Source: Callorhinchus milii (lineage: Eukaryota). From it: 64,000 bases of DNA. Shown one piece after another: positions 1-64,000 of the stretch; positions within the stretch are counted from its first letter, which is position 1; each line of letters opens with the position of its first letter. The notes beneath the pieces are model-generated. The model had not been told where the DNA came from. It saw only the letters and a list, made by a program, of their open reading frames with translations, and searched no databases. The stretch spans positions 113,586,001-113,650,000 of the forward strand of contig NW_024704742.1 in the NCBI RefSeq assembly GCF_018977255.1, written 5' to 3'. The position numbers were made by a program, and so were the translations under genes.

Positions 1-572
1 GAAAGTTCTGGGTTCAAGCCCTTCTTAGAACATGAGCTCACCACATTGACTGATACTCCAGGGAGGTAGTGGGGGAGGGCTTTGTTGTGGATATGCTGTC
101 CCAATGTGCTTATTGATTAGGTAGTGCTGAGAGGAGTTCTGCCCTCTACAGATGGCCGCCTGATGCATCCATCCTGTGCAAAAATTGCCCCCACATGTCT
201 GAGAAATGCAGATAATCCTCCCTAAAGCCACATGTTTTCATAAAAAAGGTCAGGACACCAAAAGAAAAGAGAAAAAGTAGATGAAGCAGAGATACTGAAT
301 ACTCAGACTCACCGACAGCAAATAATTGCCACATAAGTGTGTTGGTGCACATTTGGTTTTCTCTTTGGTTGCAGTGAGGGTAACACTGCCCTCAGTGCCC
401 CTTCAGTTGTCAGCCAGGATGGTAGAGTACTGAAATTCCACCTAGTTCTAGTCTATGGGCCATTGTGCCTCAAAATCAAGATCACACACAATTGTGGATA
501 ATTCTAAAAACAACCATCTTCCACGTTAAGGCTGAATTTAGAATCTTCCACAATTCTGCGCAATCTCCAGTT

Positions 573-893
573 ATAATAATAATAATAATAATCTTTGCAT
601 TTGATATAGCGCTTTTCACGTCAGGAGGACGTCCCAAAGCGCTTCACAGAACACACTGTAAAGTGAATTGACTGTACATTTGTGGGCGAACGCGGCAGCC
701 ATTTGCGCACAGCAATGTCCCACAAACAGTCGTAGATTGAAAATGACCAATTTATTATTGTTTTTGGTTTTGGAGGGATTATTATTAGGTGTGTGGAGTA
801 AGGAAACTTGCCCAAGGTTTTGCCCTGCCTGGAATTTAACTCAGGTCTCTCACTTGCAAAGCGAGTGCTCTAACCACTGAGCTACAGGACTCC
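573..893 (-). mobile_element. tRNA-headed Deu-domain SINE, short subfamily (A), full length
   Basis: Minus strand reads GGAGTCCTGTAGCTCAGTGGTTAGAGCACTCGCTTTGCAAG (A box, anticodon arm, B box), then the Deu-like core GGGACATTGCTGTGCGCAAATGGCTGCCGCGTT, an L2-type tail and (ATT)n. Colinear with 55938-56255. Confidence 0.9.
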
Positions 894-1195
894 AAGAGCT
901 ACAAAACGTCTTATCGGCTAAGACTTGGGTGGAATTTTGAGTGAGTTGATTTATCCTTACTTCTTAATTCACTGTGCTGGAGTGTCAGTTGCCCTTGAGC
1001 TTAGAATTAAAGAGTCGACATTATAGGCCATTGGTATTTGAGTTGAAGACTGTTATTACAAGGTTAGTCGTTTAGCGCAAAACCAGATTTTTTNATCAGT
1101 TGTAGACCTATATAAAAACATGAAAGTGTTTAGTACGAAAGGCACAACCTTTCAACTTTCCAGTTTTGTTCTTTTATGTCTTTTGTCCATAGCAT

Positions 1196-1335
1196 CCCAG
1201 GAGAGGAAAGTATCAGTCAGTGGGTCCACTGCTGATCTCGAGACAATAGAAGCAGCCAGAATACATGCGGCATGTGGTTGAGGAGAGGATCAGGATCGGT
1301 TCCGATGCCCCCACAGTAAACCAGCGTGCCGACAG
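1196..1335 (+). mobile_element. Degenerate fragment of an ancient vertebrate SINE-like repeat
   Basis: Motifs GAGGAGAGGATCAGGATCGG..GATGCCCCCACAG..CAGCGTGCCGACA resemble the body of an old SINE seen in shark genomes. This is recall only; family not assigned. Confidence 0.3.
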
Positions 1336-1934
1336 AATAGTAATCAGCAGCTGTGCGAACATAATCCAGCAGAAAGGCAGGGGGTGGGGTGGGGGGAACT
1401 AAAGCAAAATTGGTGCATAAAGAAATAGAGCAAATGTTAAGTGTGAAAGTTTACTTTGGAAATAGACTGCAGCTGATGCCAAGTAAAACTACTTCTCTGG
1501 GGTGGTTCCTCACAAATTGTCTGGATGGGGTTGGGGAATTGCTAAATTGTAGTTACACAGCAGAGGTTGTGGCAATTCAAGGCAAAAGTCTCAACGAATT
1601 GGTGCCAGCATTTAATACGGTTCACGCAATGTGGGTCTGATGGTACCACATAGAAATAATGGGGTGTTGAGAGCTTTCATGCGATCTGGGAGATGCTATC
1701 CTGCGTGAGGGGTACTTGTTGTTGTTGAAGTTGTTGTGTTATTGCTGGATGGATCTGTTATACGGTCAGTGGGGTGGCTGAATAAGATCATGATGCTCTA
1801 CAGTGGGCTAGCTCTTGGGAGAATATTTGCAGTTTTGCAGGCAGGATTTAGTTTCTTGGCTCAATGTGTTCTATAGTGTTCCTGGTATTCTATTCATTCT
1901 AGATTATTTCGTAACAGATTTGATGTGGTACCCC

Positions 1935-2078
1935 ATTAAATGAATAGACAGGAGAGAAGGGAATAGAGTGGTAGAGAGGGATTAGGAAAGGTGGAGGCTC
2001 ATGTGGAATATAAACACCACCACGTACAACAGACGAATGGGCTGTTTTTGTAGTAGTCCATGTAACATTCCATGTAAA
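1935..2078 (+). mobile_element. CR1-type LINE 3' end fragment
   Basis: GGTGGAGGCTCATGTGGAATATAAACACC..GAATGGGCTGTTT..TGTAACATTCCATGTAA. A similar copy lies at 17715-17850. Confidence 0.55.
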
Positions 2079-2269
2079 TCTGTCATGAAACATTACAAAT
2101 TTCACCTCATGATCTGAAATCTATTAATCTATTAGAGAAGCTCTTTGAGTTTTTCAGAAAATGAGGAGACAATATCATTAAGAACAATAAGAAGATGAAC
2201 AGAGAAAAGTTGAGAAATGTGTACGTTCTCTCATTTGCCTGTCGAACCTACCTCTATCTCTATTGGTCT

Positions 2270-2445
2270 TTAAATCCCATTTTAAACCCAACTTCTCGGA
2301 TTACACCTGTTCCCCTCCGTCCCCCCCCCCCCCCCCCCGTCCCCCCGCTTACCATGTCATGGTCAACATCCAACCCCGACACTGTGAAGTGCTGAGACAT
2401 GAAGGGCACTATCTGGGACATGAAGGGCAAGCTGTTGTTGTTGAA
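2270..2445 (+). mobile_element. L2 LINE 3' end fragment with poly-C tract
   Basis: C-rich 3' UTR followed by GTGAAGTGCTGAGACATGAAGGGCACTAT..GTTGTTGTTG tail. Confidence 0.55.
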
Positions 2446-2464
2446 TGAATAACAGGCAGCCATA

Positions 2465-2690
2465 GATGAGAAATCAATTGAGGAATTGAAGAGATGGACA
2501 GATATTCAGCAGGTAAAAATATTAAAGGATATAGTAAATATTAAAGGATATGATAAAGAATATGGGAAAGTGAGGCAAGGGGCTGGTATTGAGGAAGGTT
2601 GCTCTATTTGAGTTATGGAAAGGTATGTGGTAGAGTGCACTCGATAGGCTGAATGGCATTCTCCTGCTCCTAATTTCCTATGTTCCTTTG
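2465..2690 (+). mobile_element. CR1 LINE 3' end fragment
   Basis: GAGATGGACAGAT..TAAAGGATATG..GGCTGAATGGCATTCTCCTGCTCCTAATTTCCTATGTTC is a typical CR1 tail. Confidence 0.7.
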
Positions 2691-2830
2691 TACTCACACA
2701 CACATGTGGGTAAACACACACATACACAAACACGTACATACACACATGTACACACGCTTACCCACGCACGCGCGCGCACACAGAAACACATACATACACA
2801 CCCACATATGGGCACGCACATACACACACA
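2691..2830. repeat. Imperfect (CA)n/(CG)n microsatellite
   Basis: Directly visible. Confidence 0.9.
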
Positions 2831-3119
2831 ATCTGGATATGGATGGGTGGTGAAATTTGCTTCCTCTCCATGACAAACATGAAATACCTAGACACTCAGT
2901 AACAGCATTTATTAATAATTTCACACACCCACTGTTGGAGCCCTGAGGCTCCACCGAGCCACAAAATTGATCTTTCATATGTATGCTAGGAAGAGGCTTG
3001 AGAGAGGGAGGGGGAACTCCATGCACAGGTGAGTGTCTCAGAACCGCTATATCAAATTCAAACTGATGATGGCACTGTGGGGAGATTACATTTAAGAAAC
3101 AATGTACATTTTGCATAAC

Positions 3120-3400
3120 TTTAATATAATTAGCAGTTGCAAAGTGTTTTACGGTAATTAAGTGTAGTGACTATTTTGTAAGCAAACATGGCAGCTATTT
3201 TGTACACAGCAAGGTTTCAAGTAGGCATGAAGTGAATAACCAATTTATCTGGGGGACTGTTGGCCAGGAATAACAGAAGAAACTCCCTTCTCATTTTGAA
3301 TAGTGCCAGGGAATCTTTAATGTCCACCTGTACAAGTTGAAAAGACTGGCTTAATGACTCGTGTGAAAGACATTTTCCGTGCGATGGCTGTAACAGGTTC
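3120..3400 (-). mobile_element. SacSINE1-like DeuSINE fragment
   Basis: GGCAGCTATTTTGTACACAGCAAGG and AACTCCCTTCTC..TTTGAATAGTGCCAGGGAATCTTTAATGTCCACCTG match the copies at 21310 and 39480. Confidence 0.75.
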
Positions 3401-3494
3401 ATTGTCTAAAAATGGATGCAGTACAAACAGCAGCTTTAAGAGAAGCCATCTATTTTGTATCGTTTTATTGCTTCAAGACAACATTTTTAGTCCC

Positions 3495-3635
3495 ACTTCA
3501 ACACTGAGCACAATGTCCAGGCTGACTCATTGGTGCAGTACTGGGAGTGTTGAATTGTCCAAAAATCCTCCACAAAAATGATCAGTCACTTGGTGGCTGT
3601 TCATGGGACCTTGATGCATGCAAATTGGTTACCAA
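3495..3635 (+). mobile_element. SacSINE1-like DeuSINE fragment (internally deleted)
   Basis: GTCCAGGCTGAC..GTGCAGTACTGGGAGTG and GGGACCTTGATGCATGCAAATTGG. Confidence 0.6.
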
Positions 3636-4989
3636 CTAACCTTATTTGTTTTATCTTTGAGAAGGCTTCTATTCAAAACGCAGTTGACAGGAATGAAAAC
3701 AATGTTCATTTGGGTTTCTGGCTCAGCACGTGGAGCTTTACTGCAGTCAGTCAACAAAGTAAATTGCTACATAACAATTCGCAGTTAGGTTGTTAATTTG
3801 CCATCTTGCCATACAAACCAATACACAATACCTCCCGCAATGAATTCCACTTCATCAATGAAACGTTTAAGAAGAACTATTATTGTGCTCATTATAAAAA
3901 TCTAATCAAAAATATGGATGTATTGCTATCTGTATTTATTATAATTTTTTTCATTGTTTGCTATTGTTTCTGGATCCCTTGCTAGGATAGCATCACATGG
4001 TGGTTATCAGATTTGTAGTCTTTGGAGGGCTATGATCATTAGACGTGAGTTAATCATAAAGGAACATTCAGCGGCCTTGGAATACTTATTTGAGCTATCT
4101 GCGAGAGGCGGTGTTAAAGATCAGTAGATTGTGGGTATCAAAAGGACTATAACAATTAACAATGTCTGAACGCAATGTCATCCATGTTTAGCTAAGGCAT
4201 TTTACTTAAAGAACCAGTTAAATAATCAACCCACTGGTTTTACACACTATAAAACAGCAAGGCTTCTTATAGAATGATCATGGACCAGAAACAGAATTCA
4301 GACCACATTAAAGATGAAAAATGTTACCTCGTTGCTACAGACTACCTTTATTTAAGATCAAGACTTTTAGAACTCTCTCTCAAATAAGTTTAGCGTACTT
4401 TTTGTGCCCATACATTTAGCCGAATAGAATAGAATTCAGTCCATTATCGCAAAAACAATTGGGAATTTAATTTGCATTTTTCTTATTTAAAGAACCTGAA
4501 TAGAATTTTGGTCCACTTGTGGGAAACCCGCACTGGTTTTGCAGATCAAATCAGAATGGAGTTCTCACTGGTCAAAGTGAGATACTGGTCCCCACTTGCG
4601 TGACCAGACTCTTTATTAAATAATCCGGTTAAGAAATACTGCAAGTTACAACAACTCGCATTCATATAGCATCTTTCACGCGGGGTAATGTTTCAGACTG
4701 CTTACATTTGACTACAAATTATCACAATTTAGACTATCTTGAGTTCAGTCATTTTTGTAGAAATTCATGTGTTAGTAAAAATGTTTTAAAGAACGACAAA
4801 CAAAAATCCTATTGAAACAATGAAGTGGTACAAGTTGATAAAGCGCTCTGGGACACTGCCCCGCATGAAGGGTGCTATATAAATGCAAGTTGTTGTATAA
4901 TGGGACTGGAACAGCAACAGTATGTATAACTTGAAGGTCAAATCTTTATTGTTCTTTATAAAGGCTGCTCTATTATCAGTATCAAATCG

Positions 4990-5185
4990 TATCAATGCAT
5001 TAAACTTTAGTCTTAACCTGCAGATTGATCGCAATACTGTATTGTGGAACATTGCTGTGTGCAATTTGGTTGCCATGTTTGCCTACAAAATACAATCACT
5101 ACACTTTACAGTACATCCTGTGAAGTGCATTGAGACATTCTCCTGATGTGAAAGGCATGGGATCTAATGTAAGGATTATTTATTA
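4990..5185 (+). mobile_element. DeuSINE 3' half
   Basis: TGTGGAACATTGCTGTGTGCAATTTGGTTGCCATGTTTGCCTACAAAATACA..GTGAAGTGCATTGAGAC tail. Confidence 0.7.
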
Positions 5186-5574
5186 CTATAACTAAAAATG
5201 TGAAGCCTGAAAAAATTGAATAAATTAAAGATGTAAGTTTTACAGTGGTAGTAAAAATCAAATGTAATTTTAACATTTTTTGGGAGTTTCTGAAAAGATA
5301 ATTCTTGAATTTTGTTTTTACAAATACCCAATAGACCAGGCTTTAAAAATGGCTCATAGCTTTGTCTTCTAGCTTTGCACGCATCATAAACATAATACCT
5401 TAATATACATTTATTGAGGAGACCCCAAGTGCTGTGACCTCGTAACTGTAGCACTGACTATCAACCTTTGATCTGGAGCTCCTCAGTTTCTCTGGTATGT
5501 TTTTTTTAAAAAGGAGCAGTTGCATAAAAAGTGTTTGACTGATCTTCTCTTTTGTTGTTTATCAACACAGCAAG

Positions 5575-5700
5575 TTGTTTGGATCTGGGTGTCTGACACA
5601 TGTGGAAACCCATCACCATGCTTAAGAGTATCCAAACCAAGAGTTCCACGCATCCCATCCACACATTGAAATTGCTATATATTGGAATGTTTCAAATGCA
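5575..5700 (+). repeat. Unnamed interspersed repeat family X, copy 1
   Basis: GGGTGTCTGACACATGTGGAAACCCATCACCATGCTTAAG is shared with 6147, 12612, 22490 (rc) and 48195. Confidence 0.75.
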
Positions 5701-5779
5701 AAGTTTGTATTACTTTAACAGGATTTGCTGTGATACCGCCACGATTGTCCAACATTCCAACATTCATGCTAGATAATTA

Positions 5780-5907
5780 TTTGGGGAGGACAAGTTTGCA
5801 GGGTTATGAGGAAAGAGCGGGGGAGTGGGATTGATTTTCAAAGATCCAGCACAGACACGATGGGTCAAATGGCATCCTTCTGTGCTGTATAATTCTATGA
5901 TTCTATG
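5780..5907 (+). mobile_element. CR1 LINE 3' end
   Basis: GGAAAGAGCGGGGGAGTGGGATT..CAGCACAGACACGATGGGTCAAATGGCATCCTTCTGTGCTGTATAATTCTATGATTCTATG. Confidence 0.8.
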
Positions 5908-6146
5908 CTAACATTCATTGCCCAGGTTCCTACAATGAGCCAAATGTGCCAGAGCTGAATGACAACTGAGCCTGATAATGCCATACCCCTGTATCAACAA
6001 CACCTCAGGAAATGGAAGGGCAGTTTTGCCTCAAAAAGGGACTAATTTATTTATATCAACCTTTGAAAGCTGGGCTGAGAAGAATTTCTTTTGCACTTTG
6101 ATCTCCTCTAAATTCTTTCTACTTCTCACTCAGTGCCCATAACTAT

Positions 6147-6403
6147 GTCTACACAAGCAGAAACCCATCATTATGCTTAAGAGGTTCCGAACCAAACTGA
6201 GAATTCCATACATCGACCTAAACATGGAAATTCCAGTGATGTTTATTGGAATGCAATGTGCACTTTCTCCCTGGAGGGATGTATTTTGCTTACCCAATTC
6301 TGGAGAGTATTCGATTCAGGTTGGCAAGAGACAAGGCTTGGGTACCCAAGTGTGCGTTATGGGACTGCTGGAGTAGTACCAGCTAAAACCGCATAGCTTG
6401 CCA
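6147..6403 (+). repeat. Unnamed interspersed repeat family X, copy 2
   Basis: GAAACCCATCATTATGCTTAAG..GGATGTATTTTGCTTACCCAATTCTGGA..ACTGCTGGAGTAGTACCAGCTAAAACC aligns with 48195-48430 and 22490-22742 (rc). Confidence 0.75.
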
Positions 6404-8204
6404 GTTAAAGCTCTGTTTGGAAAGCTTTCCTGCTGCTTGCCAGCTCAGACCACCTAACTATTAGGATTTTGACTTGCAGGGTTAATGGGAGCTCAGTGTG
6501 ACCGGTCTGCCCTTCCAAGTCCTGCCAATGAGCCAGGCTGGCTGTGCCGTCATCAGCAGTGCCCTGGAATACTATGGTCTCCCCTGGTTCAGGAGCCGGA
6601 TTACCAAGACCGGCACCGAGCGTTGACTCGATTCTGACATTCTGTTGACAAGCGTGGCACCTTGGAGTCAGTTGAGCACTTGGAACCATTGTGCAACTGG
6701 GCAGTATATTGAAAGAAAGTTGTTGAGGAACAATCACCAGCAATAGTGAAGCAGCTTCCCTTCGAGCTGGGAGATCGGAAAAGATAAAATGGTCACAAAT
6801 CCCAGCAGGTAGGAATACAGTATATCTGATTTTTAGTTCAATGAAATGCACTGAAGGGAGGGGGTACATTTATCTTAAAAACATCTTTATGGATTGATAA
6901 TCCCATTTAAATATACAATTTCAATATACAATGTCAGACATTTCACATGCTTTTATTTCATGAGAATAGGAAGGAGGAAATGCTGGCATATTTTGAATAT
7001 AGCATTCGTGTTACAATATCAAATTATTGCTATGTATAGTGTCAGTGAGTTAAGGAATCCAAACCACTGGTAGAAGTAAGGTAACATTTGGTAATTTAAC
7101 TCCTATAATTTTATACGCTATTAACAGCAGCAGAAAGAATATAGAATTCTGAATATATACCTGTAGAAATGACAACTGAGGAATATAAATTTCCAAGAAA
7201 TTAATGCAAAATAATGCAGTGTTATTCACACCTTTGATCAGAAAAGCAGTGTAAATGAGACATGCTTTACAGAGAGAACATCCGTTTCAGATCTAATTCC
7301 CCACACTTCTAATGAATTCATATCAGCAATCACTTCAGCACAGCTGAATTGGTTGTTAAATTAATTGAAGTTTGCAACTGATCAAGTCCATCAAATTCTT
7401 TGAGAAGCTTGTTTCCAGTGTTGCCAATGGAGAATTGTTTTTTTATATACTGGCAGGAAGAGCAGTTGCAACCCAATTTGCTGCAGATGCAACCCAGAAT
7501 AATGTTAACCCCCACACTAGTGCACAAGGGTGGAGAACATAAAGAGTATTCGATCATACACACAGCTTAAATTTAAGAATTGATTTGTGCCATTTCACGT
7601 TGTGCACTGGGATCATTGTTTCTCTTTCTATTATTCTTTAATTGCAGATAAAACTTTCAGAAAAATCTTGCAGTAAAATCTCGTTCACAAAATACAGTCA
7701 CACCACTTTACAGTATACTTTGTGAAGCGCTTTGAGATATCTCGACTAAGGGATAAGGCACTATATCAAATGCAAGGATTATTGTTAAGCTTCTACTGTG
7801 GATATTCTGCAGAAAGTGGCCCAGAACCAGACAGGAGTTGTTTTCATTCTGGATTTATACTAGCATTATTAAATGCTAAGGATTTACTCTGGAGCCCTGA
7901 CTAAGTATACTGGGTTTATACGAATGGTTTATTATGTCACATCAGCAGTTTAACTTAAAGGTCTGCATGAAGAACATAGAATACATGGAAGATTAGAAGC
8001 CACAGCAGCTTTTGAGCCATTGTTTCCAAAATACAAGGTACAATTTACATTGCCTGAAGGATATGCTCATGATCAATTCTATATATAAGCTTTTCAATTC
8101 CTTACCCTTTCCTTAACCAGACAGTGATCCATTTCCTTTTTGGTAGTTAACTAACATTCTTTATTAATTTTATTTACTATTGTGCAGGACATCAACAAGA
8201 GTGC

Positions 8205-8352
8205 AAGTTTCCCTGATGGCTCAGTGAGTTTATTCAGTGAGTGACTGAAACATACAGAATAGCAGGAAAGATAACAGATTAGATCCCTGGTTTGTATGGA
8301 GTTAAACTCAAACCAGGCAGCAGTTAGGGTTTTGTAACTGGCCTCAGTGCAG
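8205..8352 (+). mobile_element. Degenerate 5' part of an ancient tRNA-headed SINE
   Basis: CCCTGATGGCTCAGTGAG (A-box-like)..GATCCCTGGTTTGTATGGAGTTA..TAACTGGCCTCAGTGC. Family not assigned. Confidence 0.4.
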
Positions 8353-8439
8353 GATTAGAATCAGAAAGAAATATACATCGTAACAGAAGATAAGGTCCCA
8401 AGATTCATTAATTTCCAGAAATCAATCCCTAATCCTTGC

Positions 8440-8892
8440 ATACTTACCAAACTCCATATCCCCATCTCACCAGTTCTGGTCAGGCTCCACTGGCTCCCCA
8501 TCACCGAACGGATCGACTTCAAGATCCTCACACTTGTGTTCAAATCCCTTCACACTCTGGCACCTCCCTACCTCTCTGACTCACTCCCCAATCCACCACC
8601 TGGTGCCTCCGCTCAACTGGCACCAGCCTCCTGCTTGTCCCTCGTGCCTTCCGCTCCACCATTGGAGGTCATGCATTCAGCCACTACTCCCCGAAACTCC
8701 GGAACACTCTCCCTCAACCCCACTGCCTTGCCCCTTCTCTCCCCTTTTTTGAGCCCTGTCTGAAACCGTCCTTTTTGACCGTGCTTAGTCACCTCCCCCA
8801 TTCCCCCCGGCTCGGAGTCAGGCTTCGCCACTGTTAAGTGCTCTGAAATGCTACCCTGCGTGGAGGGCGCTATATAAGTGCAAGTTGTTGTT
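8440..8892 (+). mobile_element. L2 LINE 3' fragment
   Basis: Encodes LHWLPI..RIDFKILTLVFKSLHTLAPPYLS (L2 ORF2 C-terminus). Tail is GGGCGCTATATAAGTGCAAGTTGTTG. Confidence 0.9.
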
Positions 8893-9294
8893 TACTGTTG
8901 TTAAATTGTCCTTTGGATCTGTGTACCTATATCTTCTTGTTCTACTGTCTCGACGAATCCTAAAAAGCTATTTACTTTTTCAATCTGATATAAAATTAAA
9001 TTTTGAGGTCCGCTCTGAGTTGTCTTCTCTCAAAACTAAGAGCCCAAGCTTGACTAGTCATTGTTCATAGTTTATTCCCCTAAAAATGGGGATAAACCTC
9101 CTTACTCTTGCCTGCATTGAGCTTCTAGCTAGGGCTTGGGCAGCCCCCTCATGTCGCAATGTACTCTTTACCATATTGCAAATATAAAACGTTTGACCTG
9201 CCAACAAATTGTAAAAACTAAAAATGGTTTATCCTCATTAAAAGTAAATAAATTCTGGGTTTGGAGTGAAAATATATCAAGGTCAGGGATGAAG

Positions 9295-9735
9295 CAATAA
9301 TAATAATCCTTGCATTTGATAAACTGTAGTGTCTTATCATCTTGTCAAAATGTCTCAAAACACTTAACAGAATTGACTGTAAAGTGCAGTTACCATGTGT
9401 TTATAAATGAACATAGCAACTAATATGTGCACAGCAATGTCCCACAAACATTCGCGAAGTAAATGAAAATTTTATCTGGGGGATTGTTAGCCCGGACACA
9501 GGGAGATACTCTGATCTCTTTTTGTAAGTGTCATGGGATCTTTTACATCCAGCTGAACAGACAGATGGGACCTCAGTCTAAACTTTTCATCCAAAGAATG
9601 GCACCTCTGACAATCCAATGTTTTTCCAGCACTGTACTGGAATATTAATCTTGATTATGAATCCAAAGTACCCAATCTGGGGGTTTGAACTCACAAGTGA
9701 ACCCATTCTCAGATGTCAGAGTGCTACTGGTATTC
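9295..9735 (-). mobile_element. SacSINE1-like DeuSINE
   Basis: Tail AATAATCCTTGCATTTGATA, Deu core GTGCACAGCAATGTCCCACAAAC, and CATGGGATCTTTTACATCCAGCTGAACAGACAGATGGGACCTCAG. Confidence 0.8.
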
Positions 9736-12611
9736 TCCTTACCGCAAAAAAAATTTCTTCTCTTTGACAGGCTTAATACGTATGTTGCCACATTAACAAA
9801 ATACCTTAACAATGTCACTCAAATTATACTGCAAAGTAGGGATTTCTACTTAATATGTCTGGTTATTTTGACAAACTTGGTATATTTATAAATAATGTAT
9901 AGATTTGTACTAAAATTTAAATTGCTACAGAAAGATAGAGAATTTAATTTATATAACCTTACATTAAACGGTTTCATATTTAGAAACTGACAATACCTGC
10001 AAATTATCAACAGCTCTCTAAACACAGCCTGAGTGAACTCCTATTGGAATTATGAATGATCTGGACAAGCATGTAAAACATATATCTGAAATATTGCTAG
10101 AGATTAGACAGGAATCACCTACTGTACTACATAGTAATGTAAAAATTAAATGCATTTTTATTTCTATCAATTTCCATATTTGACACTGTTCAGGGTTCTA
10201 GACATTTTATGATGGGAGTCTGTCTTTGGAAACTATTATACTTTGCTACCTAGCAACCAATTACCTACAGAGACAGCATGACTTATAAATTTATACTTGT
10301 ACAGCTAATCTTACCTTGTAATTACACATTCACAAGCTTCATAATTATGGATTTACATTGGTATCTAATGTATATCATTTCCCCTGTACCACCATTAGCG
10401 ACATGCATTGAAGACATTTCATTCGTTGCTACGTAGATTTTGGCAGTCTGCGTAACTTAGTGAATCTTGTTTTTTTACAGAACATATTGAGACAAAATTC
10501 ATGTTTTTGAAAAGATTTAATATTATATCCCAAGTGTTTAATCCATGTTTAAGAACAGAAATTCAACACATTGAACACATTTGCACAGTTTCTCTTACTA
10601 GTCAAAACAATTAAATTGCTCTCTGTAACTGCACTGCTAACTGCTTATGCAGGTGCCCTCAGCTGGAAATCTGGGTAAATAAATAATGAAGCCTCCATAA
10701 TCTTCCATGTCAATAACTCTCAAAAGTGTCCTACAAGGCTCAACACATAGAACTCTGAAATCTTCATGACCTTACATGTTAAAACGGTGAGATTAAAGCT
10801 TTAAACATGCAGATTTTGGAACATTCAGAATCCAGGCTTAATTTCAATACTTAATAATTGCAGAACCCTGGTTTCTTAATTAAGGCAGAATTTAAGAACT
10901 GACTAAATTCAGCCTGAACTTTAAATTTTAAGCCAATAGTCTTCAAGATAAGCTCATGAGAATTTCAGGCCTCGGATGTGTCATTATATACGACATTCTA
11001 TTTAATAATCCCCACCAGTAAAAGGTAGCACCATATTATATTGAGTATTCCCTGTGTGAGCCCGATTTTTATTGAAATAGCATGAAGGTAGCATCTTAGC
11101 CATTGTGAGTGAGAGTTATGGCTTAAGTTTTGAAAGCGAAAGGGGAAAAAAACAAGCAATAATAAAGAATACACTTGTGATAGTATGCATAGCTAGACCT
11201 TTCAAGAGTAGCACTTCCAGGAATAAGAAGCTAGACCCCCCAAAAACAGCAGATTAGCAGGTCAGTAGTGAATTTAAACCAACTGAAGCTATTTCCCATC
11301 TCTGAGTGACTGTCTAATTTAATGTTGGGATTTGAACAATGCCATAAACAATGAGAGTGCAACTCAAGTAATTCTTGGGGATAATCTGAAGCTGAATGTA
11401 AAATAACTCTCCACTCATAGCCTTATACTATACCCTGTGTATACTGAAAAGGACTGAAAACATATTTTAGTAAATAATAGCGTTGTGAATTAACTTTTGA
11501 ATCAACTTTCTTAATGCAAAAATACCCAAATGACTCATCTTTAAGTATAGTAGCTATAGTTTTCAAATGAATATAACTAGGCTTGCAGGTTTCTGATTTT
11601 AATTGGTAAAAAATGTTTGGCAGGTATTCCAAATGTCTTCAAATCGAGGAAAGTAAATTCCCATCTTTAAAAATAGTTTTGTTCACATATTATTTTATTG
11701 TTTTGAACTACAAAAGTGGCCAAGTTCTGGGTCGTAGGGTCACCATGGATATCACTTTCTATGTGCTATAAGGGCCATTCTGATATTGTTTTTGCATGAT
11801 TTATAATATATGGAATGTGTAAACTAACAATGTCATTTCACATGAACATGAATTAAGGAACTGATGTGATATTACAAGGCAATTAGGAGTTCAGTCTATG
11901 TTATACACACCGTGTAGATTTTGAATCTAAAGACTGGAAGATTACAGCTGTTGCTCATATGTCTGCAGTTTCTGCACCCAGCCCTTAAGGACAAATAGTA
12001 TTATTGCATACTTAATTGTAGTTGACAGGAATACCATACAGTGACAGAGTATATTATGTACATATATTGTTCATTATGCTTTCTGCATTTAGAGTTTTTA
12101 TGTATAAAAATGATTTAGATATGATCAAAGAGGTTGTCTGGATCAGGAGTGTTTGGGATGGTACTCAAGGACTGATCATCTTCTTCCTGGGGGCTGGATA
12201 GTGGTGCAGGATTAGCGGAATGTGACCTGGAAAATAATTTAAAAAAACTTTAGAGGAAGACATTTAGCCTTTTAATATAATTTTAAATAAAAATATCAAC
12301 ATTAATAATAAAATATTTTTTGCATTTGATACAGTGGCTTTCATGCCAGAGAAAAAAGTGCTCCACAACATTTTCTGTAAGGTGTATACTCCTTTGTTTG
12401 CACGCCATTTTCAAAACATCTGCTTTTTCTGAGCAGGATTTATCCATATTACAATAGCTGAAAAGCCTCGGTAAAGTAAGGTTGTACACAGAGATCAATT
12501 TTACAGAAATCTACCAGGAAATCAATCTTTTGATAGCTTAACAACATTATTGCAGGGACACCTTCTGATGCATTTGTTTTCTATTGAAAAAATACTTGTG
12601 TCTATTTATGA

Positions 12612-12690
12612 TGGTCAACGGATGTCTGAGACATGCGAAAACCCATCATCCTGCTTCAGAGTATCCAAACTATATGTACAGAGTTTCTGT
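12612..12690 (+). repeat. Unnamed interspersed repeat family X, copy 3 (short)
   Basis: GGATGTCTGAGACATGCGAAAACCCATCATCCTGCTTCAGAGTATCCAAAC. Confidence 0.65.
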
Positions 12691-13339
12691 ATATGTATAA
12701 ACTACCTATGTAGCATTCTACAGAAATATAGGTAGCACTGACTGGAGAAAATAGATTGTTTACATTTTACTAGAAACATCCATAGATTAAGAAATTCAAC
12801 TGCTTTTCAGACACATTAACAATCATGCTGAGAAACATCCATGAATTTATTAACTTGACGTAAGAACGTAATGAATTATCCATACCTATTATATTGATAT
12901 TTTAAGCAAGTTCTGCATTTTTGAAGATCCAGAAGACTATCTGCTCAGGTTATTAATGAATGCTGTCGGGAATGGTGTGAAATACTGTACTTATGATAAT
13001 TATAGGGATGCAGTAGTGTCTGATTATGAAGTTGAGTGTTTTAGGCAGGGATGCTACCAAGCAAAATGGGGAAAGACATTGAGTTCTATCTTCCTAATAA
13101 GGTAGTGTCATGTACGATTAGCAAATAAACATCTGTAACATGGTACTGCATAATTCAAAGAGCACAAAGCAGAGACTTGGAACAAAGAAAGCAGCACACA
13201 TCTTATTTCCTGTGGACAATGCTTTAGTTGATGACATACTAAGATGGCAATTAGAAATATTAGATATATTAAAACAATTAAAATATTAGAACAATTAAGT
13301 TATTCTTCCTTTACATTGCAGGGTGCTTCAAACCTGTTC

Positions 13340-13755
13340 AAATGGATGATCCCTATAGTTAAGAGGAATGAGCTACGAGCGATGACTAGACAAGCTAGGG
13401 TTCTTCTGTCTTGAGAGAAGCCTTCTCAGAGGGACAAAGATAGAAGTGTATAATATTTTAAATAGGATTGAAGAAAGTAAACCCAGAACAATACTTCAGT
13501 AATGCACCAAGACAGTAGAACGAGAGAACATAGATTTAGAGTTGCAAAGAGCTATTTCAGGAATTTCCAGGAAATGTTCCCTTATGCAAAGGTTAGCGAC
13601 TGGAGCAGATTGTTAATAAAGGTGGCTGAGGCCAGATACCGAATTCATTTAACAAACAGTTTGATGCTTTGAAGACAGTAATATGGTGTTCTGGATGGAT
13701 GAGATCAGATGGGCCTAAGAGCCTTCTTCAACTGAACCAATCTTGTGATCTTGTG
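13340..13755 (+). mobile_element. Degenerate CR1 LINE 3' fragment
   Basis: GAGCTACGAGCGATGACTAGACAAGCTAGGGTTCTTCTGTCTTGAG (YE.RL..LG.FSLE-like), ending in a GATGGGCC..TCTTGTGATCTTGTGA tail. Confidence 0.7.
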
Positions 13756-13971
13756 AAATAACTAGCATCCTGCCCTGTGTCCAATGTGGGATGTAATCTA
13801 AAAATCCTGCAACAATACAAACAACAATGCATGTCTGAAAACGCACTGTTGCTTGCAAGTCTCCTGATCTTGAACAATGTTACAAGCATGGACAGAGTGA
13901 GTAAATTAGATGAGAAGAACCATTTACTTTGTAGGTCTGAAGTTATGTTGTCTCATGAGATGTCCTACATA

Positions 13972-14100
13972 CAGTAGAATCTCATTATAAGGAGCCCTCT
14001 TATAACACTCTTATAGCACTGACTGGCAATCGTGCCCCATTATAAGATGCACTGGAACTTGTTTAACCTCCAACTCTTGCCTTACAGTGGGGTTCTATTT
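13972..14100. mobile_element. Tc1/mariner-pogo (Tigger-like) MITE remnant
   Basis: TA|CAGTAGAATCTCATTATAAG ... CTTACAGTGGGGTTCTATTT|TA: imperfect 20-bp terminal inverted repeats (TIRs, 14/20) with TA on both sides. Confidence 0.6.
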
Positions 14101-14364
14101 TACCTAACTCAGGAGTGCAGTAGTAAATGTCTCTGGAAACAGCACTACCATATCATATATGCAACATAGCTGTGTCTGATGTTTTATTATATAAATGCAA
14201 CACTTCATTAGTTATTTGTGCTGGATGAGACATTAGGTCAAAAAGACCTATAAACCTCAGGCTTGTATTCCTTCCCCAGATGTTCCTAATCGCTCAAGGC
14301 TACAGAAATCATTCTGTAGTGTTCAGTTTCAGAAGTTCAAAGTTATAAACTGAACTAAATTACA

Positions 14365-14745
14365 AAGAAGAAAGAACTTGCGTTTTATAGCACCTTATCA
14401 CATTTGAACCATCTGAAAGCATTTCACAGTACTGAAGTGTAGTGACTACTTTTGTGATAAATGTGGCAGAGAAGTCCCATAAAAGTCGAGGTATGTGATG
14501 AACTAATGTGGAGGATTGTTGGCCAGAATGCCAGAAGAAATTCCCTTCTCTTTTTGAATATTTCAATGGTGCTTTTAATTCCACCTGAAGAACTGATGGA
14601 TTGATTTAACATCCATCTGAATGAAGTTACCGTGGAAAATGCAGCATTCCCCAATACTGCACTCGAGCATCAACCTAGACTATGAGCTCAAGTCCTAAAC
14701 AGGGCTTGATTTCACAACCATCTGACTCAGAAGTTGGTGTCACAT
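14365..14745 (-). mobile_element. SacSINE1-like DeuSINE
   Basis: Tail AAGAAAGAACTTGCGTTTTATAGCACC, body TTGGCCAGAATGCCAG, head ACAACCATCTGACTCAGA. Confidence 0.75.
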
Positions 14746-15251
14746 TGGATCAACTGTCTGAAGACTTAACAAGTACACCACATGCTAATCATTTATGAAG
14801 ATGATACTTAATGTTTTTCACTATGAAACACACTGATATGCAACACTATAATACATTCACTCTGTGAGTGTGTACAAGTTCTCCATATGTTAAACTCAGG
14901 AAGTCTGATAGTTCGAGTGGCAAGCATTAAAGTATGAATCATTGACTCTGAAACCTAGTTTTGAGTGACAGTCAGACACAACTATTCTCTAGCGAAAAGT
15001 TCGCTGGGATATTAAATGGACTACTCAAATTTTCTTTTCGTGGGGGAAAATAGGGAATAAGAACAGAATTCATCAGAACATTTGACGCTTTTACAGATCG
15101 TTTTGTTCTGCAGTCTGAATACCCAACCACATGGTACAGCTGGGAAGTCACAAAGAGATTACAGAATGGAAGCAAATGCAAATTCGCCCACAATAATAGT
15201 CAATTTACTTTACATTATATTCTGTGAAGAGCTTTGATACATCTCAAAGAC

Positions 15252-15525
15252 ATAACAACAACAAAATGACATTTACAGAGTGCCTTTCATGTCGGGAGGA
15301 CATCCCAAAGCGCTGTACAGTCAGGTGTCGGGGCCCGAGCATGGGGGAGGGGTGTGTAGTGGGGAGGGTAGGCAGAGAGGTGGGAGGGCGACTGAAGGCA
15401 CATCGAAGAAAAGGATCTTGAGACCGGCCTTGAAGGAGGCAAGGGAGGAAGAGAGGCGAAGGAACCATGGGATGGAGTTCCAGAGTGTGGGGACAGAGAG
15501 GCTGAAAGCCCGGCCACCGATTGTA
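15252..15525 (-). mobile_element. L2 LINE 3' end (5'-truncated)
   Basis: Minus frame TIGGRAFSLSVPTLWNSIP..SSLASFKAGLK, plus tail GCGCTTTGGGATGTCCTCCCGACATGAAAGGCAC..TTGTTGTT. Confidence 0.9.
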
Positions 15526-16310
15526 GCATCTGGCAGTATCAACCTCCATGGTTGCACACTTCAACTCCCAAGCCAGTCAGGAACCTAGGTGTCTTGTTCG
15601 ATCTTCAACTGTCTTTTCTTCCCCACATCCAAGCCATGACCCCCTCTGCCTTCCCTCACCTCCGTAACACTGCCCGACTCTGCCACTACCTCACCCCTCA
15701 GGCCGCTGAAACTCTTGTTCATGCCTTCATCACCTCCAGGCTCAACTATGCAAACACCCTGCTTGTCGGCCTTCCCAACTCCTCCCTCCACAGGCTGCAG
15801 ATAATTCAGAACTCTGCAGCCCGTGTCCTCTCCCGCACCAAACTCCGTGACCCCATCTCCCCCACTCTCGCTCGACTCCATTGGCTCCCTATCTTTCAGA
15901 GGATCCAGTTCAAGATCCTGGTCCTCACGTACAAAGCCCTCCATGGCCTCGCCCCACCCTACCTCTGCGACCTCCTAACCCCCTACCAACCAGTCCGTTC
16001 CCTCCACTCAGCCGGCTCTGGCCTGCTCCATGTCCCCCGACCCACCCGCCCCACCCCACCTTCAGCCACTTTGCCCCCAACCTCTGGAATTCCATTCCCC
16101 AGTCAATTCACCTCGACCCCTCCTTAGCCTCCTTCAAGTCCCGCCTCAAGACCCTCCTCTTCAACCATGCCATTGGCTACCCCCCCTTGCCCTCCCCTCC
16201 TTTCACCCCCCCCTGACCCCAGCTCGGGTCTGAAATGCTGTACTCTGTCCAGTGCCTTGTGATGTCCTCCCGACATGAAAGGCGCTATACAAATGTAATC
16301 TCGTTGTTGT
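15526..16310 (+). mobile_element. L2 LINE ORF2 C-terminal part and 3' tail
   Basis: ORF 15552-16127 reads VRNLGVLFD..ETLVHAFITSRLNYAN..QNSAARVL..LHWLP..FKILVLTYKALHGLAPPYL. Tail GAAAGGCGCTATACAAATG. Confidence 0.95.
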
Positions 16311-17714
16311 ATTAACTTAACCAGACAATGACAGTGACTGCAAGGTTAATGTTGATGTTTCGTCAGTACGGATTAGGATGCACGTGAAGTAATGGCACCA
16401 ATCAGTGCATTAGCAAAAGTGCTGCTTTCATGGTCATAGTGAAAGAAGAAAGTGTGCCTCAGGCAGCAGATACTGGCAGCAAACTCACTACTAATGTGAT
16501 TCCACTAATAATTTGCCGCGTTAAAGAAGACACTGTATGACCCTACTATTTTTTGAAAAAGTATTAAGAGCAGCCAAGTAAGGTAGTTATGCCTCCAGGG
16601 TCACCATTTCAATATGCACAGCGTTCTGAGAGCTGTGAGATCCCGTTCCTCCCCTCCGATAGTCTGACCTTGTTTCCTAGACAGTGCGTAGTAGTGACGA
16701 GGCGTGTTTGCAGTGAGGGTTGGAGTTATGATCATATCTATCACTGTACTCAACCTGGAGTTAGCAAAGAACATAGGAGCACTGGCTAGGCTGCGGCCTT
16801 TTTTTGGTTTCCTTTTTTAAAAATTAAATCGTCACTTTCAGGATGTACGTGGGTAAGGCAACGTTTACATTCTTAAATGAAAAATTCATTGGAGTATATA
16901 CTGCCCTTTTAAACGCTTCAAAGCAAAGGTCTAGACATTATAGTAAGTACCCATTAGCAGACCATAAAACAAATCCTCACATGTACACTGTCTTGCAGAG
17001 TTTGGAACCCGTGGTGGATACAAACCCCTTTAAGCAGATACTATATCCATTATAAAGGTCAGGCATGTCATTTTGATTATGGTACAACATTTTTGGGTCA
17101 CTTGCTGGAGGTGGTCAAAGCTCCATGACTATCAATCTTAGAAACAGCAGATAACTATTATTTTATGATGCCATCAATAATAGTTACTCCAAAATCTAAC
17201 AAAATCTATATCATCTGTTATCTTTGATCTTGAAAAGTAAAGTCCAAATATTTTGCACGAAGTATTATTCAGGACTCGACACTATTCACCCATGCGAACT
17301 GAGCACAGTATTTTTGATGGATTCTCAAAAGCAGTTTTCTATTCTGTTTAGAAACTTGACAATTTTCACAATTTTGTTTGGATGTTGCAGGAATGTTTCT
17401 CTACGTAAAAGTGTTTTACAAACACCATCAAACAAAATTAAGCTTTAATGGATGGAACTACTACTTCTAATTTTCAAAGTTCTAAGAGAATAACTAACGC
17501 TGTTTAAAATAAAGGTTAATTTTCTCTCTTTTGTCCAAGTGAAATTTAATTTCTCAAGAAAACTCTCACTTTTGATTTCTCTCCTGTTGGTACCATTTTC
17601 TTAAAAGTATTGAAACAATTACATGGTGTTTACAAAAATAGTTACGTTAACAATAAAATAGACACAAGGATCTGAAGTCCAAGAATAGCCACAGAAACTA
17701 GGTAGCATACATAA

Positions 17715-17850
17715 AGGAGAAGGGAATAGAGGGCCATGGGTAGGAAAGGAAGTGGAAATCAGGAAGGGTGGAAGCTCATGTGGAGTATCAACATGGATGA
17801 GTTGACCTAAATGGCCTGTTTCAGTCCCGTAGAATCAATGTGATTCTATG
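17715..17850 (+). mobile_element. CR1-type 3' end fragment
   Basis: GGTGGAAGCTCATGTGGAGTATCAACA..AAATGGCCTGTTTC..TGATTCTATG. Confidence 0.6.
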
Positions 17851-18039
17851 CAGAATCACTGTAATTAAAGTTCTACTGCAAAGAAAGTATTCTGCTCTCA
17901 ATGACTGGGTGTACTGTTTGCAGAAATGTGCTGGATCAAGCATCTCTACCACTGTTCTTTCTAGACTATGATTGTGCGTCTTATTCACGTGGAAAGTAAT
18001 GTGAACCCATTATTTAATTAGTGGGTACATAGGGGAAAT

Positions 18040-18560
18040 AACAGAGATCCCTCTGACGTCTTGACCTCCTCAACCTCTCTGTTGCTTTTAACACTATTGA
18101 CTACTCCATCCTTCGCGATTGTCTTTCATCCTCTTCTGTGGGACGCATTCTCCTGGTTCCAGTGCTACTTGGCTCATTACATTGGTTCCTCCAGTGTTTT
18201 TTCCTTCCTGCAGGTCAGCTGCAGAATACCTCAGTGTGCCTTCAGCCAAGCTGACCCACTATAGACACAGGCCACATGTATGCAGATGACACCCAAATCT
18301 ACTTTTCCATTTCTACTTTTGATTCCAGGTCCACTGATGTTCTGTCCTTTGCTTATCAGACATGAAGATCTGGATGAAGCTCAATTTCTTGCAGCTCAAC
18401 ATGGACAAGACTAAAACCATCTTTATTGGCTCCTGTCAATGTCTCCTCTCTTCTGATTCTTATTTCTTTAATCTCTCTGGCTTTTATCTCAAACTCATCG
18501 AATCAGTGTGTAACTTTGGCTTTCGGTTCGATATTCACCTCTTCTTCCCTCACATTTGCT
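18040..18560 (+). mobile_element. Old L2 RT-domain fragment
   Basis: ATGTATGCAGATGACACCCAAATCTAC (MYADDTQIY), and WMKLNFLQLNMDKTK in ORF 18362. Confidence 0.8.
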
Positions 18561-18569
18561 CCCTTTCTT

Positions 18570-18785
18570 TATACTGTCACGTGATCTTTAACTTTCTCTT
18601 GAACAGGCAGACGGGACCTCAGTTTATCGTCTCATTTGACAGAAGTATTTCAACTCTGACAATACAACACTCTTGCAACTATGTAATATAGTGTCAGACA
18701 AAATTATGATCTCAAAGTCCCAACATGGGCCTTGAATCCACAATCTTCAGTCTCAGAGGTAAGCGTGTTACCAATTGAACCTGGC
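18570..18785 (-). mobile_element. SacSINE1-like DeuSINE 5' half
   Basis: GAACAGGCAGACGGGACCTCAGTTTATCGTCTCAT..CTTGAATCCACAATCTTCAGTCTCAGAGG. Confidence 0.75.
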
Positions 18786-20214
18786 TTAAGCTATGACATA
18801 CACTAAACCATGTTTTTTGTACTGTAATTCACACCTTGTAAACATTTGAAGACTTGAACTAGTGCAGCTCAGGTCATGTGCTGGTAGAATGTAAAGCTGC
18901 GCTATGAATTGTGCTTGCTCTGCAATGAGCAAGGAAATAAATGCAGGCATTTTACAATTCATGACAAGGACATTTATTTTCAACAGTAACACCAAGTTTG
19001 GTTGTAACCAAACTTGAACCCGAATTTCATCTGAATTCATGTTGAACTGCAGGGAATGAAACAAGAGGATAAAGGAAGAGGCTGTACCTCACATCTGCAA
19101 CAACAGCCCTTTATGAGCAAACTGCCGACGTCAATCAAACTGGCAAACTATTGTACACATGTGAAACAGATGCTATTCTGTAAAATAACCCAGGGTGTTA
19201 CACAGATGAATCATTGAGAAGTCAATTACACATCAGTCCTTACTATTAGGCTGGACAATTTTTTCTATTCCATGTGTTTCCATCCACCCAAACAGAAACG
19301 TTAAAACTAAAAACTTTACAAGCACAAAAGCTCTTTTCTGCATTTAATTCTAAAAAGGCTAATTTCTGTACCTTTGCCGCTAAGGGTCCCAGAGGCAGCT
19401 AATGTGTTGCAGTTAGATGCTGTATAATCTTTCCCATTCTCCTTTATGCATTATGCTACAATGAATGTCTTAAGAAAATAATAATTGTTTGATTGAAAGG
19501 GCGCAAGTTAAAACTATGTACTTGACGGCAAGCATTCACTCCAGACACTTCTAACTTGGACACATAATTCCTTAGTTTCGGAAGTTTTTGAAGTTACGAA
19601 CACTGCATGAAGACGGCTGCTTGTTTGACCTGATGTGCACTGCTCTTTTACTGACTTGGCGTCAAGCTGTGTTCAAAATTTGGTTTGATTTAGGTACTGG
19701 TAGGAAAAACAGATGAAGAGATGTTGATGCATACAAAAAAAAGCTGTGATCTCCTAACAAAATTCCCACTCAAGTTGTGGTGCAAATACTCTCTGCTGTT
19801 GAAAACTGAGGATACTCCACTCTAATCTTCAGCAAATTGTCCCATCTTCACCTCTCTCCACCTCTCCGATTACAGTGGAAATGTGGGAGGTGCGGTATTT
19901 ATTTATGCAGGGATATTCTACCTGAAGCAAAATCCTGTTGTGATTTAATTCAACTTCTCCCAGACAATCAATGCTTTGCTTCACACCATATTGCTTCCCC
20001 ATGCTTAATAGAGTTTATTCCCTCAAATCACGAATGCCAGACCCCGATTCTTATTCATCATTTGCTCTCTGGTACCTTGTGCAGGAACATAATCTGAACT
20101 TGCCACTTACAGACACCAGGGAGGCTTAGTAAAGTTACTTCATTGGTACAAAAGCTCCGGGATGCTACCCCGCGTGAAGGGCGCTATATAAATGCAAGTT
20201 GTTGTTAAAGTGGG

Positions 20215-20900
20215 TGTCAGGCTGGCTCAGTTGGTAGCACTTTTGCCTCTGTGTTTGAAGGTTCTGGGTTCAAGCCCCACATTGGGCCTTTGAACCCAGT
20301 GACTTGTGGTGTCCTTTTTGACAGGTGAGGCCATCTGAGTCTTGGCTTAACCAGCTATCATGGTAACGGGAACTTTGTGCATGTGCAATGTCTTGGCCTC
20401 TCTCCTACTGGACTTGCTCCCGCCCTGACACTGCCTGCTCCTGCCCTGACACTGCCTGCTCCCGCCCTGACACTGCCTGCTCCCGCCCTGACACTGCCTG
20501 CTCCAGTGCTCCCGAAATTCTAGGGCCTCACCTGATGAGCTGCTCCTATTTGAATTCATAGTCCAGGCTGACACTCCAGTGCAGTGCTGCAGGCATGCTG
20601 CATTGTTGGACATGATACATTAAACTGAGATATCGTTCGCCTGTTGAGGTGGATGTTAGAGATCCTATAGCAGTATTCAAAAAGAGAAGAGAGTTTCGTC
20701 CCATGCCCTGGCCAACAATCCCCCGATAAAATTGGTCACTCATTTTATGGCTGCTTGTTGGGACTTTTGCTCTGCATAAATTGGCTCTTGCATTTATCTG
20801 CAAAATATTGTCACTACACTTTACAGTAAATCTTGTTAAGTTCTTTGAGACGTCCTTCTGACATGAAAGACTTTATCCTTATAAATCAAATATAAGGATT
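20215..20900 (+). mobile_element. SacSINE1-like DeuSINE interrupted by a ~250-bp insert
   Basis: Head GGCTCAGTTGGTAGCACTTTTGCCTCTG..GGGTTCAAGCCCCAC (20220-20294). Body resumes at CATAGTCCAGGCTGACACTCCAGTGCAG (~20556) and runs to the tail. Confidence 0.85.
20414..20503. repeat. 21-bp minisatellite TGCTCCYGCCCTGACACTGCC x ~4.3
   Basis: Directly visible tandem units with one substitution. Confidence 0.95.
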
Positions 20901-21309
20901 TATTTTAATTTTATGATTTTTTTAATATAGCATGTTTGGAGGATGCATAATAGGAACACTCTGTTATACAATGTTGAAGCTCTCCAAGTATCACATAAAT
21001 GACTGTGTTATCAGTTTTTCATAATGCTGTTTCAGATGTATGGTGTTTAGATCAATTTTTATTCTACTGGAAGGGCTATATCACTGTCTCTGTACATAGA
21101 ACTCATAAGCTCGAGAAAAAGAGAAATTACGCTGATTTACAGTTCCAGATAAAATTGCAAGATATAAATTAGTCAAAATCCTTGGAATTGATTTGAGGAG
21201 GACCCATGGCACAGTTTCTGTACAGAAGATATTGATTAGCTTGCTTACTGCTATTCGGAAAACTGCCATCAGAACACTAGCCTCTCAGAAACATAATCCT
21301 CACATTAGG

Positions 21310-21725
21310 TGTAGTGCCTTTCATGTTGGGAGGATGTCCCACAGCGCTTCACAGGATATACTGTAAAATGCAGTGACTTTTTTTTGTGGGTGAACGTGGC
21401 AACCAATTTGCACACAACAATGTCCCACAAACAGCCATTAAGTGAATGACCAATTTTGCTTGCAAGATTGTGGGCCAGGTCACCAGGAGAAACTCCCTTC
21501 TCTTTTCAAATAGTGCCATGGAATCTTGAACATCCACCTGAACAGGCAGACCGTGCCTCAGTTTAATGTCTCATCTGAAGGATGGTGTCTCCAATAATGT
21601 AACCCACCCCAGCACTGCACTGGAGTGTCAGCATGGACTATACGAGTTCCAAGTCCCAAAGCGGGGCTTGAACCCTAATCTTCTGACTCAGAGGCGAGAA
21701 TTCTACCAACTGAGCCAGGCTGACA
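21310..21725 (-). mobile_element. SacSINE1-like DeuSINE, near full length
   Basis: Head rc GCCTGGCTCAGTTGGTAGAATTCTCGCCTCTGAGTCAGAAG, Deu core and L2-type tail are all present. Confidence 0.9.
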
Positions 21726-22142
21726 CAAATTCAGAGAACATCTGACAATTACCGAAGCCAGGGAATGAAGTTACACCATGGGTACTGTTAGAAACATAAA
21801 TGTAATCAAAAGGCAAAATATTGCAGATGCTGGAATTCTGAAATAAATGTGGATCAGTCCGGCTCAGTCGGTAGTACTCACCTCTGAGTTGGCGAGTCAT
21901 TAAGGAGTTAAGCAGGGCTTTCTTGGACCTGAACTGGCTCCAAGGTTATATGCTTAGTAATGGGATGTCAGAATCAAGCCAATCCTATGTGGTCTCTGTA
22001 GTTCGATTTCTGAGCGAAGCAGGTACGCTGGACACTGCTCATGACAGACCATCCAGTCTGACTCAGCATCAGGATTTAGAGGGCAAGGATTCTTTAAACT
22101 CATCTCCTGTTAACCTTGCAAGCCAAAGCCCTAACAGGTAGT

Positions 22143-22435
22143 CTATTCCCCTGTTTTGATGCAATCCCCCCCTTTGTTTTGCCTCATTAACACTTCTTTA
22201 ACCCATCATTCCCTGTCCTCTATCCCATTTTCTCCTTTGTCTTCCTTGCCCTGCCTCCCCCCTCTCTGTTAGCCCATAAAAGCCTCTCCCTCCCAACATG
22301 TTCCAGTTCTGATGAAGGGTCATTGACCCGAAACGTTGACTCACTTTCTTTTCTCCATAGATGCTGCCTGACCTGCTGAGTGTTCCCAGCGACTTCTGTT
22401 TTTGTTTCAGATTTCCAGCATCTGCAGTATTTTCT
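22143..22435 (+). mobile_element. Penelope-like element terminal module with 13-bp TSD
   Basis: CTGATGAAGGGTCATTGACCCGAAACGTT..CTCCATAGATGCTGCCTGACCTGCTGAG..TTTCAGATTTCCAGCATCTGCAGTATTTT, flanked by CCTAACAGGTAGT at 22130-22142 and 22436-22448. Confidence 0.8.
22305..22341 (+). ncRNA. Minimal type I hammerhead ribozyme motif
   Basis: AGUU-CUGAUGA-A-GGGUC(AUU)GACCC-GAAAC-GUU-GACU: core boxes, 5-bp stem II, 4-bp stem I and palindromic AACGUU in place of stem III. Confidence 0.7.
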
Positions 22436-22489
22436 CCTAACAGGTAGTTGGACTAACAGTAGTTAGAAGTTTGCCAGACAGTCATTTCA

Positions 22490-22742
22490 ATGTCAAGCTA
22501 CTGGGTTTTAGCCAAATCAGAGCAGGAGTACCCTAACCACACTCTAGGATCCTGAATCCTATGCTCTTGCCAACCTGCGCCTAACACTGTTCACAATACT
22601 CTCTCCGGGGAGAGAGTGCACATTCCAGTCTAGATATGGATATTTCTATGTGTAGATGGGATGCATGGAACTCTGTCTGATTTGGCTACCGTTAAGCATG
22701 GTGATGGGTTTCCATGTGTATCAGACACCCGAGTGACCGATA
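22490..22742 (-). repeat. Unnamed interspersed repeat family X, copy 4
   Basis: TTAAGCATGGTGATGGGTTTCCATGTGTATCAGACACCC is the reverse complement of the 5588-5625 motif, and the similarity extends through CTCTTGCCAACCTG and GGTTTTAGC. Confidence 0.8.
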
Positions 22743-23559
22743 ACAAAATCAACAAGTCTTATTGGAAAGTGTCAGAGAATCACTTGCAGGATTGCTCATG
22801 TTGTGAGTACTACATCTGAAGTTATCAAAATCCTTCCCATCTCTAACCACAAGATGTTGACTTGGACATCACCCTATTCTTCACAAAGTGGTTTTAAGCA
22901 GGAATCTTTATTGTACTGTTGGTGAAATGGGTTTAAATCCCTCAATGCTAAAAGATAATCACAGATTGGGCCAAAACAGAATTTAATACTGGAAGCTCCA
23001 CAGACCGTTAAATCATTCCAGCCGAATTCTCAGCACTTGGAAATGGTTCTCTTGGGGAGATTGATGATGTCAATCTGAAACCCATCTGAAATGGAGCGAT
23101 ACTTTCAGAGAAATACAGTCTTTATCAGAAAAACATCAACCTTAGGCCCATTTCTTTTCACAGAATTAGTAAATCATTGAAAGGTAAAGCCTAAACAATC
23201 TATTCAAAGATTAAGGGCCAATATTGGAATATCCTACAAAGTATGATCATGTATTAATAATAATTAATATAAAACGATTGGATTGTTAAATGGTTGGATA
23301 TAGTTGTTATGAAGTTTCCAGTGGGAAAATTCTGAAATTGTAACTTTTCAATTTATTTATATATTCCATATTTATTTACATATTCTGTTGGACTTCAGAC
23401 TGATGTTTCTGTCAATACAGAAAATTAGGTTCTGGATTTTCTCAACAGAACAATTTTTCGTCCATCTGCTGTGTGCAACACAAAGAGATGCCACTATTTT
23501 ATTTAGATGCAATTTAAAAATCCATTGATTGTACTAAAAAAATGATATAAAAAATGTTC

Positions 23560-23765
23560 AACCTGGCTCAATACCCTTGCCTCTGAGTCATGAGGTTGTG
23601 AGTTCAAACCTTCGCTAGGACTTTGAACGAACTCACAGTCTAGACTGACACCTGCAATACAGTGCTGGTTAGCGTTGCAATGTCAGATATCCTGTCCTTC
23701 AGATAAAACGTTAAACCAAGGTCTGGTCTGCCTGTTCAGATAAACATTAAACATCCCATTGTGAT
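23560..23765 (+). mobile_element. SacSINE1-like DeuSINE 5' half
   Basis: CTTGCCTCTGAGTCATGAGGTTGTGAGTTCAAACC..AACGTTAAACCAAGGTCTGGTCTGCCTGTTCAG. Confidence 0.8.
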
Positions 23766-23789
23766 GATGAATTATGAATGGAAAAAAAA

Positions 23790-24270
23790 GCTCTGACTGT
23801 GAGGTGGTGAGTAGAACAGAATTGTGTGTTCTGAGTGAGTTTCTTTTTGTTGCACTATTCATAAACGACTTGGCTGAAGAGCATTTCTGGGAATATTATA
23901 AATAGTGCTGGAAATATCAAGCCTATAAGCAGTAACTAATACAAAGAGGGACAACAGTATTTAAGAACGTCTGGCCCAATGGAGCAAATGGGAAGGAGTG
24001 GCAGATGGATTGTAATGTAGCCATAAATGAAGATGAAGTTACTGGAAAAAGGAACAGTGAATATGAGTACACAGTGAAAGAATATTAATTAACAGATCGG
24101 AGGAGGAAAAGGATTTGAGATGTGATTGTCGCTCATTTTAGTATTTTTTTTATTTCTAGCAACACTATTAATTAAATCATAAGTTGCAATTTAAAGACCT
24201 TTGACAATAAATTAAAGTAAGTTATGTTTATTCAGTAGAGGCTACATTTGGAATATTGGGGAAATCTCAA
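23790..24270 (+). mobile_element. Highly degenerate CR1 RT fragment
   Basis: CTATTCATAAACGACTTGG (F.INDL), TGGCAGATGGATTGTAATG (WQM.FN-like), GAGGAGGAAAAGGATTTG (EEKDL). Confidence 0.55.
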
Positions 24271-26954
24271 TGGACCTGAAAATCTGAAAGGTTTACTCCT
24301 GCTTCAAACAATCCTGATATGTTTTAGTTATGGGATCCTATCTTCATTGCATCACTGCTGAAAAGTCAGAGAAAGGCAACATTGACAAATCTAGGATTCA
24401 GAGCTCTAAGTTCGTCCATAAAATACAGTCACTATTCTTTACAGCAGTGGTGGCCAACTTCTTTGGGCAACAAAATTAAGGTTTCTTGATTGAATATTTC
24501 TTGATTGATGGCAACCTTTTTTGGTTGGCCAACAAAATAATCATATAAATAACAAATTTTTTTCTTTTAATGTTCTCCAATGCTGCATGTGCTCCTGAAG
24601 GTAGGATCCAATAACTAAATATATCAGCATAGCTTGAGACAAAATGTTTACTAAAATGACTATTTATCACATCTCAATCCTTTTCCATCTCCACCTCTGT
24701 TGATACAAGTGACTTGGTAGTCCAAAGACCTTTTCTGATCCTAGGTTTCTTATTACTGTCCATCTCAACAATACACACCAGCACTACATTTGTAATATTG
24801 TATATATCTGCTTCTTTGATGTTCATTTAAGTGACTTCAAAGTCAATGGGTCGAAATAAACCAAACAGCATATTTAGCTATCTCTACTCTGGAAAGATTG
24901 TAGTCACTTTGTTTATTACTGTATCCCTATTTTTCAGGATTTTCATTCAGAAGAAAATACCAATACTTTGATTTGTTGACCCTAAAGCTCAAAAGACTTC
25001 TGAGGGAAAGAAAGGGTTAAAGTGTCAGTTGTGACGTTTATTTTGAGAGAAGTAGACCAAGAACATATACAATTAAACCTCTTTATACCAAGTGTGTGGT
25101 CTGTAGAACTGTGGAATAACATCCACGAAATAACATCTCAGTCAGACCTATTTATTGTTAATGGTCCCTGTGCAAAAAGCATGTTCAGTGCAAGAGAACT
25201 GATTACCCACACATTGCACCAGGAGCACTGATCACTTCACATCGGGCACCAGTCTCTCTTCCAGACCACATCCCATACACATAAGTATTCCTTTCAACGT
25301 CCAGATCATTTACTGTCCCTTTCCAACGTCTTCTGGCTCATTGTCAACGGCAATGTCAACCATGAGTTCACTCCAGTCATGAACGACTGTTCCAGCACCA
25401 GACAGTCACCAACGCCATTACCGGTGGCTGTCTGTCCTCTCACCGACACCAGTCGGTTATGAACTGACTGATCTCATCATTTCCAGGACACGCTGCTCCC
25501 CACAAATCAGCAACAATAACTAGCATTTATACAGGACTATTAATGAAAAAGAATGTCTCAAAAGAATTTAACAATGGGAGCAGTTAAGTGTACCTTAACT
25601 GCACCTTTCTTTCATCTCTCCTTCTGGTTCAGTGTAGAATAGTGAGATAAACTACATGTACCAGCGCAGCATTTTATGTTGTTTATTAATGCATGGGTTT
25701 GAAAGAAAAATGATATTAAAATTCAATGTACATTGGTAGGATCGTTTGGAAAATTTGATACTGAAAGGATGAACTATCTGAAACAGAGTCTGGATCAGTA
25801 TAAAACATATTATCTGACTTGTAGCTTTGTACCATTTTTCAAAACGTAAGCAACAAACTGTGTGTTGCATGAATTCGATTTCCCATAGAACTCCCAATTA
25901 ATAATTGCAGGCAAGAAAGAAATGAAAGTATGTCATTGAGGATTGAAGTTTTTCCTGGACAAGAGAAAACCTTATGACACATGTTGAAATCAAAGTAACT
26001 TATTTCTTTTAGGAAAACATTGTGTACTTCTGTTTGTAATTTGATTTAGTAGAATTGCACAGAAATACCAAAGAAATGAACATGCATAGCTGAGCAAAGG
26101 CTGTCACATCTACAACAAAATTCGTAATAGAACATTAAATCCTCTTCAAATCCTCTCTGCACACGCATGCAAAAAGCCAACTTTCGTCAGCAATTGATCC
26201 TAACAGGATCCAAACAGTGCCAGAAGTCTAATGGATACATAATACTGCACAATATGATGGTGCGTACATTTTTATCCCTTTTGTAAAAAAGAATGTTATT
26301 TTAGTTCAAATAATAGACATTATGCATAAAAAATTCTCTGCAGTTTTCAAACCTATTTAACTGTAAGCTGTGGTCAGTTGGCATGATCTCCTGTAGACTA
26401 TTGAGAACTATAAACAGTGTTACTGATTGGTTGAGAATTGGGCATACAGTAGTCTATGTGAACCACTGTAAGCTCATGATAAGTACAGAGCTTGCCTGAA
26501 CCACAGAGGTTTGAGACAAATGCTACTGAAACAGCACCAAGTCCTGTGCACTTATTGAGATTAACATACTCCTCGTCAGTGCTGATCATAGTCACGCCAT
26601 GTTTAATACTGCCAAAGCACTGAATTTACTTAGATTCAAAACCCTTTGCTATTGTACTGCCAAATATGTGGTTACCAGAATACTGCACTGTGACGTTGCT
26701 GTTCACTCATGACACAACAGAAATAAATTTAATAATAATAATACCTACATTTCATCCACAAAAATACAGTCAATCCACTTTACAGTATATCCTGTGAAGT
26801 CCTTTGAGGCGTCTCGACGGCGAGTTGAGGCACTGTATCAAATGAAAGGACTATTCCTATTATTACATTTGATTTCACACCTCATCACATCGTTGAGATA
26901 GCTAAAACATTTTCACAAGATATACTGTAAAGTGGTGTAACTATGTTCATTTCA

Positions 26955-27122
26955 CACAATACAATACAAAATTACATTTGTATAGCGCCTTTCACGTCGG
27001 GAGGACATCCCAAAGTGCTGGACCTGAGCGTGGGTGGGGTGCGGGGTTGGGGTGTTGGGATAAGGGAGGGTGGAGGGTGGCTGAAGGGTCTTGAGATATG
27101 CCTTGAAGGAGGCAAGTTTAAA
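26955..27122 (-). mobile_element. L2 3' end
   Basis: ACAATACAAAATTACATTTGTATAGCGCCTTTCACGTCGGGAGGACATCCCAAAG is the rc of the L2 tail. Confidence 0.85.
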
Positions 27123-28857
27123 TATTGCAGATAGATTTTTCTGCCATGTGGAAAATGTAATTAGAGGTGAAAATAAATGGTGCGGCATAAAAAAAACAAA
27201 TTCAGTGAGTGTTGGAGACACTCCAAAATACAAGAGGTTTGGCGTGACGGTGGGTCTATAGATCTGGATGAATACCAGAAAATAAGCCTCTTCCATTCAG
27301 CATTGGTTTTCTGAAAGAAAAAAACTTCACCTGGAATTCAGTAGCATTTTGGCTAGTGGCCAGATTACAACAGAGAAGCCTACATGATCTGGATGAAGAT
27401 CTGACTCACAGACCGGGATCCACCTTGTCCTTCCCGAGGGGCGCTGAGACTGGACTGGAATTGTTCCCTGCTGGGATATCTGCAAATCATTTCTTCAAGT
27501 ATGATGTTATCAGACTAAGGTTGTGTTCTCAATCTTTTCTTTTTTACAACATAAGAAACACATAAGACAACATCTGCTTCCACAAATGCAAAAAAGATGT
27601 GAAGAATACTTTTGATCTTTTTGTGATTCTCAAGCAGTATAATGGAAGTTCACAGTTGTTTTCTTCCATAGGACTACTTCTGTGGAACCCGAGTCTGACA
27701 AGCTACTAGAACTATGTGAGCAGTGCAGCAGGAACGAATTTAGTGATCAACCTGATTATTGCACAGCATATTGAGCCAAGACAGTGTCTAGTTCTGGCCA
27801 TCAGTACCAAAACACCTTAATCTGTTGACAAAATGGATAACAGTGTGGTTATTTTCTATCCAGTGTGATTTGGCTCTATATCAGAGTTTGGAAGAAAGAA
27901 ACATATTAATCAAGTTTTGAGCCTAGAATCCAATGAAACTCAAAATATTGAAACTTTGGCTCCCCGTACACGTGGGCTTCCCGATCTACCAGGGTTGCAT
28001 GGCATCAATGCTAGAGATGGTAACAGAACTTGTAACATGAACCTTAATGAACGTTTGTTTCTATGGTCTATCTCAGTGCCAAAGTTGATGCCATATCTAT
28101 CAGAACCAGTTGTGACATGCTTCAGTTTCTGAAGTCAAGTAGAGCTGTTATCATCCCTATTAGCCTCAATCCTTTTTCTCAACAAATATTGCCCAGATTC
28201 CTCTTGAAGGCATCAACTGATCCTGTATTAGCTACTTTTTCAAAGACCCTGAGCCTCACATATTTGCTATTTGTGGGGGGAAGTATTACTTCCAATATCC
28301 AGCCTAGATTAAACAGTCTATCTATCTTGTGTATTTTCTATTTTACTTCTACATTCCCAGCCCAAGTTAAGCAGCCAATTCACATCGATTTGACTTTTAC
28401 ATTTCATTGTTGGTAATACTCAGCACAAGATCTGCCTACATATTGTTTGACCCCCTCCCCATCCATCGCCATACTTTTATTACTGACAACTAATGCGATT
28501 GTCATATTTATTTGCTGATCTGGTAGTCTTACGACATAAATAGTCTTAGAATAAATGAATAAAGATTTTTTTCACAAAGTTAGAAGTGAGGTTTGAAAGA
28601 TTAAATAATTAATAAAAATGAGAAAAATGATTAATATTCTGAAATACTAAATTAAACTTTGGTACAATGTTTCTAATAATTTTGTCAAAATATTTATTTG
28701 CTGGCACCAAAAATAATTCCCATCTGTTAATCAGCTAATATAATTCACATGCAGAAGATAAAACGCGGAAAAGCTTTGCAAACATTGAACTAATAATCTT
28801 ATTTACTGCCCATCTGAGAGAAGTTAATTGAAAATGCCATGGCTGTTCCTTCTCACG

Positions 28858-29060
28858 CATACAATACAAATTTACATTTATATTGCACCTTTCATGTTGG
28901 GAGGATGTCCCAAAGCCGTTGACACTGTTGGCTGGGCACCTGAGCCGGGGGTGGTAACAGAGTAAAGGAAAGATGACTGAAAGTGCGGTCAAAGAGGAAA
29001 GTCTTGAAACAGACCTTGAATGAGGTGAGGGAGGGAGCAAGTCGGAGGGACTCTAGGCTG
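28858..29060 (-). mobile_element. L2 3' end
   Basis: ACAATACAAATTTACATTTATATTGCACCTTTCATGTTGGGAGGATGTCCCAAAG. Confidence 0.75.
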
Positions 29061-30185
29061 GGTCAGATGACACACCAAAAGACTTGATGAAAAGCAAATA
29101 AAAGCAAATAAACCTGTTCTTGGCAAAATGTATCATATTAAAAAAAACAAGTTTTCCCTTTGTTGACATATTACTTCATGCATTTCATTGTTTGGACAAA
29201 TCTTTCTTTTGATTGTATAAATTGGGAGAACATGTGGAATGCATGCTGTGTTTATATAGTGATGTGGAGCGGGAGGCCCAGGGAGCCTGATTTATACTTC
29301 CTGCTCTACGTTAGATGTGATCAGGCCCATTAAAAAAAGCCAATAGTATTATTAACACCTAATTTTGAAATTTGTGTTAAACTAGGTGTCAAAATTATTG
29401 GATTAATAAAAATATTAGCTTATTAATAACATTTTAAAAGGAACATTTTCAAGTGATATTTTAACAATATCAATAACTGAAAGATGCTAAGTCACCCAAC
29501 AGCCCCTGCCCCAGAGTTTTCTGTGAACCACATGGGAGTAAGCCAATCTGATTTGGACCTGCTAAGTTTTCACAACAACAACTTGCATTTACAGAACGCC
29601 CTTCGTGCATCGTAGCTTCTCAGAGTCCTTTGCAAGTACTGTGTAGGTAAAAATTATACTGGTTTTGAAACCTCCTCCTCCAGGAGATGATGACGGACCT
29701 TGTCTCCAGTGTGATTTGCATTGCCTCAATCAAATTTAAACTGCATGTTTGGTGGTGATTCCTCAGGCTGACGTACAGATGGGCACTAGCATCAGTGAAC
29801 CAATTTTGTTGGGCAATATAAATGTTTGTCATTTTGTAGCATAGAAAATAAAGGGCAACATAAACCATTACAACATTATAGGTATGCTGTGTTTAGAGTC
29901 TTAAACATAATTAACTATGCACTAATAAATGTTAATGTAGTAAATGATTTGGAGAATTCATTCTGCAAATATGAATAATTGTTTGGTTACCCAAACGTGG
30001 GACCCAAATTATTTTTTATGAAACTTATTTTTGTCAACTATTTTCGCAACTCACTCACAGATATCAAATAAACTGTAGAACAGTTTCCAGATTTGGAAAA
30101 GATATTTGACTGTGATAAATTTATATTTTAAAAACACAAAACCATCTAGACATTAACAAGAAATTAAAAGTGGGATTTTTCAGTT

Positions 30186-30540
30186 TCATAGAAATTTACA
30201 GCACAGAAGAAGGCCATTCAGCCCACTGCTTTTTTAAGAGCAATCCTTTCAATCCCATTTACCTGCTCTTTCCCCATACCCCTGTAATTGACTCATTTTT
30301 AGGTATTCATCTAGTTCTCTTTTGAAAGCTAATATGGATTCTGCCTCAACCAGAGCTCCTATCAGGGCATTCCATATCCTAACTAACCTGTGTATGAATG
30401 ATTTCTCCTAACCTCCCCATTTGCTCGTTTGTTAACTATCTTAAATTGATGCCCTCCAGTCACTGACCTACTGACCAGTGAAAATAATTTCTCCCTATTA
30501 ACTATCAAACCCCTCATAATTTTAAGGACCTCTATGGTAC
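30186..30540 (-). mobile_element. CR1 3' fragment
   Basis: CATAGAAATTTACAGCACAGAAGAAGGCCATTCAGCCC tail. ORF 30383 reads IEVLKIMRG..REKLF..TGGHQFKI. Confidence 0.85.
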
Positions 30541-31667
30541 TGAGTGAAAGGCTGGAGGTCAACAACAACAAGGACAATTTAGATTTATATTGCGTCTTTC
30601 ATGTTAGGAAGATGGCTCAAAGCACTTTACAAGGGCAGCACAATGCTTACTCGAGAGAGGAGAAACCAGGTCACAATAGCTGAATGGAAAGATAACAAGC
30701 AGCTTAGCTGAAGACTGTGGGACGAAGTAAAAACTGGATCACTCTGGCCTGTTTTAAGGGTTCCTGAAACAATAAATGAGTTGGAAATGCCAACAGATAT
30801 ATCATGTTTATATAACTTATCAACATGGCATATTAACAAAAGGCTTATAATGTGCCTAGAACGTCTTCAAGGACCAACATTTTCATATCAATTAATCACT
30901 TTTATGAGGTTAGGTGTTTCGTACTCCTAAAATCCTGAAGGCTTTTTTTTCTTGCTATTTTTGTGCAGTTGTTTAAAATGCTTTAGAGATTAGGCTGCGG
31001 TTACTCATCAATGGTTGAATAGTTACGTGACACATACTTTCCTAACAGATTCAGTCCCGGATACATACTTTTCCCTTTTCCCATGACCTAGTTTTACTTT
31101 GCACTGAAAAGATTTGCAACAACCTTATTCAAATATAGAGAGTTTTTTTTCCTTAAAATGCTATTTTATCCATAGCGACAGCAAATATAACCAAATATTC
31201 ATGAAATACTGGAGTGACAAATATATTTTTTAGATAACTGGGCATTTTCTCTGTTTCCACGCAGCTCCTTTCCTTAGAGAAGATGAGGCACTTTACATTA
31301 GGGAGTTCACGGAAGTCCATCTGAAATGGCTCACGTTTAAGTGTCAGTCCTCGCAAACTCAAACGCTCTTGCCTCTCCCACTACACCTGCCCCAAAGGAA
31401 GGTCCCGCCTATCAGTGAAAAGTACAAGTCAAATGTAATAAAATGTTAGACCCTCTGGTATTTGTAAAAACTTGTATATTGAATATCAACATATAACTTG
31501 TAAAACTTCTCAGTCAAAGAAACTGTGAAACTTGTACATCTCTGCTTTATATTTATATTTTATATTTTAAAAAGTCTGCCTGAATGTTCAGTCGAGCACA
31601 GGTTCTCTTCATATGTGTGTTTTGTTAACTGCTGGCCATGCTGAAACACTGAGCACTTGCAGCGGGG

Positions 31668-32468
31668 TGCTATGTCCGTCAGACATCAAGTCCTGGATGA
31701 GAGCTAACTTTCTTCAGTTGAACATCAACAAGACTGAGGCCCTCCTGATTGGCTTTCATCAGCACCTCCTCACCTCAGGCACTGACAGCATCACCATCCA
31801 TGGTTGCACACTCCACCTTGCTAAGCCAGTCTGGAACCTTGGTATCTTGTTTGACCCTCAACTATTCTTTCTACCCCACATCTGAGCCATGACCCGCTCT
31901 GCCTTCCACACCTCCATAACATCGTCCGGCTCCGCCACTGTCTCGTACACGCTTTCATTACATCGAATCTCGACTATGCAAACTCATTGCTTGTGGGCCT
32001 CCCAACTGCTCCCTCCACAGGCTGCAGATCATCCAGAACTCTGCAGCCCGTTTCCTCTCCCCCACCAGACTCCGCGACCCTATCACCCCCATCCTCGCCC
32101 AACTCCACTGGCTTCCCATCACACAGAGGATACAGTTCAAGATCCAGGTCCTCACCTTCAAAGCCCTTTATGGCCTTGCACCTCCCCCACCTCTGCGACC
32201 TCCTAAACCCCTACTATCCTGCTCGCTCCCTCCGCTTAGTGGGCTCCAGCCTGCTTCACGTCCCACTATTGGTGAGCGGGCCTTCCATCACTCTGCCCTC
32301 ACCCTCTGGAACTCCATCCTGCAGTCCCTCTGCCTTGCCTCCTCCCTTGCCACCTTCAAGACCCATCTCAAGACCCTCCAGCTCGGGTCCGAAATTCTGT
32401 CTGTCCAGCGCCTTGGGACATCCTCCCGACGTGAAAGGCACTTTACAAATTTAATTTTGTTGTTGTTG
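31668..32468 (+). mobile_element. L2 LINE 3' portion
   Basis: DIKSWMRANFLQLNINKTEALLIG..NLGILFD..LHWLP.. with frameshifts. Tail CAGCGCCTTGGGACATCCTCCCGACGTGAAAGGC. Confidence 0.95.
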
Positions 32469-33089
32469 TGTCTGAGGTGGGAATTTAAATATAAATACTA
32501 ACAGAGCGAGTGGTACAATTTGGCTCGATTTGCCGTCTTCAAACAAACTTTTAAGCAACAGATTTCTGCTCATCCGGACTTTTATAGAAATATACAGCGC
32601 AGAAGGTGATCATTCGGCCCATTAGATCTACACTCAGAGCAAGCTGTTCATTCAATCCCACTGCCATGCACTATCCCTAAACTCCGTCAAGTATCTTTAT
32701 CTTTTCTAACGTCCTTCTGATGAGAAAGGCGCTGTATAAATGCAAATTGTTGTGGTCATTATCTGTCTTCCTCCCTCTTGAAACCCAAAATGGCCACTCC
32801 CTCTACTTTGCCAGGCGTTCCTCATCCCAACAACTCTCTGAGCCTCCTCTGCTCCAATGAAATCAAACAGACACAACAGACTTGTGTTTCACAAATGCAG
32901 GCTTTCGAATTTTAAAACAAACACAATCATCATTAGCAATGTGTTCATAAAATAACTCTAGCACAACTGCATTTCAAACTGAGTTAGATGAACAACAGTA
33001 TCATCCCAATCCATCTCTCAGAAGCTCTTGATAATTATTTACTGAAAAAGTATTTTCTGATTCCTAGGTGGATATGTGATTGGCAAGAC

Positions 33090-33530
33090 TAGACTCAGTT
33101 GGTAGCATTCTCACCTCTGTGACAGAAGTTTGCGGTTTTAAGCCCCACATCAGGACTTGGAACTTACATAGTCCAGAGGCTCACATTCCAATGCAATGCT
33201 GGGGGGGGTTTGCATTGTTGGAGGTGTTGTGCTTCAGATAAGACATTTAACTTAGATCTTGTTTGCCTGTTCAGATGGACGTTAAAGATCCCATGGCATG
33301 ACTTGAAAAAAAATGTAGTTTATCCCGGTGTCCTGGATAATAATCCCCAGGTAAAATTAATCATTCATTTCATGTCTGTTTGTGAGATATTGCTGTGCAC
33401 AAAATTGACTGCTTATGCGCCTACAAAATACACAGTCACTAAACAAATCCTGTGAAGTGCTTTGGGACGTCCTCCCGACTTGAAAAGCACTATATCAAAT
33501 GCAAGAATTGTTATTTTATCAATTATTATT
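33090..33530 (+). mobile_element. SacSINE1-like DeuSINE, near full length
   Basis: Head CTCAGTTGGTAGCATTCTCACCTCTG, body GTTAAAGATCCCATGGCA, Deu core, and tail AGCACTATATCAAATGCAAG. Confidence 0.85.
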
Positions 33531-34109
33531 ATATGTAATCTTTCACAGATTGTATTCAAACAGTGTAGACTGAAGGAATATTGGGATTTATCAAATAATC
33601 CAAGCCTTCAAAGCTTTTCTTTGTTGGCTAATCAAAACTTGTGATCAGGCACATAAAGACATACTGGGGCCACTTACAGAAAGATGGACAGAGTTGTGGA
33701 ACATACACAAAGAAAACATGAATAGAATCAGTGGGATTTGAGTGAAAAAGTAACAGGGAGAAATGCCAGGAACATTGAGAAAAACTGCCAGGAACATTGA
33801 GGGAGAGCTTGGGAGTATAATGGAAAATAATTACTGGAATCAAGAGTGAAATAAATTTAAGGAGATATTGAAAGGAGAAACATTATGGTAAAGATTGGGA
33901 GGATAAAGAAACCATTGGTAGGCTTCACCTTTCACAAGTTGCCAATGGTCTGGAACTCAATTATTACGGTGCAACAAGGATAGTTGCACATATATACAGT
34001 ACTTGGCAAGAATACTATGTTGGCAACAATAATGACTGGGAACAGATGGAGGATGGCGATCTAATGTTCTGTGTGCTTGTTACAATTACAATTTTCCTTT
34101 AATCACTAA

Positions 34110-34700
34110 GTCGTCACATTTGATATAGAGCTTTTCACGTCAGTAGATTGTCTCAAAGCAATTCACAGGATTTATGGTAAATATAGAGACTGCATTTTGT
34201 AGGCGGGCAGGACAGCCAATTTTACACAGCAATGGCCCACAAATGGGCATGAAGTAAATTAACAATTTTAGATGGGGATTTGTTGGCCAGGACACCAGGA
34301 GCAACGCCCTTCTCCTCAGCAGCTGAGGAATGTAGGGGGAAAGGAAATCAAAAGAATGAACGAAAACGTGGGCTTTTAAAAGGTGGAGGGAAGGGGCAAG
34401 GTGAAGGGACCAGAGAGGAGGGGCAGAATGCCTGAAAGTTTGCTTACTAATGGTAGAATGGGTGGGGTAGGAGACACAAAGCAGGCTGGATTTCACTAAG
34501 TGGAGAACATTTCAAAGTGCACTTGAATAAGCAGATGGGACTTCAGTTGAACGTCTAATCTGAAGGACGACATCTCTGACAATGCAGAACATCATCATTG
34601 CATTGGAGTGTCAGCCTGGACCATCAAAGTCGTGATGTGGTGCTAGAACCCATAATGTTTTGATTCAGAGGCCAGAGTACTACCAACTCAGCTAGACTGA
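34110..34700 (-). mobile_element. SacSINE1-like DeuSINE split by an L2-like purine-rich fragment (~34320-34510)
   Basis: 3' half at 34110-34318 and 5' half at 34520-34700 (GCAGATGGGACTTCAG..CTACCAACTCAGC). Confidence 0.65.
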
Positions 34701-35000
34701 TACCTTGGATAGGAGGGGCAAGTTATAGATGGGTCTGCAAAACATGGAGGAGTTAATTGAGGGTTTCTTGATTAAGGGGTTGATGATGATGGTTTTGAAA
34801 GAGAGAGCCAGTGGAGAGGGAGAAGTTAAGGATGTTAGCTACTTGAGAAAGCACAGGAGAAAGGAGAATCCTGCGAGAAAAGTGCTGGGGATAATAATAA
34901 TAATAATATTTAGAGGGAGGGAAGGTTTAGCTGACGATATTTGGAAGGTTTTAGAAGGAGGAGGGGTAGTAGACAATAAAGATTTTGATGAAGATATTTG
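34700..35000 (-). mobile_element. Old L2 RT-region fragment
   Basis: Purine-rich GGATAGGAGGGGCAAGTT..GAGGGTTTCTTGATTAAGGGG..GATGGTTTTGAAAGAGAG is the rc of an FK.II.PLIKKP..NY.P.S-type motif. Confidence 0.5.
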
Positions 35001-35866
35001 AGATAGAATGTGAAGTGGTCAAAGGAGGATCCAGAGGATTTAGGGGACATGCTAAATTGGAAATAAAGCTAAGTTAGTGTCCTCAATAAAAAAAAGCATA
35101 AATAATGAAGAATAGAGATGAAATTAGCAGAGAACCATAACATGTGTGGCTTGCGAATAAGCAACAATTAGAAAAACATAAAAGGTCAAACAAATTTTGT
35201 CCAAATTGTGCAGTTTATCTTAAACTGTACTTTATTCCATTGAGTTTCCATTGAGCACAGTGTACGATTGGATTTTTATGGATAAAAAAATTAACTGTCA
35301 GCTTCATCAATGAAAGCCTTTTAGTTTTGATTTTTCTGGCCAGCCTTCCATTAGCACTACAGTACAATTTGTTTAGATTTATACTGAAGCTGTAATTCTG
35401 TACCAAACTGTTAACATGTGTCAGTTTGTGGTTTTCAGAACAGTGCAACTCTTTGAGTAACACAAGGATGAGAGTAGAATGTATCTATTACCTTTCAAGG
35501 CTCTTCTAACAAAAACATTTTTTCCGCTTGTCATAATGACCTTGAGTCAAGTGAAGAATCACCCTAGCATTGGTTCATATTGCTGACCCCACAATAATAT
35601 GATTCAGTAGTGTGTTGTATCTATGTTGTAGCTGATGGTTCATTCTCTGACTAAAGCCATCACCTTGGCATATTTCTCAAGGCTCTTTACTCTCTCCCCG
35701 TTCATTTTGTTTTGTCATATCAATGACCTCGTCCATTGATCATTCCAAACCTATCCACTCTTGTGCTGATGATTCCATTCTTAAAGTGGAAATGCAAAAT
35801 TCATAACAAGAAGTAAAAAGAATTGCAACTTCTACCAGTAAACAAAAATGTATTTGATCTTATTGA

Positions 35867-35868
<2 letters not shown>

Positions 35869-35911
<43 letters not shown>
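35869..35911. repeat. (TTA)n microsatellite
   Basis: Directly visible. Confidence 0.95.
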
Positions 35912-35913
<2 letters not shown>

Positions 35914-35996
35914 CTTTCCTCTTGTGCTTTTTCTAAGATCCAATTGTGACATCCTACCCACTTTACTTTCTATATACATCCTCATGACAGCATCTC

Positions 35997-38637
35997 CATA
36001 AGACCATAAAACCATAAGATGTAGGAGCAGGAGTAGGCCATTCGGCCCCTCGAGCTTGCCCCACCATTTAATAAGATCATGGCTGATCTTCTAACCTAAT
36101 TCCATTTACCTGCCCTATCCCCATATCCCTTAATCCCTCTATCTTTTAGAAGTCTATTAACCTCCTTCTTGAATATGTTCAAGGACTGAGCATCCACAGC
36201 CTTCTGGGATAGAGAATTCCACAAATTCATTACTCTGAGTGAAGAAATGTTTCCTCAACTCAGTTCGAAAAGGTTGACCCTTAATCTTGAGACTATGACC
36301 CCAAGTTTTAGATTCTCCAACCAGGGGAAACAGTCTCACGGCATCTACCCTGTCAAGACCCTTAAGAATCTTATAGGTTTCTATAAAATCACCTTCTAAT
36401 TCTTCTATATTCTAGAGAATATAGGCTTAGTTTACTCAACCTATCCTCATAGGTTAACCCCCTCATCCCAGGAACCAACCGAGTGAATCTACGCTGCACT
36501 CCCTCTAAGGAGGACACACAAAGGAGACCAAAACTGCACACAATATACTAGGTGCGGTCTCACCAAGGCCTTATACAACAGCAAGAAGACTTCCCTACCC
36601 TCTTGTATTCTAATCCTTTTGCAACGAACGCCAACATGGCATTAGCCTTCCTAGTTGCTTGCTGTACCTGCATACTAACTTTTTGTGACTGGTGTACAAG
36701 GGAACCCAAATCCCTCTGAACACTAACACTACCTAGTCTCTCCCTCTCGAGAAAATAATCTGCTTTTCTATTATTACTACCTCGGTGAATAACTTCACAC
36801 TTCCCCACTTTATACTACATCTGCCACCTTCTTGCCCAGTCACCTAGCCTGTCTATTCCCCTTTGAATTCTTCATGTGTCATCCTCACAGCTTATTCTCC
36901 CACCTATTTTTGTATCGTCCGCGAATTTAGATATATTAAGTTCTATTTCCTCATCTAAATCATTGATATAGACTGTAAATAATTGAGGCCCAAGCACTGA
37001 TCCTTGTGGCACTTCACTATCACATCCTGCCAATCTGAGAAGGACCCGTTTATCCCTGCTCTCTGTTTTCTTCCTGTTAGCCACTCTCCAATCCATGCAA
37101 ATATATTGCCTTTAATTCCATGGGCTCTAATCTTATGCAACAGCCTTTTATGTGGCACTTTGTCGAGTGCCTTCTGGAAATCCAAATACACCACATCTAC
37201 TGGTTCCTCCCTATCTAACCTGCTAGTTACATCCTCAAAAATCTCTATAAGATTTGTTAAACACGATTTCCCTTTCGTAAAGCCATGTTGCCTCTGCCTA
37301 ATCATGTTATCAGCGCCTTGGGATGTCCTCCCGACGTGAAAGTCATTCTATAAATGTAATTTTGTTTTTGTTATGATTTTCTAAGTACCCCACAATGACG
37401 TCCCTAATTAAGGACTCTAGAATTTTCCCTACCACCGATGTCAGACTAACTGGTCTATAGTTCCCCATTTTTTGTCTCCCACCCTTCTTAAATATTGGCA
37501 TTACGTTTGTGACCTTCCAATCAGTGGAACCATTCCAGAATCCAGAGAATTTTGGAAGATCAAAAATAAAGCATCCACTATCTTTGCAGTCACCTCTTTT
37601 AGAACCCTAGGATGCAGGCCATCAGGTCCAGGGGAATTATCAGGTTTTAATCCTATCAATTTCTCTAGTACTATTGCTTTACTAATGTTCATTTCTCTTA
37701 AGTTCCTCACTACCATTAGCTTCCAGGTTCCCCTCTATTTTCGATAAGTTTTCAGTGTCCTCTAACGTGAAGACAGAAGCAAAATAATTGTTTAATGACT
37801 CTGCCATTTCTTTATTCCCCATTATAATTTCTCCAGTCTCTGCCTGCAATGGACCCACATTCACTTTTAATAGTCTCTTCCTAAAAACTCTTACAATCTG
37901 TCTTTATGTTCCATTTTCTCCCTCTTAATCAGTTTCTTGGTTTTCCTTTGCTGATCTCTAAAGCCCTCCCAATCCTCAGGTTTACTGCTCTTTTTGGCAG
38001 TATTATAGGCCTCTTCTTTTAATTTTATACTTTCTCTAGTTAGCCAAGGTTGAACCACTTTTCCCGTGATATTTTTAGTTTTCAAGGGAATATGTGATCG
38101 CTGGGAATTATGTATTATATCTTTAAATGTTTACCATTGCTGGTCAAATTTTTTAAATCTAATTTCCCAGTCTATTCTAGCTAAATCTTCTCTCATACCT
38201 GCAAAGTTGGCTTTATTTAGATTTAAGACCCTTGCTTCGGATTCAACTATATCACTCTTTAACTTAATGTTAATTTCCATCATGTTATGGTCACTCTGCC
38301 CTAGAGGAGTCTTAACTTCCAGATTGCTGATTAGCCCTATTTCATTACACAAAACAAGATCTAGGATTGCCTGTTCCCTGGTTGGTTCCTCAGCAAACTG
38401 ATCTAGAAAACTATCTCTAATGCATTCTATGAACTCATCCTCTAATTTACCTTTGCCAATTTGGTTTTCCCAGGCTATATGAAGATTGAAATCACCCACT
38501 ATTAGTGTATTACCCTTGCTACATGCTCCTCTAATTTCCTGATACTGTACTCTAATACCCTACCCAATACTGTAATTGCTGTTTGGGGGTCTATAAACTA
38601 CTACCACTCGTGTTTTCTGCCCCTTGTTGTTTCATCT
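35997..38637 (-). mobile_element. CR1 LINE, ~2.6 kb, 5'-truncated, frameshifted ORF2 (APE endonuclease + RT)
   Basis: MGDFN..EEPTREQAILDLV..SDH (endonuclease), SPGPDGLHPRVLKE, QHGFTKGKSCLTNL, VYLDFQKA.DKVPH, VPQGSVLGP, KFADDTK. (CTTATGGT)-type tail at ~36000. Confidence 0.97.
37311..37368 (+). mobile_element. 58-bp L2 tail inserted into the CR1, TSD TGTTAT
   Basis: CAGCGCCTTGGGATGTCCTCCCGACGTGAAAG..TATAAATGTAATTTTG lies between TGTTAT at 37305-37310 and 37369-37374. Confidence 0.85.
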
Positions 38638-39479
38638 CGATTTTAAATTACAATAAACTCCAGATAACTATAAGGTCCCCTTTCAGTCACCTTGTCCCAA
38701 GACTGAAGAGTTTAGCTTGCCTAATCATTATTCATAATCTGGGTCAACAGAAAAGTGCGGCCGCAACCTTTCCATGGAACCCACGACAAATGCCACCCTC
38801 CGCTACAAACTCTACCCTCCGTTAAAAAACGCAACAAACCTGTAAAAATGCAGTGTTCTCTTTCCTCTGTATGTGGTGTGTGTGTTTGTGAGTGTGCAGA
38901 TTATTTTAGCTTCCTGTTCTTTCTTTTTAGAACAGGAATTGGCTGGCATACAGGGCCTAACTAAGCCAGTTGGTTATGTGTAGGCATAGTGAAACTAGCT
39001 ATTGCACCTCATTTATGAATCCCAACCTCCAGGTTGTAACAAGGCTCCACTGTATCACATTTTCAACCCCATTATTAGTTGCTTCAAAGAATGAGGCCAA
39101 CAATATTGTCTAAGATATTCTGCCAACTATGACTTAGTGAAATGATCTCAGCTATGGCAGCAGCTGATGTGTTACATTTGGTCTCAGTTTATATTTTAAC
39201 TTTTGTAGCAGAAATCGGCAGCAAAAACACAGAAGCCTTGATATTAGTGGCACTGTCAAAAAAAAACTTTTCATCAGATACTGTTGTTGGAAATTACTGT
39301 TTTTAGACAGAAAAGGAAAGAAGCTTGCATTTCTATAGCACCTTGTCATACAATCTTTTTTCGTCTAGCATTTCTTATGTTCTTATGCTAATACAATACA
39401 ATTTACATTTATACAGTGTCTTTCACATCGGGAGCATGTGTCAACGCGTTTGACAATGCTGGTTGGAGAGGTGAACTCA

Positions 39480-39880
39480 TCATATCGATACATCTCAAAG
39501 TTCACCAAATAATTACTGTCAAGTGTAGTGACTGGTTTTGTAGAAAAAGATGGGAGCAATTATGAACAGCAAAATCCCACGCAGTCATGAAGTGAAATAT
39601 CAATTTTATCTAGGGGGATAGTTGGCCAGAACACAAGGAGAAACTCCCTACACTTTTTGAATAGTGCCTTGGGATCTATAACATCCACCTGAACAGGCAG
39701 ATGTGATCTTGGTTTAATCTTTCATCCAAAGGATGGCATCTCAAACAATACTGCTCACTCCTACTACCCCTTTGGAGTGTCAGTCAGCATTGACTATGTG
39801 GGCTCAAGATTCCAACATGGGGCTTGAACCCACAATCTTCTGACTCAGAGGCAAGAGTGCTACAACTGAGCCAGGCTGCG
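39480..39880 (-). mobile_element. SacSINE1-like DeuSINE
   Basis: GGGGCTTGAACCCACAATCTTCTGACTCAGAGGCAAGAGTGCTACAACTGAGCCAGG head plus body. Confidence 0.85.
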
Positions 39881-39909
39881 TATCATCTAACTTAAGATTA
39901 CTGATCGGT

Positions 39910-40115
39910 GAAAATCTCCCTTCTCTTCTTGAGTCAGTTCATAGGAACATTTATGCTCATCTGAAAACAGGCAAATGGAACCCATGCCTCTTACAATGTA
40001 GAACTTCCCCAGTAGTGCACTGAAATTCAGCCTAGACTCTGAACATATGTCCCAATATGACACCTGAACTCACAACCTTCTACCCAGAAACAAGAGTGCC
40101 ACCTACTGAGCCTAA
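39910..40115 (-). mobile_element. Second, more decayed SacSINE1-like copy in tandem
   Basis: GAACTCACAACCTTCTACCCAGAAACAAGAGTGCCACCTACTGAGCC. Confidence 0.6.
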
Positions 40116-40479
40116 CAAACATATTGTGAAAAAAGAATTAATAAACAAGTATTGAAAAATTTGACGAAACAAACAACATTTATTTTTAAATCTACTTTAT
40201 TTCCTCCTGAACTCTTCAATAAGATTTGGGGGACACACACATTTAGATAACGAAACCTGTTGTGAGTTTCCACCAGATGTGGTTATAAGAAATGGATATC
40301 TGCAGTGAAGCAACACTAATTTTATATTTTAATATCTGAAAAATGGAAAATGCCAGAGATTTAGTCTTTATTTTAAACAATGCTATTGATTTCAAGAATA
40401 TTAATTATGGGAAGTGCCTGCCTTCTTGCTCACTGAGGCTATTAAGTGATCACCTTTCCATTAAATTTAAGTAGCCAGT

Positions 40480-40590
40480 TGACCTACATTGACCTCACTA
40501 CTATGAAAACGGTCAGACTAAAGGTCATTTATGTTCAGATTACAAAGGTTACAAAGGTTCAAGTGGAAAACAGACCAAAGGTGACCTTAA
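40480..40590. promoter_or_regulatory. Candidate nuclear-receptor response element cluster (DR4 + NBRE)
   Basis: TGACCT-ACAT-TGACCT at 40480-40495, AAAGGTCA at 40520-40527, and further AGGTTA, GGTTCA and AGGTGACCT half-sites. Confidence 0.45.
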
Positions 40591-42217
40591 TTACAATAGG
40601 AATCTTGTAATGTGCAGAATTTTCTACGTGTTCTCATGCATTAGAACACATAGGGCCTTATTGTGCAGCAACTGCTGAAAATAGACACCGGCTACTTGAA
40701 AGCTCATTACAAAACTCCTGTTCTGGAGGAGCTCTGGGACGATGTAAAGAACAAAGATAATTTTCAGCTCCTTCCTGGATGCTCTTTGACCACTGGGACC
40801 CAGTAGAGATGTGTGATGGAATCAACAGGATAGAATGGTTTTGGAAACTATGGCTTCAGAAGAGCACTCAGATGGGACACCAGATGTTGAAAACAGCACC
40901 AATGACGTCTCAAGATCGCCCCCTCCCCTTCCCATACCATGTTTGATCCTTCAATATTATCTGCCCTTCTTGTTTGTCTGACTCAAGATTTTGGTAGAGG
41001 ATTTGCAAAAGCTATGCAAGTTTGTGTTTGCCATGTCTGAGACATTAATGACAGTAATGACTGATCAATCTGTTAACTCTGATGCAACTTTCGATGTCAC
41101 CTCTTATGCTCTAAATTCATATAATCTAAACTGTCTAAACTGGCTAACAAATGGTAAGTCAGATAAGGAATCAACAAGAGGCAGCTGAAGAAGTAATTTT
41201 TTTCTTCCTCCAATACCTCAAGCTGCAGACAACAGCAACTTACACATCACAAAATCACAAGATTAGTTTGGATGAGGAAGGATCCTCAATCTCATCCCTC
41301 CAGAACACCTTCCCCCGTCACTGCATCAAGCTGCTTTTTAAATGAGTTATATAGCTCCATTTACACAAAAGAGTGTCTCACAGCAGTTAACAAATGAAGC
41401 AGTAGACCTTGACCAAATAGTGGTAGTAATTTAGAGTTGACCACATTCAGTCAAAGTTATGATAGGTTTTTAGAAGAAAGTCTGAAAAGAGATAGGAAGG
41501 CAATGGCTGTGGAAGTCAGTTCCAGAGTGCGAAGAGTGATGGTTGAATGCTTGGCTACTGATAGCAGAGCATAGATTATTCATCACCAGAGACTAAAGAA
41601 TGGAGAGTGCCGACTGGGACATAGTGCAAAAGGTTGGACTGCTAGGATGGAACTTAACATCTGTGTGAAACCTTGGGCTTTTACTGGAAATCTGGTATCT
41701 AATAAACATGCAAAGGCAGCATTTAATGACTTCATATTTGTGCAAATACACACTGGTAGCTTTACTTTAAGCACATAAACAGACATGTATGTATGCTAAG
41801 CATGATAAGGGAAAAAGGAATGATTTGCAAGCACGCTACATGCGAGGCACTGTCTTGGATCTCTGAAACTAAGAGCCTCAAAATCTTTTCTGCTGCTCCT
41901 CTCTGTACTCTCTCCAACACTCTATGTCGTTTTGATGGTAAGGGCTACAACATTCCAGCTCTGGTCTCACTAATAGCCTAATGAAGGTTAGAATTACTTC
42001 TGATGTCTTCTGGTATGTCCTTCAGATAAGCTATTATTTGATTAACTTTGTAGACAACAGTTTCTTATTGTCTGGAAATTTTCAATAAATAATTAATATT
42101 CAAATTGTTTTCTCTATTTCTGCTAAATGAATCACTCTATTGTGTTGTTTTGCTTTCTATCAGTGCAAAGTGATAGATTAGACTACACTGTTAAGTGGAT
42201 ACATATAAGTGTAAACT

Positions 42218-44115
42218 TACAGCTGTGTAAACTTAAGGTAAATAAATCTCAGGGACCGGATAAATTGCATCCAAGGATCCTTATGGAACTAAGCTGGCAC
42301 AACTCTTTCAAAAATCACTGAATACTGGAGAGGTGTCGGGGGACTGGAGAAAGGCAGATGTTACTCCTATTTTTAAGAAAGGTAACAAAAGTGACCCAGG
42401 AAACTACACACCAGTAAGTTTGATGTCCATTGTGGATAAAATTATGGAGACTCTTACTAAGGATAAAGTCATGGAGCATCTGGACAGAAATAAAATCATA
42501 AATAATAGCCAATATGGGTTCATGAAGGGAAGGTCTTGCCAATCTAATTTACTGGTTTTCTTTGACGGTGTGACAAGGGAGCTTGATAAGGGTAAGACTG
42601 TGGATGTTGTATATCTGGATTTCAGTAATGCCTTTGATACACTTCCTCTGAAGAGGTTGGTACTGAAAGTAAAGAAAGCGGGAATCAGTGGAGGTATATT
42701 ACAATGGATACGCAACTGGTTGACCGGAAGAACCCAGAGGATGGTGGTACAGGGAATGTCATCAGACTGGGAAACTGTTACCAGTGGAATTCCACAAAGG
42801 GTCTGTTTTGAGACCTCTTTTGTTTAATATTTTTATGAATGATCTGGAACTAGGAGTCACAAGCACAGTGACTAAGTTTGCAGATGACACCAAGCTAATG
42901 AAGATGGTAGATTGTGAAGCTGAACAAGATAGGTTAAAGGAAGATTTCAATATACTTGGGAATTGGGCAGATCAGTGGCAGATGAAATTCAATGTGGAGA
43001 AATGTAAAGTACTTCACATGAGTACAACATATCCTGGAAAGGATTATAATTTGAGCGGAAGGAAAATAATATGTATGGAAAATGAAAAGGACCTGGGGAC
43101 CTGATTGACAATAAATTGAAACTCTCCCAAGAATGCTCTGTGGAGGTGAATAAAACAAACCAGATGTTGGAATGTTATCAAAATAATAATAAATATAATA
43201 ATCCCTGAATTTGACATAGTGTTTTTCACGTCTTCCAGAGATCTCAAAGTGTTTCACAGAATATACTGTAAAGTAAATTAACTGTATATTTTGTGGGTGA
43301 AACGCGGCAGCCAATTGTGCACAGCAGCGTCCCGCAAACAGTCATGGATTGAAGTGACCAATTTATTATTGTTTTATTTCTTGAGGGATTATTATCAGGC
43401 GTGTGGAGTAAGGAAACTTGCCCAAGATTTCACCCTGCCGGGAATTGAACCAGGTCTCTCGCTTGTGAGGCGAGTGCTCTAACCACTGAGCTGCAGGACT
43501 CCAAAAGATCAATAGCAAGCCAAAATAGTTCGTTAATCCTGTCACTGTATAAATTATTGGTGAGACCATATTTAGAGTACTGTGTACAGTTCTGGTTGCT
43601 GCAATACAAAAGGGATATTGGAGAAATCGAGAAGATACTGAGGAGGGCAACCAAAATGACTGAGAGAATGAAAGATCTGGACTATGAAGAGTGACTAAGT
43701 AAATTAGGCATGTTCATGCTGGAAAAGAGAAGATTGAGAGGTGATATGATTGCTATCTTTAAGATTCTAAAGGGTCTAGACAATATAGATCATATTAACT
43801 TGTCCAGAGTAGTAAAATCAGAGGACACGGCCTGCGATTGAATGGGGGTAAATTCAGAACGAATCTACACAAACACTATTTCAGTGAGCGAATAGTGAAC
43901 CTATGGAACAGGCTCCCTAGGGAGACGGTTGAAGCAGCAAGTGTTGATTCTTTCAAACACAGATTAGACAGTTTTCTTTTAGGAAATAACATTATGGGAT
44001 ATACTACGTAGGGAGTGTGGGACATATGTACATGCGATCGCTAGGAAGGTGGAAGGCGAACTAGATGGACCTTGGTCTTTTTTTGTCTAGCATTTCTTAT
44101 GTTCTTGTGTTCTTT
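42218..44115 (+). mobile_element. CR1 LINE, 5'-truncated, frameshifted RT, interrupted by a SINE
   Basis: KSQGPDKLHPRIL, DWRKADVTPIFKKG, YLDFSNAFD, KFADDTKL, WQMKFNVEKCK. Resumes after 43502 (RPYLEYCVQFW). Tail GTCTAGCATTTCTTATGTTCTTGTG. Confidence 0.97.
43183..43502 (-). mobile_element. tRNA-headed Deu SINE subfamily A inserted in CR1
   Basis: rc GGAGTCCTGCAGCTCAGTGGTTAGAGCACTCGCCTCACAAGCGAG.. through to the (ATT) tail, with a short AAAA duplication at the junctions. Confidence 0.92.
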
Positions 44116-45109
44116 TGTATTGATACACAATTTTCAAGCAAATCTTTGAGTGTACTTTGTGCAAATTCTAAAAAGAAACACAAATTGCATATTTGGTTTA
44201 AATTGTATGTAAACTAAATTACATTTGCGGCTCACAGATATCTGTACAAGATCTAATATTCATCTCTAACTACCTAACGTCATGAAATATAAAAGGAACA
44301 TGGGCTGAATGTACTCTACATAAACAAAGCAAACAAGAACAGTTTGTTGGCTAATGGAAATAAAGCCAAGAGAGTTGGGCATCTGCATTAATATCTGGGC
44401 TCAGAGTGCATGATACAAGCTCTTTTATACACTGGTTGCATATTCCTGATATAAACAATATAAGACCTCAAATGTAGGAAGAAGTGGAAAAGTACAATAT
44501 TGCAAAGTCTGACTTGAACAGATGTGCATTTCTAAAGGAAGTGATTTTTACTCTATCAAAGCACAGACTTCAGCATGAATGCACACTACTTGTCTGAAGG
44601 CAACCCAGATCTGATGGCAAGGAAGTATAAAATCCTCTATTGTTGTTCATCTTGCATTAAACAAAATGGTTAAAAAAAAGAAATAAATGGTAGATTTATG
44701 AAGCAGGCACCTGTTAACAGGGTCTTTATTTCCAGCAAATTTCAACTATGGTACAATTAAAACATGTTAGTGACCAAGGCTGTCTCTGTAATCTTCTCAT
44801 TTTACAGAATAGCTCTATTTTATTATACCTAAAATTGACAGGAAGTAATTTTCAACAGGACTCATTTAATAAAACATCCAAGTTGAATTGTGGGTTGCCC
44901 ATTTGGAAAGTTAAGTTAATTATTGCAGCACCAACTTTGTTCTGAAGTCACGAACATACTAAACTAATTTGTTAATACAATATAGTGCCAGCTGAGTGGA
45001 GGGAGCAGGGTGGGGATTGGCTAATAAACCTTTGGTATTTTTTAATGTAGAGTACTTTCAACTTGTGTTTATTTTGTATCTAATAATGTTACGTAGCAGA
45101 GCTGAATAC

Positions 45110-45213
45110 TAAAACAAAAACAGAGATCACTGGGTCACACATCAGGTCAGGTAGCATCTATGGAGAAAGGAAAGTGGGTCAATGTTTCGGGTCCACGGCC
45201 TTTCGTCAGAATC
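45110..45213 (-). mobile_element. Penelope-like terminal module with decayed hammerhead
   Basis: rc TTCTGACGAAAGGCCGTGGACCCGAAACATTGACCCACTTTCCTTTCTCCATAGATGCTACCTGACCTG aligns with 22307-22405. Confidence 0.8.
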
Positions 45214-45324
45214 CATTTGTCAGTATTTTGTGTTTTTTTAGAGCTGAATACTAGCTGTACATTAACGTGATTATTCCAATGTCCTGCTCGCCGGACTCCC
45301 AAGTTCCTCCCTAGACAAGTTGCA

Positions 45325-45866
45325 GGCAATCAAGAACTCTGCAGCTTGTGTCTTCTCCGAAAAAGGCTGTGAGCCTATCACCCTCATCCTCGCTCGGCTT
45401 CACTGGCTCCCTGTCCTCCAGTGGATAAAATCAGTGGATCCTTGTCCTCATATTTCCATCCCTCCACTGTCTTGCTCCACCCTAGCTCTTTGAGCTGCAA
45501 CCCTATTACCTGGGCTACTTCCTTTGCTCAGCTAACTATTTCATTTTTTAACTGGAGCACTGACATATATGCAAATATATTTTAATTTAATGCTTGTGGC
45601 ATTGCCCAGCCCGATCCACCTCACTATGGGTCATCCATTTCAGCCATGCTGATCCCCTCCCCTCTCCGTACTTCCCTATCTTGCTTCACACCTTTGAAAG
45701 CCTATATTAAGACCTACTTTTTCAACACACACCCCAACCACGGTCCCTATCAGTTTCCCCCCAACTCCCCCCGTCCCCAGCTCAGATGTCCAGTCAGGAT
45801 GCTTTGAAAGGATGCTAAGAGATGTTCTTGTGATTTGAAAGGTGTCATAAATGTAAATTGTTGTGA
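45325..45866 (+). mobile_element. Degenerate L2 3' portion
   Basis: AACTCTGCAGC..CCTATCACCCTCATCCTCGCTCGGCTTCACTGGCTCCCT, with tail TGAAAGGTGTCATAAATGTAAATTGTTG. Confidence 0.8.
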
Positions 45867-46486
45867 TACAATTATATATTTCCTTAGAGTGAGGCATACA
45901 AACAGAACATATAAACATCTGGAACTAATTATCCACACAATCAAACTGAATATAAAACAGCCACACTCCCTCTTTGCATTTCTGGTTCAAAACATTCCTC
46001 ATTTGCATTCAGTAGCAATATATATATTTTATGTGCCTGAAATTTGAGCAACACCTCTGCTTTGGAAGGATTACAGGTTGAAACAAAACACATCTCTAGA
46101 AGTTTGATCTCCTTTTTTTTAAATCTGTCTTTTTGTGATGAAAAACAAGTTTTATGCTTTTCTTTCGTTTCCCCTACACTCTCCTGAAGGCACATTCTGG
46201 TTACAAATTGAGTACATTGGCCAAATGACCTCTTCGTACTCTATAATCTCTATGATTTTAGGATTATCGTAAGTACCCATTGGCATTGGCACAGCTTCAG
46301 TATCTCAGACGAGTGGTTAGTCTTCATATGGACGATGAGGTCAATGTTATGTGGAGTTCAAAACTGAATTGTACAATTTTTGCAACAGAAATAATGTATA
46401 TTTAGGTCTAACAACCCATCTGCAAATGTTTAATTTGGGTTAACCATGTGCAAACATATATAGGTGCTCTTAAGTATGTAATTAAC

Positions 46487-46640
46487 AATACAAATTCACA
46501 TTTATATAGTGCCTTTCACTGGGAAGGATGCCCCAAGGCACTTGACAGTCTTTGCTTGGCACCTGAGCTGACGATGAGACCCAAGGAGGGTGGGGAGGGC
46601 AAAGATGACTAAAGACGTGGTCAAAAAAGAGTTCTTGAGA
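46487..46640 (-). mobile_element. L2 3' end
   Basis: CAATACAAATTCACATTTATATAGTGCCTTTCAC..GGATGCCCCAAGGCAC, similar to 28858. Confidence 0.7.
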
Positions 46641-46939
46641 TATAACATATGGATTTCAGAATTACATGCAAGTCTTTTCAGCAGTTATTTACAACTCAAG
46701 GCACCTAGAATTCCTTCTGTGAAAAAAACATTTTGGGCACTTTTCAGATGTTGGCATATCGTAACTATACAAATAGCACAAATGTTATCGCTATTATCTC
46801 TTCTCAGTGATGTGGAACTACTTTAGAAGTACGCAAACAAATCCCAATTCTAACAGGATGGATTTAAATTCTCTGATATGGCCTAGACTTTAGTTTGACA
46901 TCAGTAGTGGATAAATCATTAGTTTTAATGAACTGCCTA

Positions 46940-47450
46940 ATGAACTGTTTTGGACACATTATAATAGGAAGGATGTCCAAGTCACAAAGAGAGAGTAGGG
47001 GAGATTCACTAAAAATGTCACGTTTTACTTATGAAAAGAGACTGGAGAAATTAGGTCTATTTCCCCTAGAACAAAAGGGTTATGTGAAAGCATGATACAG
47101 GTTTTTGAAATTCTGATGTATTTTGATAAAGTAAATAGGGAAAAATTATCTCCACTACTTGGTAAGCCAATAACAAACAGGGGTCAGATTTAAATATTTA
47201 CCAACAGAGTGAAGGGAGAAGTTAGGAGAACTGTTTTTACACAGAGGATGTAGAACGCCCTACCTGGAACAGTGGTTGAAACCAAACCCGTATTAGTTTT
47301 AAGAGGGAATTAGATAAGTTTCTGAAAAGATATACATATATATATGTATGTATAATAAAGCAAGAGAATGGCATTGAACAGTAGATTTTCAGAGAACCAG
47401 ACAGGCATCATGGGCCGAATGATCTGCTTCTGAGCTAAATTTTATGGTCC
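46940..47450 (+). mobile_element. CR1 3' fragment
   Basis: YEKRLEKLGLFPLEQ in ORF 46895, with tail CATGGGCCGAATGATCTGCTTCTG. Confidence 0.8.
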
Positions 47451-48194
47451 TTTGGATGCTGAAATTTATAAAGTTGTAGCGTTCTCTCACACTGAAAATG
47501 ACAGAAGGGATCCCAACAGTAGTTATCTGTGCGAATACACTGGATTGCAGTTTATGCTTAAAAGTGCTCCCTTCTGCTTTGGCCATCTGTATTACTGTGG
47601 AGCTTTTTTCTAAGCTGACTGTAAAAGCTTCTTTGTTTCAAGTTTGCAGCTGCATATGACTGAAGGGGTAGAAATTGTAAAATATAATTGCAAGATTAAT
47701 AAAAGTGCAATTTTAATTTCTACACATTGACAACATCTTTCATCATCAATATTGTTGTTGAATCCATGAAGCAAATACCTACAGGCACAAATGAGCTTCG
47801 TTCAGCCACTGCTGAGATGTAGTCCTCATTAGAGTGTCATATTGCCTTTCACCTTTATTCTTTCTGTTCATCCCAGTATTAAACGTTAGCTCAAAACAGA
47901 GATTCCTAAAGGGATTTGCTTTGGAGGGATAGCAACTTCCTAATTGGAAGGAACACTAAGGAGAAACTATAACTTTGACCTCAACCAATGCTAAAACCAC
48001 TTTGGCAGAAGTGGAATTGTCTTCATGTGAAGATGAATTGAGGAGAATCCCTTTGTTCTGAAATTTCTTTTGCTTAAACTTCTCTACAACTGCCATTATT
48101 TGTGTTTATGATGATACATAATGCCTGACGTATTTATTTTCTTCTGAAAACATTGCAAGAACGCACAACGACAAAGATGTGATGTGATTTTTCT

Positions 48195-48430
48195 GATCAG
48201 CCGAGTGTCTTAACAAATTTTGATCCCCATGATTAAGCAGTATCAAGCCCAAACTGAGATTACCACCTATATATGGAAATTCTTGGGTTTGGAATAGAAC
48301 GAGGACTCCCTCCAGAAGGATGTATTCTGCTTACCCAATTCTGGACCGTCCCAGGTGGAGGTTGCCAAGAACAAAGGATTGGGTGCCCATAATGTGTGGT
48401 GGGATACTGCTGGAGTTTAGCCAGCTAAGT
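48195..48430 (+). repeat. Unnamed interspersed repeat family X, copy 5
   Basis: GGATGTATTCTGCTTACCCAATTCTGGA..TTGGGTGCCCA..ACTGCTGGAGTTTAGCCAGCTAA closely matches 6277-6388. Confidence 0.8.
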
Positions 48431-48889
48431 GATGTGATCCAGTGAGAGAGACCAAAGGCCACCAATAGTTTTCTGAAACATCTTCCGAATTGAAAGTAGA
48501 ATTGGATATACGAGGGACAATACAGATTTTAAAATAACATATTGGTTTGCAAAACTAATTTTCTCTCATGACAGAAAAGCATGGACCTGGTCTGATGACT
48601 ATGATGGCATTTAGCCACTCGCCCACAAAATACACAATCACTACACTTCACTGTAATACAGTGAAGAGCTTTGAGAGGTCTTTCCAATATGAAAAGTGCT
48701 GTGTTAAAGCAAGGTTTATTATTTATTATTATGATTATTTAATGCCAGGAAACTAGCAAAGTTGGAGACTGCATCTAAAAGGGGAAAGTGATGCAGGTCC
48801 TTGCTGGAAAGATTTTTTTTAAAAGGACAGTCATCCCTCTAACTTTCTACTTCTATACTTTCCCATGCTACCTTAAGTTATACCACCAA

Positions 48890-49312
48890 AGGTTCAGTTG
48901 GTAGCACTCTTGCCTGTAAGTCAGAAGGTTGTGAGTTCAAGCCCCACGTGAGGACTTTGAACTCACATAGTCCAGGCTGACACTCCAGTGGAGTGCTGGG
49001 GAAGTGCTGCATTGTTGGAAGTGCTGTCCATCAGGGAAGATGTTAAATTGAAACCCAGTTGGCATGTTCAGGTGGTCATTAAAGATTTTATGGCACTATT
49101 TGAAGACAGCGGGAGTTTCTCCTGGTGCCCAGGATATCAACCCAAGATAAAATTGGTCATTCACTTCAGAACTGTTTTAGGGAAATTGCTGTGCACAAAT
49201 TGATTGCCATGTTCACCTTCAAATAGAGTCACTACATTTCACAGTAAAAACCTTGTGAAGAGCTTTGCCAACATGATCAGGCAATGTATCAAATACAACG
49301 ATAATATTATTA
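48890..49312 (+). mobile_element. SacSINE1-like DeuSINE, near full length
   Basis: TCAGTTGGTAGCACTCTTGCCTGTAAGTCAGAAGGTTGTGAGTTCAAGCCCCAC, followed by Deu core and tail. Confidence 0.9.
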
Positions 49313-49427
49313 AGTTTATTGAATGAGGAAGCCAAAATGTTACAAACAGCCTGATTTGATTTTTGTTGAAAGATGTCATTGATGATTAATTGGCCAAACC
49401 AAGAGACTTCAAGATCAGACTGATCAA

Positions 49428-49625
49428 AACATAGAAATATGGAAACATAGAAAAAGGAGTAGGCTATTCAGCCCTTAAGCCATTCTATAAGATCATGGCT
49501 GATCTGTACCTTAAGTTGAATTACATGCCCTTGTCCCATATCCCTTAGTACCCTGATCTAACAAATATCTACCTCCATCTTAAAAATGTGAATGGATCCA
49601 ACATCCACAGTCTTTTGGGGTAGAA
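49428..49625 (-). mobile_element. CR1 3' end (same tail type as 35997)
   Basis: CATAGAAA..GGAGTAGGCTATTCAGCCC..AAGATCATGGCTGATCT..CCCATATCCCTTA. Confidence 0.85.
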
Positions 49626-49664
49626 ATACGGCTGTATGTAATCATAAAATGACAGCCTTGTCAA

Positions 49665-49810
49665 TCAAAGTAAAATCAGAAATTATTTCTTCACACAGAG
49701 GGTTGTGAGATTGTGGAACACACTGCCCTGGGAGCCTTAGACACAAAATTGTTTGGGATGTTTAAAGGAAGATAGATAAATACTTAGGAGGTAAGGGTAT
49801 TAAAGGGGTA
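49665..49810 (+). mobile_element. CR1 3'-proximal fragment
   Basis: TTCTTCACACAGAGGGTTGTGAGATTGTGGAACACACTGCC (FFTQRVVRLWNTLP). Confidence 0.8.
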
Positions 49811-52397
49811 CCATCTCCCCTCACTGATTCTGAATGGGGAGGGGTGTGTGAAAGGAAGAAATCCAGCTTAAATCTTTTGTCAGCCACAGTTTATTTCTCT
49901 ATAACTAGTCGAAATTGTTGTTTGGAAAATAAAAAGTAAACTATCTTTCAGTATTCCATGTATTTCAAAAGAAAACCTATTAAATTGACAAGTGCCTGAG
50001 GGTGCCAGCCTTGATCACTGCATTTACTTCTGGTTACAAGTTTGTTTGAACACAATCAGAAATTACAGCTTCAGTGAGTAAGCTCCCCTTAATTGCCCAT
50101 AATACGCTATTACCAGCCTTTCAATAATTCAGCAGCATTGTGCCTTGCCAAAGTTCACACTAACTGCTGGAGCAGTTTTACAGTCACTGAATTGAGATTT
50201 CTCAGACAGACGCACTGTTTACGATACTCAGTGAGGCTATAATAGGGGCCTTACTCCTCAATGGTTTCCATTGTAACCTTGAGGTTGCTTACAGAAACAT
50301 TCACTGCACTTGACAGCAATTATTGTGAAACTCTTTGAGACATTTCAACATGATAAAGTGCTTTAAAAATACAAGCTCTTTCTTTAAGTGGATTATTCCT
50401 GTCAATGAAATCCTATTCTGACATCAGTGTCAAAATATCAACATCAATAATTTACACTTATGTAGCGCCTTTCACACGGAACGCCTCGAAGTACTTTATA
50501 AAAAACTCAGTGGGAGCCAGTGGGAGTGAGCTGTGGAGGAGTGGGAATTTGGTGGAGTGGGGGAGGGGTGTTGTGGGGGAGTTGTAACCCAAAGAGTGGG
50601 CAGAAGGTGTTGGGAGGTGCTTTAAATCCTTTGGAATGAGGGGGGGGAGGGGGAAGAGTCCCTGGAGCAGTCGAGGTCTTGGGCAGAGGTGAGGACCCTG
50701 ATGGAGATGAGGCCTTTGGTAGAGGTGAACAAAGCTGGGGGAGAGCAGTCAGAACCTGGAAGGAAAAGCTAAATGTGCAGGGCACCCCAAGCTTACTTAG
50801 TAAGAGGTTCTCTCCATGTCCTGACTAGGATGACTGCCACAGTAGCCATCTTGAGGCTTTGATCTAGTGCAGTAATGTAGGTCCTAAGTCATTAATTAGA
50901 TAGTGCTATAACATTCAATAATGTCTGAAGAGCTAACTGGTGGAGAGAAAATACTTACGTTGTATTGAATATTCCAATATTATGATACATTAAGTCATAC
51001 TTATAATGCTTATGGTAATAATACTTTCAATTGATATAATCATAACTGTTGCCTTTATTTTACACTGCGATTTCTGGATTTCACCCATGACCCAATACTG
51101 AATTGAGGTGATGTTTGCTTGAGGAGGAAAGAGGAAAATCAAAAGGCAATTCCAGTTTTCATGTGTCACCAAGGATTCAGAATTAGAGCTGACTTGGCCG
51201 AGACTTGCAAACAGTTGCCTTGTCTGATGTTGGAGGCAATCATTACATGTACAATAAGATGTGTACTATCACGGATGAAAAAAAGGAATATCTAAATCAA
51301 AATTATTGTGCACTCCATGCAGCCGTTTAAAATTCATGCAGCATCTCACTGTAATAGAGTGAGTCGTCAAAATGCAGCACAAACTGGTACTTGGTCACAG
51401 TGCTTAAACTCTTTAGAATTCACGTAGCAGTTTGCTCCTCACTGCGTCTTTGTCAGACTCTGAGAACAGCACTTTCTCCAGTAAATGAATCTTTGTTTTA
51501 CAACTTTTCAAATCAGTTGGAAAAAGTCCAACAGATCTTTTTTCCAAGAGATTAAATTCAGCAAAACTACGATACTAAGGTTCTTCTTAAACAATGATTT
51601 ATTTATATATTTGATTGTATTTAATTAAAACAGAGTAGACAATACAATAGCTTTCCTTATTCATATCTTTGTGGTTTGCACCATCCAAATAAAACAACCT
51701 TATCTGGAATCCCTAATATCTAAAATAAACAGTCAAAAACTTATTGGTCATTTCTGCCAGGTCTCTTCTGTGTAATATGGAATATAGCACCTTTTCATCA
51801 GTCTTATGTTATTCAATGTCTTCACTGTTTACAGTTCCTAGGGTAACACCAACACCAATAGAACATGTGAGATGAAAACCTACTCCACATACACATAGCT
51901 AAACAGCTCAGTCTATTTAGTGTAATGATACCACCCTGCTGACAAGGCATAGTAATCACTGAGGCTCCAGCAGAGTTGTATAAATACTCCCACTAATGTG
52001 CTGGAAGCATATTTTAACACTATAAGGTTTGTCTAAAAACCTGGCTGTATTCAGTAATGTCCAGGCCTTTGAGGTTTTGCAGTCATTATATCACTTTGTT
52101 TGGTCTGTTTTGCTGACTCTTATTTTAGATTTCCAGACTTTTAACGGAATCTATGGTTGGGGGAAAAGAGTAGGAAAAGAAGTGGCCCTTTCAACTCTGG
52201 GGCACAAGCTCTGGCTTGTTGGATGATGTTTGGCTCTGTTGGCTGTCAGTAAACTAAATTAAGTGAGTTTGAGTCACTTCAACCCAGCTTCAAGTGCTTG
52301 CAGGTCTACAGACACCAAAACCAAACAATGCTGGAAATCCATGGCAGCTCGATCATTGTGTGAACGAGAAAGAGAGGCCAATGTCAGCCTGAATAAG

Positions 52398-52810
52398 CCG
52401 ATATCACTCTTGCCTCTAAGTCAGAAGGTTTGGGTTCAAACTCTATGTCGGAACTTTAAACACAAGTCTTGGCGGATACTCCAATGCACTGCTGGGGGTG
52501 AGCTGCCTTGTCAGAGGTACAGTCCTTTGGATTAAATATTAAACTGAAGTTCCATCTGCCTGTTGAGGTGGATGTTAAAGATCTTATGGTACAATTTGAA
52601 AATAGAGGGGAATTTCTTACAGTGTCCTGGACAACAATCCCCCAGATTAAAAAAATCGGTCATTTACTTCCTGGCTGTTTGTGGCACATAAGTTGCTGCT
52701 GGGTTTGCTTACAACACACACTCACTGTATTTCACAGTAAAATCCCGTGAAGGTCTTAATAATCTCAACGATGTGATGAGGCGGTATATCAAAAACACGG
52801 ATTATTATTG
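52398..52810 (+). mobile_element. SacSINE1-like DeuSINE
   Basis: CACTCTTGCCTCTAAGTCAGAAGGTTTGGGTTCAA..GGTGGATGTTAAAGATC, followed by the tail. Confidence 0.8.
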
Positions 52811-54085
52811 TTTCTTATAAAGGACACACCTGAAGCATTCCTTCTCTCTTATCTGCTTTATCAGAATCTTCTGTTCTTTATTTCAGATTCCCAGGAATTT
52901 GTTTTTATCCTCACTAATTTAGCACCCACAGTGGCAAGAGCGGGAAATGAACAAAGATGAGGTCACATTTCACGGCAGTGTAAGGGCAGAGACCTCGACA
53001 CTGCTAATAAACTGTGGTCTATATGATGTGGGAGCACTTTCTGCTGATACTTAGTACAGTAAAGAGCCCATTAAATCTCATTCCAAGCAATCTCGCACGC
53101 AAGGGTGCAACTCTGCACATGTAAACTTTTGTGCCACTTTTTTGCAGCTACATTCCCATTTTCACATTGGAGCCTGATGCATGGGTAACTAGCATGTGGA
53201 TAATCCGTGTTCTACTGCACATAAAAATAAAAAAGTTGTCCATTTTAAATTTAGTAGAAATATGTTTATATTGCCTGCACTAATGTCACATAAGAGGAGG
53301 ATGGATGAAATGTCCCATTACTGGGCCTGGTTCTCTCTGTACCTTCATTGAAAACTTTTCAGATATAATATTGAAGCTATTAACTGAACATTCTTGTTCT
53401 TGTACAGATGACATTCACCCTTGACAGAAGGAAGGACTGTTCTGACTAGCTGTTCTTTTGTAGCTTTAAAAACAATGTCAATTTGTTCCATTTGTTTTGG
53501 AAAATAAATATTCTGTGGGTGTTGAAGACTTTAGATACACAATACCTGTCTGGTTCTATATGCAGTTTGTGCCTTGCATAGTAATGCTACATTCTCACTG
53601 AAAGAATTTTGGCTCACTTGCTCTATTCTTCTGCCAATACATAGACCAATTACTTGGCCAATAATTGAACGCCTAAAGCATAGCACTGCATTTGTTTTAT
53701 TAGTATGGCAAAGTCAATTGATATCTGCAGGATCAGATCATGTATAGTAATGTAAAATAGTAGGACTGAGTAAGTCAAAGCCAATCAATCTGATTAGTAT
53801 ATAATCTCCTACAATTTGTAACCAATTATTTTGTGAGGTTCTTTAGAAGACAAAATACGCATGAAATAAACAGCAAATTTGAGTGTTCAGATAAACCAGC
53901 AGATTGCTACAATAATGAGGAAATACCACTGCATTGTATATTATCTCCAGAGTGCTTGTTAATCTTACATAGTTGCAGAATTCACTGTGTTCTGTAGGCT
54001 GTGGGAGGAGGAAAATAGCCTGGCTCAGTTGGTAATATTCTCGCCGCCGATTAAGAAGGTTGTGAATTCAAGCCCCAAATTGAAT

Positions 54086-54312
54086 GGAGTCCTGTAGCTC
54101 AGTGATTAGAGCGCTCGCCTCGCAAGCGAGAGACCTGGGTTTGATTCCTGGCAGGGTGAAATATTCGGCAAGTTTCCTTACTCCACACGCCTCTGTTTAC
54201 CTAGCAGTAAGTAGGAACCCGGTTATTAGTCGATTGACGGATCGCTTTTCCGGGGGTAATAATTCCTTCAAAATAAATAAAAATAATTTATCAATCACTC
54301 AATCCACGGCAG
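54086..54312 (+). mobile_element. tRNA-headed SINE, long subfamily (B), 3'-truncated
   Basis: Same head as subfamily A plus the extra segment CTCTGTTTACCTAGCAGTAAGTAGGAACCCG. It directly follows a SacSINE1-like head (54017-54078). Confidence 0.9.
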
Positions 54313-55822
54313 GTTTTGCTTTTCCTTCTCCTATGATTAAGCCAAATTAAATAGCATTAAATCACTTGTTCTCTATTCAGGGAGAGCGAGGGCTGTCAAG
54401 ATTACTAAAGGAAGCTATAATAGGCTGCTGTATTGCTGGAACTGTCAGTTAATTATATTTTGCAAGAAGCAGATGCTGTGCAATTTTCTGACACTCATTC
54501 CATCCTCATATGCAAAAGCTGGTCGGTCCAACAATGTGATTGGAGACATGCAGCTGTATTGTCTGTTTGCACCCCGATTACTATTGAGTGAAATATAGCA
54601 CTTTAAGCAGAGGGAGAAAATGAGAGAAAAAAAGGCAGCCATGGTCACTCCCAATCACATTTACAAATCAACCTAAAAAAAATTCAATCTGATTCAAGGG
54701 TGTTATATAAAAGGCAAGTTGTTGTAGCCTTTCACGTCGGGGGAAAATCTCAAAGCACTGCACACAGCTGGCTAGGCCCCCAAGCTGCTGTGGGGAGGGA
54801 TGAGGCTAGGCAAGGAGGAAAGATTTACTGGGAGCAAATCTTTGTCTTCAATATTGAAATGATATTCAATGTAGGGTGTTTGGAACGTCTCTCTAGCCAC
54901 AGGCAGCCACATGTTTCTCAGCTGCCCAACCCTACAATTTGGAGCACTCTCAGTTAACCTTGAAAGTAAGGAAATAGTCATTTATCACAGCATTGTGGAT
55001 GTCTTTCAACAATAATCTCTGTCAGACAAAGTGAAGAGAGCAGGTTGCCATTATACAATTTTGTTTCAATATTGTAAATACTTTCTCAACATAATGAAAG
55101 GACAAATGTTCTGATAATGTAATCTAATTATCTTGCTGTATATGTTTCACTTAGAACCATATTTTCCCTGATGAAAGTCACTATAAATCATTGCGTTTCT
55201 GTTCAATGTCCAGGATGAATGTGGTTTTGCGGCCTTTTCATCCAGACACATAATAAACATGCTGATTTTGCATTTATCGAAATCTTTGTAATTTACAGTT
55301 ATTTTGACATATGAGTTCCTGCTCTTTGTACTTTACATCATACATATGCATTTCAACTTCTATTGCCAGCAGGGATTGGGGGAGGAGTGGCTGGAAGAAA
55401 TGGGCATTTTCCATCCAAATAGCCTTGGTTTAATATAAGCTTTTTATGCCCAAAGCAAAAAGTAACAGTTATTTAAATATGTACTGTGATTATGATATTA
55501 AAAATGAATTATACCATAGGGGAAATCTGTGACAATTCATCACAGATTCAATGCTGTAATTATCCCCCAATATGTTTGAACCACTCATACGGCGTTTCCA
55601 TATCTAACTAGCATCTAAATGCTGGGCTGTTGTCTGCGTGAAATGTAAGTGCCAGAAATGACACTCGCACTGTCGGGCTCATGTCCAACCATCTCTGATA
55701 CGTTTACCCCGAAGTACACTTGAATGAGGAAAGTGAACAAGGGCTGGCAAGGTAAGGGTTCAGTAAACCAACTGAAATACACACAAGAAAGCATTTGGGG
55801 ATTATGGTATGTTGCCTAGAAA

Positions 55823-56720
55823 ATCATAGAATCATACAGCACAAAAAGAGGCCATTCGGCCCATCGAGTTTGTGCCGGCTCTTTGAATAGAACAATTAAT
55901 GTCAGTCCCACTCCCCAGCCCTTTCCCCATAACATGTGGAGTCCTGTAGCTCAGTGGTTAGAGCACTCGCTTTGCAAGCGAGAGACCTGAGTTCAATTCC
56001 AGGCAGGGCGAAACCTTGGGCAAGTTTCCTTACTCCACACACCTAATAACAATCCCTCCAAAAAACAAAACAATAATAAATTGGTCATTTTCTATCCATG
56101 ACTGTTGTGGGACACTGCTGTGTGCAATTGGCTGCCGCGTTCGCCCACAAATATACAGTCAATTTACTTTACAGTATATTCTGTGAAGCGCTTTGGGACG
56201 TCTAGAAGACGTGAAAAGCGCTATATCAAATGCAAGGATTATTATTATTATTATTATAACCCTGCAAACCCGTCCTCCTCAAATACCCGTCCACCGCGTT
56301 TTTAAAAGTAGTTATCGAATCGTCCTCGACCACCCTTTCAGGCAATGCGTTCCAGATTCGAACAACTCGCTGCGGGAAAACATTTCTTCTCACCTCCCCT
56401 CTGCTTCTTTTAGAGACTATTTTGAATCTGTGACCTCGAGTCACCGACACACCCACCAGTGGATACAGTTTTTCCCTTTCTAAACAAATCCCCTCATGAT
56501 TTTGAAGACCTCCATTAAGTCTCCTCGTAACCTTCTCTGCTCCAATGAGAATAATCCTAACATCTCCAGCCTTTCCTCATAATCAAGGTCCCTCATTCCT
56601 GGCACCATCCTCGTAAATCTCCTCTGCACTCTTTCCAATGCCTTAACATCCTTCCTAAAATGTGGTGCCCAGAACTGGGCACAGTATTCTAACTGAGGCC
56701 TAACCAGTGTTTTATATAAA
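55823..56720 (-). mobile_element. CR1 3' portion interrupted by a SINE
   Basis: LYKTLVRPQLEYCAQFWAPHFRKDVKALERVQRRFTRM..LGLFSLEQRRLRGDL, TRGHRFK, tail ATCATAGAATCATACAGCAC. Confidence 0.95.
55938..56255 (+). mobile_element. tRNA-headed Deu SINE subfamily A, full length, TSD ATAAC
   Basis: Intact A/B boxes, anticodon arm CTCGC-TTTGCAA-GCGAG, Deu core and (ATT)n tail. ATAAC occurs at 55929-55933 and 56256-56260. Confidence 0.95.
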
Positions 56721-57404
56721 AAAAGAATGTGAAAAAGAAACCCTTCCATTATAAATGGCATGGTTTCTTTTTCAAACTCAAACTATAGCACTGCATTCAT
56801 AAAGAAAATCCTGGATTATTCTTTCATGCAATTTCAATTCAAGAAAATTCACTTGAATGTCGTTTTGTTGCTATTTTGAAGCAAAACTTTAGCATGACAC
56901 ACAACTGTTAAAGTAATGATTCCCTGATCTCTGCAGAAACTGTTTACAGTTGGTAGAAGAATTCAGACTATTAAGTGGAACCTACTCTTAGCACATCTTT
57001 GCCCTTGTCACTAATGTATAGCAATGTAGTCAGATTATATTTGATCAGATCTGGGTAAGGGATATTATCATATGCTTTGACATTGTTTTTAATAATTTTT
57101 CAGTTGCATGGTAATAAATTGTTTATTTTTTAATTCTTGGCAGAATATGTATTTTTTCGCTCTTTTACAAACCCCAATGCAGCAGTTCTATGCAGATCCA
57201 GTAAAAGTTTCTTTGTCTACATCTTGGCCTGTAGTGTCCCAATATTTTTGCTATGGCAACAAATAAACACTTTGCTTAAAGTACATCCTATTAAATCCCA
57301 ACACAAGTTTAACAAAAAATTAGTTTTCATCTGGGATAAGAAGTTTTAAATTAAAGACAGCTCTAAATATAAGACAAAGGTGTTGTGCAAGTGATTTTGA
57401 GCAA

Positions 57405-59030
57405 GGGAGTAACAGCTCCACCTCCTTGCCCCCCCTACTCACAGACATCATAAACCTCTCTCTGTCCACTGGCACCGTTCCCACCCCAAAAACGGCCGTC
57501 ATCACTCCTATCCCTGCTGGACCCATCACTGCTCTCAAATTACCGCCCCATCTCCAACCTCCCTTTCCTTTCCAAAGTCCTGGAACGATTCATTGCCTCC
57601 CAGCTTCGCTCCATCGTCTCCCACCACTCCATTCAGAACCCGTCCAATCGGATTTCTGTGCCACCCACAGCACTGAAACAGCTTTGGTCAAAGTGACAAA
57701 TGAGATTTTGTCCAACTGTGACCAAGGCTGTCTCTGCCTCCTCATCCTCCTTGACCTCTCTGCAGCCTTCAATACCATTAACCACTCTATTCTCCTCCAC
57801 TGTCTCTCCTCTCAACTCAACATTCGTGGTTCTGACTTTGAATGGTTCAGAACCTACCTCTCACACTGTCTCCACTTCATCTCCACAAACGGCTTCTCCT
57901 CTAGCCCCCGCACTGTCTTGGCGGTGTTCCTCAGGGCTCTGTTCCCTCCTCTTCAATATCTATATGCTCCCTTTTGGTGACATCATCCACAGACATGGGG
58001 TCAATTTCCACGTTTATGTGGATGACACCCAACTCTACCTCTCTGCCTCCACCCTTGACTCCAGGATCATTGCTATCCTGTCCTGACAGAATGTCTGTCG
58101 GATATCAGGTCCTGGATGAGAGCCAACTTTCTACAATTGACAAGACCGAGGCCCTCCTGATTGGCTCCCGTCAGCACCTCCTCACCTCAGGCACTGACAG
58201 CATCACCATCCATGGTTGCACACCCCACCTTACTAAGCCAGTCCAGAACCTTGGTATTTTGTTTGACCCTCAACTGTCCTCTCCCACAAAGGTACCTTCC
58301 CCACCTCACCGAGCCACTCTGGAACCTTAGCTTCTTGTTTGACCCTCAACTGTCCTTTCTACCCCACATCTGTGCCATGACCCGCTCTGCCTTCCCCACC
58401 TCAGCAACATCGCCCGGCTCCACCACTGTCTCACACCGCAGGCTGCCGAGACTCTCATACATGCATTCATAACTTCCAGGCTCGATTACGCAAATTCCCT
58501 GCTTGCCCACCTCCTCCCTCCATAGCTTGCAGATCATCCAGAACTCTGCAGCCCATGTCTTCTCCGCATCAGGCTCAGTGACCCTATCACCCCCATCCTT
58601 GTCTGACTCCACTGACTTCCCATCACACAGAGGATACAGTTCAAGATCCTGATCCTCACTTTCAAAGCCCTCCATGGCCTTGCTCCCACCTACCTCTGCA
58701 ACCTCCTAACCCCCTGCCAACCTGCCCGCTCCCTCCACTCAGCGGGCTCTGGCCTGCTTCAAGTCCCCATCTCACCCGCCCCACCATTGGCAGAGGGGCC
58801 TTCAGCCACTCTGTCCCTACCCTCTGGAACTTCATCCCACAGACCCATTTGAAGACCCTCGTCTTTGATGGTGTCTTTGGTCACACTCCTGCCCTCCACC
58901 CTCCCAGATCCCGACCCCCAGCTCGGTTCTGAAACACTGACTGTCCAGCGCCTTGGGATGTCCTCCCGAAGTGAAAGGCGCTATACAAATGTAATTTTGG
59001 TATTGTTGTTGTTGTTGTTGTTGATGTTGT
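57405..59030 (+). mobile_element. L2 LINE, ~1.6 kb, RT domain to 3' tail, frameshifted
   Basis: [48 protein letters not shown], stem-loop tail and (TGT)n. Confidence 0.97.
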
Positions 59031-59074
59031 AAGTATATAGGGTGAATACGAAACCAAACAGACCGGGAAAATCC

Positions 59075-59266
59075 TAGGATACAGAATACTGAGTCAGGAT
59101 CCATACTAGCTTTAAAGAGGAAACTAGATAGATACCTAAAAAGAATAATCTGCAAGAGAGTGGGGAAAAGGCAGGTAAATGGGACTGAAATAATTGCTCT
59201 TTTAAAGAACCAGCAGAAACATGATGGTCTGAATGGCCCTCTTCTTTGCTGTATATGTCTATGGGT
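59075..59266 (+). mobile_element. CR1 3' end
   Basis: TTTAAAGAGGAAACTAGATAGATACCT..ATGATGGTCTGAATGGCCCTTCT. Confidence 0.8.
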
Positions 59267-59329
59267 CTATTTGTTTTCTTGCAAATGCAGTCCCTACACT
59301 TCACAGTAAATTCTTGTGAATTTTTATTG

Positions 59330-59605
59330 GGAAATAATCCCAACAAACAAATAGAAAAGCAATAATAATTTGGTCACTCAATCCACAACTGTTTGTGGGA
59401 CACTGCTGTGTGCAATTGGCTGCCGCGTTTCGCCCACAAATATAAAGTCAATTCACTTTACAATATATTCTGTGAAGCGCTTTGAGACGTCTCGAAAACC
59501 TGATTGGGCGCTATATCAAATGCAAGGATTATTATTATTAAGTGCTTTGAGATATCTCGGCAATGTGGTAATGGCACTATATCAAATGCAGAGGTTATTA
59601 TGATT
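59330..59605 (+). mobile_element. 5'-truncated Deu SINE with a second SINE tail in tandem
   Basis: Deu core GGGACACTGCTGTGTGCAATTGGCTGCCGCGTT, then two successive G(C/T)GCTTTGAGA..CTATATCAAATGCA tails. Confidence 0.85.
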
Positions 59606-61859
59606 AAATATAAGTTGCCATGAATAAATTTCTAAGTTGATCCCTAGTCTGTGATTTGATCTGAATTGAGATATTAGAATTGGTTTCAGTTCCCTAGATA
59701 ATGGATTCCCACTGAACACAAGGCAGTGACATCTGTTAAACGTGTCCGTCAGCGTGAGGAAGTCAGGGGTAAAGAAGTTGAGTTTTACTGTGATGTCTTT
59801 TGCAGTCAATTAGCTTCCTGACCCACACTGATAGAATTCATACATGGCAAAATACTATTTAGATAAGGTACCAGGGGCCAACTGGTGCCCATGATCCTAT
59901 ATGTAAGGAATTAGAAAAAGGTAATCAAACAGCAGAGGAAAGGAAGAAGAAAAATGGGTAAAAAACTGCCAAGTCATTCCCAGAAGGATAATTTTTTAGA
60001 AGCAGTACATACAGTATATGCAGTTTTGTTGCAACAATCATATTATATGAGAGAGGTTCAGATGAACGGGCCTCTTTGGTGTATTCTTCCTATTATAGCA
60101 TCAAACTCTTTCTTAAAGAAATCCAGCTTCCTGCTTTCGACCATCTTTCCTGGTAACCTACCAGAGTCTTTATTTCTTTCCGCTTAAATAGATACTTCCT
60201 GCTGTAAGCCCTAAAATTACCTTTCAGATCCCTGAACCCATTCCTTCTTCTCCTGCTGCTTTGGTTTATTTAGAAGTATTGATCTAGATTCACTTTCTCT
60301 ATCCCTTTCAGCATAATATTATATATCTCTGTAGGTCCCTTCTCTTCTCAGGGCTGAAAAGACCAAGTCATAGCTCCTCTCTCTAACTTTGGTAAATTCT
60401 GCATTCTCCCATGGTAATTTGCTGCCAGCAGTAACTTAAATTATCTGGTAATAAGTGAGATGAAATCATGCAAAACATCTTAGCAACCAACCTTTTCCCT
60501 TATCCAGTGTGGCTTTGCTTCTGCTGGTTTCACTGTTATAAAATAGCTTGCAAAGCAAAACTAAGAAAGCAGCAACAACTCAAAGGGAAAAGAAGGGAAG
60601 CACTAGGTTAAATAAGAAGTATCAAGAGAATACTTTCATAACAAAATAATGTGAATTGTTAGTTTTTGTTTGTGTGGAGATCCGCTGTTTCACGTCTCCC
60701 TTCACATCAGGGAGAGAACCTAAAATGATGTCAGCCTCATAGGAAATCCCAGAGATTAGCATCTGAGCCAGGAACATTCAGTATAGGCCAAATTCACAGC
60801 AGTGTTTAATAATCATTGTTTTTAACCCTTCCTTATTAAATCAACAAGAACTCCATGCTGCATTGAATAAGGTTTAAAGGAGGATTCTAAACAAATAATG
60901 AATAGAGGAACACTTGGCAATCTTGACGAACTGCCTCATTTCTCAACCCATTGAACTATTAGACGCATATCATGCTCTCCTCTCATAAAATAGTGTTGAT
61001 TTAGCAATTTGCAAAAGAAAAGGAATTGGCATACAAGTTACACCAGCAGTGTCCACAAATGATGTAACACATCGTAAAATTGATGAATTCTTTCTCTGGA
61101 CAAAAAAACTACACATAACAAAACATCTTGAAAGTGCATTAACTTCTGGAGCTGGCCAGAGATTAATGCAAGTGTAAATCTGATAACTGTTAGCTTTCAA
61201 GGAAAATCAAGTTGCAAGATTTGCATAACGATCAAGACAAAAAAACAAAATTCTACCAATGGGGTTGTGAACCTTGAAGTGTGTTTGAATAGAACCTGGT
61301 TTTGCCTCCCATCCCCTCTCATGGGATGAAAGTCTTCGCTCTGCCATCTGTTAAGGTCTCCTGTAAAATTATGTTGAGTAGACTTTATCCAGTTCTTGCA
61401 ATAAATAATTGTACTGTACAGCACATAATGACACTTACTTTTGAAAGTAATAGCAATTTCACTCAGAAGGAGGAACATAGCTGGCATAGGAAATTAAAAT
61501 CTTACACAGGAGTAATATAAAAGAGCTAGGTTGTGCTGAATAAATATTTATATTCCTTTCATTGGATATAGTGCCTTATCTTGTTGTTGAGATGTTTCAA
61601 TGAGCTTCACAGGATATACTGTAAAGTGGTGTGACTGTGTATCTTGGGGGAGCATAATTATGCGTGAACTTGGAAGTTCCACTTATTTTCACCCTGTGCA
61701 ATACCTCACAGGGTAGTTCTCGGTGGTTATCTTAGCTTGATATGCACCTAAATGAAATGCAAGAGATAATAGAAAGGAAAACATGTCATTTGTAAATAAG
61801 ATTCAAACTTTTAATAATAACAATAGTAGTCCTTGCATTTGACACTGGGAGGACATCTC

Positions 61860-63320
61860 AAAATTGCTGTCCCACTAAGGGAGTTGAGCGGAGGAGAGGC
61901 AGTGGAAGAGGATGGCACGATCGACTGGGTCGAACACACTGGAGAGGTCCAGGAGGACAAGGAGGCAGAGGGAGCCCTGGTCACAGAGAAACAAGACAGC
62001 AATTGTGAGTTTGACGAGAGCTGTCTCTATGCTGCAGGCAGGACAGAAACCGGACTGGAGGGGCTCGAGTAGGGAGTGGAAGGAGTGGTCATGGGCTTCA
62101 TATAGGTGATGATGGACATCCAGGCGGTATGATAGCTCCCTGGCATGCCAACCAACTGTTCCAGCACTGACACCTCACCCCATCCCTGGCGTGTGTATAT
62201 GTGTGTGTGTGTGCTTGTGTGCCAACCTTCGCAAAGCACTGTTACTATAGGTAAGTTGATTTTCATATAGGTATATATACATACATATATATTCTGTGTT
62301 TTTCTAATATTTTTGGAGAATAAGAAAATGGGGTTGAGAGGGGGAACGCCATTAAATTTAGCATAGTTCCTGTAGTGTACTGGTTAGAGCACTCGCCTTG
62401 CAAGCGAGAAGACCTAGGTTCGATTCCCGGGCGGGGCCAAACATTAGGCAAGTTTCCTTACTCCACACACACACTCTGTTTACCTAGCAGTAAGTCGGAA
62501 CCCGTTTTTTAGTTGATTGGCGGATCCCTTTCCAGGGGTAATAATCCCTTCATAGAAAATACTAATTTGGTGACTCAATCCACGACAGTTTGGGGACACT
62601 GCTGTGTGCAATTGGCTGCCGTGCTTCACTCACAAAACATATGCTCAATTTACTTTACACTATAATCTGTAAAGAGATTTGAGGTGTCTAGAAGATGTGA
62701 TGAGGCGCTATATCAAATGCAAGGAATATTATAACTATGATTGAGAGGGAGGAAGGAGTGAGTGATGTAGAGGCATGGGGGTTGCTCAGGGACCCGGGGG
62801 AGGAAGAGGAGGCAGCCAGGCTTTTTTCTATCTTTGAGATGAAGAAGGGAAGGATCTCTTCATACTTGGCATTAGATGTGAGGAATGAGGTGTTTGAGAA
62901 GGGGGCACAGAGGAGGTGATGAGTGGTTGAGAACAGCACTTTGGTGTTATTTTTATATAGCATTTCGTCTACAAAGTATACAGTCAATTCACTTTACAGT
63001 ATGTTCTGTGAAGCGCTTTGAAATGTCTGAAAGACATGATAAGTGCTATATCAAATGCAAGGATTATTATTAATATTATTATTATTATTTTTGGCCTCCA
63101 GACTGGCATTGAAATAGAAAACAGTTTTGGCCTGTGAGAGGCAGGGGCGGTAGGTGAAAAGATACTCGAGCCGCGTTTGCCGATGAACCATGAGACGTCT
63201 GGGTTTTAGATTTGAGGAGAAGAGGTGGCTGTTATACCAGGGGGATCAGATGGTTTGGAGACAGTCCTGGATTTCAGGGAGACAAAGAACTGAAAATTGA
63301 GGAGAGGCGCTCGTTGCAGC
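61860..63320 (-). mobile_element. Fragmented L2 ORF2 (pieces ~61860-62150, 62735-62945, 63085-63320)
   Basis: rc gives CAGTCCGGTTTCTGTCCTGCCTGCAGCATAGAGACAGCTCTCGTCAAA (QSGF.P..S.ETALVK) and FFISKIEK. The pieces are in ORF order and separated by SINEs. Confidence 0.7.
62365..62733 (+). mobile_element. tRNA-headed Deu SINE subfamily B, full length
   Basis: GTAGTGTACTGGTTAGAGCACTCGCCTTGCAAGCGAG..GGTTCGATTCCCGG, extra CTCTGTTTACCTAGCAGTAAGT segment, Deu core and tail. Confidence 0.92.
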
Positions 63321-64000
63321 AAAAGTGATCAACCATCTTCATTTGCCTTTTGCCTTAAGGAAAATAGATGAATCACTCTTGATTCCAACGGTTCTGAAAT
63401 GAAATGCAATTTAATCCAATTCCTTTCAAGCCAAATGATATCTCAGAACAGTGAGAATATCACAAAATGAATGATCCAGGAAATGGTTAATAAAAATGCC
63501 AGAAAATAATACACCAACCGGCCAAAAACTTAAAAATCATATTTTAAAAAAACGCTCCACATTCTTATAACGGTTGTCTGAGAAATTAATGATCTCTAGC
63601 CCAAGGGTTAAATTGATTCCAGCTTATTGAATTCTGAAAGCTGCTCCAGAACTTTCATTTCTGAACTGTATCATATGGATTCTCGCTCAGAGATTACTCC
63701 ATGAACAAACCTTGCAGATTGATTACTAATGTAACAGTGACGAGGGTGTGAATGTTTCTATGGTCATGGAGCCATCTAGGACATGCATAATAGAGCAGGT
63801 GTTGGTTTGTACGAGTAAAGCCTTGTTCTCACAATAAGATCGTACATTGACTGTTAACTGGAATGTAAAACAACATTGTAATACTGCAGTTTCAATGTGG
63901 TTAGATGGGCCTTGTACGAGCAGTAATCCAGGTCTGGTACTGACCTGCATTATGAATTCCAACAAAGTTATTGGGATCAGAACAGAGACACTTGGAATCG

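Follow-up and report, generated by a model that had tools for sequence, protein, structure and literature searches.

Cervera and de la Pena (2014, PMC4209133) described the minimal hammerhead ribozymes (min-HHRs) of Penelope-like elements (PLEs) as motifs with no helix III hairpin, for which a second copy is needed and in which the palindromic positions pair between the two motifs. In the experiments given there monomers did not cleave, and dimers and trimers showed low cleavage. The motifs were mostly single and dispersed and came from truncated PLEs, with ~4,000 in the coelacanth and ~9,000 in Xenopus. The hammerhead of PAc (Poseidon of Anolis carolinensis) was reported to cut only with the protein of the element (Frangieh et al. 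2024, PMC11167929). According to that report insertion in vitro was unaffected in hammerhead mutants, RNA-seq reads had no ends at the site of cleavage, and an optional tail was explained by two start sites of reverse transcription. In rotifer PLEs the pLTR and tail hold the first 12-22 codons (PMC8557442 / PMC3846280). Of the Xenopus dimer elements in the preprint of Li et al. (2026, 10.64898/2026.07.22.740005) one in nine was cleaved in vitro.

An intact minimal type I hammerhead with all features of the metazoan PLE type was found at 22305-22341 (+) of the window, the term used here for the whole 64-kb stretch of DNA analysed. It shares with the motifs of Cervera and de la Pena the CUGANGA-H box, a G-C base of helix II, GAAAN-NUH, palindromic 15.2-16.2, the lack of a loop III, a short helix I and a pyrimidine-rich 5' flank (PMC4209133). 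The >80% consensus of Figure S3 of that paper was matched at every position, and the C-G-U-U ending was counted by eye in 15 of the 56 rows of the figure. The family studied here is absent from those 56 rows, none of which is from a cartilaginous fish. It differs from the motifs in that paper in a helix II at the short end (5 bp with a 3-nt loop), in the closing U-G pair of helix I and in the lack of a linked ORF.

The motif is carried by a 293-bp insert. As in PAc, the pLTR contains the hammerhead, two alternative 3' termini, which correspond to the optional tail, follow a short way downstream, and an ORF start (putative in the insert) lies near the hammerhead (PMC11167929). Protein-assisted cleavage of PAc was shown biochemically, and that of 22305-22341 is a prediction from sequence. 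Heavy 5' truncation, inverted truncated partners, solo pLTRs and an optional tail of 30-40 bp are as described for endonuclease-bearing PLEs (Arkhipova et al. 2013, PMC3846280; Craig et al. 2021, PMC8557442). Target-site duplications in the window were 8-14 bp compared to 8-10 bp given for rotifer PLEs in the same two papers. The insert also resembles non-LTR retrozymes, which are PLE pLTR-derived, non-coding, carry a type I hammerhead and have a size range that takes in 293 bp (10.64898/2026.07.22.740005). A retrozyme in the sense of that preprint has two or more tandem units, each with a complete hammerhead, while the 293-bp copy is single.

Anatomy and fold of the hammerhead

All parts of the motif are on the + strand. 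Helix I is made of a 5' arm AGUU (22305-22308), placed by sequence and folding, and a 3' arm GACU (22338-22341), placed by folding. It has 4 bp with the closing U-G pair and pair probabilities of 0.56-0.78. The core box C3-U4-G5-A6-N7-G8-A9 reads CUGAUGA (22309-22315) and is followed by an extra A ahead of helix II (22316), both from the sequence and the descriptor given below. Helix II, GGGUC-AUU-GACCC (22317-22329), had pair probabilities of 0.98-1.0, and the descriptor places G10.1-C11.1 at its base (G22317/C22329) and G12, A13, A14 and A15.1 at 22330-22333. By hammerhead numbering C15.2, G16.2, U16.1 and U17 are at 22334, 22335, 22336 and 22337, the last three being the GUU triplet. Every position of the conserved core (C3-A9, G12-A15.1, U16.1 and H17) was matched. 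The helix III hairpin is absent and palindromic 15.2-16.2 is present, with the self-complementary ACGU at 22333-22336 a candidate intermolecular helix III by the descriptor. The cut site is predicted between 22337 and 22338. By the five structural features tested, 22305-22341 is a min-HHR of PLE type as far as its letters tell.

The sequence-only reading of this DNA had named the CUGAUGA box, the extra A, the hairpin, GAAAC, the GUU triplet and the AGUU/GACU flanks, and sequence, folding and descriptor placed all of them where it had put them. The cut after 22337 that it proposed is the same site predicted from hammerhead numbering. It had also described stem III as the palindrome AACGUU. The stem is loopless and palindromic as described, but the helix is the 4-nt ACGU, and the outer A14 and U17 belong to the core. 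From hammerhead numbering the pairing of A14 with U17 would lie outside the active fold.

The min-HHR descriptor consisted of the core, helix II of at least 4 bp, palindromic 15.2-16.2 and helix I of at least 3 bp. Its sole match on both strands of the window was 22305-22341, and this was still so when one core mismatch was allowed. The descriptor was matched in one of 1000 dinucleotide shuffles of the window. CUGANGA by itself was not enriched (40 matches in the window vs 39.3 expected). No hammerhead match was found with Rfam 15 in the whole window at the gathering score or in 22200-22460 at E up to 10, which is likely due to the missing helix III hairpin. The catalytic core letters are those of the Rfam 15 hammerhead families.

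The folding energy of the 37-mer was unremarkable (z -1.25), with 18 of 200 shuffles as good. Mispairing of the core box with the triplet region had a probability of 0.7-0.8 in the monomer, against 0.07 for the open hammerhead-like fold. By nearest-neighbour energies the active double hammerhead was at -14.5 kcal/mol, a pair of folded monomers at -18.0 and a misfolded dimer at -27.7; these values omit tertiary contacts and Mg2+ and are a hint only. As such a hint, the modelled folding agrees with a low intrinsic activity of the motif. PLE hammerhead dimers were reportedly also a subject of Lunse et al. in 2017.

The 293-bp insert and its host repeat

The insert spans 22143-22435 (+) and is a lone end piece of a high-copy repeat family, made up of a pLTR-like part and the greater part of the tail. 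It is bounded by a 13-bp target-site duplication with its left copy at 22130-22142 (+) and its right copy at 22436-22448 (+). This is the longest exact repeat common to both junctions, and the window has just two occurrences of its 12-nt core. Contig 8 of sequencing run X1, one of four runs surveyed, spans the right junction and is identical to the window over 22406-22685. The upstream part of the insert, its first 162 bases (22143-22304, +), is pyrimidine-rich (78% C+T), ends in a YAG at 22304-22306 and was present in family contigs of all four runs. An optional 3' extension, or tail, lies at 22403-22435 (+), with family copies ending at ~22403-22409 or continuing beyond 22433.

The insert interrupts an older host repeat at 21929-22730 (no strand assigned), which has relatives at 6173-6676 and 5587-5690 and is multi-copy in all four runs. 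In the first of these relatives (6173-6676) the sequence matching both flanks is continuous across the site, without the insert, and so represents the empty site. Contigs that continue past 22141 with host-repeat sequence numbered 239 in X1, 97 in X5 and 81 in X8. Further relatives of the host repeat (21929-22142 and 22449-22730) were seen at 12620-12670 and 48249-48428, and its frames had no Pfam match.

An ATG-started, stop-free frame of 28 codons runs from 22361 to 22447 (+), past the last base of the insert and on into the right copy of the duplication. It may hold the first codons of the ORF of the parent PLE, an assignment that is unproven. Three protein searches with this frame gave no homologue; with ~25 informative residues this is a weak negative. 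Matching frames in the two other family fragments of the window, described below, read similarly. Splice-acceptor-like YAG sites after pyrimidine tracts were noted on the sense strand of the insert at 22271-22272, 22305-22306, 22359-22360 and 22409-22410. When 4,011 YAG sites were ranked by their pyrimidine content, three of those in the insert came within the top 2.4%.

Other family fragments and repeats in the window

A second family copy of 128 bp was found at 45112-45239 (-), with 82% identity over 119 nt (E 3e-24) and a 14-bp duplication (45253-45240, 45111-45098). It is made of an inverted tail piece joined to the module from the equivalent of 22307. Its hammerhead is broken by G16.2>A, with loss of the palindrome, and by G10.1>A and a further helix II mismatch. 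The changes in helix II are breaks without compensation. A tail-only fragment of 39 bp was found at 21804-21842 (-), with 91% identity over 33 nt to 22401-22433 and an 8-bp duplication (21796-21803, 21843-21850). It lies 300 bp upstream of the main insert in inverted orientation and appears to be a separate insertion. The duplications of the three fragments are thus 13, 14 and 8 bp. A 27-nt weak match (E 0.019) to the region of the first 3' terminus of the family at 52868-52894 (+) is either a tiny fragment or chance.

No same-strand partner copy for 22305-22341 was found within the 64-kb window. The only other hammerhead-bearing copy in it is the broken one, 23 kb off and on the opposite strand. 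No adjacent copy beside the insert was found in the window, so that the tandem arrangement by which non-LTR retrozymes are defined is absent here.

Outside the family fragments the window is rich in repeats. Pfam analysis of all 266 window ORFs of at least 62 aa (21 + 150 + 95) gave RVT_1, one APE-type endonuclease and one weak C1_4 match. Among these ORFs Pfam recognised no GIY-YIG domain and no host exon. Broken RVT_1 frames, interpreted as LINE remnants, were located at 36875-38559 (-), 42264-43101 (+), 57324-57977 (+) and 61878-62174 (-). One RVT_1 group has the APE-type endonuclease (Exo_endo_phos_2), and no LINE remnant adjoins a hammerhead module. Five tRNA-like heads were predicted, at 820-891 (-), 43430-43500 (-), 54088-54159, 55940-56011 and 62366-62439. 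At least three of them run into a common body of ~325 bp (84-93% identity) and were classed as a tRNA-derived SINE family.

The repeat family across sequencing runs

Contigs of four of 24 listed runs (X1, X5, X8 and X14; X5 may be RNA), from three organisms, were aligned on 21750-22750 at 80% likeness, which gave 20,804, 6,545, 9,535 and 36,590 contigs. Contigs are not equal to copies, some belong to the host repeat, and RNA ends and strand are not readable from them. The repeat family is clearly high-copy in the three organisms. Summed contig depth was highest over 22328-22429.

Position 22313 (N7) is U in the 22305-22341 copy and C in 40-64% of the family depth across the four runs. Two more differences, at 22322 and 22324, lie in loop II, where the family majority has other letters than this copy. 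All three differences inside the 37-mer, among the rows listed (40 of 136), therefore fall in N7 or loop II. Core and stems match the family majority among the same rows, in which minority variants are hidden. A consensus of 29 clipped X8 contigs (agreement 0.43) had A-U rather than G-C at 10.1-11.1, a weak hint of covariation.

Loose contig ends were located at 22403, 22407, 22408 and 22409 and at 22433 in all four runs. Those at 22433 go on with a short common extension and then with AT-rich unrelated DNA. The two clusters mark two alternative 3' termini of the family, separated by ~30-40 nt. Among 24 of 2,779 loose ends listed none was at 22338, and no peak of contig begins or ends was listed, which speaks neither for nor against cleavage. 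Opposite-strand joints within the module made up five of the 15 joints listed, of 527 in all. Family pieces aligned on the insert begin at many different places. Depth rose 6-10-fold from 22294-22327 to 22328-22361. A reading of this rise as copies starting at 22338 was rejected, since contigs clipped in that region read on into the hammerhead of the family (X8 loose end 22345).

No family copies were found in the IMG/VR viral collection. A JGI metagenome match (L001) was dismissed as chance, since it lies within a long coding frame with no hammerhead upstream. Three bacterial GTDB matches (L002-L004) were taken as chance by their record titles only. No paper showing this family was found in a non-exhaustive search of the literature on the lineage; the chondrichthyan family in the 2026 preprint of Li et al. 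may be the same.

The shared 5' boundary of short copies

Many family copies begin at ~22304-22308. In X14 there were 183 contigs of this kind with unrelated flanks, and joints were seen at 22304, 22305, 22306 and 22308. This common boundary is at the foot of helix I and away from the cut site. Between 22307-22312 and the reverse-complemented tail around the first 3' terminus (22406-22410) there are 5-6 letters in common. An inverted tail is joined exactly at the boundary in the 45112-45239 copy and in two joints (21840 to 22308 and 21844 to 22306). Template switching at this microhomology is the preferred explanation and would account for the shared boundary.

A 3' splice site at 22304-22306 is an unproven rival to template switching. 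It has a precedent in D. virilis in the account of PMC4209133, and its pyrimidine content is in the top 2.4% of YAG sites, but it is equalled or surpassed by the sites at 22271 and 22359.

Origin and activity of the motif

The min-HHR at 22305-22341 is very probably a passenger in a dead, 5'-truncated, lone 293-bp PLE end piece that was reverse-transcribed into an older repeat. The sequence-only reading had classed it as a PLE-type minimal hammerhead built for cleavage as a dimer, and both the published consensus match and the insertion architecture support this. Optional tail and inverted partners were seen in the two 3' termini, the opposite-strand joints, the inverted tail of the 45112-45239 copy and the tail-only fragment at 21804-21842. 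No RT plus GIY-YIG ORF was found in the insert or among the 266 window ORFs of at least 62 aa. With no such PLE ORF linked, membership of the PLEs rests on architecture, and as no RT or GIY-YIG sequence was recovered a clade (Neptune or Poseidon) was not named.

From published work, the motif would sit in the pLTR of the parent element. On one tandem transcript two motifs would form a common helix III from their ACGU palindromes and exchange the arms of helix I. Cutting in elements of the parent type would be weak and, as in one tested element, may depend on the protein of the element. The 293-bp copy would have been produced by the RT and GIY-YIG nuclease of the parent, and the ORF and the in-cis partner would have been lost at its insertion. 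It would now be mostly inert, with a cut after 22337 expected only if a partner or a closed helix III were supplied. The motif may have stayed intact through few substitutions falling in it and not through selection.

At 4-9% divergence, an estimate from family contigs, the probability of 31 constrained sites remaining untouched is 0.28-0.05. With neutral survival of 5-28% and a large family, intact copies are expected without selection. The 45112-45239 copy decayed in the palindrome and in helix II, a pattern of decay that ignores structure. A point against the relic is that the three listed substitutions are at tolerated positions (N7 and loop II), as selection would also give. Selection on the 22305-22341 copy was not accepted since two of the differences are CpG-type, the copy was picked as intact and neutral survival is 5-28%.

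An unlikely alternative would make the insert one monomer of a short, non-autonomous element that derives from a PLE and amplified from its own master copy, either a solo non-LTR retrozyme or a SINE-like subfamily, and not a truncated copy of the full PLE. PLE-derived retrozymes with solo monomers have been reported, including in one chondrichthyan genome, in the account of Li et al. (10.64898/2026.07.22.740005). The common 5' boundary seen in the 183 X14 contigs, and in the 45112-45239 copy from 22307, is what such an element would show, but the tail/22307-22312 microhomology is a simpler candidate cause of it. The 293-bp copy is also not in tandem and reaches 164 nt upstream of the boundary, and the varied starting points of family pieces argue against such an element. 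There is very little chance that the motif resembles a hammerhead by accident and belongs to the 3' end of some unrelated repeat, such as a LINE or SINE tail. The Rfam result, the folding z of -1.25 and the absent link to a PLE ORF would fit a look-alike, but a descriptor matched in one of 1000 shuffles would not. The extra nucleotide, G10.1-C11.1, palindromic 15.2-16.2 and the pyrimidine-rich 5' flank moreover recur in PLE min-HHRs, and the tail and inverted junctions are PLE traits that, in the Arkhipova and Craig papers, are unseen in non-LTR insertions.

The relic reading treats the motif as silent at its present site, and the rival to this is a live copy. The sequence-only reading had suggested that a + strand transcript crossing the motif could self-cleave in trans. 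This is possible but weak, as activity in the literature is low and the active dimer is not favoured in folding. For the copy to be live, a host + strand transcript would pair in trans with a family-mate RNA and be cut after 22337 often enough to matter, and in the strong form of the idea it would be an exapted regulator. We regard this as quite improbable. Core, both helices and the palindrome are intact, the listed departures from the family majority are confined to N7 and loop II, and the very abundant family offers many potential partners. In PMC4209133 a low level of cutting was seen in vitro with min-HHR dimers and trimers, and one Xenopus dimer in 10.64898/2026.07.22.740005 cut very well, but the other eight of nine did not cut. 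Also against a live copy are an intermolecular helix III of only 4 bp, the modelled active dimer at -14.5 compared to -18.0 for two monomers and -27.7 kcal/mol for the misfolded dimer, the lack of a same-strand partner and of a Pfam-recognised host exon in the window, and the anole PLE hammerhead, which is protein-dependent and had no RNA-seq read ends in PMC11167929. As a relic of a PLE, the min-HHR at 22305-22341 is probably inert at this locus.

Significance

PLE-type min-HHRs have been known since 2014, with thousands of solo copies per vertebrate genome, and a single locus is of little weight. A wider conjecture, which we hold to be highly unlikely, is that the many intact solo min-HHRs of the family, which have the ACGU seed in common and helix I arms that fit one another, could form double hammerheads in trans across transcripts, or between a host transcript and PLE RNA bound by the PLE protein. 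Host pre-mRNA would then be cut by ribozymes at repeat-guided sites across the genome, with 22305-22341 as one intact node of the network. Trans-cleavage of host RNA by solo copies would matter a good deal, if true. The in vivo role of PLE hammerheads could be studied on a large family of this kind, in which intact copies stand next to naturally broken ones.
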